Notes: generated by a model from the sequence alone, not told the origin. A stretch of 64,000 nt of DNA from Candidatus Woesearchaeota archaeon (GCA_030651135.1 JAUSCS010000006.1:522160-586159); one strand, 5' to 3'; positions 1-64,000 are shown, counted from the stretch's first letter. Made by a program: numbers and translations.

Positions 1-620
1 ATTGGGAAGGCGAATTCCTTCGGAATAAACTTGACTTCAACTAAATCAGCTGTATTTTTGATCTCATTTCCCCTTTCTCTGTTATCCTCTGAAAACAGCA
101 TTTTAATGGGTATCTTATTTTCTGCCCTTATTTTATGCCACCTCGGAAAGTAATATTTATAGAAATACCTTACTTTTTCTACAAGCTGGGTAGAAGCGCC
201 AAAAACAAAGATTTCCTGCTTTATCTTCAGTATTTCATCCAAAGCAGACATCACGCCCTTGACCCCTTTATAAATAACCGCTTCCTGCCTTTCTTCCCCT
301 ATTTTTCTGAGCTTTTCAATATCAGGCAGAATCTTCCTGGAAAGCTCTATTTTCTCTTTAAGCTCTTTTTCCTGCTTTTCGAGCATGGTTTTTATAAAAT
401 CAGGAGAGGCAGCTTCAAAGTATTTTCTGTTGGCTTTGATTACGAAAACAGCAAGCCCTTTTTCGATCAATCTTGACAAGTTGTCATAAACTATATTTCT
501 GTGCAGCTTTGTTTTTTCGATTATTGAACCAACAGAAACAGAGCCAAGTGTCAGCAATGCAAGATAAACTGTTGACTCATTCTTCGTAAAGCCAAGCTTT
601 TCAAGATCAGCTATGTCCAT
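1..620 (-). CDS. TrmB-family transcriptional regulator (N-terminal wHTH), 5'-partial at window edge
   Basis: Reverse-strand translation from ATG at 620: MDIADLEKLGFTKNESTVYLALLTLGSVSVGSIIEKTKLHRNIVYDNLSRLIEKG..., homologous to the TrmB-like ORFs at 10501, 41827 and 47250. Runs off the window start, so absent from the ORF track. The + ORF 135..476 is its antisense. Confidence 0.6.
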   Translation of the reverse strand, partial: MDIADLEKLGFTKNESTVYLALLTLGSVSVGSIIEKTKLHRNIVYDNLSRLIEKGLAVFVIKANRKYFEAASPDFIKTMLEKQEKELKEKIELSRKILPDIEKLRKIGEERQEAVIYKGVKGVMSALDEILKIKQEIFVFGASTQLVEKVRYFYKYYFPRWHKIRAENKIPIKMLFSEDNRERGNEIKNTADLVEVKFIPKEFAFP

Positions 621-771
621 AAGGAGATCAATCAACAGCTCTTTTTAAGCTTTTCTATATTGCTACCATACATATGGTGACAAAGATTTATATAGTTGGT
701 ATATCACTACTATATCATAATAAATAAGATAAAAGTCGAGTGGACTTAAATCAATCAAGGAGGTAAATAAA

Positions 772-1569
772 ATGGAAAATCAAACAAAAATGGAAACAAA
801 AAAACCCTTGGAGATACTGGTAATAGAAGATACCCCAGAATTTATGGAAGTAGCTAAATCAGTTTATGATAATGACACGAACATTATTCCAAGATATGCT
901 TCAACATATGAAGAGGCAATAAAAATATTAAAGGAGACTGAGGTGCAGTGTGTTATTTCAGATTTATTCTTTCCTTCACAAATTGATTGGAAGGGAAAAT
1001 ATGCTGGTGAAATAGAAGAAAATAGAAACTCTTTCGTAAAAGAACAAAGGGAATTGCTTTTAACAAAGTATTCAGAAGAGGAAATTAAACAAGCAGAAGA
1101 ACAAGTTAAGCAGGGGTTAAAGCCGAAAAATCCCTTTAATTTCGGATCACCAAGAGTGCAGCTAAGTCCTGCGTACGATTTTATAGAATTGATAGAACAA
1201 CAAATCCAACGTACCAGTGAATATCAGGGCCTCCAAGAAAATCCAGCAGGATTGGGGATCGCGTCATATTGCTTGAAAAATCAAGTTCCTTTTGGAATCA
1301 TAAGCCAAGGAGAAAGGCACAGAGGAAATCTAGCTATTGTTAGACAAGCTGTACAAGAAGTCAAAGAATTTAGGAATGTAAATAATGATTTCCTACCATA
1401 CGTTCTTTTTTGCTCGAGTGATTCAAATGGTGAAATGGATAAAAGAAACCCGCAGATATGGAGAGACGCTATTTATGGGGAAGGCAGTCTTTTTGGACCC
1501 TCGCGTCAAAAAATTTTAAAAGATATGTTTGACGCTTATGAACAATTAGAAGAAAAATTAGCAAAATAA
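772..1569 (+). CDS. hypothetical protein
   Basis: 265-aa ORF with strong SD (AAGGAGGT, 7 nt upstream). No recognisable family; N-terminus LEILVIEDTPEF is vaguely receiver-like but lacks canonical motifs. Confidence 0.5.
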   Translation: MENQTKMETKKPLEILVIEDTPEFMEVAKSVYDNDTNIIPRYASTYEEAIKILKETEVQCVISDLFFPSQIDWKGKYAGEIEENRNSFVKEQRELLLTKYSEEEIKQAEEQVKQGLKPKNPFNFGSPRVQLSPAYDFIELIEQQIQRTSEYQGLQENPAGLGIASYCLKNQVPFGIISQGERHRGNLAIVRQAVQEVKEFRNVNNDFLPYVLFCSSDSNGEMDKRNPQIWRDAIYGEGSLFGPSRQKILKDMFDAYEQLEEKLAK

Positions 1570-1593
1570 AAAGGATAAAAAAGAAAGGAGGAA

Positions 1594-2049
1594 ATGAAAA
1601 TGGAAAACAAAATATCGTTGGAACAATTTGAAAGTGAACTTGGAATTTTAGACCAAAAGGAGAGTGTTGATAGGATTAGCACTCTTTTCGAGAAGGTTAG
1701 TCTAGAATCCTTACTTGACGCTTTTAAATCTGCAGAATCTGCATGGATTCAGGAAGGTACCCACGAGATGGGCTTTTCATATAAACAGGTAGTCGCAGCA
1801 AAGAAGGTAGGAAATGCTCTATATTATTTTGAAGTTAAGAAAAATGATGACCCAAATGATGACTCTATTGATATTACGAGAGATGAATCTAAAAGACAAC
1901 CTACATACGACTCCCCCGTATTTGGACCGCAAGTATCTGCGAATAAAGATATCGCGGAACGACTTGTTAGCTATGGAAAATCTTTACTTTGGGAGAATGG
2001 CGAGCTGGAGCATGAACAGATGGGTAGGCGTGTCTACAGAATCAGATAA
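1594..2049 (+). CDS. hypothetical protein
   Basis: 151-aa ORF preceded by GAAAGGAGG. No recognisable motif. Confidence 0.5.
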   Translation: MKMENKISLEQFESELGILDQKESVDRISTLFEKVSLESLLDAFKSAESAWIQEGTHEMGFSYKQVVAAKKVGNALYYFEVKKNDDPNDDSIDITRDESKRQPTYDSPVFGPQVSANKDIAERLVSYGKSLLWENGELEHEQMGRRVYRIR

Positions 2050-2116
2050 ATTGTGCCGGTCATCGGAACAAACTTAATTTTTTTTATTTTTTTAAATTAA
2101 ATCAAACAAGGAAATA

Positions 2117-3106
2117 ATGAAAATGTCAAATAAAAAGATACTTCGTGGGCTGCCTGCTCAATTAGAGGCAGAGAAGAAACTAGGAGAATCCGAGTTAGAT
2201 TATCTTCTCTTCAATCTCCCTTATGCATGTAATCTTAAATGCCCGAAATGTTTTGTAGGAGATAATAAAACAGCCTTACATCTAAGCTTAGATGAAAGAA
2301 TGAGGGTTATGCGAGAGGCAAAAGAGCTTGGCGCAAGAGTTGTTGTAATACCTGGTGAAGGCGAGCCATTGATCGCACCGGCAATAAAAAAAATAGCGAG
2401 CTACAGATATGGTTTAGGGTTAACGGCTGTTGTTTTTACAAATGCTACAATGTTAAATGAAGATTTTGCGCATTTTGCAAAAGATACCGATATTTCATTT
2501 ATAGTCAGTTTGGATTCTTTAGATAAGGGCGCATATGGGTTTTTGACAGGCAGAAAAGACTTTTTCGATGAAACAATAAAGAATATTGAAAGATGCCGCT
2601 CAATTTATGCTGATGAGAATAGCTCCACGCCAAATGGCGATAAAGTTGTAAGACTAGCAGTAAATACTGTTGTAACGAAACAAAATAAAGATGAAATAAG
2701 CAAAATTAAGGATTGGTGTGGTGATGATATGGTGTTTATATGTAATTCTCCTGTAAAAGAAGGAAGAGCAGCACAGTATTGGAAAGAACTTGCTGGGACT
2801 GAAGAAGAATATCGGGAATTAAAACAAGTTGCATTGAAAAATTCAGAAACACATGGGCCAACTTCTGCCTGTTCTGATGGAAAGTGCGCATATCTTTATT
2901 ATGGGCTTACGATAGGAACAGATGGCGATGTTCTTATATGCCCTGACGCAAGAGAAACAAGAGGGTTGATAGGAAATGTTAAAGAAGCCAGCCTCAGAGA
3001 ACTGAATAAAAAGCACAAACAACATCTGAAAGCGTTTTTTGAAGAATGTGGTTATGGGCCCTGTATTGTAAGGCATCCAAAATATAAGGGAGTCGTTAGC
3101 AAATAA
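2117..3106 (+). CDS. radical SAM enzyme with C-terminal Cys-rich auxiliary (SPASM/twitch-like) domain
   Basis: CNLKCPKC = CxxxCxxC. Gly-rich SAM-binding motif VVVIPGEGEPL. C-terminal cysteines CSDGKC...ICPD...CGYGPC. Paralog of the ORF at 42670. Confidence 0.8.
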   Translation: MKMSNKKILRGLPAQLEAEKKLGESELDYLLFNLPYACNLKCPKCFVGDNKTALHLSLDERMRVMREAKELGARVVVIPGEGEPLIAPAIKKIASYRYGLGLTAVVFTNATMLNEDFAHFAKDTDISFIVSLDSLDKGAYGFLTGRKDFFDETIKNIERCRSIYADENSSTPNGDKVVRLAVNTVVTKQNKDEISKIKDWCGDDMVFICNSPVKEGRAAQYWKELAGTEEEYRELKQVALKNSETHGPTSACSDGKCAYLYYGLTIGTDGDVLICPDARETRGLIGNVKEASLRELNKKHKQHLKAFFEECGYGPCIVRHPKYKGVVSK

Positions 3107-3218
3107 GATGTTATTAGGTATACCGTCTTGTACCCCTTTACAGGATCATATTTTACACTCAAAAAACAAAATCTTTATATAGTAGTTTATACTACACTTA
3201 TGTAGTAGGATTGATAAT

Positions 3219-3428
3219 ATGGTTTATTTCACAGATATAGAGCCAACTGATCATTATCTTGAGGAACATGAGAAAGATGTTCCATGGGACAAGGTTGTAG
3301 AGATTATATTTACCACAAAAAATCCAAGAAAGAAAGGATATAATTATGAGATTGAAAAAGACGGCTATTATATCCTGTTTGAAATGAAAGATAACATTTT
3401 GTATGTGATAAATGCCAAGAAAGAATAA
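3219..3428 (+). CDS. small protein, DUF4258-like (putative toxin component)
   Basis: 69 aa, His-x...EIEKDGYYILFEMKDNILYVINA pattern resembling DUF4258. TATA-like TTTATATA ~40 nt upstream. Confidence 0.4.
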   Translation: MVYFTDIEPTDHYLEEHEKDVPWDKVVEIIFTTKNPRKKGYNYEIEKDGYYILFEMKDNILYVINAKKE

Positions 3429-3439
3429 AAGGTGAAAAA

Positions 3440-3775
3440 ATGAAGTGCCCAAAATGCGATTCGAATTTAAATAAGGTAGAGGTCAAAGTACATGGAGCTC
3501 AAAGCAAAGCAATCAGTTATCAGTGCCCAAAATGCGATTATTTCGAGTTTGATCCTATTTCTTCTGCTCAAGTAGTTGAAGAACTGAGGGAAACTCCTTT
3601 AAAAATAAAGCAAAAGATTGTAAAGCTATCTCAGGATAGATTAGGCATCTACTTTAACAGCCATGTAGTAAGAAGCTTAAATATGAAAAAAGGAGAGGAA
3701 ATCTACGTATCTGTTCCAGATAAGAAGCACATACTTCTTGAACTAAAGGCTCCAGAAATCCCGGGCAATAATTGA
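3440..3775 (+). CDS. zinc-ribbon + AbrB/SpoVT-like DNA-binding protein (putative antitoxin/regulator)
   Basis: Two CPKC pairs at the N-terminus. C-terminal GIYFNSHVVRSLNMKKGEEIYVSV resembles a swapped-hairpin AbrB fold. 12-nt gap from the previous ORF. Confidence 0.5.
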   Translation: MKCPKCDSNLNKVEVKVHGAQSKAISYQCPKCDYFEFDPISSAQVVEELRETPLKIKQKIVKLSQDRLGIYFNSHVVRSLNMKKGEEIYVSVPDKKHILLELKAPEIPGNN

Positions 3776-3788
3776 ATAAAAAAGAATC

Positions 3789-4223
3789 CTATTTCTTCTG
3801 CTCTGCCTGCTCAGAAACCTTTGGAAGCGGTATGGGAGGCGGAAGGTTGATCTCTCTGCTCAGGATCAAGGCTTCTATGTTGCATCTCAGCAAGATGCTG
3901 TTCAGCACTTCAGCCATGATCTCCTTTGAAACATTCTTGCTCTTCTTCCATTCCTTGATGATTTCCTTCAGCTTTTTATCATCATCAATATAGATAATCT
4001 CTCCATTAAGCTCTATTTTTCCTATGTCGGGATCGTATTTAGAATCAAACTTGAACGAGAACTTAAGCCCTTTTTCATCAGCCTTGCCAAATGCCAGGTC
4101 AGTCTCTTCTATGTTCGTTATGTTTACATTGTTCGATATGTTTATCTGCCCTACTGCAGGCTGCTTTCTCTCAACTTCTATTTTTGTAAAATTAAATCCG
4201 ATCATTGTCATAAATATCACCAA
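3789..4223 (-). CDS. hypothetical protein
   Basis: 144-aa ORF, hydrophobic N-terminus, no identifiable motif. Confidence 0.4.
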   Translation of the reverse strand: MVIFMTMIGFNFTKIEVERKQPAVGQINISNNVNITNIEETDLAFGKADEKGLKFSFKFDSKYDPDIGKIELNGEIIYIDDDKKLKEIIKEWKKSKNVSKEIMAEVLNSILLRCNIEALILSREINLPPPIPLPKVSEQAEQKK

Positions 4224-4411
4224 TGCTTAATATTTTAGGATTTTATATAAAGCTTTCGGATTTTTCAGTTAATTTTATAAATAACCCTGTTTTCCCATAC
4301 TGCATGACATTATCCGATACAGTAAGGCAGTCCGGATCGTAGTCTTTTTCTTAGTTATATTTTTATTATTTTAGTTTAAATGTCAATATAAACATCAATT
4401 TGGAGGCCAAT

Positions 4412-5353
4412 ATGGAGTCTATAAAGGATCTTATCTGGAAAAGGGGAATTTCAACAAAAGATTTTGTGGATAAAATCGGGAAAGTAGGGTTTCAGAGCAT
4501 TGAGCTAGGCAAAGCTTCAAATCTTATAGTCAAGATGAAGAAAGACAGCGCAAAGATATTCCTGACATTCACATCAAATATGGTTACATCTGGATTGAGG
4601 GGATTCTTTGCTCAGTTAATAAAATTAAAAATGGCAGACATTATAGTAACAACAGTCGGCAGCATTGAAGAAGACATTATGAAAGCATTGGGTGAAAAAT
4701 TCCTTATCGGCACTTTCGATTTGGATGATGTTGAACTGCATGAAAAAGGAATGAACAGGGTTGGAAATCTGCTTGTTTCAAATGAAAGCTACTGCAGGTT
4801 TGAAGATGCCATAATGCCAATACTGGATCAGCTCTACAAAAAGAAGCCAAGGTACGCTGTATCAGAAATGTTAAAAGAAATTGGCTTGCTGTTAAACGAT
4901 GAAAATTCAATACTTTATCAGGCTGCAAAAAACAATGTTCCGATATTCTGCCCTGCAATTACAGACGGCGCATTTGGCTTTCATTTATACTTATTCCAGC
5001 AGAAGCACAAAGACTTCATAGTTGATGTTGTGGAAGACTTCAAAAACATACTGTTGAGCACAACCCATGATGAAAAGAAAGGGGTCATCTGCTTAGGCGG
5101 CGGAATTTCAAAGCACCATGCAATTTTGTCTGTTTTGCTGAATGGCGGAGCAGAATATGCGTTATACATGACAACTGCAAGAGAAAGCTCTGGCAGCATG
5201 AGCGGCGCAACAACAAGGGAAGCAAAAAGCTGGGGCAAGATAAAAGATGATTCTGACGCCGTAACTGTTATTGGAGACGTAAGCATAAACTTTCCATTGG
5301 CAATGATCGCAGCTTTGGAAACATTGTCTGAAGAAGGGTTCATCAATGAATAA
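4412..5353 (+). CDS. dys: deoxyhypusine synthase
   Basis: Conserved DHS motifs TSNMVTSGLRG and GGGISKHH. Track start 4400 is a TTG. ATG at 4412 follows GGAGG at 4402-4406. Confidence 0.85.
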   Translation: MESIKDLIWKRGISTKDFVDKIGKVGFQSIELGKASNLIVKMKKDSAKIFLTFTSNMVTSGLRGFFAQLIKLKMADIIVTTVGSIEEDIMKALGEKFLIGTFDLDDVELHEKGMNRVGNLLVSNESYCRFEDAIMPILDQLYKKKPRYAVSEMLKEIGLLLNDENSILYQAAKNNVPIFCPAITDGAFGFHLYLFQQKHKDFIVDVVEDFKNILLSTTHDEKKGVICLGGGISKHHAILSVLLNGGAEYALYMTTARESSGSMSGATTREAKSWGKIKDDSDAVTVIGDVSINFPLAMIAALETLSEEGFINE

Positions 5354-6374
5354 GGCAAGGTTTGTATTAAGCAGATCAAAAGTAATCGAGCAGTATAATA
5401 AATTAAAAGCTATTGATGCAGATATTTCCTACAGCTTTAAAACCAATGAAGAAGTCGGCAAAGTGCTGGAAGAAGAAACAGGCTGCTTGTTCAGCGTTCA
5501 TTTTGAGAATGACCTGCCTTTCCTGAAAGATAAAAGCAGGGTTATATTCTTAGCGCAGGGCTTGAATGAAGAGCAGTTAAACAGGCTTTTTAGTTTTGGA
5601 ATAAACAAGTTCGTAGTTGATAATTTAGTTGATTTGGATACTTTAACAAGATATATTGAAAAAAACAACAAAAAAATTCTCTTATTGCTTAGAATGAAAT
5701 TAAAGGAAAATACAATCCACACTGGCAAATACTTTGTTTTTGGAATGGAATCAAAATTAATAAATGAAAAAATCATTGAATTGAAAAACAATAAAAATAT
5801 AGAAAAAATTGGAATTCATGTTCACAGAAAAACCCAGAATGTAAGCGAATGGTCTTTGAAGTATGAACTGAGCGAGGCATTAGACGAAAAAACATTGAAA
5901 CTGCTTGATATCGTCTGCATTGGCGGCGGAATTCCTGGAAATTACAAGAATGTGAGCGATAAAAGCATTGAATATGTCTTTAATAAGATCGCTGAAGTTA
6001 AAGAATGGCTGAGCTCTTACAACATAAAAACCCTTATTGAGCCGGGAAGGTTTCTTGCAGCCTACCCTGTAACTTTGGAAACTGAGATAATAAACATTGT
6101 TGGCAATACGATCATTGTAAACTGCTCTGTATATAACAGCGCAATGGACACAATCATTGTTCCGATCAAGCTGCTTGTAAAGGGCGAATTGGAAGGCGGA
6201 GAAGCATACACTATAAAGGGCTACACACCCTGCTCATTGGATATTTTCAGGTATAAGGTTTTCCTTAAAAACCCAAAGATTGGAGACAAAATAATCTTCC
6301 TTAATGCAGGAGCATATAACTTCTCAACAGATTTCTGCAATCTGGAGAAATTAGAAACAATAATTGTGGATTAG
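5346..6374 (+). CDS. PLP-dependent decarboxylase, Orn/DAP/Arg decarboxylase family 2 (alanine-racemase fold)
   Basis: SYSFKTN (PLP lysine, cf. YAVKAN), GGGIPGNY glycine loop, EPGR motif, CSLD. Overlaps dys by 8 nt, so operon. Confidence 0.75.
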   Translation: MNKARFVLSRSKVIEQYNKLKAIDADISYSFKTNEEVGKVLEEETGCLFSVHFENDLPFLKDKSRVIFLAQGLNEEQLNRLFSFGINKFVVDNLVDLDTLTRYIEKNNKKILLLLRMKLKENTIHTGKYFVFGMESKLINEKIIELKNNKNIEKIGIHVHRKTQNVSEWSLKYELSEALDEKTLKLLDIVCIGGGIPGNYKNVSDKSIEYVFNKIAEVKEWLSSYNIKTLIEPGRFLAAYPVTLETEIINIVGNTIIVNCSVYNSAMDTIIVPIKLLVKGELEGGEAYTIKGYTPCSLDIFRYKVFLKNPKIGDKIIFLNAGAYNFSTDFCNLEKLETIIVD

Positions 6375-6625
6375 ATTTTAAGTTTAGCTAAAGACCTTTC
6401 CAAATTCTTTCTTGCTTGAGCTTCATATTTTTGTCTGAAAAATTCAATTAAATAAATATTTGGCCTATCAAAAAATCCTTCGAGGATAGTGGCTCTTCCA
6501 GCTTTAAACACTTCTTCTGGAACCCAGTCGTATTCTCTTCTTATTTTTTCTGTATTCTTGCTGAATTCTTCAAAACTTTTTCCAAAATAAGATAAATCAA
6601 TATCAACTAAAAATCTACTGTCCAA
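6371..6625 (-). CDS. hypothetical protein
   Basis: 84-aa ORF downstream of coaDE on the same strand. Confidence 0.35.
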   Translation of the reverse strand: MDSRFLVDIDLSYFGKSFEEFSKNTEKIRREYDWVPEEVFKAGRATILEGFFDRPNIYLIEFFRQKYEAQARKNLERSLAKLKI

Positions 6626-6650
6626 ATCCCTTGTAAATTATTCTCTTTGT

Positions 6651-7787
6651 TCATTTTACATTCAATTCATTAATTATGCTTTCAAAAACTTGGTTTATTT
6701 CTTTTGCATCGGAATTATCAGAATTATTAATTACCCAAATTTTACCTTGATTTTCCTCGTTAATTTTCTCTTGCAATTTATTTCTTTTTTGGTCAAATGT
6801 ATGCTGACTAGCAAGCCTCCTTTTAATTTGTTCAGCTGTAAGATCTTTTGACCTTAACCTTTTATTTTGTGTTGCTTTATCTACATTTAAAAAAACCACA
6901 TTATTATTGCATAAATAGGCCATCTCAGATTCAGCAATAAGTGCGGCATTCAATAATATTAGCCCTCTTTTGCCGTACAGCCCTCTTCTTAGCCTAACTA
7001 ATATGGGGGTGTACATTATTTCATTTAGTTTTTTTAATTGTTCTGTATCATTAAAAACAAGCTCACCAAGAATCTTTCTATCTATTGCTCCATCTGGGAG
7101 CCTCACACTATTTCCAAATGTTTTTGCAATGTTCTCCCTTATTTCCTCATACACAGATTCTTTTAGTTCGCCTAAAATCTGATGCCCTATGTCGTCTAAT
7201 TCAATATTATGTACAGAAATTCCTCTTTCTTTACCTAATTCCTCAAATTTCCTGCCGATATAAGATTTTCCTGATGATGGTTCTCCAGTAATACCGACAA
7301 TATACTGCCCCAACATCTTAGCTTCCAACCATTGCTTTACATAGAGAGGAACAAACTCATGCACTAGCCCCTGTTCTTTTTGCATCGCCTTAACAGAAGT
7401 AGAACTGATATGATTGAGTTCTGGCCTTGCAAACATTATGAAAGTATCGATGCCTAATTTTTGGCTTTCTCCGCATTGATGCTGGAGTTTTTCATAGTCA
7501 AAATCTAATGCAGTCCTTACCCCTTTAACAATCACCGGGATGGAATTTTCATAAGCATAATCAACTAAAAGTCCTGGAAATGCAACAACACTTACATTTT
7601 TTATTTTCTCTAGTGATTTCCTAACCATATCCATTCTTTCTTCTAAACTAAAAAGGGTTTGCTTGTTTGCATTTACACCTATTCCGACAACTAGTTCATC
7701 GAATACATTCGCAGATCTTCTTATTATATCTATATGCCCATAATGAATCGGATCTGCTGAAAATGCATAAATTGCTTTCTTCATCAT
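6651..7787 (-). CDS. bifunctional phosphopantetheine adenylyltransferase / dephospho-CoA kinase (bacterial-type CoaD–CoaE fusion)
   Basis: N-terminal YAFSADPIHYGHIDII (HxGH nucleotidyltransferase, CoaD-like). Central IVGITGEPSSGKSY P-loop matches CoaE GxTGxxGSGKST. Confidence 0.7.
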   Translation of the reverse strand: MMKKAIYAFSADPIHYGHIDIIRRSANVFDELVVGIGVNANKQTLFSLEERMDMVRKSLEKIKNVSVVAFPGLLVDYAYENSIPVIVKGVRTALDFDYEKLQHQCGESQKLGIDTFIMFARPELNHISSTSVKAMQKEQGLVHEFVPLYVKQWLEAKMLGQYIVGITGEPSSGKSYIGRKFEELGKERGISVHNIELDDIGHQILGELKESVYEEIRENIAKTFGNSVRLPDGAIDRKILGELVFNDTEQLKKLNEIMYTPILVRLRRGLYGKRGLILLNAALIAESEMAYLCNNNVVFLNVDKATQNKRLRSKDLTAEQIKRRLASQHTFDQKRNKLQEKINEENQGKIWVINNSDNSDAKEINQVFESIINELNVK

Positions 7788-7890
7788 ATGGGGTCACTAC
7801 TTAATAGGTTATAAACTTTTCCTTTTTATGTCACCATTAACAAAATCTGAATTAGCAACTTTTAAATACATATCTTGCTAAATCAGCATT

Positions 7891-8136
7891 ATGCAAAAAA
7901 GAGACTATATTTTGATCGCAATTATTTTGCTTGCCATTATCCTGGCTTCGTCCTTTTTATTTAATTATGCAAGATCCAACATAGGAAAGGCATTCCTCAG
8001 CAATCCGCAGGGGTTTGTTTCAAGCGCTTCAACATTGGTTATGGTTGGGATAATTGCAGTATTTTTCATAATATTCATTGCTGCATTGATTTTCAGCAAA
8101 GCAGGCAAAATAAAAGAGCCAAACAACAAAATATAA
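7891..8136 (+). CDS. small membrane protein
   Basis: 81 aa with two predicted TM helices. Confidence 0.4.
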   Translation: MQKRDYILIAIILLAIILASSFLFNYARSNIGKAFLSNPQGFVSSASTLVMVGIIAVFFIIFIAALIFSKAGKIKEPNNKI

Positions 8137-8162
8137 AAACAAAACTTCTTTTTCATCCATTT

Positions 8163-8957
8163 ATGATACTAGTTGACGTGCACGCGCATCTTGACCATCA
8201 TAAGTTTGAAAACAATCTGGGCAATGTTATAGAGAATTCCAGAAAAGCAGGGGTTAAAGCTATAATAACATCCGGCATAAACAGAAAAACCAACAGATTA
8301 ATCTTGGAAATAGCAAAAAAATACCCCGATATTGTAAAGTGCTCCTTCGGCCTGTATCCGATAGATGCATTGGATAAAGAGATCGAGGCAGATCCTAAAA
8401 CATTTGTCAGGGATATTGAGCCGCTAAATGTTGACGAGGAGCTTTTATGGATAGAAAAAAACAAGGACAAATGCGTTGCAATCGGAGAGTGCGGACTTGA
8501 TTTTCATTGGGTTCAGGGAAAGAATGAAGAGCAGAAAAAGGCTTTTCAGAAAATAATCGCAGTAGTTGAAAAAATAAAAAAACCGATAATAGTCCATTCA
8601 AGGAAAGCAGAGCTGGAAGCCATTGAAATGCTGGAAAGCTCTAAAATAAAAAACATTGTAATGCACTGCTTCTCAGGCAGCAAAAAGCTGATAAAAAGAG
8701 CAGCTGACAACGGCTGGAGCTTTTCAATTCCTCCCATTATTGTAAGATTGCAGCATTTCCAATTGTTAACAGAAATGGTCAATATAAATCAGTTATTGAC
8801 AGAAACAGATGCTCCTTATCTCTCGCCTTATCCGGACAAGATAAATGAGCCTGCTTTTGTGATTGAAACAATAAAAAAGATCGCTGAGATCAAGGGCTTT
8901 GATGTCGAGGAAACAGCAAACAGCATTTATTTGAATTATAAGAGAATGTTCGAATGA
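8163..8957 (+). CDS. tatD: TatD-family metal-dependent hydrolase/DNase
   Basis: DVHAHLD N-terminal motif, GECGLD, HSR motifs. Confidence 0.85.
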   Translation: MILVDVHAHLDHHKFENNLGNVIENSRKAGVKAIITSGINRKTNRLILEIAKKYPDIVKCSFGLYPIDALDKEIEADPKTFVRDIEPLNVDEELLWIEKNKDKCVAIGECGLDFHWVQGKNEEQKKAFQKIIAVVEKIKKPIIVHSRKAELEAIEMLESSKIKNIVMHCFSGSKKLIKRAADNGWSFSIPPIIVRLQHFQLLTEMVNINQLLTETDAPYLSPYPDKINEPAFVIETIKKIAEIKGFDVEETANSIYLNYKRMFE

Positions 8958-8980
8958 TTGCCAAATAATTTAAAATTGAG

Positions 8981-9226
8981 AAAAACACCACCACTGACGC
9001 AGATGCGACAGGGGTTGCTCCCCAAGTTTTTAGCAAAAACTTGGCAAAAACATATGAGGCATAAAGCCTCATGCCACGACCAGATTGTTTTGAATGCTAG
9101 TCGTGGCGTGGAGCTTCATGCTCCACATTGCGTGCCAACTGAGCGTAACCAGTTGCGGGGTGTCGCATAGGGCAAAGCGAACATAGTGAGCTTTGACCGT
9201 CTGCTGTCAGTTGTGGTGGTGTTTTT
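8981..9226. ncRNA. GC-rich, highly structured RNA candidate of unknown family
   Basis: Terminal helix CACCACCACTGACGCAGA / TCTGCTGTCAGTTGTGGTGGTG. Nested helix ATGCGACA / TGTCGCAT. At least five internal hairpins (GGGGTTGCTCCCC; AAGTTTTT-AGC-AAAAACTT; ATGAGGC-ATAAA-GCCTCAT; GTGGAGC-TTCAT-GCTCCAC; CAACTG-AGCGTAA-CCAGTTG). GC content far above the local background. Confidence 0.4.
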
Positions 9227-9259
9227 CAGAGCATCATAATCAACAAATTTACTTGACAG

Positions 9260-9332
9260 GGGCTCATGGTCTAGCAGCTATGACGTCGCTCTCACTAAGC
9301 GGAGATCGGGAGTGCAAGTCTCCCTGGGCCCA
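9260..9332 (+). tRNA. tRNA-like gene, anticodon CAC (Val) with atypical T-loop (G at position 55) and D-loop lacking GG
   Basis: Cloverleaf: acceptor GGGCTCA/TGGGCCC (identical to tRNA-Val-TAC at 62494), anticodon stem TCGCT/AGCGG, loop CTCACTA, T-arm GGGAG-TGCAAGT-CTCCC. Confidence 0.5.
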
Positions 9333-9355
9333 TCATTGTTTTTTAAATTAGAAGA

Positions 9356-10405
9356 TTAGGAATTAATTGTCTCAAGAATTTTGTCTTTTTTATTAAGTAA
9401 AAAAGGATATCTCTCGGCATACAGATTAATATTCGCCTGTACTACTTTTTCATAAATATTATGATCGCCAACCCCAAGATAATTTATTTCAGTTCTCAAT
9501 TCTTTTATTAAATTTTTAAATATTTTTTTTTGAGAAGGACTTAATTCCTTATCATTCGAATCATAAACTATAAAACTAATCGCCCTTATAGCATCTGCAA
9601 TAATAGCGGCATTCTCGTCATATAGTTCTTTTTCTTTTCCGCAATCAACTATATCCTTTAATGGTTTGATTAAAGAGATGTTATGAATTTTCTCCTTTTC
9701 TTCAAGCGCCATTAAAATCCTCTCTAACCCGAAAGCAGCTGCTATGACTTCATTTTTTGTCAAACTGATATTGTTTTGCCCATTAAAAATATATTTATAA
9801 TTTAATTGAGAAGCAATTTCAACATATCTTCCATCAACCATTTTATAATAGATTTCAAAACCCGGTCCGCCAGCACAATTTGGTATTCTTGCAATGAAAA
9901 GATTTCGCCTTCCTTTTGTTGGGATTACCTGAGCTTCTCCTAGTAGATTTTTCCAAACATTGGCTATTTTTCTAGTCTCCTGCGAAGTGATGTGGACGTC
10001 ATCAATTTTGCAGTCTTCCAGATAAGTAACTAAGAGTTTATCTTTTTTAAGTCCAAGGACATTCGTTATTAATTCATAAATTTCTTGCGTATTCTTTTCA
10101 AAATTGAGCATATCGGGATTTCCAACCTGTGTAAATTCCATCATTTCAAAGAAGCTTAAATGCCTGTTGCTAATGCCTATTTTTGAAGAATCTGTCTCGC
10201 GCAAACAGCGTTCTGCAAGTGAAAAAGTAATTGGCGGTCTAGGGCATTCATCGCGCAGTATAGGATCGACTATATGATGGCCTGCACTGGGGTTAAATTT
10301 TCCATAACCGCCTCTGGCGTAAAGCAGGCCTACAGATTTTTCTAAAGGATAACCTGACTTTTCTGCAAAGTCAATTACATTTTTGATAATGTTTTTACTA
10401 TTCAT
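9356..10405 (-). CDS. stand-alone class-II aaRS catalytic-core paralog, AlaRS-like
   Basis: [27 protein letters not shown] aligns with the window's AlaRS [34 protein letters not shown] matches motif-3 GMGLER. 349 aa, no tRNA-binding or editing domain. Confidence 0.6.
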   Translation of the reverse strand: [349 protein letters not shown]

Positions 10406-10500
10406 AAGTTATAAAATATTATGCACTTTATTAAATTTATTTGTTGCTTTTCTACAAACAAATAGAAAAATTTAAATAAGGAGCGGTTTTAGATGCCAAA

Positions 10501-11232
10501 ATGGAAGAAATATTCAAGGAATTAGGACTTTCTGATAAGGAAATAAAAGCTTATTTGAAACTCTTAGAGCTTGGGCAAGCGACAACACAGAGGCTTTCAG
10601 AGGTTACAGCAATCAACAGAATAACACTTTATGATATTCTAAGATATCTGATAGAAAAAGGTTTTGTTGGTTATACAATCATTGATAAGGTCAAATATTT
10701 TTATGCAACACCGCCAAGAAATGTGCTAAATATGCTTAAAGAAAAAGAAAGAAAATTTGTTTCTATTCTACCTGAACTAGAGTCAAAGATGGAAATTATA
10801 GGCAAAAGACCAACTTTTCAATTATTCGAAGGAAAGGAAGGCATAAATACAGTAAATGAAGATGTCCTTAGAGAAAAAAACGAGATCCTTGCCTATGGTT
10901 CTTCCCAAATCATAAATAAAATCATAAAATATCAGGCAATAGATTTCATGAAAAAAAGGATAAAAAATAAAATTAAATGGAAAGGAATAAGTGATTCTGG
11001 TTTTAAAGAGCATATTTTTTTTGAAAAACCAGAGTATAAAAAAATAACTGTATTAAAAGTTGACGATTCATTTAAAAATATTGGAACATGGAATTACATT
11101 TACAACAATAAAATTGCAATTTTATCATTTAATAAAGAAAATTTTGTTGGAATTATAATCGAGGATGAAACTATAAATAAAACAGCAAAGTTAATTTTTG
11201 AAAAACTGTGGAAGCAAGCTAAAAAATCTTAA
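10501..11232 (+). CDS. TrmB-family transcriptional regulator
   Basis: N-terminal wHTH LSDKEIKAYLKLLELGQATTQRLSEVTAINRITLYDILRYLIEKGFV. Confidence 0.7.
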   Translation: MEEIFKELGLSDKEIKAYLKLLELGQATTQRLSEVTAINRITLYDILRYLIEKGFVGYTIIDKVKYFYATPPRNVLNMLKEKERKFVSILPELESKMEIIGKRPTFQLFEGKEGINTVNEDVLREKNEILAYGSSQIINKIIKYQAIDFMKKRIKNKIKWKGISDSGFKEHIFFEKPEYKKITVLKVDDSFKNIGTWNYIYNNKIAILSFNKENFVGIIIEDETINKTAKLIFEKLWKQAKKS

Positions 11233-11239
11233 TTATAGA

Positions 11240-12412
11240 ATGATCCAAAAAACAAGCTTTTATTCATGGAAAACAGGCAATCTGGCAAAAGGCTGCAGGC
11301 TTTGCGTAGAAGGATCTAAATTAGTTTTATTTGCAACTGGGCTTTGCCCCAGAAGCTGCTTTTACTGCCCTTTATCAGAGCAGAAAAAGAACAAAGATGT
11401 TGTTTATGCAGATGAGTGGAAGATCGAAAAAGACAGAGACATAATTGCAGAAGCAAAATCAATAAGCGCAAAAGGAGCTTCTTTGACTGGAGGCGATCCG
11501 TTCATAGTTTTAAACAGAAGCATTAAATACATTAAATTATTAAAAAAAGCCTTTGGAAAGAAATTTCATATACATCTTTACACACTTCCTGAATTATTAA
11601 CGCTCAATAAATTAAAAAAATTCTATAATGCGGGTTTGGACGAGATAAGGCTGCATCCTGATATTTTCAACAGGAAGAATTGGAATAAAATAGATTTAGT
11701 CAAGAAATTTAAATGGCAGATTGGAGTTGAAATTCCAGTCATTCCCGGTCACAAAAAGAAAATCATGGAACTGATTGATTATTTTGCGGATAAAATCAAT
11801 TTTTTAAATCTAAATGAACTGGAAATATCAGACACAAATGCAGACAAATTATTGAAAATGGGCTTTAGGTGCAAAGACGAAGTTTCTTATGGAATAAAAG
11901 GAAGCGAAGAGCTGGCTTTTGAATTATTAAAACACATCAGTAAAAAACATCCAAAGCCGAATGTCCATTACTGCACTGCAACTTTAAAGGACAAAGTTCA
12001 GTTGGCAAACAGGATAAAAAGAAGGGCAAAAAACACTGCAAAAGCTTATGACATTGTCAGTGAAGAAGGCATGCTGATCAGGGGCGCTGTTTATTTGCCT
12101 GATTTAAAGCCAGGATTTAGTTATAGAAAAAGATTGGAAAATATTTTAAAAAATAAAAAAATTAAAAATAAGCTTATAAAGAAATTAAACACAATAAAAA
12201 ATAATTTAAAAAAAGACTTTAAAATAAAAAACAGCTTAATAGATATTGACGAGCAGAAATTAAGGATATTGGCATCAATGAAAATAATTGATAAAATAAA
12301 AAATAAAATAATATTGAAAGGCCTCTGCCCGGCAATTGTTGAAGAATATCCTACATGGGATCAGACTGAAATAGATATCGAGTTTTTGCGCAATAAAGCA
12401 AAAACTATTTAA
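11240..12412 (+). CDS. radical SAM domain protein (pyruvate formate-lyase-activase-related, COG2108-like)
   Basis: CPRSCFYC = CxxxCxxC, TGGDPF. ATG at 11240 is in frame and avoids overlap with the upstream gene (track start 11198). Confidence 0.65.
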   Translation: MIQKTSFYSWKTGNLAKGCRLCVEGSKLVLFATGLCPRSCFYCPLSEQKKNKDVVYADEWKIEKDRDIIAEAKSISAKGASLTGGDPFIVLNRSIKYIKLLKKAFGKKFHIHLYTLPELLTLNKLKKFYNAGLDEIRLHPDIFNRKNWNKIDLVKKFKWQIGVEIPVIPGHKKKIMELIDYFADKINFLNLNELEISDTNADKLLKMGFRCKDEVSYGIKGSEELAFELLKHISKKHPKPNVHYCTATLKDKVQLANRIKRRAKNTAKAYDIVSEEGMLIRGAVYLPDLKPGFSYRKRLENILKNKKIKNKLIKKLNTIKNNLKKDFKIKNSLIDIDEQKLRILASMKIIDKIKNKIILKGLCPAIVEEYPTWDQTEIDIEFLRNKAKTI

Positions 12413-12434
12413 ATTATAAGAATAAAGAAACAGC

Positions 12435-12707
12435 ATGATCATCACAATCAACACGAAAGACGACTCGCACGAGGATATAAGGAAAGTGATAAGGATGCTG
12501 CAGCATCTTTTAGGAGAGCATGAAACATTCACGAACAGGAATATATTTGATTCTCCCTCTCCAAGTTTGGATCCGCATCAGCCAACAAGCGCTTTTGGAG
12601 CAATGTTTGGCAGTGAAAACACAGCATTAACTGATTCATCCGCAGCTGAAATCAAAGAAAAAAAAGACGATGAAGAAACTCCTGAGGTAATCGTTTATGA
12701 CTATTGA
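12435..12707 (+). CDS. hypothetical protein
   Basis: 90 aa, acidic C-terminus. Overlaps the next ORF by 11 nt. Confidence 0.3.
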   Translation: MIITINTKDDSHEDIRKVIRMLQHLLGEHETFTNRNIFDSPSPSLDPHQPTSAFGAMFGSENTALTDSSAAEIKEKKDDEETPEVIVYDY

Positions 12708-13122
12708 GCAGGAAGAGCCGGAGTATTTTTCAGCAAAAGACCTTGTGAGGTCGTTTTTTGGCTCTTTATTTTTCGGATTTGCATTCATCTTCAGCAAGGC
12801 ATTGATTGATTTAAGCGCAACATTGGATAAGATTCATATCGTCCTGATTCTGCTTTCGACTTTTCTGCTCCTCACATTTGAGATATACTTCATCGGTTAC
12901 CAGAGGGTAAGCGACAGGAAAAGAAGGCCGTTCTGGGAGTTCTGGCTCAAAAGATTCGCAACATTCTACGTAATAACTGTCTTGGTTTCGCTCTATCTTG
13001 TTTATATTTACAATTTTCAGGTTTATCTGACAACATACATGGAAATAATAAAGCTCGTAGTTGCAGTTTCACTGCCCTGCGCAACAGGCGCTGCAATCGC
13101 AGACTTATTGAAAAAATACTAA
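12697..13122 (+). CDS. membrane protein, hypothetical
   Basis: 141 aa with multiple hydrophobic segments. Confidence 0.45.
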   Translation: MTIEQEEPEYFSAKDLVRSFFGSLFFGFAFIFSKALIDLSATLDKIHIVLILLSTFLLLTFEIYFIGYQRVSDRKRRPFWEFWLKRFATFYVITVLVSLYLVYIYNFQVYLTTYMEIIKLVVAVSLPCATGAAIADLLKKY

Positions 13123-13146
13123 GGTTTTTATATCGAGCTTTTTTCT

Positions 13147-13566
13147 TTGTCTTTTATGGAAAAATACAAATTTTTTGAGCACACAGCAGATGCAAAATTC
13201 CAGGCATACGGCAAAACTCTTGAAGAAGCATTCTCGAATGCAGCCTTAGCCATGTTTTCTGTGATGACAGACATCAAAAAAATAAAGCCAAAGATAAAAA
13301 AAGAAATAAGTGTTGAAGGAATAGACCAAAAGCAGCTTCTTTATAATTTTCTGGAAGAATTCTTGTTTTTAATGGATACAGAATTTTTGCTGTTAAGCAA
13401 TGTTGAAAAGATAAAGATAAACGCCAATAAATTAACTGCAACAGCCTTTTTTGACAAAGCAGAAAACTACGAAACCCATGGTGATGTAAAAGCAGTTACA
13501 TACCAGGAAATGGAGATAAATCAGGAAAAAGACAAGGTCATGGTGCAGGTTGTTGTGGACATATAA
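13147..13566 (+). CDS. archease (RtcB cofactor)
   Basis: FEHTADAKFQAYG signature. Sits immediately upstream of rtcB. Confidence 0.8.
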   Translation: MSFMEKYKFFEHTADAKFQAYGKTLEEAFSNAALAMFSVMTDIKKIKPKIKKEISVEGIDQKQLLYNFLEEFLFLMDTEFLLLSNVEKIKINANKLTATAFFDKAENYETHGDVKAVTYQEMEINQEKDKVMVQVVVDI

Positions 13567-13607
13567 TCTTAGCAAACTATTTAAACTGATTAAATTTACC
13601 CTTCTTT

Positions 13608-16538
13608 ATGGAGCTAAAAAAAATAAACGAATTTACGTGGCAGATACCGAAAACAGGCAACATGAAGGTTCCTGCAATAATCTATGCTTCAGAGAAGCTG
13701 ATAGAGAAGATAAAGCAGGACTTGACATTAAAGCAGTCGGAGAATGTTGCAGCATTGAAAGGGATCCAGACAGCATCATATACAATGCCAGATGCTCATC
13801 AAGGATATGGGTTTCCTATCGGTGGTGTTGCTGCGTTCGACATGGATGAAGGCATTATAAGCCCTGGCGGTGTTGGTTATGATATTAATTGTTTAACGGA
13901 AGATGCAAGAATATTGACTGAGCAAGGATATTTCAAAGAAATAAGAGAGTTCGAACATGATTTTATAGAAGTTGAGAACCTTAATTCAAAATATGCCTTG
14001 AAATCAAAAATGTGCCAATTAAAGGTAATTTCATTTGACTCTTCCCAAAATTGTTTTTCTTCCAAACAAGTTAATTATTTTATGAAGAAAAAACATTTTG
14101 GTTCAATTGTCAACATCAAAACTAAATTAGGATATGCCATTCAGTTAACAGAAGAACACCCGATATTATCAAAGTCAGGTATGATTGAATCTAAACTATT
14201 AAATCAAGGAGAACAAATAGCAATAAATCCTTTTGAAGGGGTTGAGTTTGAAAAGACTAAAGAGGATTTTATTTTAGCCACAGAAAATGAATTTGAAAAA
14301 AAACAGAGAGAAGAACTAATAAAAAGGGAGATTTTACCATTAAGATTAACTAATAGTAAGCTTCCAATCATAACAAAATTGTTCGGATATTTGCTAGGAG
14401 ATGGAAGTATCTATATAAGCAATGGCAAGGGAAGGATATGCGCATTTGGTCAGAAAGAAGATCTTTTGGAAGTAAAAAGCGATTTTGAAAAACTTGGATT
14501 TTCTGCAAGGATTTATGGTAGAACAAGAGAACACACTATTGAAACTCAATATGGGAAAAAAATATTTTCAGCTAAAAATTATGAATTGCATGTATCTTCT
14601 ATAGCATTAACCAATTTATTCTTTAAATTGGGGTACCCTAAAGGAATAAAAACTTCAACTAAATTTTTAATACCTAGCTGGATAGTAGGGAGCCCTAAAT
14701 GGATGAAGCGATTGTTTATATCAGCCCTATTTGGAGCAGAGTTATCTAGCCCAAGAACCCATACAAAAACAGGTTTCGATTGCCCTGTCCTATCAATAAA
14801 TAAAATAGAAAATCGAGTAGAAAATGGAAGAGAATTTTGCATCCAATTGATGAATTTGCTTGAAGAATTTGAAGTAAAAACAGATAAAATAATTGAAAGA
14901 AAAGAATATAAAAACAAACAAGGAGTGACCTACAGGATAAGACTTCAAATTTCTTCAGAAGAAGATAATCTGATTAAGCTTTGGTCAAAGATTGGTTTTT
15001 CCTATAATCGAAAGAGAGATATTCTGTCCAAAATAGCAATACTGTACATTAAAGAAAAAAAGAACCTTGCTGGAATACGATCAGAAATTGCTGTCAAGGT
15101 AAAAGATTTTAAGAAGAAAGGGTTAAAGCTCAAAGAAGTCCAAAATTTATTAAAAAATGAATATGTGAATGATCGCTTTATAGAACGACATTATTACGAA
15201 AACGCAGGACAGAGAATTTCTTTAAATTTCATATCCTTCGAAGAATTCAAAAGATTGAAATTAAATGAATTTGAAAAATATGGCTTATTTTTTGATTTTG
15301 TCATTTCTGTTTCAAAAGTACCATATGAAGGAGATGTGTACGATCTAAATATAGATAAAACACATAATTTTGTAGCAAATAATATCATAGTTTCGAATTG
15401 CGGCGTCAGACTATTAGCAACAGACTGGGCTGAAAAAGACATTGCTGCAAAAAGAAAAGAATTGCTTAATGAGATCTTCAAAGAAGTCCCTGCAGGAGTT
15501 GGAAAGTCAGGAATCACAAAATTAAGCAAAGATATTTTGATGGAAATTCTGAAGAAAGGCGCAAGATGGGCTTTAGAGCAGGGTTATGGGACAAAAGAAG
15601 ATCTGGAAAGAACAGAAGAAAACGGCTGCATGAAGGCTGCTGATCCAGGCACAGTTTCTCAAAGAGCTTTAGAAAGGGGAATGCCGCAGTTGGGAACATT
15701 AGGAAGCGGAAATCATTTTCTGGAAATACAGAAAGTTGATCAAATCTATGACATAGAAACTGCAAAAGATTTTGGAATAACTGAAAAAGGCCAGATAACT
15801 GTTATGATACACTGCGGATCCAGAGGATTGGGGCATCAGGTTGCTTCTGATTATATCAAGGAAATGGAAGAAAAGCACGGGATAAAAGATCTGCCGGACA
15901 GGGAACTAGTTAATGCTCCTATTAATTCAGAAACAGGCCAGAGATACTATAAGGCAATGTGCTGCGCAATAAATTATGCTTTTGCAAACAGGCAGATGAT
16001 AGAGCACTGGACAAGGGATGTTTTCAATAGAATAATGGGCAGCTCAGATGGGATGAAGCAAGTTTATGATGTCTGCCACAATCTTGCTAAATTTGAAAGG
16101 CACAATGTTGATGGAAAGCAGAAATTAGTCTGCGTTCACAGAAAAGGCGCAACCAGAAGCTTTGGTCCAGGAAGAGAGGAGATTCCTGATGTTTACAGAA
16201 GCATTGGACAGCCGGTGATAATCCCTGGATCAATGGGAACTGCTTCGTATTTATTGGTTGGAACGAAAAAAGCAGAGGAGATCTCCTGGGGATCAACAGC
16301 CCACGGCGCAGGAAGAGTTGCATCAAGGAGTGAAGGATTAAGAACATTAAGAGGAGAGCAGGTTGCGCATGATCTTGAAAAGAAAGGCATAGAAGTCAAG
16401 GCAACATCATGGAAAGGGATCGCAGAAGAAGCTCCCCAGATGTACAAGGACATTGATGAAGTTGTCAGAGTTTCTCATGCGCTTGGGATCGGGAATATGG
16501 TCGTAAGATTAGTGCCGTTGGCAGTGATGAAAGGCTAG
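13608..16538 (+). CDS. rtcB: tRNA-splicing ligase RtcB, intein-containing
   Basis: Extein motifs PDAHQGYGFPIGGV and GGVGYDIN|CGVRLL are split by a 503-aa insertion. The extein total of 473 aa is normal for RtcB. Confidence 0.9.
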   Translation: MELKKINEFTWQIPKTGNMKVPAIIYASEKLIEKIKQDLTLKQSENVAALKGIQTASYTMPDAHQGYGFPIGGVAAFDMDEGIISPGGVGYDINCLTEDARILTEQGYFKEIREFEHDFIEVENLNSKYALKSKMCQLKVISFDSSQNCFSSKQVNYFMKKKHFGSIVNIKTKLGYAIQLTEEHPILSKSGMIESKLLNQGEQIAINPFEGVEFEKTKEDFILATENEFEKKQREELIKREILPLRLTNSKLPIITKLFGYLLGDGSIYISNGKGRICAFGQKEDLLEVKSDFEKLGFSARIYGRTREHTIETQYGKKIFSAKNYELHVSSIALTNLFFKLGYPKGIKTSTKFLIPSWIVGSPKWMKRLFISALFGAELSSPRTHTKTGFDCPVLSINKIENRVENGREFCIQLMNLLEEFEVKTDKIIERKEYKNKQGVTYRIRLQISSEEDNLIKLWSKIGFSYNRKRDILSKIAILYIKEKKNLAGIRSEIAVKVKDFKKKGLKLKEVQNLLKNEYVNDRFIERHYYENAGQRISLNFISFEEFKRLKLNEFEKYGLFFDFVISVSKVPYEGDVYDLNIDKTHNFVANNIIVSNCGVRLLATDWAEKDIAAKRKELLNEIFKEVPAGVGKSGITKLSKDILMEILKKGARWALEQGYGTKEDLERTEENGCMKAADPGTVSQRALERGMPQLGTLGSGNHFLEIQKVDQIYDIETAKDFGITEKGQITVMIHCGSRGLGHQVASDYIKEMEEKHGIKDLPDRELVNAPINSETGQRYYKAMCCAINYAFANRQMIEHWTRDVFNRIMGSSDGMKQVYDVCHNLAKFERHNVDGKQKLVCVHRKGATRSFGPGREEIPDVYRSIGQPVIIPGSMGTASYLLVGTKKAEEISWGSTAHGAGRVASRSEGLRTLRGEQVAHDLEKKGIEVKATSWKGIAEEAPQMYKDIDEVVRVSHALGIGNMVVRLVPLAVMKG
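13890..15398 (+). mobile_element. intein with LAGLIDADG homing-endonuclease domain inside rtcB
   Basis: Begins at Cys (CLTEDARIL) right after GYDIN. Ends ...VANNIIVSN before the C-extein CGVR. LAGLIDADG blocks LFGYLLGDGSIY and LFISALFGAE. Confidence 0.8.
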
Positions 16539-16539
16539 A
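16505..16539 (+). repeat. 35-bp direct repeat copy 1 (3' end of rtcB)
   Basis: AGATTAGTGCCGTTGGCAGTGATGAAAGGCTAGAG. Second copy at 17846..17880 with one mismatch. Confidence 0.8.
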
Positions 16540-17335
16540 GCTGCTTCGCTTTAACATTTTTTCTATAAATGAAGACAATAGAAACCAGATATCCGAAGTA
16601 AGAAATAATTTCTAACAACGAAGGATCTCCATTATATCCGAACAGTGATTTCAAAATACTCCCAAAATTGCCATTCTCGTTTATGATGTTGTTCGTATTC
16701 CAAACATGTTCAATTGTAATGGGCAACAAGCTTGCTTCTTGAAACTCATGAACGCCATGCGCAATAAGACCGGCTGCAAATAATGTAAGCAGAATGCTCG
16801 TTATATTGAAAAATAACTTCAAATTGATCCGTTTTATGCTGAAGAAAAACAAATAACCCAAAATTAATGCGCTGACAATTCCGATTAAGGCCCCTATGAG
16901 ATTGTTCTCTTTACTGACAAAATTAGCTGCTCCGAGAAAAATAACAGTTTCAACACCCTCTCTTAATACTGCAACCAGGCTAAGAAAGAACAATCCAAGC
17001 TCATGCTCCATCTCCACCTTTTTGGATACTTTCTCTCTTATCTCCTTAACATGGCTCTTTTTCATCATCCAAAATATCATATAAGTCAGTAGAATCGCAG
17101 CTGCAAACATTGATATGCCTTCAAATATCTGCTCAGCTTTGCCTTCAAATTCCCCAATAAAAAACTTAAAAATAAATGCAGTTATAACGCTTAAAACCAA
17201 ACCAGAAATCACCCCAAACCATACAAATTTAGCATAGTCTTTCCTTTTTATTTCATAAAGATATGCGAGAATTATTCCTATAACCAATACTACTTCTAAA
17301 GTTTCCCTGAATGTTATTATTGCGCTGGTTAGCAT
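16535..17335 (-). CDS. FTR1-family high-affinity iron permease
   Basis: Two RExxE motifs (RETLEVV, REGVETV) and multiple TM segments. Start set at the internal Met (MLTSAII) to avoid overlap with the regulator gene. Confidence 0.8.
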   Translation of the reverse strand: MLTSAIITFRETLEVVLVIGIILAYLYEIKRKDYAKFVWFGVISGLVLSVITAFIFKFFIGEFEGKAEQIFEGISMFAAAILLTYMIFWMMKKSHVKEIREKVSKKVEMEHELGLFFLSLVAVLREGVETVIFLGAANFVSKENNLIGALIGIVSALILGYLFFFSIKRINLKLFFNITSILLTLFAAGLIAHGVHEFQEASLLPITIEHVWNTNNIINENGNFGSILKSLFGYNGDPSLLEIISYFGYLVSIVFIYRKNVKAKQL

Positions 17336-17739
17336 TGGATTCGCACCTTTATTGGCTTCCCATGGGGGCAATAAGCTGGGTTTTTCATAATTAAGCTCAT
17401 CTTTTTAACAGCCAAGTCAGATAATGCATGCTCTATCTTGTTTGCTTCATTATGCACCTGGCTTAATTTTAAGCCCAGTATCTTGCTTAAAAATAATTCA
17501 ATAATCCTGTGTTTGTATGTTAATTGCCTGCCTTCAATCAATCCTTTTTTTGTTAGCTTTAAAGGCCCGTATGGCTTTACAGAGATTAATTTATATTTTG
17601 ACAGCTTGCTTAACATCTCAGAAACACTGGCTTTTGATATATTCAGGTATTTTGCCAGATCAATGGATCTGACCTCTCCTTTAGACTCCTCGCTAAGATG
17701 GTATGCTGCCCTGATATAATCTTCTTTTGAAAAGTTCAT
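17329..17739 (-). CDS. DtxR/MntR-family metal-dependent transcriptional repressor
   Basis: N-terminal HTH (IRAAYHLSEE...SIDLAKYLNISKASVSEMLSKL) and metal-binding region. Confidence 0.8.
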   Translation of the reverse strand: MNFSKEDYIRAAYHLSEESKGEVRSIDLAKYLNISKASVSEMLSKLSKYKLISVKPYGPLKLTKKGLIEGRQLTYKHRIIELFLSKILGLKLSQVHNEANKIEHALSDLAVKKMSLIMKNPAYCPHGKPIKVRIQC

Positions 17740-17742
17740 AAA

Positions 17743-17758
17743 GTTAGGTATGCCTAAC
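17743..17758. promoter_or_regulatory. DtxR-box-like palindrome 4 nt upstream of the DtxR start
   Basis: GTTAGGTATGCCTAAC (arms GTTAGG/CCTAAC), resembling the TTAGGTTAGCCTAACCTAA iron-box consensus. Confidence 0.5.
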
Positions 17759-17845
17759 TCATATATAAATGTTGCGGTTTAAGCATGCTTTATTTTGGCA
17801 TATGAAGCTGCCAGGCTTTCACATCAGTCAGGGATATAGTTGTCA

Positions 17846-17880
17846 GATTAGTGCCGTTGGCAGTGATGAAAGGGTAGAGA
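17846..17880 (+). repeat. 35-bp direct repeat copy 2 (duplicate of rtcB 3' end)
   Basis: AGATTAGTGCCGTTGGCAGTGATGAAAGGGTAGAG. 34/35 identical to 16505..16539. Confidence 0.8.
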
Positions 17881-17968
17881 AGCCATGATTTGCTTAACTA
17901 TTGGTAAAATCTATTTTTGTACAGATCTTTAAGTAAAATTTATATATCCTATTATATATCGGTTATGT

Positions 17969-18682
17969 ATGCATGATGCAATCCGTAAACACACACAAAA
18001 TATTAAGAAATTTCATGACAATAAAATACGCAGATATTATAAGTTCATACCCCTAATTGGGTTGATATTGTTATTAATGTTATTCTCATCTCAAAAAAAT
18101 CAACCTGACTCCACACCTATAGTAAAGCAAAGCTTCGTTGAAAGATTATCTGATTCGTGGTATGATGTTTCAAACTCATTCAAATTTGATGGATTAATTG
18201 ATGTTTTAATAACAACAATACTTTTAATAACTATATGGACTGGGTATAAGTATTGGCTTCTTAGATTAAGATACATACGAAATAACGCTAACCTGCTACA
18301 GAATATAATTATTGTAATTATGCTTTTCATTTTTGTTGACAGGCACATTAAACTTGATTCCTTTTTAGGTCAGTACATAGATTGGATATTATTTTTGATA
18401 TTCCTTTACATAATCTTAGCTGGAAGCTGGTATCTTGCAAAAACTATTGATAGAATCGACCTGACATCTGATTTATATTGTTGGGGTTTAAGGATAATCG
18501 CAACAATAGTCATCTTTATTGGCGTAAATCTATTCTTTTCAAGTGCATTTGTACTAACATTTTCTAATTCTAAACTAGTATTTGATAACATTTATTGGAT
18601 ATTGAGCATATGCTTAATACTTCTAGGAGCATTCATGGGTTTCAGATCTGTCAGAAGGTATCCGATGATTAAGATATGGTAG
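17969..18682 (+). CDS. polytopic membrane protein, hypothetical
   Basis: 237 aa with ~6 hydrophobic helices. Confidence 0.5.
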   Translation: MHDAIRKHTQNIKKFHDNKIRRYYKFIPLIGLILLLMLFSSQKNQPDSTPIVKQSFVERLSDSWYDVSNSFKFDGLIDVLITTILLITIWTGYKYWLLRLRYIRNNANLLQNIIIVIMLFIFVDRHIKLDSFLGQYIDWILFLIFLYIILAGSWYLAKTIDRIDLTSDLYCWGLRIIATIVIFIGVNLFFSSAFVLTFSNSKLVFDNIYWILSICLILLGAFMGFRSVRRYPMIKIW

Positions 18683-18724
18683 GTCTGAACAAAACTTTTC
18701 TCAGAAAAAATAAGAATTCCTGTT

Positions 18725-18791
18725 TAGGTGACTACAAAATAGCCTAAATGTAGTCACCTAATACCAAAACATTTAAATATGTAGTCACCTA
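18725..18791. promoter_or_regulatory. three copies of the 12-nt motif TGTAGTCACCTA (one inverted) upstream of the Fic gene
   Basis: TAGGTGACTACA at 18725-18736 (inverted), TGTAGTCACCTA at 18749-18760 and 18780-18791. Confidence 0.5.
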
Positions 18792-18800
18792 TATTATTCT

Positions 18801-19751
18801 ATGCACGTTGAGAAAAGAAAGGCAGGAAAGCGAATAAAGTATTTTTTGGCGCATTCTTACAGGGAGGGCGCTAAGGTTTACAAATTCAGAAAATATCTGG
18901 GGCAGGACATAGATTTGCTGGAGGAAAGGAAAAAAATAGCTGAAAAGCTTATCCTTGAAGAAATACACAAATACAAAATCATAAAAGATCCGCTTCAGGT
19001 GGAACTTTCAGAAGAAGAGATAGCTTCAATAAGAAAGCTTGAAGCTCAAATACCCTTAAAAATAAGCCATTTATCAGAAGGAGACTGGAAAGAATTCTCA
19101 GAAATATTCACATACAATACCAATGCCATAGAAGGAAGCAGATTAAATCAGGAAGAAGTGAAAGAGCTGCTGGAAAAAGACAAATGGCCCAATAAGTCAA
19201 AAGAGGATATTGCAGAAGCATTTGGAGTGGATGAATCAATTTCATATATTCGAAACACAAAAGAGCATATCTCATTAGAGCTCATAAAAAAAATGCATAA
19301 GATTGTGTTCAAAAATTCCAAGCCATTTGCCGGAAAACTGAGAAAAAGAGGTGAAGAAGTAGTTGTCATGGGCAGCGGGGGAAATGTTGTCCATGAAGGA
19401 GCGCCGCAGGCAAGAATAAATCATCTTCTGCGCGGTTTGGCAGAATGGTATGAAAAGAACAAAAATAGGTATCCTGGATTGATTCTCGGGGCAGTTGTAC
19501 ATAACCAATTTGAGAATATTCATCCGTTCAGGGATGGAAATGGGCGAGTGGGAAGAATCTTGCTAAATAATATCCTCATCAAGCATAATCTGCCCCCGAT
19601 AAACATAGATTTCAGGAACAGGGCAGAATACTATGCATCTTTGCAGGCATATGAAAAAAACCATGATTTAAAGCCCACAATAGAGCTTTATATGAAAGAA
19701 TACAATGAATTAAAGAAAAAACTTGGCAACCACAAAACAAAGAAAGCCTAA
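18801..19751 (+). CDS. Fic/DOC-family protein (putative AMPylase)
   Basis: Canonical HPFRDGNGRVGR motif. Confidence 0.8.
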   Translation: MHVEKRKAGKRIKYFLAHSYREGAKVYKFRKYLGQDIDLLEERKKIAEKLILEEIHKYKIIKDPLQVELSEEEIASIRKLEAQIPLKISHLSEGDWKEFSEIFTYNTNAIEGSRLNQEEVKELLEKDKWPNKSKEDIAEAFGVDESISYIRNTKEHISLELIKKMHKIVFKNSKPFAGKLRKRGEEVVVMGSGGNVVHEGAPQARINHLLRGLAEWYEKNKNRYPGLILGAVVHNQFENIHPFRDGNGRVGRILLNNILIKHNLPPINIDFRNRAEYYASLQAYEKNHDLKPTIELYMKEYNELKKKLGNHKTKKA

Positions 19752-19771
19752 ATAGATGAATCAGCTCTTTT

Positions 19772-20398
19772 TTATATCTCAATAATCTTCCCTTTCTTCC
19801 CGACATTTATGACCCTTGTCTTCCCAACCATTTCTTCTATGCCTTCTGCCTCATGCACATGGGAGCAGAGCAGAATGTCAGGATGGAATTTTTCTATTGC
19901 TCTCTTTATTCCTGAGCTGCCTGGAAAGAACTGCGTGAACTTCTCCATTTTTGTTCCTGAAGGATGCACATGTGTAACCATTATCTTCTTGCTTAACTCC
20001 TTTATTTTGTCAAAGCCTTTCTTCAGCAGATCATAAATCTCTTTTTCATCCATCTGAAACAATCCAATATTGGCGCCGCCTGCTCCAAAGATTCCTACAT
20101 TGCCGTATTTCACAGAATAGCCATGAATATTCTTCACTCCATAAACTTCAGCAAGAAAATCCGCTGTTGCAACTGTTTCATGATTTCCTGGAATAAGCAA
20201 AACTTTCTCATTCCTTTTTTTAAAAGGACCGATTAAGTTTGTTGTTGACCTGTCTCCCATTGTCAGATCGCCGCAAAGAATAACCAAATCAACATTTTCC
20301 CTTTTTGCCTGCTCTGCCAGCTTCTCAGCCAGGCTCATGTCGCCGTGTATATCTCCAGCGGCAAGTATCTTCAGTTTTTTATCAGTTTTCTTTTCCAT
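19772..20398 (-). CDS. calcineurin-like metallophosphoesterase
   Basis: GDIHGD, GDL, GNHE motifs. Confidence 0.8.
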   Translation of the reverse strand: MEKKTDKKLKILAAGDIHGDMSLAEKLAEQAKRENVDLVILCGDLTMGDRSTTNLIGPFKKRNEKVLLIPGNHETVATADFLAEVYGVKNIHGYSVKYGNVGIFGAGGANIGLFQMDEKEIYDLLKKGFDKIKELSKKIMVTHVHPSGTKMEKFTQFFPGSSGIKRAIEKFHPDILLCSHVHEAEGIEEMVGKTRVINVGKKGKIIEI

Positions 20399-20433
20399 AA
20401 TGCAAAATAATAGAACGTAATTTAAAAAACTTC

Positions 20434-21048
20434 CTATCTTTTTATGACCTTTTCATTGTCAGTCAGATCAATTATTGTTGAAGGCCTGCCTTTTTTCTCT
20501 CCTTCATATAGTATGAAATCAATCTTCACCTTTATTTCAGGATCAAGATTATCAAGCGATGTCATGAAATCCTTGCCAATTACATTGGCAGATGTTGTCA
20601 CAATCGGAGCATTCAGCTCAGCAGCAACCTCACTGAACCAATGGTTTGGAATTCTAATGCCCAGAGTATCAAGATCAGAATTCACATTTGGAGAAACCGC
20701 ATCCTTTTTTTTCAGTTTTAGAATCAGGGTATATGGTCCGGGCAATTTATTAATCCATTTTTCTGCTTCTTTTGAGACTTCGCAGTTTTCCCTGATCCAT
20801 TCTTTGGAAGGGGCAATAATTGAAAAAGGCCTTGTATATCGCTGCTTCGCTTCCCTTACTTTTTTTACCGCTCCAAAATGCCTTGCATTGCAGCCGATTC
20901 CATAGATTGTGTCAGTAGGATGAATAAATGTAGCGCCATTTAATATCCCCCTCAAAATTGCTTCCTTGTTTATCTTGAATTCATCTTTATTTATGATTTC
21001 CATGATTTTCAGGAATGCCTTATGGTTTATAAAGCTTGTTATATGCAC
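20434..21048 (-). CDS. tsaC: L-threonylcarbamoyladenylate synthase (Sua5/YrdC/TsaC family)
   Basis: YrdC-domain pattern TDTIYGIG...TLGIRIP...SAN. Confidence 0.75.
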   Translation of the reverse strand: MHITSFINHKAFLKIMEIINKDEFKINKEAILRGILNGATFIHPTDTIYGIGCNARHFGAVKKVREAKQRYTRPFSIIAPSKEWIRENCEVSKEAEKWINKLPGPYTLILKLKKKDAVSPNVNSDLDTLGIRIPNHWFSEVAAELNAPIVTTSANVIGKDFMTSLDNLDPEIKVKIDFILYEGEKKGRPSTIIDLTDNEKVIKR

Positions 21049-21057
21049 TATATACCC

Positions 21058-21399
21058 TTAGAATTCTATTTTGTCATTGATCTTTGTTTTGCCAATAATG
21101 CCGCAAGGTAATTCAACAGCATATTTTGCTCTTTTAACACTATTATAAATAGCAAAGGGCCTAAAGTTTTTTTTCCTCTCAACAACTCTTTTATCTCTAT
21201 TTAAAAACAGCACATCAATCGGATAAAAAACAAAGAACATATGCAGTGAAATCCTTTTTTCTTCATCAAAAGCAAGGACCAATGCAAAATCCTTTATTTT
21301 CTTTGAAAACATTAATCCAATTGCCTTTGAAAACAGACTTTTACAGATTTTATGTTTTTCAGCCAGAATTATTTTTTGCGATACGTTCTTAATTGCCAT
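21058..21399 (-). CDS. DUF192-family protein
   Basis: 113 aa, GLMF...PIDVLFL...YAVELPCG pattern typical of DUF192 (COG1430). Confidence 0.55.
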   Translation of the reverse strand: MAIKNVSQKIILAEKHKICKSLFSKAIGLMFSKKIKDFALVLAFDEEKRISLHMFFVFYPIDVLFLNRDKRVVERKKNFRPFAIYNSVKRAKYAVELPCGIIGKTKINDKIEF

Positions 21400-23016
21400 T
21401 TATTTTATTGCTGCTTTTACAAATCCGTAAAATAATGGAGCCGGATCTTCAAGCCTTGATTTAAGTTCAGGATGTGCCTGCGTGGCTATAAAAAACTTGT
21501 GTTTTGAAAGCTCTATAAACTCAACTAATCTTCCGTTAGGTGACATTCCGCTGAACATCAATCCTTTTTCCTCCAGTATTTTATGATAGTCTGGATTGAC
21601 TTCATAGCGGTGCCTGTGCCTTTCAGAAGCTTCATCTGAATTGTAAAGTTTCTGGACAATGCTTCCTTTCTTCAAAACTGCCTTGCAGGCGCCGAGCCTC
21701 ATTGTAGCTCCTTTCTCTTTTACATTTTTCTGCTCAGGCAAAATATCTATGACTGGATTATTTGTTTTCTCGTCATTCTCGCTTGTGCCTGCATCTTTCA
21801 AGCCGCAGACATTTCTTGCAAATTCAATAACTGCTAACTGCAATCCATAGCACAATCCAAGGAAAGGAATGTCATTTTCACGGGCATATTGTATCACTTT
21901 TATTTTTCCTTCTGTTCCTCTTGCTCCAAATCCGCCAGGAACAATAACGCCATTAACATCCTTTAAAGCATCTTCAACTTTTACCTTTCCATTTTCTATC
22001 TCTGTTGTTTCAATCCATTTCAGTTCAACTTTTGCATTGAGATGCGCCCCTGCGTGCATCAACGCCTCTATAATGCTTGCGTAAGAGTCCATCAATGCAG
22101 TGTATTTGCCGCAGATTGCGATCTTGACCTTGTTTTTAGGATTTTTTATATTTGCAACTAATTTTTTCCACTCAACTAAATCATTTATGTTCCTGAGAGC
22201 TAATTTTTCTTTTAAAACTTTCAGCAATCCTTCCTTTTCAAAAATAATCGGCAGTTCATAAGTTGTCTCCACTTTCGGGTCTGATATCACTTCCTCTTTC
22301 CTTACATTGGAAAACAGGGCAATCTTTTCTTTTATCTTGTCCTGCAAATAATCTTCTGATCTGCCTATCACAATATCCGGCTGTATTCCTCTCTGCTCGA
22401 GCATTGAAACGCTCTGCTGCGTTGGCTTGCTTTTCTGCTCTTCCACACCGCCGACAACAGGCACGAATGCAAGATGGACATATAGAATATTTTCCCTGCC
22501 AACCATTGACTTTAACTGTCTTGCTGCTTCTATAAAGAGCATATTTTCTATATCGCCGACTGTGCCGCCGATTTCAATAAGCATGATGTCTGCTTTTTCC
22601 TCATTTGCAATCTCAAAAAGCCTGTTTTTAATTTCATCTGTAACATGCGGTATCATCTGCACTGTCTTGCCCAGGTAATCTCCTCTTCTTTCGCGGTCAA
22701 TCACCGCTTTGAAAACCTTTCCAGAAGTCAGGTTCCATTTGAATTTGCAGTTTATATTCAGGAATCTTTCATAATGGCCGAAATCCATGTCAACCTCTCC
22801 ACCGTCATCAAGAACAAATACTTCGCCATGCTCTATCGGATTCATTGTGCCCGGATCAACATTAAGATAGCCGTCGCACTTTACCGGGATCACTCTATAA
22901 GTTGAATTGAGAAGCCTTCCGATAGAAGCAGTTACGATTCCCTTGCCTAATCCAGAAAGAACACCGCCAGTTACAATGATCCACTTCGTTTTATTAGTGA
23001 GCACAACTAAGAACAT
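21400..23016 (-). CDS. pyrG: CTP synthase
   Basis: N-terminal IIVTGGVLSGLGKG. C-terminal glutamine amidotransferase GLCYGLQ and His region. Confidence 0.9.
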   Translation of the reverse strand: MFLVVLTNKTKWIIVTGGVLSGLGKGIVTASIGRLLNSTYRVIPVKCDGYLNVDPGTMNPIEHGEVFVLDDGGEVDMDFGHYERFLNINCKFKWNLTSGKVFKAVIDRERRGDYLGKTVQMIPHVTDEIKNRLFEIANEEKADIMLIEIGGTVGDIENMLFIEAARQLKSMVGRENILYVHLAFVPVVGGVEEQKSKPTQQSVSMLEQRGIQPDIVIGRSEDYLQDKIKEKIALFSNVRKEEVISDPKVETTYELPIIFEKEGLLKVLKEKLALRNINDLVEWKKLVANIKNPKNKVKIAICGKYTALMDSYASIIEALMHAGAHLNAKVELKWIETTEIENGKVKVEDALKDVNGVIVPGGFGARGTEGKIKVIQYARENDIPFLGLCYGLQLAVIEFARNVCGLKDAGTSENDEKTNNPVIDILPEQKNVKEKGATMRLGACKAVLKKGSIVQKLYNSDEASERHRHRYEVNPDYHKILEEKGLMFSGMSPNGRLVEFIELSKHKFFIATQAHPELKSRLEDPAPLFYGFVKAAIK

Positions 23017-23045
23017 GCACTTTTATTTATAAAGTTTTCTCTAAT

Positions 23046-23669
23046 TCAAAATATGATCTGAAAAATAGACCTATAAACACTAAACCCATCAATGCCAGGG
23101 ATCGGAAGCATGTTCAATATAAATAAAAACATATTGATCTGCTTTGTCAGATACAATATTGAATAATATTTTTTATTCACTTTTTTATTTTTCAAAACAA
23201 GCCATGATCCGATCCAGAGCACTAGATTTACAAAAGGCCCGGCAAATGCTATCACTCCGCTCTGCATGGAAGTTAAAGGCTGAAGCGGCACTACAAATCC
23301 TGGAATGAAAAAAATAAATCCAAATCCAACAATCTTCAAAAATATCCCGATTAACAGCCATCCATAAGCTGCGAAAAATGTTGCTGAAACTCCAAAAAGC
23401 ATTGCAGCAAACTTATGGCCAAGCTCATGCAGCACAATTGCAGGAGCAACAACTGCGACAGCAAATTTAAAGTTGGAAAAATTGAATTTTCCGTAATGTT
23501 TCAAGGGATCGTATGATCCAACAGCAGGCATTCTGAAAATATCTTTGAAAATAAAGCCAATCACAATGCTCATAATTATTATATCAATTATCTCAAGAAT
23601 GGGCGAATTAAAAGGAATGCTGATATTAAACATCCGCAATATATCCAGTCTTGTAAAGTCGAAGATCAT
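23046..23669 (-). CDS. membrane zinc metalloprotease, site-2 protease (M50)-like
   Basis: HELGH (HExxH) in a TM helix plus LNMLPIPGIDG (M50 LDG motif). Confidence 0.7.
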   Translation of the reverse strand: MIFDFTRLDILRMFNISIPFNSPILEIIDIIIMSIVIGFIFKDIFRMPAVGSYDPLKHYGKFNFSNFKFAVAVVAPAIVLHELGHKFAAMLFGVSATFFAAYGWLLIGIFLKIVGFGFIFFIPGFVVPLQPLTSMQSGVIAFAGPFVNLVLWIGSWLVLKNKKVNKKYYSILYLTKQINMFLFILNMLPIPGIDGFSVYRSIFQIIF

Positions 23670-23743
23670 AGATTAAAAATAAACACATATTATTTATATA
23701 CTTTCCCATAACATTTATATATTACTCTTTAAAATCTTTTCTT

Positions 23744-24730
23744 ATGTTCGAAATAATATTATTATTAGTCATTATGATCTTTTTGAGTATAATCTTCATT
23801 ACTTTGGGATCTGACTGGGCAACTGATTCTTTGATCCCTCTGGCGCAGAAGCTCGGAACAACGCATGTTGCTATCGGCCTGATACTTGTTTCAATAATGG
23901 TCAGTTTGCCTGAAATAATAATTGCTATTTGGGCTGCAAAGCTGGGTCATATAAACATAAGCTTGGGCGTTATAATTGGATCAATAATATGCAACATCGG
24001 CTTAATGACCGGCTTATCAGCAATGATAAAGCCGCTTAAGGTCAGCAGATCTCTGATTTTAAGGGACAGCATATTTGCCGTGTGCGTTGCTATTGTTGTT
24101 CTTGTTTTAAGCACAGATTACCAGATCACAAGATCTGAAGGCTGGGCATTCATCCTTATTTTTATACCATACTTAATTAATGTCTGGGTGCAGGAAAAAT
24201 CAAAGCATGAAGCCCAGAAAGAGAAAGAATTGAAAGAAGTGGAGATAGAGCTGGACTTTATCGGTCTGCAGTTTGGCAAAATAAAAGCAGGAGTTTTGAG
24301 CTTTATTCTCGGGATGATCCTTCTCTTGATAGGATCCTATCTTTTTTCAAAATCATTAACATGGATATCTGGCGCATTTGGCTTTTCAGATCTGCTCATT
24401 GGCCTGACAATAGGCGCAATCGGACCATCAATACCCAATATAGCGGCTGCAATCCAGGCAACATTGAAAAACATGGAAGAGGTTGCTGTTTCAGAAACTC
24501 TTGGTTCTAATATTTTTACATTGCTGATTACATTAGGAATTTTATCAATCATACAGCCTATTACAATAACAGCAGGATGGCTGCGCTTTGACATTCCTAT
24601 AATGGTTGCAATGAGCATACTGCTGCTCACCTTTATGGTTTACAAGCAGAGGATTTCAAGGGCAGAAGGATGGATTTTGTTTTTGAGCTACATAGCTGTT
24701 TTAATAATGAACATATTTATACATATGTGA
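23744..24730 (+). CDS. Ca2+/cation antiporter (CaCA/YrbG family)
   Basis: Two alpha-repeat regions (GLILVSIMVSLPE..., LTIGAIGPSIPN) and ~10 TM helices. Confidence 0.8.
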   Translation: MFEIILLLVIMIFLSIIFITLGSDWATDSLIPLAQKLGTTHVAIGLILVSIMVSLPEIIIAIWAAKLGHINISLGVIIGSIICNIGLMTGLSAMIKPLKVSRSLILRDSIFAVCVAIVVLVLSTDYQITRSEGWAFILIFIPYLINVWVQEKSKHEAQKEKELKEVEIELDFIGLQFGKIKAGVLSFILGMILLLIGSYLFSKSLTWISGAFGFSDLLIGLTIGAIGPSIPNIAAAIQATLKNMEEVAVSETLGSNIFTLLITLGILSIIQPITITAGWLRFDIPIMVAMSILLLTFMVYKQRISRAEGWILFLSYIAVLIMNIFIHM

Positions 24731-24736
24731 TGCAAA

Positions 24737-25093
24737 ATGACTGAACTAATAGCTTGCTTGTCGCCGGCAAAAATAACGCAGGATTATCTGGTTAAATTAA
24801 TCAACAGCCAGCAGTGGGAAAAGGTTTTTCTTGTGGCAGATGATCTCTGCAGAAAGGATTTTCCGAAAATGAAAAATGTTGAATTTATAATTGCAGATCC
24901 AAAAGAGCCGCTGCAGAAACTGAGCGAAAACATAAAAAAACAGCTCGAGAAAAAGATAACGGGCATTGAAGTTGCCTTCAACATGATAGCAGGATCAGGA
25001 AAAGAGCATATGGCTGTGCTGTCAGCATTGCTGAAGCTTGGAGTGGGGATAAGATTGATTGTTCTTACTGAAAATGGAGCTCTAGAATTGTAA
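24737..25093 (+). CDS. hypothetical protein
   Basis: 118 aa. Starts 7 nt after the antiporter gene. Confidence 0.4.
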   Translation: MTELIACLSPAKITQDYLVKLINSQQWEKVFLVADDLCRKDFPKMKNVEFIIADPKEPLQKLSENIKKQLEKKITGIEVAFNMIAGSGKEHMAVLSALLKLGVGIRLIVLTENGALEL

Positions 25094-25094
25094 T

Positions 25095-25796
25095 TTATTT
25101 CATTATCCTATAAAGCTGATAAAGCAATCTGTCAGTTGACCTAACCAAATCAACATCCTTTCCATTAATCACAACACAATTCCCTTTCAGCTCGACTTCT
25201 GCTTTATCGTTTTCTTTCAAATAAATAACCGGCTCATCTGTGTTTGTGCAGTTGATGATCGGCCTTTCAGCGCAGTAGATTGTTTTGTTTTCAGAGCACG
25301 CCGCAACTGGCAGCAAGCCCAAACCCTGCACCATGTTTAAGCTCAATTCAGCAGCAGCCAGCGCAATATAGCCTGCCCCGGATTCTGCCGGATCAGATGT
25401 CAAATAGATGCTTTTGCTGAAATTAAACCTATCATCAATTTTTCCAACAACTGATATATTCTTTACTTCCCCGGGATTGTAATGCAGCGGAATGTTGAAA
25501 ATATTGTTTTCATTCTGTATTTGCGTGTACCACATGCCGCCGATTTTCGTGAATTTATACGCGCCGTATTTGTATTCCTGAAGGCTTTCTTCTTTACTGT
25601 AAAAATACTTTACGCTGAATATTAATGCAAACACAATAATTAGAGCAATAATTGCTATTAGAAAAACCCTTGTTGTCTTTTTTTCATCAAATTTTTCTGT
25701 TTCCTCTTTTTCTTCAGGCTCGTCTTCTAATCCTTTTTCTATTTCAGAAACATCTTTAATTACTTCTTCATCTTTGGATTTAGCTTTATCTTTCAT
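25095..25796 (-). CDS. membrane-anchored hypothetical protein (paralog pair, member 1)
   Basis: Acidic N-terminus, one TM helix. C-terminal EGNC...DRLL motif shared with the next ORF. Confidence 0.45.
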   Translation of the reverse strand: MKDKAKSKDEEVIKDVSEIEKGLEDEPEEKEETEKFDEKKTTRVFLIAIIALIIVFALIFSVKYFYSKEESLQEYKYGAYKFTKIGGMWYTQIQNENNIFNIPLHYNPGEVKNISVVGKIDDRFNFSKSIYLTSDPAESGAGYIALAAAELSLNMVQGLGLLPVAACSENKTIYCAERPIINCTNTDEPVIYLKENDKAEVELKGNCVVINGKDVDLVRSTDRLLYQLYRIMK

Positions 25797-26371
25797 TTAA
25801 TTATTCCAAATAACCCAAATAACAATCTGTCTTTCAATCTTATCAACTCTGCTTCATTAGTTGAATAAACAAATATGCAGTTTCCTTCCAAACTGGCTCC
25901 TGTTTCATTAGAGTAAGAGAGCTCCATAACAGGCACAGATGCTGTTGCATTCCTGCAGCTGACAACAGGAAGATTATAACTGCTTTCATTCATCAGCGAG
26001 GCTGCCGCATATATCTTGAAATTCTGCCACAACGCATTTTGAAGGTCATACTGTGTTTTTCCCATTATCTTGCGCGTGTCCTGTGAAATATCATAAGTGA
26101 TATAAAGCATTTTCGTGTTTGATATTCTGCTTACAATATCGCTGCTTAAATTTATGTCTTCGACATTTTTTGGAAAATTGTCAAAATAAACATTATTTCC
26201 GTTTATCTTTGTTGCAAAAAGATTTCCATTTTGTGAGAAACTATGGCCGTTATACTTCAGCTTTACAACATTCGTGTATCTGTCAAAAATAACGGCAAAA
26301 GTGCTGAACACCATTATAAATGCTAAAAATAATGTTACAAGGACCTGTTTGTTCATTCTCCGCTTTTTCAT
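25793..26371 (-). CDS. membrane-anchored hypothetical protein (paralog pair, member 2)
   Basis: N-terminal TM helix. C-terminus ...EGNCIFVYS...DRLLFGLFGIIK parallels the 25095 ORF. Confidence 0.45.
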   Translation of the reverse strand: MKKRRMNKQVLVTLFLAFIMVFSTFAVIFDRYTNVVKLKYNGHSFSQNGNLFATKINGNNVYFDNFPKNVEDINLSSDIVSRISNTKMLYITYDISQDTRKIMGKTQYDLQNALWQNFKIYAAASLMNESSYNLPVVSCRNATASVPVMELSYSNETGASLEGNCIFVYSTNEAELIRLKDRLLFGLFGIIK

Positions 26372-26510
26372 AAGCGAATGAAGAAATGGCTTATTTATAT
26401 GTTTTTCTAAAGCTTCATTGCATTTTTCTCAGGCTATGTCTGCTGGACTCAGGTATGAAACGTATGATTAATACGAAAAGTTTATAAAGTATGAAAAATC
26501 ATACTCAAAA

Positions 26511-26750
26511 ATGCTTGAGGACAAGTCATTTGAATATTACGGAAGCACGATCATTGGTGAAAGAGGGCAGATGGTGCTGCCGTCAAAGCTTAGGAAAAAA
26601 TTAGGAATAGGCAAAGGCGAAAAATTTCTGGTTTTAAGCGGTGAAAAAATGGGAGCCCGCGGAATCATTCTGGTCAAAGCTGATGTAATGACTAAATTGC
26701 TGTCAAAATTTTTCGGCGGGGATATAAATAAAATGCTGAAGGAAAAATGA
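26511..26750 (+). CDS. AbrB/SpoVT-family DNA-binding protein
   Basis: GQMVLPSKLRKKLGIGKGEKFLV swapped-hairpin signature. Confidence 0.55.
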   Translation: MLEDKSFEYYGSTIIGERGQMVLPSKLRKKLGIGKGEKFLVLSGEKMGARGIILVKADVMTKLLSKFFGGDINKMLKEK

Positions 26751-27439
26751 GCGCAATAATCGAATTGAGGAATGTCTGGAAAACATACAGGATGGGTGAA
26801 GTTGAGGTTAATGCATTGTGCGGCCTCAACCTTAAGATCAAAAAGGGCGAGTTTGTTGCAATACAGGGCCCGAGCGGCAGCGGAAAAAGTACAGCAATGA
26901 ACATGGTTGGCTGCTTGGATATTCCCACAAAAGGCGACATATTCCTTGAAGGCCAGAATATTGCTAAATTGCATGAATCAGATCTTGCCCAGATAAGAGG
27001 CAGAAAAATAGGATTCATATTCCAGCAGTTTAATTTAATACCTACATTAACAGCCCTTGAGAATGTTGCCCTGCCAATGACTTTCCAGGATGTGCCGGCA
27101 GATGAGCGCATAAAAACTGCAAAAGAGCTTTTGGCAATAGTGGGCTTAAATGACAGGATGCGCCACAAGCCTTCAGAAATGAGCGGAGGGCAGCAGCAGA
27201 GAGTGGCAATTGCCAGATCACTTTCAAATAAGCCAGAGGTGATATTGGCTGATGAGCCGACAGGAAATCTCGACAGCAGAAGCGGCAGGGACATAATACA
27301 CTTTTTAAAAAAGATGCACGAAAAAGAAGGCAAAACTTTCATTTTGGTCACTCATGATGCAGCTCTTGCAAAAGAGGCAGACAGGATTGAATATCTCAGA
27401 GATGGAAAAATTGTAAAAAGCTTGAATGGGGTGGGTTAG
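26747..27439 (+). CDS. ABC transporter ATP-binding protein (MacB/LolD-type)
   Basis: Walker A GPSGSGKST, signature LSGGQQQRVAIARSL, Walker B ILADEPT. Confidence 0.9.
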   Translation: MSAIIELRNVWKTYRMGEVEVNALCGLNLKIKKGEFVAIQGPSGSGKSTAMNMVGCLDIPTKGDIFLEGQNIAKLHESDLAQIRGRKIGFIFQQFNLIPTLTALENVALPMTFQDVPADERIKTAKELLAIVGLNDRMRHKPSEMSGGQQQRVAIARSLSNKPEVILADEPTGNLDSRSGRDIIHFLKKMHEKEGKTFILVTHDAALAKEADRIEYLRDGKIVKSLNGVG

Positions 27440-28696
27440 ATGAATAAGAAAATAGCGTATGCGATTTTGGTTTTTGTTTTGTTGGCAATTTCAATAAACA
27501 TTGCTTATGCCATAACAACCACTACAACTGTTGCGAATCCTGAAAGCAGGGATATAAAAATAACCCTGATAAGCCAGGAGCCTGACCCTGCAGAGCCTGC
27601 GGGATATGTTGACCTGCGCTTTAAAGTTGAAAATTGGGGAACGAGGGCAGCCTCTAATGTAACGCTTGATATTATTCCGCAATATCCATTTTCAATAGGC
27701 TCCGGAGACAGCACAGCTAAAAACCTCGGCAGCATATCCGGAATACAGCTTGGCTCAGAAGGAGTTATTGCAAAATTCAGGCTTAAGGTTGATGAGAATG
27801 CTGTTGACGGTGAAAATGAAATCAAGGTCCGCTACAAAACAGCATCAGGCTCTGAGTGGGTTACAACAAGAGCATTTAATATAAGCATACAGGCGCATGA
27901 AGCAATAATATCAGTTGAATCAGCCAATTCAACACCAAGGATAATTGTGCCCGGGAATGAAGCTTTGCTGAATATTGTAATCAAGAATATTGCAAGCTCT
28001 CTCTTAAAAGATATCCGGATAAAGCTTAACTTAAATGATACGCCTTTTGCGCCAATTGATTCTTCAAATGAAAAAACAATAAAAAATCTTGATGCAGGAT
28101 TAAAGGAAACAATAACATTCAAGGTGATAACAGCGCCTGGAACAAAAGCAGATGTATATAAAATGCCGCTGGAAATAAATTATATAGACCGGCTTGGAAA
28201 GAATTACACAAAATCGCATTTAATCGGCTTGGTTGTCGGCTCAGTTCCAGACCTTTACATCAGCATAGACAGCTCAGCAATATACAAGGTCGGAAGCTCA
28301 GGCAAGATAATCATTAAATTTGTTAATAAAGGATTGACAGACATAAAATTTGTGAATGCAAAACTGAAAGAAACAAATGATTATGAAATAGTCTCCCCAG
28401 ATGTTGTGTATGTGGGAAATGTGGATTCAGATGATTACGAAACAGCAGAATTCAGGCTGTTCCTGAAAAATGCAAAAGACAGCAAGGTAATACTTCCTCT
28501 TTTAGTTGATTACAAGGATGCAAACAACAAGGATTATTCTGCAAATGTCAGCCTGGAGCTTAAATTAATCAGCCCTGAAAAACTCGGCATAGAGCAAGGC
28601 AATGGCTTTTGGGGAATTGTTTTGCTGATCATCATTGCCGTAGCAGCATGGTGGGGCTATGGGAAATGGAAAAAGAGCAGAAGAAAAAAAGCTTAG
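27440..28696 (+). CDS. secreted cell-surface protein with C-terminal TM anchor
   Basis: N-terminal signal/TM, Thr-rich stretch, beta-rich repeats, C-terminal hydrophobic helix plus a KWKKSRRKKA tail. Confidence 0.55.
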   Translation: MNKKIAYAILVFVLLAISINIAYAITTTTTVANPESRDIKITLISQEPDPAEPAGYVDLRFKVENWGTRAASNVTLDIIPQYPFSIGSGDSTAKNLGSISGIQLGSEGVIAKFRLKVDENAVDGENEIKVRYKTASGSEWVTTRAFNISIQAHEAIISVESANSTPRIIVPGNEALLNIVIKNIASSLLKDIRIKLNLNDTPFAPIDSSNEKTIKNLDAGLKETITFKVITAPGTKADVYKMPLEINYIDRLGKNYTKSHLIGLVVGSVPDLYISIDSSAIYKVGSSGKIIIKFVNKGLTDIKFVNAKLKETNDYEIVSPDVVYVGNVDSDDYETAEFRLFLKNAKDSKVILPLLVDYKDANNKDYSANVSLELKLISPEKLGIEQGNGFWGIVLLIIIAVAAWWGYGKWKKSRRKKA

Positions 28697-28733
28697 TTTT
28701 ATTTTTTCTTTTTGATTGAAAAAAGGAATAAAA

Positions 28734-29957
28734 ATGCTCAAAGACTACATTAAGTTTGCATACAGCAATTTTTTGCATAGAAAGAAAAGAGGGATTCTTA
28801 CAATTATCGGCATATTAATAGGAATAGCTGCCATTGTTGCGCTTATCTCATTAAGCATGGGCATGAAAGCTGCGCTTAATGAAGAATTTAAAAAAGTAGG
28901 GTCGAACAGGGTGATCATTGAAGCCGGCGGCATTGCATTTGGCCCGCCAGGAGCAGGCTCTTCGCTTTCTGCATCCGAATTGACAAAAGATGACCTTGAT
29001 GTCGTAAGCAAAGTGGCTGGAGTGGATTTTGCAACCGGGATTCTTTCAGAAACAGCAAGAATTGAATTTCATGATGAAATTAAGCATACACTTGTTTTTG
29101 GCACTTCAACTGACGCAGAAACAAGAAAAAGATTAGAGGAAATAGGGCTTTTTGAAATAGGTGAAGGCAGGCAGCTGAAGCAGACTGATAAATACAAGGC
29201 AGTTCTGGGCTACAAAGTTGTGCATGATCTCTTCGATACAGATATAAAACTGGGAGATAAAATAAAAGTTGAGGACAAGGAATTTGAGGTTGTCGGCATT
29301 CAAGAATTGATTGGAACAGGTGTTCACGATCTTCTCGTCAGACTTCCTCTTGATACGGCAAGGGAGATATTCAGCGAGCCTGAAAAAATATCCTCGATAA
29401 TGGTTACAACATCAATTGGATTTGAGCCGGTCAAAGTTGCTGAGGCAATAAAGAAAGAGCTAAGAAAATTCAGGAATGTTAAAGAAAATGAAGAAGATTT
29501 CACAGTGCAGACAGTAGAGCAGAGAGTTGCAACAGTTACAGTTATTCTTGATGTTGTGCAGGCTGTTTTGATTGGCATTGCTGCAATAAGTCTATTAGTT
29601 GGCGGAATCGGCATAATGAATACCATGTACACTTCTGTTTTGGAGAGAACAAATGAAATCGGCATAATGAAAGCTATTGGCGCTAAAAATTCAGATATTG
29701 CAAAAATATTTTTAATAGAATCAGGGCTGCTAAGTTTGGCTGGCGGCGCTATTGGCATTGTTATCGGCATTTCAATAGCAAAGGCAGTTGAATTTGCTGT
29801 GCAGGGCTATGGCATAACATTGTTCAGGGCAGACATAAGCCCTTTACTGATAATCAGCGCTTTGGCATTTTCATTTTTAATAGGATCTGTTTCAGGCTCT
29901 TTGCCGGCAAGGCAGGCAGCATTGCTAAGCCCGGTAGATGCATTGAGGAAAAAATGA
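28734..29957 (+). CDS. ABC transporter permease, FtsX/MacB-type (copy 1)
   Basis: N-terminal TM, large extracytoplasmic domain, C-terminal 3-TM FtsX domain (GIMNTMYTSVLERTNEIGIMKAIGA). ATG at 28734 follows AGGA. Track start 28716 is a TTG. Confidence 0.8.
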   Translation: MLKDYIKFAYSNFLHRKKRGILTIIGILIGIAAIVALISLSMGMKAALNEEFKKVGSNRVIIEAGGIAFGPPGAGSSLSASELTKDDLDVVSKVAGVDFATGILSETARIEFHDEIKHTLVFGTSTDAETRKRLEEIGLFEIGEGRQLKQTDKYKAVLGYKVVHDLFDTDIKLGDKIKVEDKEFEVVGIQELIGTGVHDLLVRLPLDTAREIFSEPEKISSIMVTTSIGFEPVKVAEAIKKELRKFRNVKENEEDFTVQTVEQRVATVTVILDVVQAVLIGIAAISLLVGGIGIMNTMYTSVLERTNEIGIMKAIGAKNSDIAKIFLIESGLLSLAGGAIGIVIGISIAKAVEFAVQGYGITLFRADISPLLIISALAFSFLIGSVSGSLPARQAALLSPVDALRKK

Positions 29958-31168
29958 TCAAAGATTATGTAAAATACGCTTTCCTTAATCTAAGGGAAAG
30001 AAAGACCAGGACATGGCTCACAATGCTTGGCATTTTCATAGGCATAGCCTTGGTTGTTGCATTGATCAGCCTTGGCCAGGGATTGCAGGAGACAATAAAT
30101 GAGCAGTTCAAGATGCTTGGCGTGGATAAGATAATCGTAAGCCCTGGCGGAACTTTTTCAGGTGTTGGCGGAAGCTCTGCAGCATCAGAGCTGAAAGAGA
30201 AAGATATTGATACAATAAAAAAAGTCAGAGGAGTTGATCTTGCTGCCGGTTTTATATATAAATTGGCAAGAATGAAAAGCGGCAATGAATTCAAATACAG
30301 CTGGGCAACTGGAATGCCGACAGATGAATCCAGGAAGATAATCGAAAGCATGCAGTCTTTTAAAATTACGGAAGGAAAGGACTTGAAGAAAGGCGATAGC
30401 TATAAGGCATTGGTCGGCATAATGTTCAGCGAAGGCAAAGTGTTCAAAAAAAAGCTTAATGTGGGAGACAAGATAGAAGTTGAAGGAAAAGATTTTGAGA
30501 TCATCGGAATATTGGGCAGGATAGGCAATCCCCAGGATGATTCGCAGATACTTATTCCATTGGATGTTGCAAGAGCAGTTTTAAATGAGCCTGAAAAATA
30601 TGATACAATAATAGTGCAGATAAAGGAAGGAGAAGATGCAAATGCAATTGCAGAAAGCATTAAAAAAAGGCTTCGTGACGAAAGGAATGTGAAGGAGGGC
30701 GAAGAGGATTTCTCAATACAGACATCAGCCCAGCTATTGGAAACTTTCAAAACAGTGTTTACAATTGTCCAGGCTGTTCTCATTGGAATTGCCGCAATAA
30801 GTTTGCTGGTTGGCGGAATAGGGATAATGAATACAATGTACACTTCTGTCTTAGAGAGAACGCAGGAGATTGGCGTTATGAAGGCAATAGGAGCTAAAAA
30901 CTCTGATATTGCGCAGATCTTCCTGATAGAATCCGGATTATTGGGATTAACTGGAGGCATAATCGGTGTGTTGATCGGAGTTGGATTGAGCAATATTGTA
31001 GTTTACATCACAACCCAGATGGGAGTGTCGATCCTGAAGGCATATTTCCCATGGTATTTGATTGTTGGATCGCTGTTGTTTTCCGTTGCTGTAGGAATTG
31101 CTTCAGGAATGCTTCCAGCAAGGCAGGCTGCGCTTATGAGGCCTGCGGATTCGCTGAGGTATGAATAA
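29954..31168 (+). CDS. ABC transporter permease, FtsX/MacB-type (copy 2)
   Basis: Paralog of the preceding gene with the same FtsX motif. 4-nt overlap. Confidence 0.8.
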   Translation: MIKDYVKYAFLNLRERKTRTWLTMLGIFIGIALVVALISLGQGLQETINEQFKMLGVDKIIVSPGGTFSGVGGSSAASELKEKDIDTIKKVRGVDLAAGFIYKLARMKSGNEFKYSWATGMPTDESRKIIESMQSFKITEGKDLKKGDSYKALVGIMFSEGKVFKKKLNVGDKIEVEGKDFEIIGILGRIGNPQDDSQILIPLDVARAVLNEPEKYDTIIVQIKEGEDANAIAESIKKRLRDERNVKEGEEDFSIQTSAQLLETFKTVFTIVQAVLIGIAAISLLVGGIGIMNTMYTSVLERTQEIGVMKAIGAKNSDIAQIFLIESGLLGLTGGIIGVLIGVGLSNIVVYITTQMGVSILKAYFPWYLIVGSLLFSVAVGIASGMLPARQAALMRPADSLRYE

Positions 31169-31280
31169 ATTGTTGTGGAAAATGGCAAAGCCGTAGGTAA
31201 AATATTTAAGTAATTCATTACTCATATGAGTAAAACAGTACAAATAGAAATGTTTTTATTTAAGCTGTTTTTTAATCTTC

Positions 31281-31565
31281 ATGATGAAACAAAACGAATT
31301 GAACCAAAAGCTTGTAAAGCACGCAAAATACTTCCAGAAGGAAGTGAGGAAAAACATAGCTATTGCAATATCTGCTGCATTTGCCTTTATCCTCGCATTG
31401 TACTGGAAGGATCTCATAACTGAAGGCGTCAATAAAGTCCTTGATTATCTTAAGTTAAGCGGCAACAGCTTTTATTTCAGGGTGTTTGTTGCTTTAATTG
31501 TGACATTGATCTGCGTATTGGGAATAATAATCATAACAAGATGGGGTCAGATAAAGAACAAATAG
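31281..31565 (+). CDS. small membrane protein
   Basis: 94 aa, 2 TM helices. Confidence 0.4.
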   Translation: MMKQNELNQKLVKHAKYFQKEVRKNIAIAISAAFAFILALYWKDLITEGVNKVLDYLKLSGNSFYFRVFVALIVTLICVLGIIIITRWGQIKNK

Positions 31566-31566
31566 A

Positions 31567-31926
31567 ATGGAGCAGAAAATAAGCGCATTGGTGACTGTTT
31601 TTCTTGTATTTGCAATCCTGCTTACAGGAGCAGCAGTTTATCATAATATGGAGAAATGGTCGTGGGTTGATTCATTTTACTTTTCAACCACAACATTGAC
31701 AACAATCGGATTTGGGGATCTTCATCCGACAACAAATGCATCAAAAATATTTACGATTTTTTACATACTCATAGGCGTAGGCGTAGTTTTTTATATGCTT
31801 TCCACAATAATCCTGAACTATGTCGAGGGCCATAAAAGAACAATAACAAAGTCGCTTTTAGGCACATTAAGCATGAAAAAAGAGCCCGAAAGGTGGATTG
31901 AGCTTAAAGTTAAGAAAGAGAAGTAG
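31567..31926 (+). CDS. minimal 2-TM potassium channel
   Basis: Selectivity filter TTIGFGD (TxGYGD-like) between two TM helices. Confidence 0.7.
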   Translation: MEQKISALVTVFLVFAILLTGAAVYHNMEKWSWVDSFYFSTTTLTTIGFGDLHPTTNASKIFTIFYILIGVGVVFYMLSTIILNYVEGHKRTITKSLLGTLSMKKEPERWIELKVKKEK

Positions 31927-32860
31927 GAGTTAGATTTCTCAGATACAGCTCAAGCTTGTTTTTTACTTTTTCTTTCAGGTTTTCATCAATTTTTAGTCTT
32001 TTAACCTCTTTATCAACATCAAACCTTTTGAATTCTGTTAAAGTTCCTTTAAACTTTCTTCCTGCAATCTTTGCCTGTTTTTCAATTTCTTTCGCATATT
32101 CTGAGCCAAAGTAGCGTATTACAGGAAACTTGCTTATTGAATTTGCTCCTGCTTTCAGCAGATCAGAAACATAGTCGACCCTGTCCAGCCATATTCCTGC
32201 CTGTATGTCTATTTTTGGGAATTCTTTTCTTGTGAGCTTTATCCATTCTGCCATATATTCTTTTTTCGGAGGGCTTGATTTTTCAAAGATTGTGCCTTTC
32301 TGCGGGTTTAAGCCATAGAAGTGTATTTTTGATATTTTGTATTTTTTAATGAACACTTTTAATTTTTTAAAATCATCAATATTTTCTCCTAAGCCGAGTA
32401 TTATTGTCATTGCAGTCTTTAGCTTCAGCTTCAGGGCTTCTTCAAGCATTTTTTCAAATGGCTTAATTGGCTTTGAAGGGCAGACAAAAGAATGTACTTT
32501 GGGATTGATAGTTTCTATAGATGCAACAACGCCTTTAATGTACGGCTTGAATTTTGTTAATTCTCTTTTTTTTATTGGGCCTATATTGATCCATATCTTT
32601 TCATTAATGGTTTTTTTTATTAATTTCAATAATTCTAAAAAATCCGTTGCTGCATACGCATTATGGCCGCCTGACAGGAAGCCGATATCCCAGCCGAGCT
32701 TTTTGCACAGGATGAATTCAGCCAAGATCGAAGCAAATGATCTTACAGCCATCTTTTGGCCTTTCGGTTGGGTGCTCATATAGCAGAACTTGCAGTCAGC
32801 AGTGCTGCAGTACCAGCTGAAGAAAATTGCGCGCTCGAAATTCGTTTTAGTTAGTTTCAT
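31910..32860 (-). CDS. radical SAM superfamily protein (BioB/ThiH-like) with non-canonical Cx4Cx2C
   Basis: YCSTADCKFCYMS cysteine cluster. TIM-barrel-like length. Confidence 0.55.
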   Translation of the reverse strand: MKLTKTNFERAIFFSWYCSTADCKFCYMSTQPKGQKMAVRSFASILAEFILCKKLGWDIGFLSGGHNAYAATDFLELLKLIKKTINEKIWINIGPIKKRELTKFKPYIKGVVASIETINPKVHSFVCPSKPIKPFEKMLEEALKLKLKTAMTIILGLGENIDDFKKLKVFIKKYKISKIHFYGLNPQKGTIFEKSSPPKKEYMAEWIKLTRKEFPKIDIQAGIWLDRVDYVSDLLKAGANSISKFPVIRYFGSEYAKEIEKQAKIAGRKFKGTLTEFKRFDVDKEVKRLKIDENLKEKVKNKLELYLRNLTPTSLS

Positions 32861-32894
32861 TTAAAAGCCCCCAAAGGGATTTGCACCCTTGATC

Positions 32895-33902
32895 TTATAA
32901 ATCTTTAATTTTATCTAAATGTTTTTTATTGGAAAAGCCAATTTCTTTTATAAATTTATTAACGTTTTCAAAGCCATTAATTTGAATAACATGTTTTCTG
33001 CCATTAATATATGCTCTTGGATTTAAATTAAGGTTTTTTAATATATTGTAAACTTGGTTCATTAAAGGTACACTTACCGTGCCTAGTTGTACTCTTAAAT
33101 ATGGCGTTTTGTAAATTTTTCTTTTATCATAAAAAATACAGCCGTCAGTATCATAAATGCCCCTAATACAATTAGTAATTGATTTTTGATCCTCAGAATT
33201 AACAATTTCATCAGGTATTGTTACAGTATATGATTTTTTACCAGATGGAAATTTGAATCTTTTTGTCAATAAATTATAAAATTCCTTGGAGTATATTGTC
33301 ATTCTCATCGTATTATCTTTTTCCGTAATGATTGGATTTGAATTTGGGCTCATTTCTTTAATAATTGGTTTTAGAGTTTCAACAATGTATTCTTTATCGA
33401 GTTTAGAATGTCCTGTAAATTGAATCATATACATGCCGCCATATTTATTGGTAAACCCATCTCCTATAAATGCGCCAATTAATTCGCATAATTGCGGGGT
33501 TAGAGGCGTATCAAATTGAAAATTATACCTGCCGCATCTAGCACTTTTAGCTCCAATCTTTCTTCCTTTTTCAAAAATATATCTGTGTTTTTTATAAGTA
33601 GCAAGCCCCCCTTTAATCATCCCCCAATTTCTATCTTTTAAGAAGATTTGTTTATTAAAGAAGTTGTTATCATCTGTGCTTAAATGAGACAATAAATCTA
33701 AGAAAGTAGAATAAGGTATTGAAATATCACCATCTCTTAAATGTTCTAGTCTTGATTTATAAATGCCAAAATGCTTTCTTAATTCTTTCCATGTACCGAA
33801 CTGAGCCTTAAGCTTAGCAAAGAATTCATCCCTGATAGTATCATCTCTAAAGAAGACTCTTTTAGAAAGCAATTCTTCATTGAGTGATTTTTTATTTTTC
33901 AT
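32895..33902 (-). CDS. free-standing double-motif LAGLIDADG endonuclease-like protein
   Basis: LCELIGAFIGDGF and IRGIYDTDGCIFYD motifs. Paralog of 39122..39880. Confidence 0.7.
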   Translation of the reverse strand: MKNKKSLNEELLSKRVFFRDDTIRDEFFAKLKAQFGTWKELRKHFGIYKSRLEHLRDGDISIPYSTFLDLLSHLSTDDNNFFNKQIFLKDRNWGMIKGGLATYKKHRYIFEKGRKIGAKSARCGRYNFQFDTPLTPQLCELIGAFIGDGFTNKYGGMYMIQFTGHSKLDKEYIVETLKPIIKEMSPNSNPIITEKDNTMRMTIYSKEFYNLLTKRFKFPSGKKSYTVTIPDEIVNSEDQKSITNCIRGIYDTDGCIFYDKRKIYKTPYLRVQLGTVSVPLMNQVYNILKNLNLNPRAYINGRKHVIQINGFENVNKFIKEIGFSNKKHLDKIKDL

Positions 33903-33927
33903 AATAATGCTTTTTGGAAAAATAAAA

Positions 33928-34016
33928 AGCCCCGGAGGAGATTTGCACTCCCGACCTGCTGATTACGAATGCTGATCAATTGCTGTCAGCCGCAATAGCT
34001 ACTATGCTACCGGGGC
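33928..34016 (-). tRNA. tRNA-like gene with ~16-nt insertion (probable intron) in the anticodon loop and atypical T-loop (G55); anticodon unresolved (GCA or CGT)
   Basis: Acceptor GCCCCGG/CCGGGGC, D-arm GCAT-AGTAGCTA-TTGC, anticodon stem GCTGA/TCAGC enclosing 23 nt, variable AGGTC, T-arm GGGAG-TGCAAAT-CTCCT. Confidence 0.45.
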
Positions 34017-34021
34017 ATTTA

Positions 34022-34180
34022 TCATCTAATATTCTTCAGCAGTTCTTCCTTGCTCTGAAACTTCTTCTGGCATTCAAAGCAGAAATAATGCTGCTTCCCC
34101 TTCTCATCTTTTGCCATTGTCCCGATTATCTTCTTCAAAAATGTTTCATTCACCTTGTTGCCGCATATTTCGCATTTCAT
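34022..34180 (-). CDS. small zinc-ribbon protein
   Basis: MKCEICGNK...CFECQKK (two CxxC pairs). Internal Met chosen because the track start abuts the divergent ABCE1 start. Confidence 0.4.
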   Translation of the reverse strand: MKCEICGNKVNETFLKKIIGTMAKDEKGKQHYFCFECQKKFQSKEELLKNIR

Positions 34181-34258
34181 AGGATGATTAATTTTTGTCT
34201 GTTTATAAACGTTTTTAAAATCGTAAGCTTTATTAAACAATAAACAAAAACAGACCAT

Positions 34259-36013
34259 ATGGCAAGAATCGCTGTTGTTGAAAAGGACAAATGCAACCCG
34301 GAAGGCTGCGGAAACTATCTTTGCATTAGAGTGTGCCCTGTCAACAGGATCGGCAAGGACTGCATAGTTAAAGGCCTAACCACAAAAGCGCAGATTGATG
34401 AAGAGCTTTGCACAGGCTGCGGCATATGCGTCAACAGATGCCCTTTTGGAGCGATACACATCATTAACCTTCCAGAGGAATTGAAAGAAGGCCCAATACA
34501 CCGCTACGGCAAAAATGGATTTGCTTTATACAGGCTGCCAATCCCAATATTCGGCAAAGTTGTCGGAATTTTGGGAGTCAATGGAATCGGAAAAACAACG
34601 GCATTAAAAATATTAGCAGGATTGCTGAAGCCAAATTTTGGAAAGGAAGAAGAAGCAACTTATGACGAGCTGATATATCATTTCAAAGGCAGCGAAGCCC
34701 AGTCTTTCTTTGAGAAAATAAAGAAAGGCCAGATAAAGATAAGCTATAAGCCGCAGCAGGTTGATGCAATCCCGAAAACAGCAAAAGGAAAGGTAATTGA
34801 TCTTTTAAAAAAAGTGGATGAAAAAAAAGAATTGAGCAGGGTTGCAAAGCAGCTGGAGATTGAAAAAATACTCGACAATAACATCAATGAAATCTCTGGA
34901 GGAGAGCTGCAGAGAGTTGCAATTGCAGCAACTGTCTTGAAAAAAGCGAATCTCTATGTTTTTGACGAGCCATCTTCTTATTTGGATATAAAGCAAAGAA
35001 TTAAAGTAAGCAAATTCATCAAAAGCCTTGCAGATGAAAACACAGCAGTAATGGTTGTTGAGCATGATCTGATTATTCTGGATTACATGACTGACCTGAT
35101 TCACATGATGTACGGCAGGGAAAGCGTTTATGGAGTTGTTTCGCAGCCAAAGGCAACTAGGAACGGAATAAATATTTACTTGGATGGCTATCTGAAAGAA
35201 GAAAATGTCCGCTTTAGGGATAAAACAATAAAATTTTCTGTAAAGCCGCCAACAGAATCCAAAAAAAGAATGCTGCTGACAGGCTGGCATGATATTGAAA
35301 AAAAGCTTGGAGCCTTTAAGTTGAAAGCTGAAAAAGGCGAGTTGCACAGGCACGAAACAATAGGCATTTTGGGAGAGAATGGAATCGGAAAAACAACATT
35401 TGTGAAAATATTGGCAGGAGCCTTAAAGCAGGACAAAGGAATTGTTGACCAAAACATTAAAGTAAGCTATAAGCCCCAGTACATCGAAACAAAATCAGAT
35501 GAGCTTGTAATGGTTGCTTTAAAGGAAGCAATGCAGAAATACGATGTTCAATTAATGAGGCCTCTAAATCTTAAGCATTTACTGACTAAAAAGATAAGCG
35601 AGCTTTCAGGCGGGGAATTGCAGAGAGTTGCTATTGCGCATTGCCTTTCGCAAAAAGCAGATCTTTATCTTTTAGACGAGCCTTCTGCTTATCTTGATAT
35701 TGAGCAAAGGCTGGTTGTTTCAAAAGTCATACACGATATAATGGAAGAAAGGGGAACATCAGCATTGGTTGTTGATCACGATTTGCTGTTTATTGATTAT
35801 TTGTCAGAGGGGTTAGTTGTGTTTATAGGTGAGCCTGCTGTCCATGGCGAGGCAAAAGGCCCATTTAACATGAAAGACGGGATGAATATGTTTTTAAGAG
35901 AACTGGGCGTTACATTAAGGCGCGACAAAGAATCAAACAGGCCAAGGATCAACAAGGAAGGATCCCAGCTTGACAGGGAGCAGAAAGATCAGAATAAATT
36001 GTATTATGGCTAA
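34259..36013 (+). CDS. abcE1: ribosome recycling factor ABCE1 (RNase L inhibitor homolog)
   Basis: N-terminal 2x[4Fe-4S] ferredoxin cysteine clusters plus two ABC cassettes. Confidence 0.9.
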   Translation: MARIAVVEKDKCNPEGCGNYLCIRVCPVNRIGKDCIVKGLTTKAQIDEELCTGCGICVNRCPFGAIHIINLPEELKEGPIHRYGKNGFALYRLPIPIFGKVVGILGVNGIGKTTALKILAGLLKPNFGKEEEATYDELIYHFKGSEAQSFFEKIKKGQIKISYKPQQVDAIPKTAKGKVIDLLKKVDEKKELSRVAKQLEIEKILDNNINEISGGELQRVAIAATVLKKANLYVFDEPSSYLDIKQRIKVSKFIKSLADENTAVMVVEHDLIILDYMTDLIHMMYGRESVYGVVSQPKATRNGINIYLDGYLKEENVRFRDKTIKFSVKPPTESKKRMLLTGWHDIEKKLGAFKLKAEKGELHRHETIGILGENGIGKTTFVKILAGALKQDKGIVDQNIKVSYKPQYIETKSDELVMVALKEAMQKYDVQLMRPLNLKHLLTKKISELSGGELQRVAIAHCLSQKADLYLLDEPSAYLDIEQRLVVSKVIHDIMEERGTSALVVDHDLLFIDYLSEGLVVFIGEPAVHGEAKGPFNMKDGMNMFLRELGVTLRRDKESNRPRINKEGSQLDREQKDQNKLYYG

Positions 36014-36390
36014 GTTTTCTCTTGAAGCTTTAATTTTTCAATAACAGATTTAGCAAATCCGCTTACATTTTGATCTAAGTCATTTGTATAATGTTCAATG
36101 GCTTTGTAATAGTTATCGTCATTCATGCATTTGTATGCTCGTTTAAGATATTTTATAAAATATTTTTTAGCCAATTCTGGCTTAAAAGACAGGCCATGTC
36201 CTTGAGGATCGCCTGCCAGCTCTATACATCTGCCAATAACATATTCTGAACCATAAAGTTTATGAGTTTCGAGCATAGCCCTGTACATAATTCTACCGAG
36301 GCCTCTTTCGCCAAATCTTGTCAGCAAGCCTGTCAAGTCCGCATATTTCAGTTTCTTTATTATCATGTTGTTTTTTATTTCTTTCATCAA
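36010..36390 (-). CDS. hypothetical protein
   Basis: 126-aa ORF. Confidence 0.4.
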   Translation of the reverse strand: MMKEIKNNMIIKKLKYADLTGLLTRFGERGLGRIMYRAMLETHKLYGSEYVIGRCIELAGDPQGHGLSFKPELAKKYFIKYLKRAYKCMNDDNYYKAIEHYTNDLDQNVSGFAKSVIEKLKLQEKT

Positions 36391-36494
36391 ATAACACTAC
36401 TAAAAAGGAGTAATTCAAATTTATATAAAACTTTTCACCATTTTTTACGCTAAATACGAAAGATTTAAATAAAATAAGCTTAATTAGATTAAAA

Positions 36495-37577
36495 ATGACT
36501 GATTTTATTGGCATGGTTGTTGAATCAGACTATGGCAGGGAGATTAAAGTAGATCTTAAAGATAAAAAAATCCTCGGCGCATTGGCTGTGAATGCCAGGC
36601 TAAGCCCTAGCGAGATTGGAAGAATCGTTGGGCTGTCGAAAGATGCTGTAAGATACAGAATCATTCAGCTTGAGAAAAAAGGCATAATAAGGGGCAGCGT
36701 TGTCATCGCAAACCCGTCAAAAGTGGGCTATTACCTGCATACAGTATTACTGAAGCTTGAAAACCTGTCTGAGGAGCGGGAGAACGAGCTAATCAAATTT
36801 TTCGCAGCTTTTCCTTTAGGAATATGGTTCGGCAAGTGCAGCGGCAGGTGGGATTTTGTTTTTGAAGTCATAGCTAAGGACATGAAGCAATTTGACAAGA
36901 TAATGCAGAAGATAAAATCAGTCTGCGGAAAAAACTTAAGAGATTATGAAAGCTTAACTGCATTTAACTTAGTTAAATATGTGGATTTGCCAGATGATTT
37001 CTACAAAGATCTTGGATTAAAGTTTGAATTCGAAAGAAAAAGCGTTGCATTCGCAAAGGAGATCAAAAAAGGGATAATCGAATTCGACTATGAAAAGCAA
37101 ATAAAGCTCGATTTAACTGATGCCAGAATATTGAAAGCTTTGTCTGAAAATGCTTGTGCTCAAATATCTGAAATAGCCAATAGAACTAGAATTCCAAGGG
37201 ATACAGTTGTTAATCGCATAAGGAGCATGGTCAATAATGGATTAATAATTGCATTCAACCCGATTATAAATCTCACTTATCTGAAATATCATCTGTATGT
37301 TGTGTTTTTTCACTTGGCTAACCTGACAGATGAAAAAGAGAAGGAATTTTTCAATTACATGTCTGTGCACTCTTTTGTTGCATACGGCGCAAAGCTGATG
37401 GGAAAATACGAAGCCCAGATATTCCTGATCGTAAAGGATCCAATGCACATGCACGAAATAATGATGGAATTCAGAAGAAAGTTTTCAGGCATTATTGAAG
37501 ACTATGAGCCTCTGCTGGTCATAAAAGACTATAAATATAATTTCCTGCCGGAAGGTGTTTTTCCTAAAATTATCTAA
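36495..37577 (+). CDS. tandem Lrp/AsnC-like wHTH transcriptional regulator
   Basis: Two HTH_AsnC-type segments (LKDKKILGALAVNARLSPSEIGRIVGLSKDAVRYRI and LTDARILKALSENACAQISEIANRTRIPRDTVVNRI). Confidence 0.6.
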   Translation: MTDFIGMVVESDYGREIKVDLKDKKILGALAVNARLSPSEIGRIVGLSKDAVRYRIIQLEKKGIIRGSVVIANPSKVGYYLHTVLLKLENLSEERENELIKFFAAFPLGIWFGKCSGRWDFVFEVIAKDMKQFDKIMQKIKSVCGKNLRDYESLTAFNLVKYVDLPDDFYKDLGLKFEFERKSVAFAKEIKKGIIEFDYEKQIKLDLTDARILKALSENACAQISEIANRTRIPRDTVVNRIRSMVNNGLIIAFNPIINLTYLKYHLYVVFFHLANLTDEKEKEFFNYMSVHSFVAYGAKLMGKYEAQIFLIVKDPMHMHEIMMEFRRKFSGIIEDYEPLLVIKDYKYNFLPEGVFPKII

Positions 37578-38137
37578 GCCCTTCCTTTGCTTTCTCCCAT
37601 TGCAATCCCTGCTGCGATCAAATGCGCCACTCTAAGCGGCTCTGGAATGTAAGAATGAGTGCAGCTGATCTTCAGGATCTGTTTTGCTTGCTCTAAATTT
37701 AAACCAGCTAGCTGCACATAGATCTTCCCAGCCTTGATCACGTCGCCTGCTTTCTTTATACGTTTTATTTTGCTTTCTTTTTTTATCTTTTTCAAAGCAT
37801 CGAATATTTTTTTAAAATCCGGGTAATCCCTTATGACAATAATAACGGGGATTTTTGTTTTTTTATTTAATTCATTAACATCAACAACATTAAAGCCGCC
37901 CATTGCAATTCCGTTAAGGGCAATGCATCTTATCTGCGATTTAAACTTAGACTTTTTGATCATTTTAATCAGCTTGCTAGTTGAATCACCGCCATCAACC
38001 TTTATCTTGGTTGACATAACGCCGTCCATGAAATTGCCGCCTCTGAACAGAACACCGATAACCAGATTATCGCCTTTCTTGAATTTTTCAAAAGGTGAAT
38101 CATCTATTCCTAAAATGCGGATTTCTTCTTTCATCAT
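37574..38137 (-). CDS. DUF99 (UPF0215) family protein
   Basis: RILGIDDSPF...VIGVLFRG...KVDGGDST pattern of archaeal DUF99. Confidence 0.55.
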   Translation of the reverse strand: MMKEEIRILGIDDSPFEKFKKGDNLVIGVLFRGGNFMDGVMSTKIKVDGGDSTSKLIKMIKKSKFKSQIRCIALNGIAMGGFNVVDVNELNKKTKIPVIIVIRDYPDFKKIFDALKKIKKESKIKRIKKAGDVIKAGKIYVQLAGLNLEQAKQILKISCTHSYIPEPLRVAHLIAAGIAMGESKGRA

Positions 38138-38300
38138 CTCATCGCTTTTAATTTAGGTATTACAAAATACGCTATAAATGCGCACAATATTATTATAAAC
38201 CAGAAATAAAAGGTGCTTATTACGCCAAAAGCAAAAAGGATCATGTTAATGACAACCACCACTGTAAAAATTATTGCCATCAGCTTAATCGGTTCTTTTG

Positions 38301-39089
38301 TCATTTTATCTTCCTGCAGAAGCTCAAAAATCCTGTGTGACCGATGCCTTTTGTCTTTGGCCTTACTTTCCTTTCATCAACCTCCCATTCCCTTTCGATT
38401 ATTTCAATGGTTTTTACATGGATAAACCTTTCGTCCTTATTGATCACATTTACAAAATCCATCATCTGCGGAACTGAGGGCGAGTAGGAAATAACAAAGC
38501 CGCCAACCTTTAACGCTGCATAAGCGCTTTTTATAGCATTCCACGGCGAAGGCAGGTCTAATGTAATTAAATCAACATCTTTCTCGTCAATTCCATTGTA
38601 AATGTCTTTGTTTTTTATTTTTAAGTTATTTAAATTTAAAAATTCTTTATTCCTTTTAACAATTTTTAAAAAATCCTCCCTTATATCGTAGGTTATGACT
38701 TCCTTGCATAAATGAGCCAAGAAACAAGCCAATGCGCCTGATCCAGCTCCAGCATCTACAACAACAGAATTCTTGTTTATTCCTGTTTTTGCGATTATTG
38801 CTGCAATGTCTTTTAATGAAATTATCTGTGCTTCTCTTGCAATTCTTTTATAATCATCCATAAAGCCGGATGTGAAAATGCAGAATTTCTTTCCTGTATT
38901 TGTTGCTATTTCGCTTCCGTCTTTCTTTTTCAGGTCAGCTTTGGAAATAACGCCGTCTGCTGTATGAAAATCCTTGGTCAAATCCTCAACAAAGTATGCC
39001 TTTTCTTTTGAAATAACAACATCTCTGTTTAATTCTGCAATATGCTCTTTTTTCTCTTTTTTTATCAGAACTTTTCTTATTGGTTTCAT
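38301..39089 (-). CDS. trmI: tRNA (adenine-N1)-methyltransferase TrmI (GCD14 family)
   Basis: SAM motif VVDAGAGSGALACFLA. Start at the internal Met so the ORF does not overlap the tRNA at 39104..39210. Confidence 0.8.
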   Translation of the reverse strand: MKPIRKVLIKKEKKEHIAELNRDVVISKEKAYFVEDLTKDFHTADGVISKADLKKKDGSEIATNTGKKFCIFTSGFMDDYKRIAREAQIISLKDIAAIIAKTGINKNSVVVDAGAGSGALACFLAHLCKEVITYDIREDFLKIVKRNKEFLNLNNLKIKNKDIYNGIDEKDVDLITLDLPSPWNAIKSAYAALKVGGFVISYSPSVPQMMDFVNVINKDERFIHVKTIEIIEREWEVDERKVRPKTKGIGHTGFLSFCRKIK

Positions 39090-39103
39090 GTTTTTAAAAT
39101 AAA

Positions 39104-39210
39104 AAGGGCCCGGTGGGACTTTCAAAGCCAAAGTTTTGAACCTTCAGCCAATTTGAACCCACAATCTTCCGCTCTGCAGGCAGACGCCTTGCCGGATTCG
39201 ACCACGGACC
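39104..39210 (-). tRNA. tRNA-Cys (GCA) with ~33-nt intron in the T-loop
   Basis: Acceptor GGGTCCG/CGGGCCC, anticodon stem TCTGC/GCGGA, loop CTGCAGA, variable AGATT, T-stem GTGGG/CCCAC enclosing a 40-nt loop that begins TTCAAAT. Confidence 0.6.
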
Positions 39211-39880
39211 CTTTCAGTAACCACAATCGACTTCTTAATGTTATTTTCGGCTTATAATAACCCAATCTCCTCCAAAGTAAATATTTTGTTAAATTTTTTT
39301 CTGTACTGAATCCAATCTCATTTACCCATTTCTTTAACATCATTGGCCCACTTAAATAGAGCCTTATCGTAGTATCAGATACTACAGAATTGCTAGTTAC
39401 TTTAAAATCTTTTTGTTTTAAGATGTTTTTTATTTGATTTAACAATTTTTCACTGCATGTCTTTATTTCTATTCTTGGGTAAGTGGGGTATTTGAATTTT
39501 TTACTTTTTGAAAAATATAAAGAGCCATCTGTTTCAAATATTCCGCGAATTATATGTTTGGAATATTTCCATTGTAAAAATTGTTTAGGTATTTCTGTAT
39601 TATGAGATTTATTTTTAAATTTTATTTTAATCTCATTTATCAAATATTCTACAAACTTTTTATTATTGAACTCTAATCTTAAGGATTCACCAAGTTTTTC
39701 TTTTTTGATTCTGGTTAGCGGCCTTTTTTTTGTTAGTTTATAAAGCAAGTTTGAAATCTTTAAAAAGTAATCTTTTTGCTCTTTGGCATTACCAGCGAAT
39801 TCAACCCTATATGTTCTGGGAGGGTTATAAATAATAGAACCATCTCCTATAAAAGCACCAATAAATTCATAAAAGTTCAT
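39122..39880 (-). CDS. free-standing double-motif LAGLIDADG endonuclease-like protein; 3' end overlaps tRNA-Cys
   Basis: FIGAFIGDGS and IRGIFETDGSLYF. Paralog of 32895..33902. The last ~30 codons read through the tRNA-Cys gene. Confidence 0.65.
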   Translation of the reverse strand: MNFYEFIGAFIGDGSIIYNPPRTYRVEFAGNAKEQKDYFLKISNLLYKLTKKRPLTRIKKEKLGESLRLEFNNKKFVEYLINEIKIKFKNKSHNTEIPKQFLQWKYSKHIIRGIFETDGSLYFSKSKKFKYPTYPRIEIKTCSEKLLNQIKNILKQKDFKVTSNSVVSDTTIRLYLSGPMMLKKWVNEIGFSTEKNLTKYLLWRRLGYYKPKITLRSRLWLLKGSVVESGKASACRAEDCGFKLAEGSKLWL

Positions 39881-39889
39881 TTTATAAAG

Positions 39890-39988
39890 CGGGCCTAGGA
39901 GGATTTGAACCCCCGACCTTCAGCTTAGAAGGCTGCCGCTCTATTTGCCTGAGCAAAGTTAGTTGCTCACCAGACTGAGCTATAGGCC
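39890..39988 (-). tRNA. tRNA-Arg (TCT) with ~25-nt insertion in the D-loop
   Basis: Acceptor GGGCCTA/TAGGCCC, D-arm GCTC-AGTCTGGT[insert]TAGAGC, anticodon loop CTTCTAA, T-arm GGGGG-TTCAAAT-CCTCC. Confidence 0.6.
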
Positions 39989-40036
39989 CATAAGAACAAG
40001 AATTGGTTTTTTGTTTATAAATGTTATCAAAGAAAT

Positions 40037-41824
40037 TTATGCTTTAATCAAAACCGCCTTTATCCTTCTCACACCGGCAGCAACGCTTTCTTCCTTTATT
40101 ATCTTGAAATGCCCCAATTCAGAAGTATTTTTGACATGCGGACCGCCGCAGATCTCAACAGAAAAATCTCCAATGGAATAAACAAAGACTTTTTCTCCGT
40201 ATTTGTGCTCAAACACGCCCTGCGCCCCTTTTTTCTTTGCCTCATCCACAGTCATCTCTTCCTGCTTAACAGGCAGTGCTTCCTTTATTTTTTCATTAAT
40301 CAAATCTTCAACTTCTTTAAGCTCTTGCTCTGTCAATTTCCGGTCAAAATTAAAATCAAATCTTAATCTTTCCGGCGTTATGTTTGATCCTCTCTGGAAA
40401 ATATCCTTTTTCCCCAAAACAACTCTTAATGCCTGATTCAGCATATGAGTTGCTGTATGCAGCTTTGTTGTCTCTTCTGAAGAATCTGCAAGTCCGCCTT
40501 TGAATTTTTTCTCAGCCCCGATCCTGCTCAATTCCTGGTGCTTCTCAAATTCTTTATTAAATCCAGTTACATCAACGCTGACATTTTTTTCTTTTGCCAG
40601 CTCAGCTGTCATTTCAATCGGAAAGCCAAAGCTCTGGAATAGCAGGAATGCATTCTCGCCATCAATCTCTTTTTTATTTTTTATGATTTTTTCAAATTCT
40701 TTCAGCCCATTTTCAAGAGTTTTCCTGAATTTTTCATCTTCTTTTTTCAGTTCATCCAATATAAAATCCTTATTTTTTTCCAGTTCTTTATAATCGCTTT
40801 TGTGCAGCTCAATAGTTATTTTTGCCAATTCTGACAGAAATTCCTTTTCAATGCCCAATAGCTTTCCGTGCCTTATTGATCTTCTGATAAATCTCCTTAA
40901 GATATATCCCTGGTCAACATTCGAGGGAGCAATTGCCTTTTCATCTCCCAATATGAAAGTTGCAGCTCTTATATGGTCTGTTATGATTCTTACTGATTTT
41001 AGCTGCTCTTCATTTGGCTCCTTGATCTTGGCAATTTCCTTTATTTTGTCAATTATCGGCTTGAATGTCTCAATTTCATAGACTATTTTCTTTCCCTGCA
41101 GGACAGCAGCTGTCCTTTCAACACCCATTCCAGTATCAACATTTTGCTGCTTTAGCTTCTCGAATCTTCCATCTTTTGTTTTGTTGTACTGCATGAAAAC
41201 ATCATTCCATATCTCAAAATATTTCCCGCAAAAGCAGCCAGGCTTGCAATCATTGCTGCATTTTTCTTTTCCTGTATCGTAAAACATTTCACTATCTGGG
41301 CCGCAAGGACCGGTTTCGCCAGCAGGACCCCACCAATTATCTTTTTTCGGCAAAAAATAAATTCTTTCTTTCGGAATTCCAACTGAGAGCCAGATCTTGG
41401 CAGATTCCTCGTCTTTTGGCGCATCATTATCCCCTTTAAAGCACGTTACTGATATCTTTTCCTTATTTATTCCAAGCCATTTTCTGTCTGTCAGGAATTC
41501 ATAGCTCCATTCTATTGCTTCCTTTTTCCAGTAATCCCCTAATGACCAGTTTCCAAGCATTTCAAAGAAAGTAAGATGAGAAGAATCTCCGACTTCATCA
41601 ATATCATCTGTTCTTAAGCATTTCTGAACATCCACAAGCCTTTTTCCCTGTGGATGCGGCTGGCCTATTAAAAAAGGAACTAAAGGATGCATTCCAGCTG
41701 CTGTGAACAATACAGTGGGATCATGCTCCGGGATCAAAGAAGCAGAAGCTATTAGCTTGTGGCCTTTTTCGCTGAAAAACCCGAAATACAGATCTTTCAG
41801 CTCTTTTGATGTTAGTTGTTTCAT
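40037..41824 (-). CDS. alaS: alanyl-tRNA synthetase (catalytic + tRNA-recognition + editing domains; lacks C-Ala domain)
   Basis: Class II motifs (HLTFFEMLGNWS, GMGVERT). Editing-domain HTATHMLNQAL and CGGPHV. Confidence 0.9.
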   Translation of the reverse strand: MKQLTSKELKDLYFGFFSEKGHKLIASASLIPEHDPTVLFTAAGMHPLVPFLIGQPHPQGKRLVDVQKCLRTDDIDEVGDSSHLTFFEMLGNWSLGDYWKKEAIEWSYEFLTDRKWLGINKEKISVTCFKGDNDAPKDEESAKIWLSVGIPKERIYFLPKKDNWWGPAGETGPCGPDSEMFYDTGKEKCSNDCKPGCFCGKYFEIWNDVFMQYNKTKDGRFEKLKQQNVDTGMGVERTAAVLQGKKIVYEIETFKPIIDKIKEIAKIKEPNEEQLKSVRIITDHIRAATFILGDEKAIAPSNVDQGYILRRFIRRSIRHGKLLGIEKEFLSELAKITIELHKSDYKELEKNKDFILDELKKEDEKFRKTLENGLKEFEKIIKNKKEIDGENAFLLFQSFGFPIEMTAELAKEKNVSVDVTGFNKEFEKHQELSRIGAEKKFKGGLADSSEETTKLHTATHMLNQALRVVLGKKDIFQRGSNITPERLRFDFNFDRKLTEQELKEVEDLINEKIKEALPVKQEEMTVDEAKKKGAQGVFEHKYGEKVFVYSIGDFSVEICGGPHVKNTSELGHFKIIKEESVAAGVRRIKAVLIKA

Positions 41825-41826
41825 TG

Positions 41827-42594
41827 TTAAGGGATTTTTATAGGCGTATTTAAATGTTTTTTATTTTTATAAGGCCTTGCTATGTTCCACATTAATTCAA
41901 ACTGTTTCCTATATGACTCAGCAACTTCTTTATTTCTTATGATAATTAAATAATCAGGATTTCCCCAGACAATTGTTTGTACGTTATCTCTATAAATCTG
42001 TACGGGATTAGGGTTAAAATATCTCTTAGGAATTTTTCTATATTTAGATGTTCCTCTTTGAAATATTCCTTTATCGCCCTCCTTGATAATCACTCTCTCT
42101 TTTATTTTAAACCTAATCATATCTCTTTCATATTGGTCGCAAATCGTTTTGTATTTTGCGAAGGGTATAGATTCCTCAACTGCAGTGCAAAGAATTTCTC
42201 CTCCAATTGATTTCAAATTATCTATTATATCTCTAAGAGCAATTCTAACAACATTTTTTCCTTTGTAGGTTTCTACGGAAAGAGATTGTTGTGCTTGTTC
42301 ATTTAATTTTGTTAGTTGAGGAAGAATTTGCTTATAATTCTCTGTTCTTTCATTAAGGAATTCTAAGATTAATTTTGGATCTATTGCTTTGAATAATTTT
42401 GTTTTTCCCTCTTGAACAGAACTAACAAAACCTTTTTCCATTAATCTTTTGAGGGAATCATATGTAACTTGTCTGTATAATCCTGCTTTTTCTGCTAATT
42501 CATAGGCCGACATTTGTCCATTTGTAAGCAGAGCTAAGTATACTTCGGCTTCATAATTTGTTAATCCAATTTGAGTTAAAACTGCTTTATCCAT
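41827..42594 (-). CDS. TrmB-family transcriptional regulator
   Basis: LTNYEAEVYLALLTNGQMSAYELAEKAGLYRQVTYDSLKRLMEKGFV. Divergent from the radical SAM gene at 42670. Confidence 0.7.
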   Translation of the reverse strand: MDKAVLTQIGLTNYEAEVYLALLTNGQMSAYELAEKAGLYRQVTYDSLKRLMEKGFVSSVQEGKTKLFKAIDPKLILEFLNERTENYKQILPQLTKLNEQAQQSLSVETYKGKNVVRIALRDIIDNLKSIGGEILCTAVEESIPFAKYKTICDQYERDMIRFKIKERVIIKEGDKGIFQRGTSKYRKIPKRYFNPNPVQIYRDNVQTIVWGNPDYLIIIRNKEVAESYRKQFELMWNIARPYKNKKHLNTPIKIP

Positions 42595-42669
42595 ATTAGT
42601 ATGATATCATACGAATTAAGTATATATAAATCTGTCTGACTACTTCTTAGTGGATAAAGGTGAATAAAT

Positions 42670-43671
42670 ATGGAAAAAACAAAAAAATTACTTGTTGGAA
42701 ATCCAAACCAACTTGAAGTAGATGGACAAATAGGAGAAGATGAATTATCTTATGTAGTTATGAACTTGCCGTTTGGCTGTAATTATAGCTGTTCTAAATG
42801 TTACAGAGATGATAATAAGTCTTTTGATAGTGTTAATCTGGACACAAGATTGGACATTATTTCACAAGCAAGAGATTTAGGCGCAAAAGTTTTTTGTATT
42901 CCTGGTGAAGGGGAGCCATTAACAAATAAAGATTTAACAATGCAGTTAATAGATCATGCCAATGCAGTAGGATTAATAGCCATCCTATATACCAATGGCA
43001 GTTTTCTTAATCAGGAGACAGTAAATGAATTATTCAATAAGAACGTGACTTTAATTACAAGTTTTGACTCATTAAATCCCGAAACGTATCTTAAATTAAC
43101 AGGATTTAAGGGATTTGATAGAGTGATGAGAAATCTTGAAAATGTCAGAGGAACATACAAAACAGGAAATAGAACAAGAGAAAATGGTTTGATTGAGACA
43201 AGATGGGGAGTAATCACAATCATTAACCAGCACAATAAAGGAGAAATTCCGAAGATAAGGGAATTTTGCGGAGATGATGCATTTTTTATCTGTAATTATC
43301 CCATAAACAAGGGCAGAGCAAAAAGTGTTTGGGATTCGTATGTAGGTACTCAGGAGAATCTAATAGAATTAATTAGAACTGCAAATATGTATACTGATAC
43401 ACTTGTAGCAGGACTTAGTTCGCCAACAAGAAGCGGACAATGTATAATGCTAAATAATGGCATTACGATTGATACTAATGGAAATGCTCATGCATGCCCG
43501 GCTATGGTCGATACAAACTTAGGAAATATAGCAGATACTTCTGTTGGTGAGATTTGGCGGAAAACCAAAGAATACACACAGTCTAAAGGAAATCCTCTTT
43601 GCTTAGCCAGAGACATAAAGCAGTATTGTAAAAAAGCCAACATCTTGAGTGTTGGAGAGATGGTTATTTAG
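42670..43671 (+). CDS. radical SAM enzyme with C-terminal Cys-rich auxiliary domain (paralog of 2117..3106)
   Basis: CNYSCSKC, VFCIPGEGEPL. C-terminal Cys at CIML, ACPAM, CLARD, YCKK. Confidence 0.8.
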   Translation: MEKTKKLLVGNPNQLEVDGQIGEDELSYVVMNLPFGCNYSCSKCYRDDNKSFDSVNLDTRLDIISQARDLGAKVFCIPGEGEPLTNKDLTMQLIDHANAVGLIAILYTNGSFLNQETVNELFNKNVTLITSFDSLNPETYLKLTGFKGFDRVMRNLENVRGTYKTGNRTRENGLIETRWGVITIINQHNKGEIPKIREFCGDDAFFICNYPINKGRAKSVWDSYVGTQENLIELIRTANMYTDTLVAGLSSPTRSGQCIMLNNGITIDTNGNAHACPAMVDTNLGNIADTSVGEIWRKTKEYTQSKGNPLCLARDIKQYCKKANILSVGEMVI

Positions 43672-43784
43672 GCGACCCCATTAGTTTTTTAGAAATTGCC
43701 CTTTTCTATTTCAGGACTTCAAATTAGCAATAACAAATAAAACAACAAAAGTAGGCGGGCTTAAAACGCAGGAGTAAAATAAAA

Positions 43785-44429
43785 ATGAAGCAAGACATAG
43801 TTGTGTTTGATGTGTTAGGTCCGATATACCAGTATGCTGAAGTAAATGGCAGACTTGAGAACTGCATTCCATTTGCATATGAAAAAATAAAAGAGCTGCA
43901 TCCAGAGGAATATGAACGTGCAAAAAATGATTTTGCTTTTGCAGCAGAAATGGAATTTAGGCTTTTTAAAGAAGGCGCAATTACCTGCATTGCAACGCCA
44001 TTTGCAGTCGATACTTTGCTTTATCTAAAGGAAAAAGGCATTATGCCTGTTGTTGCTTCTGCCGGAACTGATGAAACTCTTAGATTCACTTTGGACACAA
44101 TAGTTGATAATTATAACAGGCAGAATGGAACAAAGCTAGTTGCAAATGAGGTAATTCCTTACAAAAATCTTATCTCAACAAGCCCCATAGGGAGCAAAAA
44201 AGATCCTAAGACGTGGCAGACAGCAGTTTATGATAATTTTGGAGCAAATAATAGGATATTGCTTGGTTATGAAGACAGCATTAATAATTGCCTTGCTCTG
44301 GCCAATGGGCTGAATTGCACAGGATTGCATATCGTCTCTGAAAATTGTAATTTGTCAATTGTGCAATATAACCCTACGATAATCAGGGGAACAATGGAGC
44401 AGCATTATAAAATGTTAAGAGGCGGATAA
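43785..44429 (+). CDS. hypothetical protein (possibly HAD-like)
   Basis: 214 aa. N-terminal VVFDVLGPI is weakly HAD motif-I-like. Confidence 0.45.
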   Translation: MKQDIVVFDVLGPIYQYAEVNGRLENCIPFAYEKIKELHPEEYERAKNDFAFAAEMEFRLFKEGAITCIATPFAVDTLLYLKEKGIMPVVASAGTDETLRFTLDTIVDNYNRQNGTKLVANEVIPYKNLISTSPIGSKKDPKTWQTAVYDNFGANNRILLGYEDSINNCLALANGLNCTGLHIVSENCNLSIVQYNPTIIRGTMEQHYKMLRGG

Positions 44430-44430
44430 A

Positions 44431-44802
44431 ATGAGGCTCATAGCAAAAGGTCTTGGTGTAAGCAAAGGGGGAGTGCAAGGCAGAGTTAAGATCATAAAAA
44501 GTGTTAAAGATTATGCAAAGCTAAAGAAGGGCGATATCCTTGTAACCAGGTTGACAGACCCAACAATGACTGCCATCATGGGCAGAGCTGCCGGAATAAT
44601 CTGCGACATTGGCGGCCTTACATCACACCCTTCTGTTTTGAGCAGGGAAATGGGAATTCCGTGCATTGTATCTGCAAAAGGCATAATTACAGGAAAGCCA
44701 ATAACTGAGCTTTTAAAAGAGGGTCAGGAAATTGAAATGAATGGTGAAAATGGAGAAATCTTTCTTAAAGATGAATCATGGAATTTGAGGTGGAAATTAT
44801 GA
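44431..44802 (+). CDS. stand-alone PEP-utilizing enzyme mobile (swivel phosphohistidine) domain protein
   Basis: GGLTSHPSVLSREMGIPCIV matches the PEP-utilisers phosphohistidine motif (GGxTSHAAIxARExGIP). Starts 2 nt after the previous ORF. Confidence 0.7.
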   Translation: MRLIAKGLGVSKGGVQGRVKIIKSVKDYAKLKKGDILVTRLTDPTMTAIMGRAAGIICDIGGLTSHPSVLSREMGIPCIVSAKGIITGKPITELLKEGQEIEMNGENGEIFLKDESWNLRWKL

Positions 44803-45863
44803 ACTGGCTTGATTTGTGGATGGACTCCATAGCCGCTTCATTGGGGAATATGGATCTGGCTACTTTGGAGCCTTTTAACTTTGATAATATGCATTCTCTT
44901 TATTCAAAAGAATGGGTCAATAGATTCCTTCTTGCCATAAGCAGAAGAAAACAATTAGATGTTTCTTTTGCAAGGCTTGCAAAAATGATAACAGGGCCTT
45001 CGCATCTCAGAGCCCAGTATTATTTCATGCTTGCCGACTTAAAGTTTGCAGGAATAAAAAAGGAGGAAAGATTGGAAATTGCAAAATTTTTTGATAGCAT
45101 TATAAATGAAAAGTCAAAGGGGGATATTTATGGTTTCAGAAGCAACATTGCTCATACAGGCAAAGAGATCGTAGAATTATGCAGAAAAATAAGTTTTGAA
45201 AAAGCAAATCCTGAAATTGCAAGATTTCTTGGGAAGCTGTATACAGCGGCATTTCATCTTGTAAATGGGCTTTATACAGACATATATACAGATTATGGCA
45301 TCGAAAACTTTGGAGAATATGATGTAAGCAGTGTTTTTGGGCCTGGCCACATGATGGTCATAAAGTCATTTAGCGATCTTAAGCCAATGGGCATATGGCC
45401 TGAGATAAGAGATTCGCCGTGTAAAACACTTAACATCTATGCCATATATAAAAATGTAAAATTCAGGTGTGATTCGATATCCTGCCATTCTGTTTACGAA
45501 GGAGATCCTATTGCTGGCATGGCCTATTATGCTGTCGGTGTTGATGGCATTCTCATTAACTCAATAGAAAAATTGGAAAAAATAAGAGAAGCCATAGAAA
45601 GGTGCTCAATAGAGCAATGGAAGAGGCTCATAAGCCAAGAAAAAGAGCAGCTTAAAATAAAAGCGCTTATGCAAAGATGCTATGTTCTGAAAAACATGTT
45701 CGAATTGCTGGGCATAGAATGGAAACCAAGCACAGGCATGATCAATGCTGTTAAAGATAAGCCGCTTAGCTCCCCTTTCAAAATCATACCGAAAGATGAA
45801 AAAGAGAGAAGGTTATTTTGGAAGAAATTTTTTGATCCAAGACTCGAGATTTATCCTTCATAG
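44778..45863 (+). CDS. hypothetical protein
   Basis: 361 aa. Overlaps the preceding ORF by 25 nt, suggesting translational coupling. Confidence 0.45.
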   Translation: MEFEVEIMNWLDLWMDSIAASLGNMDLATLEPFNFDNMHSLYSKEWVNRFLLAISRRKQLDVSFARLAKMITGPSHLRAQYYFMLADLKFAGIKKEERLEIAKFFDSIINEKSKGDIYGFRSNIAHTGKEIVELCRKISFEKANPEIARFLGKLYTAAFHLVNGLYTDIYTDYGIENFGEYDVSSVFGPGHMMVIKSFSDLKPMGIWPEIRDSPCKTLNIYAIYKNVKFRCDSISCHSVYEGDPIAGMAYYAVGVDGILINSIEKLEKIREAIERCSIEQWKRLISQEKEQLKIKALMQRCYVLKNMFELLGIEWKPSTGMINAVKDKPLSSPFKIIPKDEKERRLFWKKFFDPRLEIYPS

Positions 45864-45930
45864 CTACTAAAATCCAAATATATTCTTCATCATAATAAAA
45901 TTTAAATACTTCTACTCCAAAATAACAAAT

Positions 45931-46311
45931 ATGGCAAGCAATTTTGTCGATCTGATCATTGAAAAAGGGATGGACAAGGTAAACATTTCTATGCTGGATG
46001 AAAAGAACAGGAAAATGATCCTTGGCGATGCAGGCAGCCAGCTGGTTAGAATGGGCAAGTTTGAAGATGGTGTGAAAGCACTTGCATTGGCTGGAGAAAA
46101 AGAAAAACTGATTAAACTGGCAGAAGACTTTGCGAAAGAGAAGCAGATAAGGCTGGCAGCATTGGCAATAGAGAATTCCGGCGATATTGCAAGGATCGAA
46201 GCCATTGCAGCAGAATGTGTAAACCTCGGATTAATGGCAGAGGCATTAAAGCTCTACAAGGCAGCAGGGAATGAGATGATGACCAATTTCGTGCTTGAGA
46301 ATTTTAAGTGA
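45931..46311 (+). CDS. hypothetical protein
   Basis: 126 aa, Ala/Leu-rich helical. Confidence 0.35.
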   Translation: MASNFVDLIIEKGMDKVNISMLDEKNRKMILGDAGSQLVRMGKFEDGVKALALAGEKEKLIKLAEDFAKEKQIRLAALAIENSGDIARIEAIAAECVNLGLMAEALKLYKAAGNEMMTNFVLENFK

Positions 46312-47161
46312 ATTTGATGTTTTGTTCCTGATTTCTTGAAAACTCTTCTACTAGCTTTAGTATGGTGTAGCTTACAATTTCTGAAGGGTTATCTAAAAGT
46401 CTTAGTTTAAAATTTGCAACCATCCCTATGGAGTTAGCGAAAGTATTGGAAAAGTAAGTATATCCTTTAAGGAAATATCCATCAAAATTATTAATGATAT
46501 TTTTAATGTTGTCAGCAGAGTCAAAAAACAGCTCTTTTTCCATAATTGTGGGGTGATGCACACAATGGACGGTTCTAACAGCATTCACAAACTTTGCCCT
46601 AAGCCTTGATCTTTCATGGCCAAACTTCATAGGTTTAACAAAAAAGGCATTGCCCAAGTCAAAAGCCAAATCATTACATCTAGACCCCTTAATATGCACA
46701 TATTCTTCATAGTTGCAAAATACTCTATTAAGAACAATCAATGGCCCTATTGGCCCTCCTTCAGAATATTTGAATGTCCTGTTAGTTTTGTCAATCTCGT
46801 ATCTGTTGATAGTTTCTTCATACGATAAAGTGCTATAGACATTTTTGAAATCTTTAGATAAAAACAAAGCATTACCGGTACCAACGATGCCTTCAACTTC
46901 ACCAAATTGAGAGAATGCCTCTAAAATGTTTATTGAACCGACGCCCAGGGTCAGATATACTCTGCGCTTATACAAAAATCCTGCACCTTGCATAAGTGTG
47001 CAGTTGTCACGCTCGCTGCTTTTGTAAAGCAGTTTCCGCTGTGCATCTTTATGCCCCATTAATTTCATATCTGTAAGGTCTTGTTCGTGTAGAGGGCATT
47101 TTGTCAATCTGGATCTCCAAGCATACTGGTCATAAGATGCATCAATAATGCAGTTTATCAT
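46304..47161 (-). CDS. hypothetical protein
   Basis: 285 aa with conserved-looking Cys/His (HCVHHP, GSRCND) but no confidently recognised family. Confidence 0.45.
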   Translation of the reverse strand: MINCIIDASYDQYAWRSRLTKCPLHEQDLTDMKLMGHKDAQRKLLYKSSERDNCTLMQGAGFLYKRRVYLTLGVGSINILEAFSQFGEVEGIVGTGNALFLSKDFKNVYSTLSYEETINRYEIDKTNRTFKYSEGGPIGPLIVLNRVFCNYEEYVHIKGSRCNDLAFDLGNAFFVKPMKFGHERSRLRAKFVNAVRTVHCVHHPTIMEKELFFDSADNIKNIINNFDGYFLKGYTYFSNTFANSIGMVANFKLRLLDNPSEIVSYTILKLVEEFSRNQEQNIKFT

Positions 47162-47249
47162 AATGGAATGATAACATGTATGTATTTTAATTTATGTTGT
47201 ACCATCATAGTACAACTATAGTAAACTTTAAAAACTCCAACATATTTCA

Positions 47250-47984
47250 ATGCCCATGTTTGATGGCAATATTTTAAAAAGTGCAGGACTTACCGAGAAT
47301 GAAACCGAGGTTTATGTCATATTATTGCAGTTAAACGAATGTTTGGCTTCAGATATTGCCAGACGTACAAAAATATCCAGACCCCACGTTTATGATGCGC
47401 TAAATAAATTACTGCATAAGGGTTTGGCATCTTATGTATTGAAGAATGGTAGCAGATACTTTATGCCTACAGATCCCAATAAACTTCTAGAACATCTTAA
47501 GGACCAAGAAAAAATTCTTCAACAAAAATACCTATCTATACAATCCATAATGCCGCAACTCAAATCACTGCGCCAACCTTTGGCGAATAAGCCGCTAGTT
47601 GAAGTCTTGGAAGGTAGTGAGGGCATTAAGACTATACTCAATGATATAATCAAGACTGGAAAAGAGATGTTGGCTTTTAATACTCTAGGCGAGGAATTTA
47701 AGAAGTATGTTCCAGAACACTTCCTTAAACGGTATTTTATTGAACGTGAAAAATATCATATTAGATCTAGGCAATTCTATGTCGAGGGTGCCCAAATATA
47801 TCGGCATACCATGGTTACTTACAAAAAATTGCAACAATCCTTTAATCCAGTAGCATTATTTGTTTATGGCAATAAGGTTGTAATGTTTGTACTGACAGAT
47901 ACGCCATTAACTATAAGAATAGAAAGCAAGGATGTTGCCAAACTGTATAAAGAACAATTTGAAAAGATGTGGAAAGAACTCTGA
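47250..47984 (+). CDS. TrmB-family transcriptional regulator
   Basis: LTENETEVYVILLQLNECLASDIARRTKISRPHVYDALNKLLHKGLA. Confidence 0.7.
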   Translation: MPMFDGNILKSAGLTENETEVYVILLQLNECLASDIARRTKISRPHVYDALNKLLHKGLASYVLKNGSRYFMPTDPNKLLEHLKDQEKILQQKYLSIQSIMPQLKSLRQPLANKPLVEVLEGSEGIKTILNDIIKTGKEMLAFNTLGEEFKKYVPEHFLKRYFIEREKYHIRSRQFYVEGAQIYRHTMVTYKKLQQSFNPVALFVYGNKVVMFVLTDTPLTIRIESKDVAKLYKEQFEKMWKEL

Positions 47985-48024
47985 TTGCTTTTTTAATTAA
48001 AAAAGAAAAAATAAAATAATAAAC

Positions 48025-48177
48025 TTATGCCTTTCCTAGAATCCTGCACACTGTTGTTGTGCATTTAGGGCATTTGCCTTTCAGGATCTTCTTTTTATTC
48101 GAAGTAACAGACTCTTTTCCGCCTTGTATATCCACTTTCTTTTTGCACTTCACGCAATATCCTTGAATTCCAGCCAT
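48025..48177 (-). CDS. small zinc-ribbon protein (50 aa)
   Basis: Manual reverse translation: MAGIQGYCVKCKKKVDIQGGKESVTSNKKKILKGKCPKCTTTVCRILGKA (CxxC...CxxC). Below the ORF-track size cutoff. Confidence 0.45.
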   Translation of the reverse strand: MAGIQGYCVKCKKKVDIQGGKESVTSNKKKILKGKCPKCTTTVCRILGKA

Positions 48178-48372
48178 TTTATTCACCTCAATATTTAGAT
48201 TTTAAAGCCAATATACAGCTTAGCAACTTAAAAATACCCATTATTTATAAATCTTTGGGAAAGTAAAGTATAAAGTGGCATTTTTCATGCAGTATTATGG
48301 TACTTTGTAACATCACCTTGCAAAAAAATAAATCTTTATATATTAGTGGATAATTAGAAGCCTTGGGGGAAA

Positions 48373-49002
48373 ATGGAAAGCGATAAGGAAGTTATTATAA
48401 CTCTTGAAACTCTGTTCGATCTTCTCAGAAGGGAAAAGGAAAGAGAGGACTTGCAGAAGTTGGACGATTCTTTCTTCGGAGACGTTGTGAATTATCTGAA
48501 GGATAAAAGGCAGATAATGCTTAAAGCAGAAAGCGAACTGTTTGCTGAAGAGGAAAAAGAGAAGACAACCAAGCAGCTTGCAAACTTAAGCAAGATATTA
48601 AGAGAGTTCTATGAGAGAAGGGAGAAGAAGATAATAAGCATGGCATTGGCCAAATCAAGGATTAAATCCAGCCTGATAGACGCTTCAGCGTTTTTGGATG
48701 AAGAAAAGATGCTTTTCGACCAGCTTTTGCTTGTCTTTGACAATTTCAGGGATAAAGTGCTCTTTAGCGTTCTTAATGAAAAACTGCCTTTGTTTGAGCA
48801 TGCCAAAGAAGAACCTGAAAAAAAAGAAATTCAGGCTAAAGAAACAAAAACAATAAGGTTCCTAAGCTCTGTGCCGAAGTTTGTTGGAAAAGAGCTTGAA
48901 GTTTACGGCCCCTTTGAAGAGGAGAATATTGCAAACCTTCCTTCAGAAATTGCAGATCTTCTTATAAGCAAGGGGAGGGCTGAAGAGATTGAAGGAGAAT
49001 GA
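48373..49002 (+). CDS. GINS-like DNA replication protein (Gins51-like), tentative
   Basis: N-terminal helical TLETLFDLLRREKE...DDSFFGDVVNYLK resembles the GINS A-domain. Small C-terminal B-domain. Confidence 0.4.
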   Translation: MESDKEVIITLETLFDLLRREKEREDLQKLDDSFFGDVVNYLKDKRQIMLKAESELFAEEEKEKTTKQLANLSKILREFYERREKKIISMALAKSRIKSSLIDASAFLDEEKMLFDQLLLVFDNFRDKVLFSVLNEKLPLFEHAKEEPEKKEIQAKETKTIRFLSSVPKFVGKELEVYGPFEEENIANLPSEIADLLISKGRAEEIEGE

Positions 49003-50663
49003 AAAGAAAAGACATTCCTGTTTTGATGTACCACGAAATAGCGCCTGTTATAAAGAACAAGTGGACAATCTCGCCATCAATGTTCAGGGAGCAGATCAAC
49101 TATCTTGTCAAAAACAAATTTCAGGCAATAACCCCTGACGATATTTACGAATTTCTTGTAAACAACAAAAACCTTCCTGAAAAGCCAATAATGCTGACTT
49201 TCGATGACGGAAGGGAAGGCACAAAAAAATATGCAGCTCCATTGCTTGAAGAAAACAACTTTAATGCGGTTTTTTACATCACCTCAGACTGGGCAGATGG
49301 AAAGAACATTCCGGAGAGCGAAGCATATTCTGCTTTTATGAGCTGGAATGATATACAAGAGCTGTCTGAAAAAGGTTTTGTTATTGGCTGCCATGGAAAA
49401 ACCCATAACGATCTGACAAAATCAGATGAAAACAGCTTAAATGATGAAATAAAAAATTCAAAAAATATCATCGAAGAAAAAATAAACAAAAAAGTTGAAG
49501 ATTTTTCTTATCCCTATGGCCTTTTCAATGAGAATGTTGTTAAAAAAGTAGAAGAATCAGGCTATAAGACTGCTGTTACAATAAGAAGCACACTGAACAA
49601 TAAATTTCTGCCGCCATTAGAGCTATCCAGAAGATGGGTAACAAATGATGTTTTTCTTGGAAAATTCATAAAATTGCTGGCAACCCCTACTTTAAGCGCC
49701 TGCATGATTGTAAAAAATGAAGAAAACGTTATTAAAAGATGCCTGGACAGCATCAAAGATATTGCTGACGAAATAATCGTTGTTGATACAGGCTCAGAAG
49801 ATAAAACAATTGAGATTGCAGAAAGTTTTGGCGCAAAAATAATAAAGCACGAGTGGAAAAATGATTTCAGCGAAGCAAGGAATGCTTATCTGCAGAGTGC
49901 AGCATCAGACTGGATATTGACAATAGATGCCGATGAGGTTATTGACAGGAAAGATCTGCTGAACATAAAAAGAATAATGGAATTCGAGGATTTTGATGCC
50001 TTCAGGCTCATGTTATTTAATTATTCCAATAATGAAAACGATGTCGGCTGGGTGAAATTAAGCGAAAAAAGAGAAGGCTATTCAGGATATCTGCCAATAG
50101 AGCTTGCAAGATTGTTCAGGAATAATAAAAAATACAGATATGAAGGGGCAGTCCATGAAGCAATTGAAAATTCCATTATGAAGAATAAAGGCAGAATATC
50201 GAGCATAGACATCCCAATACACCATTTTGGGGGCTTTGATGAAACACTGAAAGAAAAGCAGTTGAAATATCTGGAATATTCTAAAAAAAGGCTGGAAAAA
50301 AACCCAAAAGATGTAAAGGCATGCTGCGACATTGCGCTGATAAATTTTAAATTCTTAAACAACACTGAAGAAGCAATAAAGAGTTTAAGCAGGGCAGTAG
50401 AAGCTGATAAAAAGTACATAAGATCCTACATCATCCTTGGCGAAATCTATGTTCATCTGAAAAAATACGAAGACGCAATTTCGTGCTATGAAAAAATCAT
50501 CAAAATTGACAATAAAAACAGCGATGCTTATTTCAATTTGGGGCAGGTTTATTTTGAATTAAAAAAATACAAAGAATCTGGTGAATTCTACAAGAAAGCC
50601 CTGGAATTCGGATGCATTCATTCAGAAGAGATATATCGCAGGCTAAAAGCCATCAGCGCTTAA
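48999..50663 (+). CDS. multidomain polysaccharide deacetylase / family-2 glycosyltransferase / TPR protein
   Basis: LTFDDGREG (NodB deacetylase), MIVKNEENVIKRCLDSIKDIADEIIVVDTGSEDKT (GT2), C-terminal TPR-like repeats. Confidence 0.75.
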   Translation: MKRKDIPVLMYHEIAPVIKNKWTISPSMFREQINYLVKNKFQAITPDDIYEFLVNNKNLPEKPIMLTFDDGREGTKKYAAPLLEENNFNAVFYITSDWADGKNIPESEAYSAFMSWNDIQELSEKGFVIGCHGKTHNDLTKSDENSLNDEIKNSKNIIEEKINKKVEDFSYPYGLFNENVVKKVEESGYKTAVTIRSTLNNKFLPPLELSRRWVTNDVFLGKFIKLLATPTLSACMIVKNEENVIKRCLDSIKDIADEIIVVDTGSEDKTIEIAESFGAKIIKHEWKNDFSEARNAYLQSAASDWILTIDADEVIDRKDLLNIKRIMEFEDFDAFRLMLFNYSNNENDVGWVKLSEKREGYSGYLPIELARLFRNNKKYRYEGAVHEAIENSIMKNKGRISSIDIPIHHFGGFDETLKEKQLKYLEYSKKRLEKNPKDVKACCDIALINFKFLNNTEEAIKSLSRAVEADKKYIRSYIILGEIYVHLKKYEDAISCYEKIIKIDNKNSDAYFNLGQVYFELKKYKESGEFYKKALEFGCIHSEEIYRRLKAISA

Positions 50664-50704
50664 ACAACAAAAGGTTTTTAAATAGTCCGCAATTTCTTTG
50701 AAGC

Positions 50705-51016
50705 ATGAAGCTGCCAAAAACAACAAAGCGCTACTGCCCTTATTGCAAAAAGCATACAGAGCATGCTATAATCTTCGGCAAGAAGAGAAGCCCGTCTTCA
50801 ATGTCCTATGGTTCTAAGTACAGAGCCAGAAAAAGAGGCCAGGCAAGAGGCCATGGCAATCTTGGCCGTTATTCAAAGCCCGCTGTCACAAAATTCAAGA
50901 TGACAGGCAAGAAGCAGACAAAGAAGACTGATCTGAGATACGAATGCAAGGTCTGCAAGAAGCAGCATGTCCAGAAGAAGGGAATAAGGGCCAAAAAAGT
51001 GGAATTCAAGCAATAA
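50705..51016 (+). CDS. rpl44e: 50S ribosomal protein L44e
   Basis: KRYCPYCKKHTEH...CKVCKK zinc-binding L44e pattern. Confidence 0.85.
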   Translation: MKLPKTTKRYCPYCKKHTEHAIIFGKKRSPSSMSYGSKYRARKRGQARGHGNLGRYSKPAVTKFKMTGKKQTKKTDLRYECKVCKKQHVQKKGIRAKKVEFKQ

Positions 51017-51077
51017 GTTCGAAAACTATATAAATAGCTCTCTTTTTTCTCTTTTCAATATCGAGGGGGTTTTAAAC

Positions 51078-51260
51078 ATGAAACTAAAAGAGCCAACAAG
51101 CAAATTCATAAAAATAAGATGCGCCAAATGCAAGAATGAGCAGATATGCTTTGGAAAGGCAACTTCTGTTGTCAACTGCCTTGTCTGCGGTAAGCCATTG
51201 ATAGAGCCGACTGGAGGCAAGACGCGTGTAAAAGGCCGCGTTCTAGAGGTGCTGGAGTAA
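51078..51260 (+). CDS. rps27e: 30S ribosomal protein S27e
   Basis: C4 zinc finger CAKCKNEQ...CLVCGK, ~60 aa. Confidence 0.85.
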   Translation: MKLKEPTSKFIKIRCAKCKNEQICFGKATSVVNCLVCGKPLIEPTGGKTRVKGRVLEVLE

Positions 51261-52033
51261 TGTTTTTCAAAAAAACAGGTTTTCCCGAAGAGGATGAACT
51301 CGTTTTATGCACTGTAACTGACATCCAATATCATTCTGTTTTCTGCGGCCTTGATGAATATGGAAGAATGGGCATGATTCATATTTCAGAAGTTGCTCCT
51401 GGAAGAATAAGGAACATCTACGATTTTGTAAAGAAGGACAAAAAAGTTGTCTGCAAAGTACTGAGAATTGACTCAGAAAAAGGCCATATTGACCTTTCTT
51501 TAAGAAGAGTCACAGAAACTCAAAAGAAAAACAAGCTGGACCAGGTCAAAAAAGAGCAGCTGGCTGAAAAGATAATCGAGCAGGCTGCAAAAGAGCTGAG
51601 CATCGATGTTACAAAATTATATGATTCAATTGCAGGCATTATTCTTAAAAAATATTCCCGTATCTATGCCTGCTTTTATGACATTGTTGAAGGCAAAACA
51701 AGCTTGGAATTATTGGGCATTGAGAAAAAAACTGCAAAGAGCTTGGAAGAGCTTGTAAAATCAAGAATAAAAAAACAGCAGGTTGCAATAAACGGAGAGC
51801 TTATGCTGAAAAGCTACCAGCCGAATGGGATCGAAATAGTAAAAGATGCCTTAAAAAATGCAAAGATATCTGACAAGCTCACAATAAGATACAAGGGAGG
51901 CGGCAAATATGTTGTTGATGTAAATGCCGATGATTACAAGGAAGCTGAGAACCTGCTTAACACGGCAATGGATAATGCTACATCATTTATCAAGAAAAAG
52001 AATGGCGAAGGTGCATTCGTCAGAATAAAATGA
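51260..52033 (+). CDS. eif2a: translation initiation factor 2 alpha subunit
   Basis: N-terminal S1 domain. Conserved L44e–S27e–aIF2alpha order. Confidence 0.85.
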   Translation: MFFKKTGFPEEDELVLCTVTDIQYHSVFCGLDEYGRMGMIHISEVAPGRIRNIYDFVKKDKKVVCKVLRIDSEKGHIDLSLRRVTETQKKNKLDQVKKEQLAEKIIEQAAKELSIDVTKLYDSIAGIILKKYSRIYACFYDIVEGKTSLELLGIEKKTAKSLEELVKSRIKKQQVAINGELMLKSYQPNGIEIVKDALKNAKISDKLTIRYKGGGKYVVDVNADDYKEAENLLNTAMDNATSFIKKKNGEGAFVRIK

Positions 52034-52206
52034 GTGCGCATATTTTGAAATGCATTGGATGCGGAAAATATACATTAAAAGAAGTTTGCGATTGCGGCGG
52101 CAAGGCAGTAAGCGCAAGGCCGCCAAAATATTCTCCTGAAGACAAGTATGGGGAATACAGGCGAAAGGCAAAAAAAGAAGAGTTTGAGAAAAAGGGGCTG
52201 GTATGA
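52030..52206 (+). CDS. nop10: H/ACA ribonucleoprotein component Nop10
   Basis: Manual translation: MSAHILKCIGCGKYTLKEVCDCGGKAVSARPPKYSPEDKYGEYRRKAKK... ATGA overlap with the aIF2alpha stop. Below the ORF-track cutoff. Confidence 0.7.
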   Translation: MSAHILKCIGCGKYTLKEVCDCGGKAVSARPPKYSPEDKYGEYRRKAKKEEFEKKGLV

Positions 52207-52997
52207 TGTGGGAGATTAAAAAGGTTGCAGCAATTCCGAAGCTCAACAATCCTATTCTGATAGAAGGCATGCCCGGCATCGGCAATGTCGGAAAAATAGC
52301 AGAGGATTTTCTGATAGATGACCTCAAGGCAAAAAAAGCCTACGATTTCTTCTCTTATGATTTTCCCCATTCTGTTTTTGTGAATGAAGACAATCTTGTC
52401 GAGCTGCCCAAAATAGGCATGTATTATAAAAAGTTCAATGATAAAAGGAACGATCTTCTGCTTCTGGGAGGCGATATACAGCCTGTCAACGAAGGGGCAT
52501 GTTTTGAGTTCTGCGACAAAGTGCTTGACATAATTGAAAAGAACAATGTAAAGGAAATAATAACTCTTGGCGGGATTGGCCTGCAGTCTGCCCCTAAAAA
52601 ATCAAAAGTTTATTGCACTGGCAATTCAAAGGAAATAATAAAGAAATACAAAGAAGGCGTTGATGTCGAAGACAAGATTTACGGCACTGTCGGCCCGATA
52701 ATCGGCGTATCAGGCGTTTTGCTTGGCATGGCTAAAAGAAGAAACATAAATGCTGTTACTTTCCTTGCTGAAACATTTGGCCATCCAATGCATATAGGCA
52801 TCAAAGAAAGCCAGGAGATATTGAAAGTCCTTGATAAAAAACTGAAACTCGGCCTTAATTTGAAAAAGCTTGAAAAAGACATAAATAACCTTGAAAAAGA
52901 GATGATTCAGAAGACAAAAAATTTAAGCGAAGCTATAAAGCAGACAAGCTTAAAGGGGATGAAAAGCAAGTTCAAGGACACTAATTATATCGGATAA
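52203..52997 (+). CDS. PAC2-family (proteasome assembly chaperone-like) protein
   Basis: IEGMPGIGNVG motif. Conserved position after Nop10 in archaea. Confidence 0.65.
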   Translation: MMWEIKKVAAIPKLNNPILIEGMPGIGNVGKIAEDFLIDDLKAKKAYDFFSYDFPHSVFVNEDNLVELPKIGMYYKKFNDKRNDLLLLGGDIQPVNEGACFEFCDKVLDIIEKNNVKEIITLGGIGLQSAPKKSKVYCTGNSKEIIKKYKEGVDVEDKIYGTVGPIIGVSGVLLGMAKRRNINAVTFLAETFGHPMHIGIKESQEILKVLDKKLKLGLNLKKLEKDINNLEKEMIQKTKNLSEAIKQTSLKGMKSKFKDTNYIG

Positions 52998-53022
52998 TTA
53001 AATTTCATAAAAAGGTGATAAT

Positions 53023-54384
53023 ATGGCGAATGAAATTAAGGCAATAAAGGCAAGAGAAATACTAAGTTCTGGCTCAACTCCATCAATTGAAGTTAAATGC
53101 GAATTGGAATCAGGCGCTGTTGGCATAGCTTCTGTCCCTTACGGTGCTTCTGCTGGAATTCATGAGGCTTTTGTTCTTTTAGACGGGGACAAGAAAAGAT
53201 ATGATGGAAAAGGGATGCTCAAGGCTGTTGAAAATGTAAATGTAAAAATAGCATCTGTACTAAAAGGCAAAGATGCTTCAAATCAGCTTGAAATAGACAA
53301 GACAATGATTAAATTAGACGGCAGCGAGAATAAGAAAAATCTGGGAGCTAATGCAATACTTGGTGTGAGTGTGGCTGTAGCAAGGGCAATGGCTAATGAA
53401 AAAAAAGTGCCTCTTTATAAATATATAAGAGAAGCGTTTAAGCTGGATATAAAAGATTGGAGACTGCCAAATCCTATGATGGTGGTTATTGAAGGCGGAA
53501 AGCATGCAGATAAATCAACCGACTTCCAGGAGTATATGGTTTCTCCAATAGGCGGCCGGTCTGTGAAAGAGAATGTAAGAGCCGGGATTGAAGTTTATTT
53601 GCAGTTAAAAAAAGTTTTCAAGGAAATCGGGCTTAACACAAATGTTGGGAATGAGGGGGCCTTTGCAACATCTTTAAATATCAAACAGCCAGATGTAACA
53701 ATAACAGGAGCATTTGCTCCAGCATCAATGGGATCTAATGAGATGCCTTTTGATCTTATCTTAAAAGCAATAAAAGACGCAGGCCACCAGGCAGGCAAGG
53801 ACGTTGCTATTTCCATAGACCCGGCCGTCTCTGAACTATTTGACAAAGAAAAAGGGAAGTATGTTCTTAATAATGAAGGCGGCAAAGAGTTTACTTCAGA
53901 AGAGCTTATCGATTATTTCTCAAGATGGATTGAAAAATACCCAATAATTACATTAGAAGATGGTTTAAGTGAAGATGATTGGGATGGCTGGGTAAAATTA
54001 ACAAAAAAATTAGGAAATAAAATATCTGTTATTGGTGATGATCTTACAGTAACCAATTCAAAAAGACTGCAAAAAGCCATTGATATGAAAGCAATGAATG
54101 CAATTTTGATAAAATTAAATCAAATAGGAACATTATCAGAGACTATTGAGTGTTGTATGCTGGCGAGAAAACATGGCTTTATGACAGTTATAAGCCATCG
54201 TGGCGGCGGTGAAACAAATGATACAGCAATGGTTGATCTGGCTGTCGCTGTTAACTCTGGCTTTATCAAGGTAGGTCCTTCTCGTGGGGAAAGAGTGGAA
54301 AAATACAACAGATTAATGGAAATAGAGGACGAATTAGGAAGCAAAGCAAAAGTGGCAGGAAAGGATTTTAGGAAGATTGTCTGA
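53023..54384 (+). CDS. eno: enolase
   Basis: N-terminal AREILSSGSTPSIEV. Active-site region ISHRGGGETNDT. Confidence 0.9.
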   Translation: MANEIKAIKAREILSSGSTPSIEVKCELESGAVGIASVPYGASAGIHEAFVLLDGDKKRYDGKGMLKAVENVNVKIASVLKGKDASNQLEIDKTMIKLDGSENKKNLGANAILGVSVAVARAMANEKKVPLYKYIREAFKLDIKDWRLPNPMMVVIEGGKHADKSTDFQEYMVSPIGGRSVKENVRAGIEVYLQLKKVFKEIGLNTNVGNEGAFATSLNIKQPDVTITGAFAPASMGSNEMPFDLILKAIKDAGHQAGKDVAISIDPAVSELFDKEKGKYVLNNEGGKEFTSEELIDYFSRWIEKYPIITLEDGLSEDDWDGWVKLTKKLGNKISVIGDDLTVTNSKRLQKAIDMKAMNAILIKLNQIGTLSETIECCMLARKHGFMTVISHRGGGETNDTAMVDLAVAVNSGFIKVGPSRGERVEKYNRLMEIEDELGSKAKVAGKDFRKIV

Positions 54385-54462
54385 TTTCTTTATTGTTTGC
54401 ACATTGAACAAAAGTTTTATATATTAAACATCTCGTAAAAGCAGGATATAGGAGGCGCATAG

Positions 54463-55125
54463 ATGAAATTGAAGATTTATATTTTTAGGCATGCTCAGAC
54501 ATACTATAATAGAAGGCATTATTTTACAGGCTGGAAGGACTCCAAATTAACCCCGTTCGGCATAAAACAAGCCAAAGCATTAGCAAAAAAATTAAAGAAT
54601 AAAGAAATAGATGTTTCTTATCGCACTCATCTTTTACGATCGAAGGACACATTGAAAGAAATATTAAAATATCACCCTGAGTGTAAAAAAATCATTGAAG
54701 ATGACCGGATGATTGAGCGCTCATATGGTGATTTAGAGGGAAAGTCGCACAAAGAGTTCATACAAACCGAAGGCGAAGATTCTTATAAAACATTGCTGCA
54801 TTGGCATAAAATAGACCATCTGCATGGGAAAGAAAGAGAAAATTTCATTCAGCAAGTGGGGGAATCTGAGTTGCACATTATACGAAGATCTTATAGTGTT
54901 TCCCCGCCGCACGGAGAGAGCATTAAGATGGTTGAAAAACGAGTTCTGCAATTTATTAAAGATCTCTTGAAAAAAATGAAAAAAGAGAAGATTAATGTTG
55001 CCATTTCTGCCCATGGTAATTCAATGAGGCCGTTCAGAAGATATTTTGAGCATCTCAGCAAGGAAGAGATGATGAAGCTGGAAAATCCGTTTGACGATTA
55101 TTTTGAGTATGCTATCAATGCTTAA
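54463..55125 (+). CDS. histidine phosphatase superfamily (phosphoglycerate mutase-like) protein
   Basis: IFRHAQT (RHG catalytic motif) and a downstream His. Confidence 0.7.
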   Translation: MKLKIYIFRHAQTYYNRRHYFTGWKDSKLTPFGIKQAKALAKKLKNKEIDVSYRTHLLRSKDTLKEILKYHPECKKIIEDDRMIERSYGDLEGKSHKEFIQTEGEDSYKTLLHWHKIDHLHGKERENFIQQVGESELHIIRRSYSVSPPHGESIKMVEKRVLQFIKDLLKKMKKEKINVAISAHGNSMRPFRRYFEHLSKEEMMKLENPFDDYFEYAINA

Positions 55126-55188
55126 ATTAAAAAAAGACCAAGGAGTGGCAGGCGAAAGTTTAATAATGCGTTAGTTTTTCTTTATGCT

Positions 55189-55869
55189 ATGCACCTTAAC
55201 GATATCAAATCAAAAATCCCCAAAGACTTATTTAGCACGCTGGAACAGTTAGACATAAAAGAACTGCGTCCCTGCCAGGAAAAATCAATAAGCAAAGGCC
55301 TTCTTGAAGGAAAGAATCTTCTGGTTTGCACGCCAACTGCATCCGGAAAAACATTGGTTGCAGAGTTGGCTGCCATAAGCTCAATAATGGAAGGCAGGGG
55401 AAAAGCCATCTACATCGTTCCTCTGAAAGCATTGGCAAATGAAAAATTCAAAGAATTTTCAAATAAATACGGCAAATTCATTAAAATCGCATTATCAATA
55501 GGCGACATTGATTCTGCAGACTCCTATCTCATTGATTATGACTTCATAATATGCACTGCTGAAAAGCTGGATTCATTGATAAGGCATCATACTCCGTGGC
55601 TTAAGTATGTCAGAACAATCATCATAGATGAAATCCATCTGATGAATGATCCGGGCAGAGGCCCGACTTTGGAGATCCTGCTCACAATCCTGAGGGAGAT
55701 TCTGAAAAATGTGCAGCTGATCGCCCTCTCCGCAACAATAGGCAACCCGGAGGAGCTTGCAGAATGGCTCAATGCAGAACTCATCATTGACAGCTGGAGG
55801 CCTGTAGAGCTGCGCAAGGGGATTTATTTAGATGGAAAAATAGAATTTAAAGAAAAAGAAGAAAAATAA
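55189..55869 (+). pseudogene. truncated Ski2/Hel308-like DExH helicase (N-terminal RecA-1 domain only)
   Basis: Walker A TPTASGKT and DEIH box, but the ORF stops after 226 aa with no helicase C-terminal domain downstream. Confidence 0.5.
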
Positions 55870-55876
55870 CTTAGTT

Positions 55877-56125
55877 CTAGCTTGCCTGCTGCAATATCTG
55901 TATTCCTGTTACTAAAGCCCAGATCCACATTGCCACCATTAACACTAAGCCAAGCCCAAAGGCAAATATCAAAGGTATTCCAATTATGTAAAGCACAAGC
56001 TGTATCACTCCTGTTTTTGTCCTTCCTGCTATTATTGTTCCCAATCCCGGCAATATTACTATGTTTAGGATCAACCCAACTATTGCCAATGTCTTATCCG
56101 GTTTTTTATCAGCCATAAATAACAC
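55877..56125 (-). CDS. TM2-domain-like small membrane protein
   Basis: 82 aa, two TM helices with Gly-rich packing. Confidence 0.45.
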   Translation of the reverse strand: MLFMADKKPDKTLAIVGLILNIVILPGLGTIIAGRTKTGVIQLVLYIIGIPLIFAFGLGLVLMVAMWIWALVTGIQILQQAS

Positions 56126-56237
56126 CTCCGTGTTGTTTTTGTATGATTTCGATGTTTCATTATATAAATCTTTCCGAAATCAAGTCTCTCAGCGAATTTT
56201 TATGATGGTGTTTCAATACCGCACCATAACATTTATA

Positions 56238-57800
56238 ATGGCTGAATTAAATATGCAGGATATGCAGCAATATGATGTCATTCTGGTAAGCGGGGAATAT
56301 TATGCAGATCATCCGATGTCTGCTGCCGGCATCCTGGTCAGAGTTTTACAAGACAAAGGCTATTCTGTGGCTGTAATTGAAAAGCCGGATTGGAAAACAG
56401 ATAAAGATTTCTTAAAATTCGGCAGGCCTAAATTATTTTTCGGAGTTACTTCCGGCTCAATTGATTCGATGCTGGTTAATTATACCCCTTTGAAAAAATT
56501 AAGGTCTGAAGACAAAAAACACCCGTATTATTCAGGAATCCCTGACAGGGCTGTAATTGTATATTGCAATAAGCTGAGGCAGTTATTTAAGGATTCTGTT
56601 CTGGTGATCGGCGGAATAGAAGCTTCTATGAGGAGATTTACGCATTATGACTATTGGAATAATGGCCTGAGAAAGAGCATATTGTTTGATTCAAGGGCAA
56701 ATATCCTTGTTTATGGAAGCGGGGAATACCAGATAATTGAGATAGCTGATAAGCTAAAACAAGGAAAAAGCATTGAAAATATAGAGGGCACCTGCATTGT
56801 TTCAGATAATGCTCCAAAAGATTTTGAAATAATTCCCTCCTATGAAGAAGCCTCAGAAGACAAAAAAGTTTTCTGCAGGATGCAGCTGATGTTTTCGCAA
56901 AAAAAGAATATTGCGCAAAAAACAGCAGATAAATACGTTTTGCAGTATAAGGCGCACAATTATACAGCTCAGGAATTGGATTACATCTATGGATTAGATT
57001 ATTCAAGGGATATCCCGAAAAAATTCCCGGAATTCAGGATGGCTCAGTTCAGTGTTGTAACCCATCGCGGCTGCATAGGTGATTGCAATTTCTGCTCAAT
57101 TTCCCTGCATCAGGGAAGCAGGATCGTTTCAAGAAGCGAAAAATCAATTTTAGATGAATTGAAAAAAATTACAAAACACAAAGATTTCAAAGGATACATT
57201 GATGATTTTGGCGGGGCTTCCGCAAATATGTACGGCATGGATTGTGTGAAATGCGATAATAGCATTTGTATGAGCTGCAAACATTTAGATAAATCGCATT
57301 CAAGGCTCGTGCATCTTATGAGAGAAGCCAGGAAAATACCCGGGATAAAAAAGATTTTCATAAGATCGGGAATAAGATATGATCTGGCTGTTGAAAGCGA
57401 AGAATATGTAAAAGAATTATCAAAATATCACATAAGCGGATGCTTAAAAATAGCACCGGAGCATTTTTCTGAAAAAGTGCTTAAGCTTATGAACAAATCA
57501 AGCAAAAGTTTTGATAAGTTTAAGCAGATGTTTGATAAATATAATCTGCCTTTAAATCAGTCTTTAAAATACTATTTCATGACAGGGCATCCAGGAAGCA
57601 CTCTTGATGAAGTTGAGGTATTGGCTGCAAAATTAGGCAAACTAAAAAATACAGAAAGCGTTCAATTATTTACGCCAACACCGATGACAGTATCAACATG
57701 TATGTATTATACCGGATTAAATCCCTACACCTTGGAAAAGGTTTACATTCCCTATACTTATAATGAGAAGAAAAAGCAAAAAAATATTCTTTACAGCTAA
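56238..57800 (+). CDS. YgiQ-family radical SAM protein (UPF0313)
   Basis: HRGCIGDCNFCSI CxxxCxxC. N-terminal DUF3362-like region. ATG at 56238 (MAELNMQ) is in frame. The track ORF starts further upstream. Confidence 0.75.
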   Translation: MAELNMQDMQQYDVILVSGEYYADHPMSAAGILVRVLQDKGYSVAVIEKPDWKTDKDFLKFGRPKLFFGVTSGSIDSMLVNYTPLKKLRSEDKKHPYYSGIPDRAVIVYCNKLRQLFKDSVLVIGGIEASMRRFTHYDYWNNGLRKSILFDSRANILVYGSGEYQIIEIADKLKQGKSIENIEGTCIVSDNAPKDFEIIPSYEEASEDKKVFCRMQLMFSQKKNIAQKTADKYVLQYKAHNYTAQELDYIYGLDYSRDIPKKFPEFRMAQFSVVTHRGCIGDCNFCSISLHQGSRIVSRSEKSILDELKKITKHKDFKGYIDDFGGASANMYGMDCVKCDNSICMSCKHLDKSHSRLVHLMREARKIPGIKKIFIRSGIRYDLAVESEEYVKELSKYHISGCLKIAPEHFSEKVLKLMNKSSKSFDKFKQMFDKYNLPLNQSLKYYFMTGHPGSTLDEVEVLAAKLGKLKNTESVQLFTPTPMTVSTCMYYTGLNPYTLEKVYIPYTYNEKKKQKNILYS

Positions 57801-57869
57801 AATTTAGGGCTTTTTTATCTAGCCCTGCATTGAAGCTTTCCAAATCCGATTGATGAGCTTTTCTTTACT

Positions 57870-58388
57870 TTACAAAGTCTTTGATACGATCTCTCTCGTT
57901 TTGTTTATCGCTTCTTTGCACATTTCAACCAGTTTATTAAATTTCTCTTTTTCTTTAAAATCCAAATCAGCAGTGTACTGGAAATTCTCCCTTAAGGCGA
58001 TTATATTGCTCTCCTGCCTTTCTTCTATCTTTTCTATCTTTAAGGCATCTATGAACTTTTGGTCAATATCTATTTTCCCTTCCTCTTTAAGCATTTCTAT
58101 TACCGCCAGGGTGCATTCTTGATTTCTTGATGCATAACCAAATTTTATGAGGATGGCCAGGAAACAATGATAGATGCAATAAAAGAATGCTGATACAGAC
58201 CAGTCTGAAAACCCTCCTTTTTCAAGATAAAGGGCAGCTTTTAAGTTATGCTCTGCTTTCGTTATGTGCCTTCTAGCCAATTCATCATCTTTTTCTGTTT
58301 CAACTAGCCCTCTATGCAGATTAGAGTCCTGAAGCTCTTTTTTTGCCTTATCTAAACACCATTTAACCTTATTGGTTGCTTCTGACAT
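57870..58388 (-). CDS. HEPN-domain protein (toxin-like partner of nucleotidyltransferase)
   Basis: Rx4-6H-type motif (RRHITKAEH). Overlaps the upstream MNT gene by 20 nt. Confidence 0.6.
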   Translation of the reverse strand: MSEATNKVKWCLDKAKKELQDSNLHRGLVETEKDDELARRHITKAEHNLKAALYLEKGGFSDWSVSAFFYCIYHCFLAILIKFGYASRNQECTLAVIEMLKEEGKIDIDQKFIDALKIEKIEERQESNIIALRENFQYTADLDFKEKEKFNKLVEMCKEAINKTREIVSKTL

Positions 58389-58965
58389 TTTTTAGCGCCT
58401 CCACTAATTTACTATATCCGTGCAATACATAACAGGAGCCGATTATATTTAAAATCACTTCATCTCTTCTTTTTAAGCTTGCATTTAAATCCTCGGGAGT
58501 CATCTTTATCACATGGATCGGTCTTGTAGAAATTGTTCTTCTTTCTTTTATTATTTTGTCTATGACGCCATTATCTTCTTTTTTAGCTATCATCAATAAA
58601 TCAATATCATTTGCATTTTTCGGATCATTAACTATGGAGCCGAATATTATTGCAATCTCTGCATGGCCATATAAATCTGTAAACTCGTGCAGCCACCTTG
58701 AAGCCTTTTCCCTTGCTTCATTGATAAGCAGAGTTTCTATAACCCTGAATGCATAATAATCATCTAAATTCGCTTTATAAAATATTGCTTTGCCCATTCT
58801 TTTTCCTGCAATCAGCTTTTGTCTTTCCAGTCTTTTCATTGCCTTAAACGCACCGGCAGAAGTGATCTTTATCTTTTTGGTTATATTATTTGAATTGTAA
58901 TCATTGGAAATATCTTTAACTAAAAGAAGCAATATTTCAATTTCCTTGTCAGCCAGCCCTTTCAT
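58369..58965 (-). CDS. minimal nucleotidyltransferase (MNT) with N-terminal wHTH
   Basis: AIIFGSIVNDPKNANDIDLLMI (GSx...DxD NTase motif). Confidence 0.7.
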   Translation of the reverse strand: MKGLADKEIEILLLLVKDISNDYNSNNITKKIKITSAGAFKAMKRLERQKLIAGKRMGKAIFYKANLDDYYAFRVIETLLINEAREKASRWLHEFTDLYGHAEIAIIFGSIVNDPKNANDIDLLMIAKKEDNGVIDKIIKERRTISTRPIHVIKMTPEDLNASLKRRDEVILNIIGSCYVLHGYSKLVEALKNVRSNQ

Positions 58966-59003
58966 ATTAACTCGTAGTTAGTATATCTTAACTCGCAGTT
59001 AGT
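58963..59003. promoter_or_regulatory. tandem ~21-nt direct repeats upstream of the MNT–HEPN operon
   Basis: TTAACTCGTAGTTAGTATAT / TTAACTCGCAGTTAGTATAT, adjacent copies. Confidence 0.5.
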
Positions 59004-59095
59004 ATATAAAACTTTCGGTTTTTTGAAGAAATAAATCACATTCCACAATCATCATAAATTATCAAGCTTCTTCTGCTTCTTTTTGCGTCAGATAT

Positions 59096-59656
59096 TCAGG
59101 CATTTATCCCCACCTTCACAAAGTCCATATCGCCTTTAATAAGATTGCCTTTAATAATGTTTCTGATCAATCCAAGCCCAAATTTATGCAGTTCTTGCTG
59201 GTTATGGCAAATAAAGAGCTGTATATTCCTGCTGAGCTTCATTTCATAATTTCCTATCTTCAAGCCCTCTGGATCACCGTAAATAAACAGATCTATATCG
59301 CTGTTCTTGTACCAGTCTGAGCGCGCAAAACTGCCAAAAAGTATGACTGTTTTAGCTTTTCTTAACGAGCTTAAATGATTCAGAAATCCGCTGTCATAAA
59401 GCTTGTTTAATGCGAACAATTTCTTCCTGTTTTTGTAAGCGGGAGACTCATAATTGCCTGTGTAATATGGCATTTTGCCCCTTTCTTTTACTCTTTTAAC
59501 CAGCTTTTCTTTAGTAAACTGTTTAAGCCATCTGTCTGCCTTGCTTCTCGCAAGTTTTGCCTCTTTTAATATCTCTTCAAAATGCCACTCTTTAGTCGGA
59601 TTTTCAAAAAACAATTCAAGAACGTGATCTTCTTTGCTTTTCATAATAGTTCCCAT
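59096..59656 (-). CDS. nucleotidyltransferase (MNT family) with N-terminal HTH, solo
   Basis: VILFGSFARSDWYKNSDIDLFIYGD motif. Confidence 0.7.
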   Translation of the reverse strand: MGTIMKSKEDHVLELFFENPTKEWHFEEILKEAKLARSKADRWLKQFTKEKLVKRVKERGKMPYYTGNYESPAYKNRKKLFALNKLYDSGFLNHLSSLRKAKTVILFGSFARSDWYKNSDIDLFIYGDPEGLKIGNYEMKLSRNIQLFICHNQQELHKFGLGLIRNIIKGNLIKGDMDFVKVGINA

Positions 59657-59687
59657 AATAGGAACTAATATTTAAATCTTTCCAAAT

Positions 59688-61037
59688 TCAAGTTTCCAAT
59701 CCCAATCCCCTAACAACCATCTCAGGCTCAAAAACTTTCAGATCATCATACTTCTGCCCAACTCCAATGAACAAGATCGGCTTCTTTGTAATGTAGCTTG
59801 TTGAGATCGCAGCCCCTCCTTTCTCATCAACATCAGCCTTTGTCAGTATTATTCCGTCAATGCCGATTGACTCGTTGAACTGCTTGGCCTGCTCAACAGC
59901 GTCATTTCCTGTTAAGGAATCGCCAACAAATATCTTGAGGTCAGGCTTTGTAACCCTCACAATCTTTTTCATTTCATCCATTAAATTTTCATTGCTGTGC
60001 TGCCTTCCGGCAGTATCTATCAGCACAACATCTTTCTTGTTTGCTCTTGCATGCTGTATTGCATCAAACGCAACAGCAGCTGCATCTGCCCCATAACCGT
60101 GCTTTATCATCCTGACATCAAGCGCTTCGCAGTGCTTCTCCAATTGCTCGATTGCTGCAACCCTGAATGTGTCCGATGCTGCAACAATACAGCTTAAGCC
60201 ATTCTTTTTAAAAAAATTAATCACTTTTGCCAGATTAGTTGTCTTGCCGGCTCCATTCACTCCAAAAAATATCATCACATATGGCTTTTCTTTTTTCTCC
60301 TTTATTTTTTTGATCAAATCAATATTTTCGACCTTGAACAAGTCTTCAATGCTGTTTTTAAGGGTTCTTTTGATTACGTCCTCAATCTTAAATCTGTCAA
60401 TCTTCTTTTCAACAACCTCTTTTTTCATATCGTTCTTTATTTTTTCTATAACTTCAACAGCAACATTATTCTCCAGTAAAACAACCTCAAGATCCCAGAA
60501 CAGCTCATCAAATCTTTCCTCGGAAATAGCTTTCTTAGTTATTGCCTCGGATATTTTCTTGAAAAATCCTTTTTTCTCAGGCTCTTCTTCAATTTCTTTT
60601 TCTTCAGCTTTTGCCTCTTCTTTTATTTCTTCGTGCTCTTTCTCTTCTTCAGTTGGCTCTATTTTTTTAATTTCTTTTTCAGCAGGCTTTTCTTTTATCT
60701 CCTCTTTTTCTTCTGGCTTGGTTTCAGGCTCTTCTTTAGTTTCTTTCTTTTTAGCAAATGTTTCTTTTATTTTCTGAAAAAACGATTTTGGCTTTTCCAA
60801 ATCTGTCATATCTTCGTCTTCAGCCGCTTTCTCTTTTACTTTTAATTCCTCTTTTATTTCCTTTTTTTCAGCCTGTTTTTCTTCTTTTTCAATGCGCTTT
60901 TCTTCGGTTTTTATTTCTTCTTCAGCAGGCTTTTCTTTTATCTCCTCTTTTTCTTCAATCTCTTCTTCAGCCTTTTTGCTGAATATAGAAACAGCCTTCT
61001 GCAGCTTTTCCTTTAGAAATTTAAACATTAAGCTCAC
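59688..61037 (-). CDS. ftsY: signal recognition particle receptor FtsY
   Basis: NG domain with FFGVNGAGKTT, DTAGRQ. Acidic repetitive N-terminus. Confidence 0.9.
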   Translation of the reverse strand: MSLMFKFLKEKLQKAVSIFSKKAEEEIEEKEEIKEKPAEEEIKTEEKRIEKEEKQAEKKEIKEELKVKEKAAEDEDMTDLEKPKSFFQKIKETFAKKKETKEEPETKPEEKEEIKEKPAEKEIKKIEPTEEEKEHEEIKEEAKAEEKEIEEEPEKKGFFKKISEAITKKAISEERFDELFWDLEVVLLENNVAVEVIEKIKNDMKKEVVEKKIDRFKIEDVIKRTLKNSIEDLFKVENIDLIKKIKEKKEKPYVMIFFGVNGAGKTTNLAKVINFFKKNGLSCIVAASDTFRVAAIEQLEKHCEALDVRMIKHGYGADAAAVAFDAIQHARANKKDVVLIDTAGRQHSNENLMDEMKKIVRVTKPDLKIFVGDSLTGNDAVEQAKQFNESIGIDGIILTKADVDEKGGAAISTSYITKKPILFIGVGQKYDDLKVFEPEMVVRGLGLET

Positions 61038-61462
61038 TCTTTGGATTCTTTTACAAGATCTTGCAGCTCATCATCCAGCTGCTGCACCCTTTCGCCAGCC
61101 ATCTGCAGATTAGCCAGCATTTCCTGCTGAACAGCATTCATCTGCCCTAATTGGTCGCTTAATAATGTTTTAACGTCATCTATTGGCTTTTTAATAACAA
61201 CTCCTGCACCAACATTGACAAGTACATCCTCGCTGTCCAATAACTTTGCTTTTGCAAAAACACCGCCTGTAATGGGAACAAACAGATCATTCTCTTTCCC
61301 TATCTTTTTAAAATCATCAAGATTGCCAATAGTATTGTTTAGTTCAATGCCCTGCTGCATTATCATCTGCAGCTGCTCCTGCAGCTTTTTAAACTGCTCA
61401 TTCATCAGCTGGAACTCCATATATTTCTCTTTCAGCTCCTTCTGTTTTTCATTCTTCTCCAA
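61034..61462 (-). CDS. pfdA: prefoldin alpha subunit
   Basis: Coiled-coil with central hairpin VLVNVGAGVVIKK. Conserved pfdA–ftsY adjacency. Confidence 0.65.
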   Translation of the reverse strand: MEKNEKQKELKEKYMEFQLMNEQFKKLQEQLQMIMQQGIELNNTIGNLDDFKKIGKENDLFVPITGGVFAKAKLLDSEDVLVNVGAGVVIKKPIDDVKTLLSDQLGQMNAVQQEMLANLQMAGERVQQLDDELQDLVKESKE

Positions 61463-61520
61463 TTAAACCACCAAGAAGCAGGAAGATATGTTTATTTATA
61501 AGTTTATTGATTATTAAGAA

Positions 61521-62285
61521 TCAAATCATCCCAAGCTCTTTATCCGCCTGTCTTTGCGTCCTCAACAGCTCAACTTCAATCTCCCCGAAATGCTCGTACT
61601 GCCAAAGGTCTATTTTCCTCTGGTGAGTCAGATGAAGCAGCGGAATAAATGTATATACTTTGTCTTCCTTGCTTTGCGAAGGCACAAGATTCGAGAATGT
61701 CAGCTTTGATCTTTTATGAAATACAAAGAAATCCTTGATCTTCCTGTAAACATCCCTTACAACAAGAGTCATATCAACGCCCTTTTTAGGGATTTCAAAA
61801 TCAGTTACAGGCATTCTGCTCAGAACCCTTCTTCTTTTGACTTCCAATGCCTGTTCTAATGCGCCCACAAGGTCATAAATCGAAACCTTTCTTTTCCTTG
61901 GCTGCGGAGTCCTTGGAATCAGCTTTGCCTTTTCAGCATCCGGCTCCCCTCTTGTTTCCTCCAGCACATCAAGGAATGCCTCATCATCGCCCTGCTCGCT
62001 TACTGAAATCAGCCGGTCTAATACATCTAAATCTTCTCCAACTAAGCGGTTTGACTTTATTTTAAGAAGTATGGCGGCAGCAAGCAGCACTTTCCCGGAA
62101 ATCCTGAAATCCATTTGCTTTAGCTGTTTGACCAGCCCTATGTATTTCTGGGTCAGAAGCGAAATATCAATGTCCCAGGGGTCCATCTGCTCTGTCCTGA
62201 CAAGATCATAAAGAATCGTCTGCCATGTCAACTCATCTTCTTCGACGATCATCTTGAAGATACTCTCGTTGTTTGGCATTTTCAC
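61521..62285 (-). CDS. scpA: segregation and condensation protein A (ScpA kleisin)
   Basis: N-terminal WQTILYDLVRTEQMDPWDIDISLLTQKYI and C-terminal winged-helix region. Confidence 0.7.
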   Translation of the reverse strand: MKMPNNESIFKMIVEEDELTWQTILYDLVRTEQMDPWDIDISLLTQKYIGLVKQLKQMDFRISGKVLLAAAILLKIKSNRLVGEDLDVLDRLISVSEQGDDEAFLDVLEETRGEPDAEKAKLIPRTPQPRKRKVSIYDLVGALEQALEVKRRRVLSRMPVTDFEIPKKGVDMTLVVRDVYRKIKDFFVFHKRSKLTFSNLVPSQSKEDKVYTFIPLLHLTHQRKIDLWQYEHFGEIEVELLRTQRQADKELGMI

Positions 62286-62330
62286 CTTTTTTAATTTTAA
62301 TTTTATTCAAAGTTTATAAGGTTTTTGATA

Positions 62331-62455
62331 TGTCGGAAATATCATCAGTCTTTTACTGATATATTTCCGAGCATGCTCAAAAACCACTTCAATGTAAGGT
62401 ATGGCTTAAAGGCGTACTGCACAATATGCCACCCGTCTGTAAGAGGTGGTTTTTG
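62331..62455. other. two inverted-repeat/hairpin elements between scpA and the tRNA cluster
   Basis: TCGGAAATATCATCAGT...ACTGATATATTTCCGA hairpin, and an element closed by AAAAACCAC/GTGGTTTTT enclosing ~60 nt. Confidence 0.35.
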
Positions 62456-62493
62456 ATAAAGTTTAAATATCATTCAAGAAATCTCCATATTAT

Positions 62494-62566
62494 GGGCTCA
62501 TAGTTCAGTGGCTAGAACGTCGCCCTTACAAGGCGAAGGTCGCCGGTTCGAGTCCGGTTGGGCCCA
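62494..62566 (+). tRNA. tRNA-Val (TAC)
   Basis: Canonical cloverleaf, anticodon loop CTTACAA, T-loop TTCGAGT. Confidence 0.85.
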
Positions 62567-62570
62567 TTTG

Positions 62571-62642
62571 CGCCAGTGATCTAGTGGCTATGATAGGGCC
62601 TTGCCAAGGCTCTCACCCGAGTTCGACTCTCGGCTGGCGCAT
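62571..62642 (+). tRNA. tRNA-Gly (GCC)
   Basis: Acceptor GCGCCAG/CTGGCGC, anticodon loop TTGCCAA, T-loop TTCGACT. Confidence 0.85.
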
Positions 62643-62690
62643 TTTTTAAAGCACAAATTTTATAAACAGATTGGCAATAATCATTCTCAA

Positions 62691-62874
62691 GAGTCCGTAG
62701 CTCAGTCTGGTTAGAGCGCCGTGTTTAAGAAATATCTTAAACGCGTAAGTCTTATATGAGATTTTTGGACGCAATGCGAAAATCCAAAAATTCTCTAAGC
62801 CAGCCGGCGGTCTGGGGTTCAAATATCCCGGAGGGAACCAAATTCCTCGGGATTTGAAAGTCCCTGCGGACTCA
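62691..62874 (+). tRNA. 184-nt tRNA gene with multiple/large non-canonical introns (T-loop intron evident; possibly Leu-TAA)
   Basis: Acceptor GAGTCCG/CGGACTC. Canonical D-arm GCTC-AGTCTGGTTA-GAGC. 5' anticodon half CCGTG-TTTAAG. T-stem TGGGG/CCCTG enclosing TTCAAAT + ~37 nt ending TTTGAAAGT (same architecture as the tRNA-Cys T-loop insert). Confidence 0.5.
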
Positions 62875-62877
62875 TAT

Positions 62878-62955
62878 GCCCCCATGGTGTAGTCCGGCCA
62901 ATCATTCGGCCTTTTCGAGGCTGAGACACGGGTTCGAATCCCGTTGGGGGCACCA
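62878..62955 (+). tRNA. tRNA-Glu (TTC), CCA encoded
   Basis: Acceptor GCCCCCA/TGGGGGC, anticodon loop TTTTCGA, T-loop TTCGAAT, 3' CCA at 62953-62955. Confidence 0.85.
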
Positions 62956-62963
62956 TTTTCAAC

Positions 62964-63722
62964 ATGAAACCAAAAAACGCAGCAGTTGTTTACCATTTTA
63001 AAGACAAATCTTTCAAATCAATCTGCAATGTTCTGAAGAAAAACAACATAAAATTCAGCATTTTCTCAAGAGAAAACTTGAATGAAAACAGTTTTAAAAA
63101 TAAGGATATGGTTATTGCACTAGGCGGCGACGGAACGTTTTTAAGGGCATCGCATTTCATTGTAAATTCCACCATAATGGGCGTTAACGCAGATCCCAAA
63201 AATAAAGAAGGATTTTTCATGTGCTGCAGCATTAAGGGCTTTGAAAATAAATTCAGAAGTATTTTACAGAATAAATTTAAAAAAATAAAACTGAACAGGC
63301 TTGAACTTAAAATAAACAATGAAAAAATAAGCACTCCGGCGTTAAACGAAGTTTACATCGGTTCTGCCAAAGCATACCATACATCAAATTACGAGCTTTC
63401 AGTTGACGGTAAAAAAGAGATTCAAAAAAGCTCAGGCATTTTGGTTGCAGCAGCTGCAGGAAGCACAGCATGGATCAAAAGCTCAGGCGGCAAAAAACTA
63501 ATCTTAAATTCTAAAAAGATGCAATATCTTATTAGAGAGCCTTACAGCGGCAGAATTTATAAATTTAGCCTTAAAAAAGGATTTGCCAGCAAAATAAAAA
63601 TAAAGGCATTAAAACGCGATCTTGTTGTTGTTATTGATTCTTTGACAGAAGAGCATTCATTGAAAAAAGGAAGTTCTGCAGAAATTTCAGCATCCAACAG
63701 ACCTTTAACAATAATAAAATAA
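62964..63722 (+). CDS. ppnK: NAD+ kinase
   Basis: GGDGT motif (ALGGDGTFLRA) and NAD kinase C-terminal beta domain. Confidence 0.85.
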   Translation: MKPKNAAVVYHFKDKSFKSICNVLKKNNIKFSIFSRENLNENSFKNKDMVIALGGDGTFLRASHFIVNSTIMGVNADPKNKEGFFMCCSIKGFENKFRSILQNKFKKIKLNRLELKINNEKISTPALNEVYIGSAKAYHTSNYELSVDGKKEIQKSSGILVAAAAGSTAWIKSSGGKKLILNSKKMQYLIREPYSGRIYKFSLKKGFASKIKIKALKRDLVVVIDSLTEEHSLKKGSSAEISASNRPLTIIK

Positions 63723-64000
63723 GTGGGAAGACGCACCAGAGAATTGACATAAAAATTGACCATCAGTTACCTTGAACTTTTCTTAACTCCGCTACCCTTT
63801 GAGCACCGATATCAAAGCTTAAGGCTGCCTAATGTAAGCTTTTGGCTTATTTCATTCCTGATCTGACCTCTTTCACTAAGACACCAATCCCGAAGGACAG
63901 AGTCTCATTGTCCAGCTCAAGACCAATAGCCAAAATATATGCCGTTCCTCTGATTTCAGCTCCGTCTAAAGCGTGTTTACGGTAACAGGAGAGCGCTAAC
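63723..64000 (-). ncRNA. ffs: signal recognition particle RNA (7S/SRP RNA), 5'-partial at window edge
   Basis: Reverse strand contains AGGTCAGATCAGGAATGAAATAAGCCAAAAGC, closely matching the universally conserved helix-8 core AGGUCAGGUCCGGAAGGAAGCAGCCAAGGC. CCTTCGGG tetraloop hairpin. GC-rich relative to the flanks. Confidence 0.55.

Follow-up and report, generated by a model that had tools for sequence, protein, structure and literature searches.

Rifampin phosphotransferase (RPH) follows a logic of three stations, namely an ATP-grasp domain, a domain with the carrier histidine and an acceptor-binding domain (PMC4844700). The split dikinases HpeHI, PpsAB (phenylphosphate synthase) and CreHI have an ATP-grasp subunit that works in trans, with no stable complex being formed, and the catalytic phospho-carrier histidine motif of swivel domains has been described in the same context (PMC12167813). 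The archaeal locus analysed here is similar to these split enzymes in its presumed phosphohistidine swivel mechanism and in being distributed over several polypeptides. We favour the interpretation, with a probability of roughly 0.55, that the genes at 43785-45863 specify a three-protein phosphohistidine phosphotransferase, a split member of the PEP-synthase/rifampin-phosphotransferase (dikinase) superfamily with a new acceptor domain.

Coordinates are positions in the window, the whole stretch of 64,000 nucleotides (64 kb) that was analysed, from a Candidatus Woesearchaeota archaeon (GCA_030651135.1 JAUSCS010000006.1:522160-586159). An initial annotation had described a compact block of genes bracketed by TrmB regulators, and all ORFs of this block were verified at their positions. 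The features are as follows:

41827-42594, minus strand: TrmB1, a short TrmB-family regulator of 255 aa (PF01978, 72 bits), divergent from the radical SAM gene
42599-42612, no strand: palindrome GTATGATATCATAC in the divergent intergenic region between TrmB1 and the radical SAM gene, a candidate TrmB1 operator
42670-43671, plus strand: radical SAM enzyme of 333 aa with a partial SPASM/twitch-like C-terminal domain (PF04055, 49 bits; PF13186, 31 bits)
43785-44429, plus strand: fam214, an atypical HAD-superfamily protein of 214 aa, beta-phosphoglucomutase-like subfamily I
44431-44802, plus strand: swivel, a stand-alone PEP-utilizer mobile domain of 123 aa (PF00391, 78 bits)
44799-45863, plus strand: fam354, a new family of 354 aa, proposed second-substrate (acceptor) catalytic domain
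45931-46311, plus strand: helical protein of 126 aa, sublineage-specific, with a homolog in L010
46304-47161, minus strand: orphan ORF of 285 aa, a single-member cluster outside the conserved unit
47197-47215, upstream of TrmB2: palindrome TTGTAC-N7-GTACAA, as read from the sequence
47250-47984, plus strand: TrmB2, a further TrmB paralog of 244 aa (PF01978, 53 bits)

The block is not one module. Synteny was assessed over 16 informative distinct swivel/fam354 loci, and the conserved unit is fam214–swivel–fam354, usually located behind a divergent, orthologous long TrmB gene. The swivel gene is found directly 5' of fam354 in all 16 loci (one of them, L006, has a degraded fam354 duplicate between the two), and fam214 lies directly upstream of the swivel gene in 9/9 contexts and occurs nowhere else. 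As the arrangement of the window recurs at 90 % DNA identity in L010, another Woesearchaeota MAG and a 91 % relative, and the operon core recurs also in distant lineages, it is not due to chance. The core operon is conserved in very small symbionts of both domains, DPANN archaea and CPR bacteria.

The remaining members of the block are of narrower distribution. Among the loci examined, a homolog of the 126-aa gene occurs only in L010, so that the window and L010 are its sole carriers, and the gene may have its own promoter, given a TTTAAATA box that precedes its ATG by about 25 nt. The segment 46314-47999, which holds the 285-aa ORF and TrmB2, is missing from L010, and both genes are window-specific. 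Searches with family models gave no match for either the 126-aa or the 285-aa ORF. The protein annotated with 361 aa is indeed encoded, and its start is most likely at 44799, which is favoured by an ATGA in which it overlaps the stop codon of the swivel gene and by a GAGGTGG Shine-Dalgarno sequence 6 nt upstream; the resulting length of 354 aa is given by the gene caller and by NCBI alike.

The radical SAM gene is a separable accessory neighbour and not a core component. It accompanies the operon in only two of the 16 loci (the window and L010) and is absent from the other 14, and its relatives with 87-90 % identity (L023-L026) have kept the divergent TrmB gene but have no fam214, swivel or fam354 genes downstream. 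The encoded protein has the cluster motif C37-x3-C41-x2-C44, and its C-terminal cysteines can be read as C258-x12-G-x4-C275 with C311 and C320. Its annotation as a radical SAM protein with a Cys-rich auxiliary domain agrees with the PF04055 and PF13186 matches and the CxxxCxxC motif, but the full seven-Cys SPASM motif is incomplete; since the CX2CX5CX3C block is absent, the C-terminal domain appears to be a partial (twitch-like) SPASM. An identity as MoaA, AhbC/D, NirJ, PqqE, W-cofactor maturase or viperin was rejected, as all NCBIfam scores are far below the cut-offs (best, 64.6 vs 380 bits), and no sequence relative was found in the PDB. Of the two findings that, according to the initial annotation, would refute its reading, one holds and the other does not: there is no clear orthology to MoaA, AhbD or NirJ, and conserved co-occurrence of the radical SAM gene with its neighbours is limited to close relatives.

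The initial annotation had assigned the radical SAM/SPASM enzyme, the HAD-like, swivel and unknown proteins to one joint module for metabolite or peptide modification or cofactor maturation, and both in the window and in L010 the genes are closely spaced and point in one direction. In L010, the cognate TrmB operator is followed by the radical SAM gene as first gene, and a functional link to the operon may exist in this sublineage. A joint module is nevertheless very unlikely and is already largely refuted by the synteny detailed above. In addition, a T-rich stretch follows the stop codon of the radical SAM gene, and two further TrmB-radical SAM pairs in the window are without swivel genes. A precursor peptide, for which a search had been suggested, was not found: there is no plus-strand ORF of at least 20 aa in 43672-43784 or 45864-45930, so that a RiPP-type reading is without support.

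Both flanking regulators belong to the TrmB family, as annotated, and a role of TrmB holds, but the bracketing of the block is incidental, with TrmB2 missing from L010 and TrmB1 non-cognate. Loci with a cognate TrmB gene have a conserved operator, GTTGTCG-N6-CGACAAC, which sits between two divergent TATA boxes and is present as a single copy per locus in 10/10 cases, and their long TrmB proteins are orthologous (43-77 % identity). This operator was not found anywhere in the window, even with 2 mismatches allowed. TrmB1 shares 90 % identity with the TrmB of radical-SAM-only loci (L023) but only 33 % with the long TrmB encoded at its position in L010, and for this reason is not the cognate regulator of the operon. 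An identical copy of GTATGATATCATAC, a perfect palindrome that adjoins a TATATATAAA box and has one exact copy in the window, is found at the same place in L023. In the window, the cognate TrmB and its operator have been replaced by a cassette of TrmB1 and this palindrome. The ancestral operon would have been under the orthologous long TrmB via GTTGTCG-N6-CGACAAC, and the radical SAM gene, elsewhere alone with the TrmB1 cassette (L023-L026), now heads the string of genes here.

The swivel protein matches PF00391 over the whole model (positions 2-72) with 78.2 bits vs a cut-off of 23.1. Its motif T/S-x-x-G-G-x-x-x-H is intact (...CDIGGLTSHPSVLSREMGIPC..., GGLTSH), with His66 as the predicted phospho-carrier. 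The protein is nearest to the PEP synthase central domain and stays below the NCBIfam equivalog cut-offs (101 vs 598 bits for NF005057, 93 vs 740 bits for TIGR01418); the Enzyme I (EI) family model scores 33 bits only. The notion that a swivel domain on its own implies a split phosphotransfer enzyme is supported, the partners being the adjacent unknown proteins.

The gene order partner–swivel–partner mirrors the N-domain, swivel and C-domain of PpsA/PPDK, and an optional f393-swivel-f313 module mirrors it once more. The operon differs from PpsA/PPDK in lacking both PPDK_N and the PEP-utilizers_C TIM barrel, and it misses the equivalog cut-offs about 6-fold. PF01326 (PPDK_N) has no match in any operon protein, and a PEP-utilizers_C TIM barrel was not found as C-terminal PEP/pyruvate-binding domain. 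A profile HMM made from one PPDK_N protein of L008 detected no such ORF in the 64-kb window, and there is no PPDK_N gene within +/-6-8 kb of any archaeal locus. The ATP-grasp (PPDK_N) component is present in CPR, where its gene adjoins the swivel/fam354 pair in L008 and L021, and in the fusion proteins P0143 (fam354+PPDK_N, PF01326 confirmed) and P0180 (swivel+PPDK_N+fam354, PF00391 and PF01326 confirmed). Such PPDK_N fusions are rare (2/166 family members) and belong to distant members with a degenerate HSxYEGD motif, and 15 of the 166 fam354 family members are natural swivel+fam354 fusions.

P0180, with ATP-grasp, swivel and fam354, is reminiscent of RPH, which differs in being a single polypeptide with another domain order, and the acceptor domain of which is unrelated to fam354. 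The CPR loci with a fam354 pair also encode X+swivel proteins of RPH-like type together with one PPDK_N gene, a further likeness to HpeHI, PpsAB and CreHI; unlike in those systems, no rifampin-binding-domain homologue with a C-terminally fused swivel is present here.

Gene and domain identities, synteny, fusions, the novelty of the fold, the operator and the cassette replacement are observed, whereas the phosphoryl donor, the way the phosphoryl group moves, the part played by the HAD-like protein and the nature of the substrate are inferred. The swivel protein would carry the phosphoryl group on His66, and fam354 would bind the second substrate and exchange the phosphoryl group with the swivel histidine. 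In the bacterial and fused versions, the PPDK_N ATP-grasp domain would charge the swivel (ATP -> AMP + Pi). Because no ATP-grasp gene is found near the archaeal operons, charging would there occur in trans, with the gene elsewhere in the genome, a split arrangement for which HpeHI, PpsAB and CreHI set a precedent. The fam214 protein, translationally coupled to the swivel (a gap of 1 nt between stop and start, with GAGGCGG as Shine-Dalgarno sequence upstream of the swivel gene), would act on the phosphorylated product, most likely as a beta-phosphoglucomutase-type phosphatase or mutase. A sugar, a sugar phosphate or a central-carbon metabolite is the probable substrate. Hints come each from single loci, and metabolic neighbours vary: the RpiB gene and the fam354 stop codon overlap in L019, PEPCK and Ldh/Mdh are downstream in L011, and PGM/PMM, G6PD, 6PGL and 6PGD are found in the surroundings of L002.

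PEPCK and Ldh/Mdh adjoining the operon in L011, and an enolase gene that follows at a distance of about 6 kb in this genome, would also fit a highly derived split PEP synthase or pyruvate-phosphate dikinase, acting at the PEP-pyruvate node under TrmB control, in which fam354 is a non-homologous replacement of the TIM barrel. In Thermococcales, gluconeogenic genes, ppsA among them, are under the control of TrmB-family regulators, the swivel is nearest to the PEP synthase central domain (NF005057, 101 bits), and P0180 contains the three functional parts of PpsA if fam354 replaces its C-terminal domain. We nevertheless consider this version unlikely, as fam354 is without structural similarity to TIM barrels, the dedicated HAD partner would be left without a role, archaeal loci are without an ATP-grasp gene, and metabolic neighbours differ between loci.

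The AF2 model of fam354 is confident, yet it matched no known fold, so that we are dealing with a confidently predicted fold without a matching solved structure. Polar residues are kept across 147 diverse members, with Arg78, Asp116, Asp168, His237 and Asp256 as conserved positions. Based on this conservation, and on a confident model without known fold, fam354 has the appearance of a novel type of catalytic domain.

A different role for the conserved His237, which is kept in 81 % of fam354 members, would be that of a target. In the PTS, swivel domains phosphorylate proteins, and the swivel histidine domain of Enzyme I passes phosphate on to HPr without an ATP-grasp domain, as might be the case here. 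By analogy to EI-HPr or to VadK, the swivel could phosphorylate a fam354 residue such as His237, or another protein, in signalling or enzyme regulation, and a regulatory role has been reported for VadK, a PPDK-derived kinase (PMC13400623). The operon is, however, without the EI C-terminal PEP-binding domain, HPr and EII. With its 354 aa and a number of conserved residues (acidic, Arg and aromatic), fam354 resembles an enzyme pocket and not a carrier, and the dedicated HAD partner and the sugar-phosphate neighbours point to metabolism, making a protein-targeted system highly improbable.

The three-protein phosphotransferase that we favour has an unusual component in fam214. Its annotation as HAD-like was correct: a Rossmannoid HAD fold with cap is present, although no Pfam HAD model detects the protein. 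Motifs II-IV are kept, with K138, E163 and D164 invariant and S92 nearly invariant, and motif IV (YEDS) is similar to the LEDS of beta-phosphoglucomutase. Motif I departs from the D-x-D-x-T/V of HAD enzymes and reads D9-V-L11-G-P (D-x-L-G-P), with Leu11 where HAD enzymes have the Asp+2 general acid/base; Asp9 and the Leu at +2 are invariant in 16/16 sequences. This motif, and the occurrence solely before a swivel gene, distinguish fam214 from beta-phosphoglucomutase-type HAD proteins (subfamily IA). Thus, fam214 is a dedicated HAD partner of the swivel, and the loss of Asp+2 in all members does not agree easily with fam214 being an ordinary phosphatase or mutase.

In HAD enzymology, loss of the Asp+2 general acid predicts a long-lived aspartyl phosphate. 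The invariant Leu, with the nucleophile Asp and the Ser, Lys and Glu-Asp residues retained, could indicate a His-Asp relay independent of ATP-grasp, where the free swivel docks alternately on fam354 and fam214 and the phosphoryl group is moved between a metabolite site and Asp9. As in a soluble PTS or a phosphorelay, fam354 would bind a phosphorylated metabolite or an acceptor and Asp9 would receive or donate. The strict order of N-partner, swivel and C-partner in all nine fam214 contexts, mirrored by f393-swivel-f313, the confinement of fam214 to this position and the lack of an ATP-grasp gene in every archaeal locus are consistent with such a relay. It is a tentative and rather doubtful alternative: no HAD-swivel fusion exists among 17 fam214 relatives, swivel and fam354 occur without fam214 in L002, L018, L022, L008 and L021, and the PPDK_N fusions show ATP use by at least some family members. 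To our knowledge, transfer from a swivel to a HAD protein is without precedent.

In Woesearchaeota, glucokinase has been found in only 2/9 MAGs, and pfk and fba are mostly absent (PMC11606122). If it is true, the His-Asp relay could supply a step of sugar or sugar-phosphate phosphorylation that is apparently missing from most Woesearchaeota genomes.

Every ORF listed for this block in the initial annotation is present in the window, and Pfam confirmed both TrmB regulators, the radical SAM/SPASM-like enzyme (Radical_SAM and SPASM matches) and the PEP-utilizing swivel protein, which matches the full PEP-utilizers mobile domain and is a genuine member of PF00391. The object of interest (43785-45863) is narrower than the flagged block but better supported than the module originally proposed. 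The genes discussed are:

41827-42594 (-), TrmB regulator (TrmB1)
42670-43671 (+), radical SAM gene
43785-44429 (+), 214-aa HAD-like protein (fam214)
44431-44802 (+), 123-aa swivel protein, carrier His66
44799-45863 (+), 354-aa protein of a new family (fam354)
47250-47984 (+), TrmB regulator (TrmB2)

The 214-, 361-, 126- and 285-aa products had no match in Pfam, NCBIfam, PADLOC or PHROGs, and the public annotation consists of a "radical SAM protein", a "PEP-utilizing enzyme" and four "hypothetical proteins". For the 361-aa ORF, 44799 is the most likely start, which gives 354 aa; this start overlaps the swivel stop (ATGA) and is preceded by the Shine-Dalgarno sequence GAGGTGG, and the NCBI protein MDO8740579.1 also has 354 aa. 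The fam214 stop and the swivel ATG are separated by 1 nt. The radical SAM protein scores far below every NCBIfam equivalog cut-off (the top model, a tungsten-cofactor maturase, gave 64.6 bits vs 380) and had no match in PDB sequence and profile searches. Its C-terminal domain, reduced to the CX12GX4C element and two additional cysteines, is a partial SPASM. A precursor peptide had been envisaged in the spacers 43672-43784 and 45864-45930, neither of which contains a small plus-strand ORF. Interpretation as a defence island was rejected, as PADLOC/PHROGs-type defence and phage libraries matched only viperins, through the generic radical SAM core.

Relatives of fam354 were found in DPANN archaea, two of them with an N-terminal swivel fusion. 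The gene contexts of homologs were read and scored with our own profile HMMs, resulting in 16 informative distinct loci.

Genes accompanying fam354 (number of loci)
Swivel directly upstream of fam354: 16/16 (in one, L006, a decayed fam354 duplicate intervenes)
Divergent TrmB upstream of the operon: 11/16
fam214 homolog immediately before the swivel: 9/16
Radical SAM gene with the operon: 2/16 (the window and its 91 % relative, L010)
126-aa gene: 2/16 (the window and L010)
285-aa ORF and TrmB2: 1/16 (the window only)

All fam214 genes with a readable context (9/9) lie in front of swivel and fam354. In the Micrarchaeota MAG carrying the decayed duplicate (L006:3968-5008, =L020), fragments of 105 and 188 aa lie between the swivel and the intact fam354. 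A HAD_2 protein from Micrarchaeota was not adopted as a fam214 equivalent, as it has an N-terminal hydrophobic segment and belongs to a different family. Four loci with close relatives of the radical SAM protein (L023-L026, 87-90 % identity) retain the divergent TrmB, followed by unrelated genes. As the radical SAM gene thus occurs without the operon, and the operon without the radical SAM gene, the "compact block" is a juxtaposition of two units, a TrmB/radical SAM pair and a fam214-swivel-fam354 operon. Membership of the radical SAM enzyme in one module with the swivel genes was not upheld, and the TrmB regulators bracket the block only incidentally, TrmB2 and the 285-aa ORF being confined to the window.

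Two further TrmB-radical SAM pairs occur in the window, both without swivel genes:

1-635 (-), TrmB fragment, divergent from 772-3106 (+), which contains genes for a receiver-like protein (265 aa), a 151-aa protein and a radical SAM/SPASM paralog (2117-3106)
10501-11232 (+), TrmB, overlapping 11198-12412 (+), which encodes a radical SAM protein of 404 aa

The paralog at 2117-3106 is 37.5 % identical to the flagged enzyme. In total, the window has four TrmB paralogs and, including the flagged pair (41827-43671), three separate TrmB-radical SAM adjacencies in 64 kb.

The operon-side TrmB of other lineages (the cognate TrmB) has about 370-390 aa and is mutually orthologous, with 77 % identity between L010 and L011 and 43-50 % between L010 and the others. 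In all 10 loci with this long regulator, the divergent intergenic region contains exactly one copy of the palindrome GTTGTCG-N6-CGACAAC, located between two opposed TATA-like boxes:

L010:5841-5856
L011:1172-1187
L014:6936-6951
L013:4558-4573
L027:3515-3530
L028:5906-5921
L002:4799-4814
L018:1051-1066
L005:7027-7042
L019:5884-5899

We interpret it as a real operator, given that it persists across loci whose proteins share only some 45 % identity. In the cognate-TrmB loci, the interval from the operon-side TATA box to the first gene contains a second palindrome, of the type TTACT-N4-6-AGTAA. The cognate operator is absent from the whole window. TrmB1 is 33 % identical to the L010 TrmB vs 90 % to its counterpart in the radical-SAM-only loci, and its region shares with those loci the palindrome GTATGATATCATAC, which elsewhere in the window has only 2-mismatch matches, at chance level, one of them (708-719) in the paralogous TrmB/radical SAM intergenic region. 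A further palindrome upstream of TrmB2, TTGTAC-N7-GTACAA (47197-47215), differs from both other operators and is a candidate autoregulatory site.

Alignment (blastn) of the window with related loci
42657-46314: aligned with L010 at 90 %
41931-42657: unaligned with L010, regulator and promoter replaced
46314-47999: absent from L010
41885-43725: aligned with L023, a radical-SAM-only locus, at 85 %

In the window genome, a TrmB1 cassette has taken the place of the operon's own regulator and promoter. The 54 nt following the radical SAM stop (43672-43725), including a T6 run, are common to L023, and the spacer between radical SAM and fam214 is about 50 nt shorter in L010 (64 nt vs 113 nt in the window), a pattern consistent with a TrmB1 and radical SAM cassette that was recombined in. 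The same pattern makes it questionable whether operon and radical SAM gene are still co-transcribed in the window genome. In the L010 sublineage, co-regulation is possible, as the radical SAM gene is the first behind the cognate operator there.

Elsewhere in the window, a LAGLIDADG-type ORF (252 aa; 39122-39880, minus strand) stands free between the genes for a GCD14-type methyltransferase and alanyl-tRNA synthetase, a position at which L010 has only a spacer of ~290 nt. In addition to this 595-aa AlaRS (40037-41824, minus strand), which adjoins the block, the window encodes a 349-aa protein (9356-10405, minus strand) matching the class II AlaRS catalytic core (PF01411).

Neither Pfam nor NCBIfam has a model for fam354, which comprises about 470 sequence clusters. 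Searched in full with a HMMER profile, 1.84 billion cluster representatives yielded 471 members at E<=1e-3 (357 at E<=1e-10). In a pattern-limited scan covering 185,579 species, with one genome each, at least 8 loci were found, labelled as Woesearchaeota, Nanoarchaeota, Micrarchaeota, two Methanosarcinales-labelled MAGs and the CPR bacterium Candidatus Staskawiczbacteria; a scan of viral contigs found none. The family is restricted to genome-reduced DPANN archaea and CPR bacteria. Conserved among 147 diverse members are P32, R78, D116, D168, G179, Y181, P203, W207, Y224, H237, D256, W315 and P317, a pattern that points to a pocket for catalysis or ligand binding. Neither sequence nor profile searches of the PDB gave a match, and a fold search gave no structural relative, the novelty of the fold being set against the PDB only. 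An all-against-all hhalign comparison of fam354, fam214, the RPH-like (rifampin phosphotransferase-like) N-domain, PPDK_N and two further candidate swivel-partner families, f313 and f393, found no relationship (all probabilities <2 %), which speaks against fam354 as a diverged rifampin-binding or ATP-grasp domain.

Domain arrangements among 166 fam354 sequences
Stand-alone fam354: 139/166
Swivel + fam354: 15/166
Two fam354 matches in one protein: 4/166 (two are full tandem duplications, P0037 and P0040)
fam354 with an unassigned C-terminal extension: 1/166 (P0141)
f313 + fam354: 3/166
f313 + swivel + fam354: 2/166
fam354 + PPDK_N: 1/166 (P0143)
Swivel + PPDK_N + fam354: 1/166 (P0180)

The f313 fusions, with or without swivel, are P0039, P0059, P0061, P0077 and P0086; in the PPDK_N fusions, PF00391 and PF01326 were confirmed by Pfam. 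Neither f313 nor f393 has a Pfam match. Some loci carry an optional module of f393, a swivel of about 100 aa and f313 between TrmB and fam214/swivel/fam354 (L002:5237-7657, L013:4638-7011, L027:3608-6029), which the syntenic locus L028 lacks. In L008 and L021, both bacterial, swivel and fam354 are clustered with one PPDK_N ATP-grasp gene. These CPR-type clusters (L008:108-10503, =L009; L021:14-4768) each encode four to five RPH-like proteins with a substrate domain and a C-terminal swivel, which suggests that one ATP-grasp charges many swivel carriers. L008 also encodes two phosphatases, one of the histidine type (His_Phos_1) and one of low molecular weight (LMWPc). The fusions and these clusters argue that fam354 is one station of a swivel-type phosphotransferase, and ATP, via ATP-grasp, is the other in at least some members. 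The original view that a stand-alone swivel implies a split phosphotransfer enzyme is judged right.

In the mechanism that we favour, His66 of the swivel would be charged and would then swing to fam354, where the phosphoryl group would be passed to, or taken from, a bound substrate. An ATP-grasp protein with its gene elsewhere would serve as donor, and fam214 would act on the phosphorylated product. This mechanism has two weaknesses: no ATP-grasp gene was found near any archaeal operon or in the window, and fam214, which has only weak HAD matches in PDB sequence/profile searches (E ~0.3), has lost the general acid. Both leave room for an alternative in which fam214 itself would be the second docking station and His-Asp transfer would occur.

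Swivel-domain phosphotransferases are a small, well-studied set (PEP synthase, PPDK, PTS enzyme I, glucan dikinases and rifampin/phenol dikinases), each of which, to our knowledge, has one of few known partner domains. The window system differs from PEP synthase and PPDK in lacking both an ATP-grasp and a TIM barrel, and from RPH-like and two-component dikinases, as its acceptor domain is unrelated and its swivel unfused; fam214 is unlike canonical HAD phosphatases, as its motif I is altered. By analogy, the fam214-swivel-fam354 system would work like a dikinase or a PTS-type phosphohistidine shuttle, from which it is set apart by the new fold of its partner, its free carrier and its dedicated HAD. 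In the split dikinases HpeHI, PpsAB and CreHI, the ATP-grasp subunit works in trans without a stable complex (PMC12167813), and for RPH the three-station logic is established (PMC4844700). A literature search found no description of a stand-alone swivel system in DPANN or CPR.

Indirect pointers to the substrate are the control by TrmB, the beta-PGM-like HAD partner and several neighbouring genes: RpiB overlaps the fam354 stop (L019), PEPCK and Ldh/Mdh lie downstream (L011), PGM/PMM and oxidative pentose-phosphate genes surround the operon (L002), and a COG1926-like phosphoribosyltransferase overlaps the swivel start (L006). On a Woesearchaeota-labelled contig (L022:5453-8986), swivel and fam354 are located between MurG-like and MraY-like genes, in what looks like a bacterial-type mur cluster. 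As Woesearchaeota MAGs are reported to be mostly without glucokinase, pfk and fba (PMC11606122), a role of the operon as a non-orthologous sugar kinase is a testable idea.

The system thus presents a free-protein carrier with an obligate partner, fam354, a dedicated atypical HAD and a conserved TrmB operator, and the f313 and f393 families hint at a wider, unexplored set of swivel partners. The central metabolism of DPANN and CPR appears gap-ridden, and many of their genes are "hypothetical". The identity of the substrate could close one of these metabolic gaps, and it would enlarge phosphoryl-transfer enzymology by a new catalytic fold.
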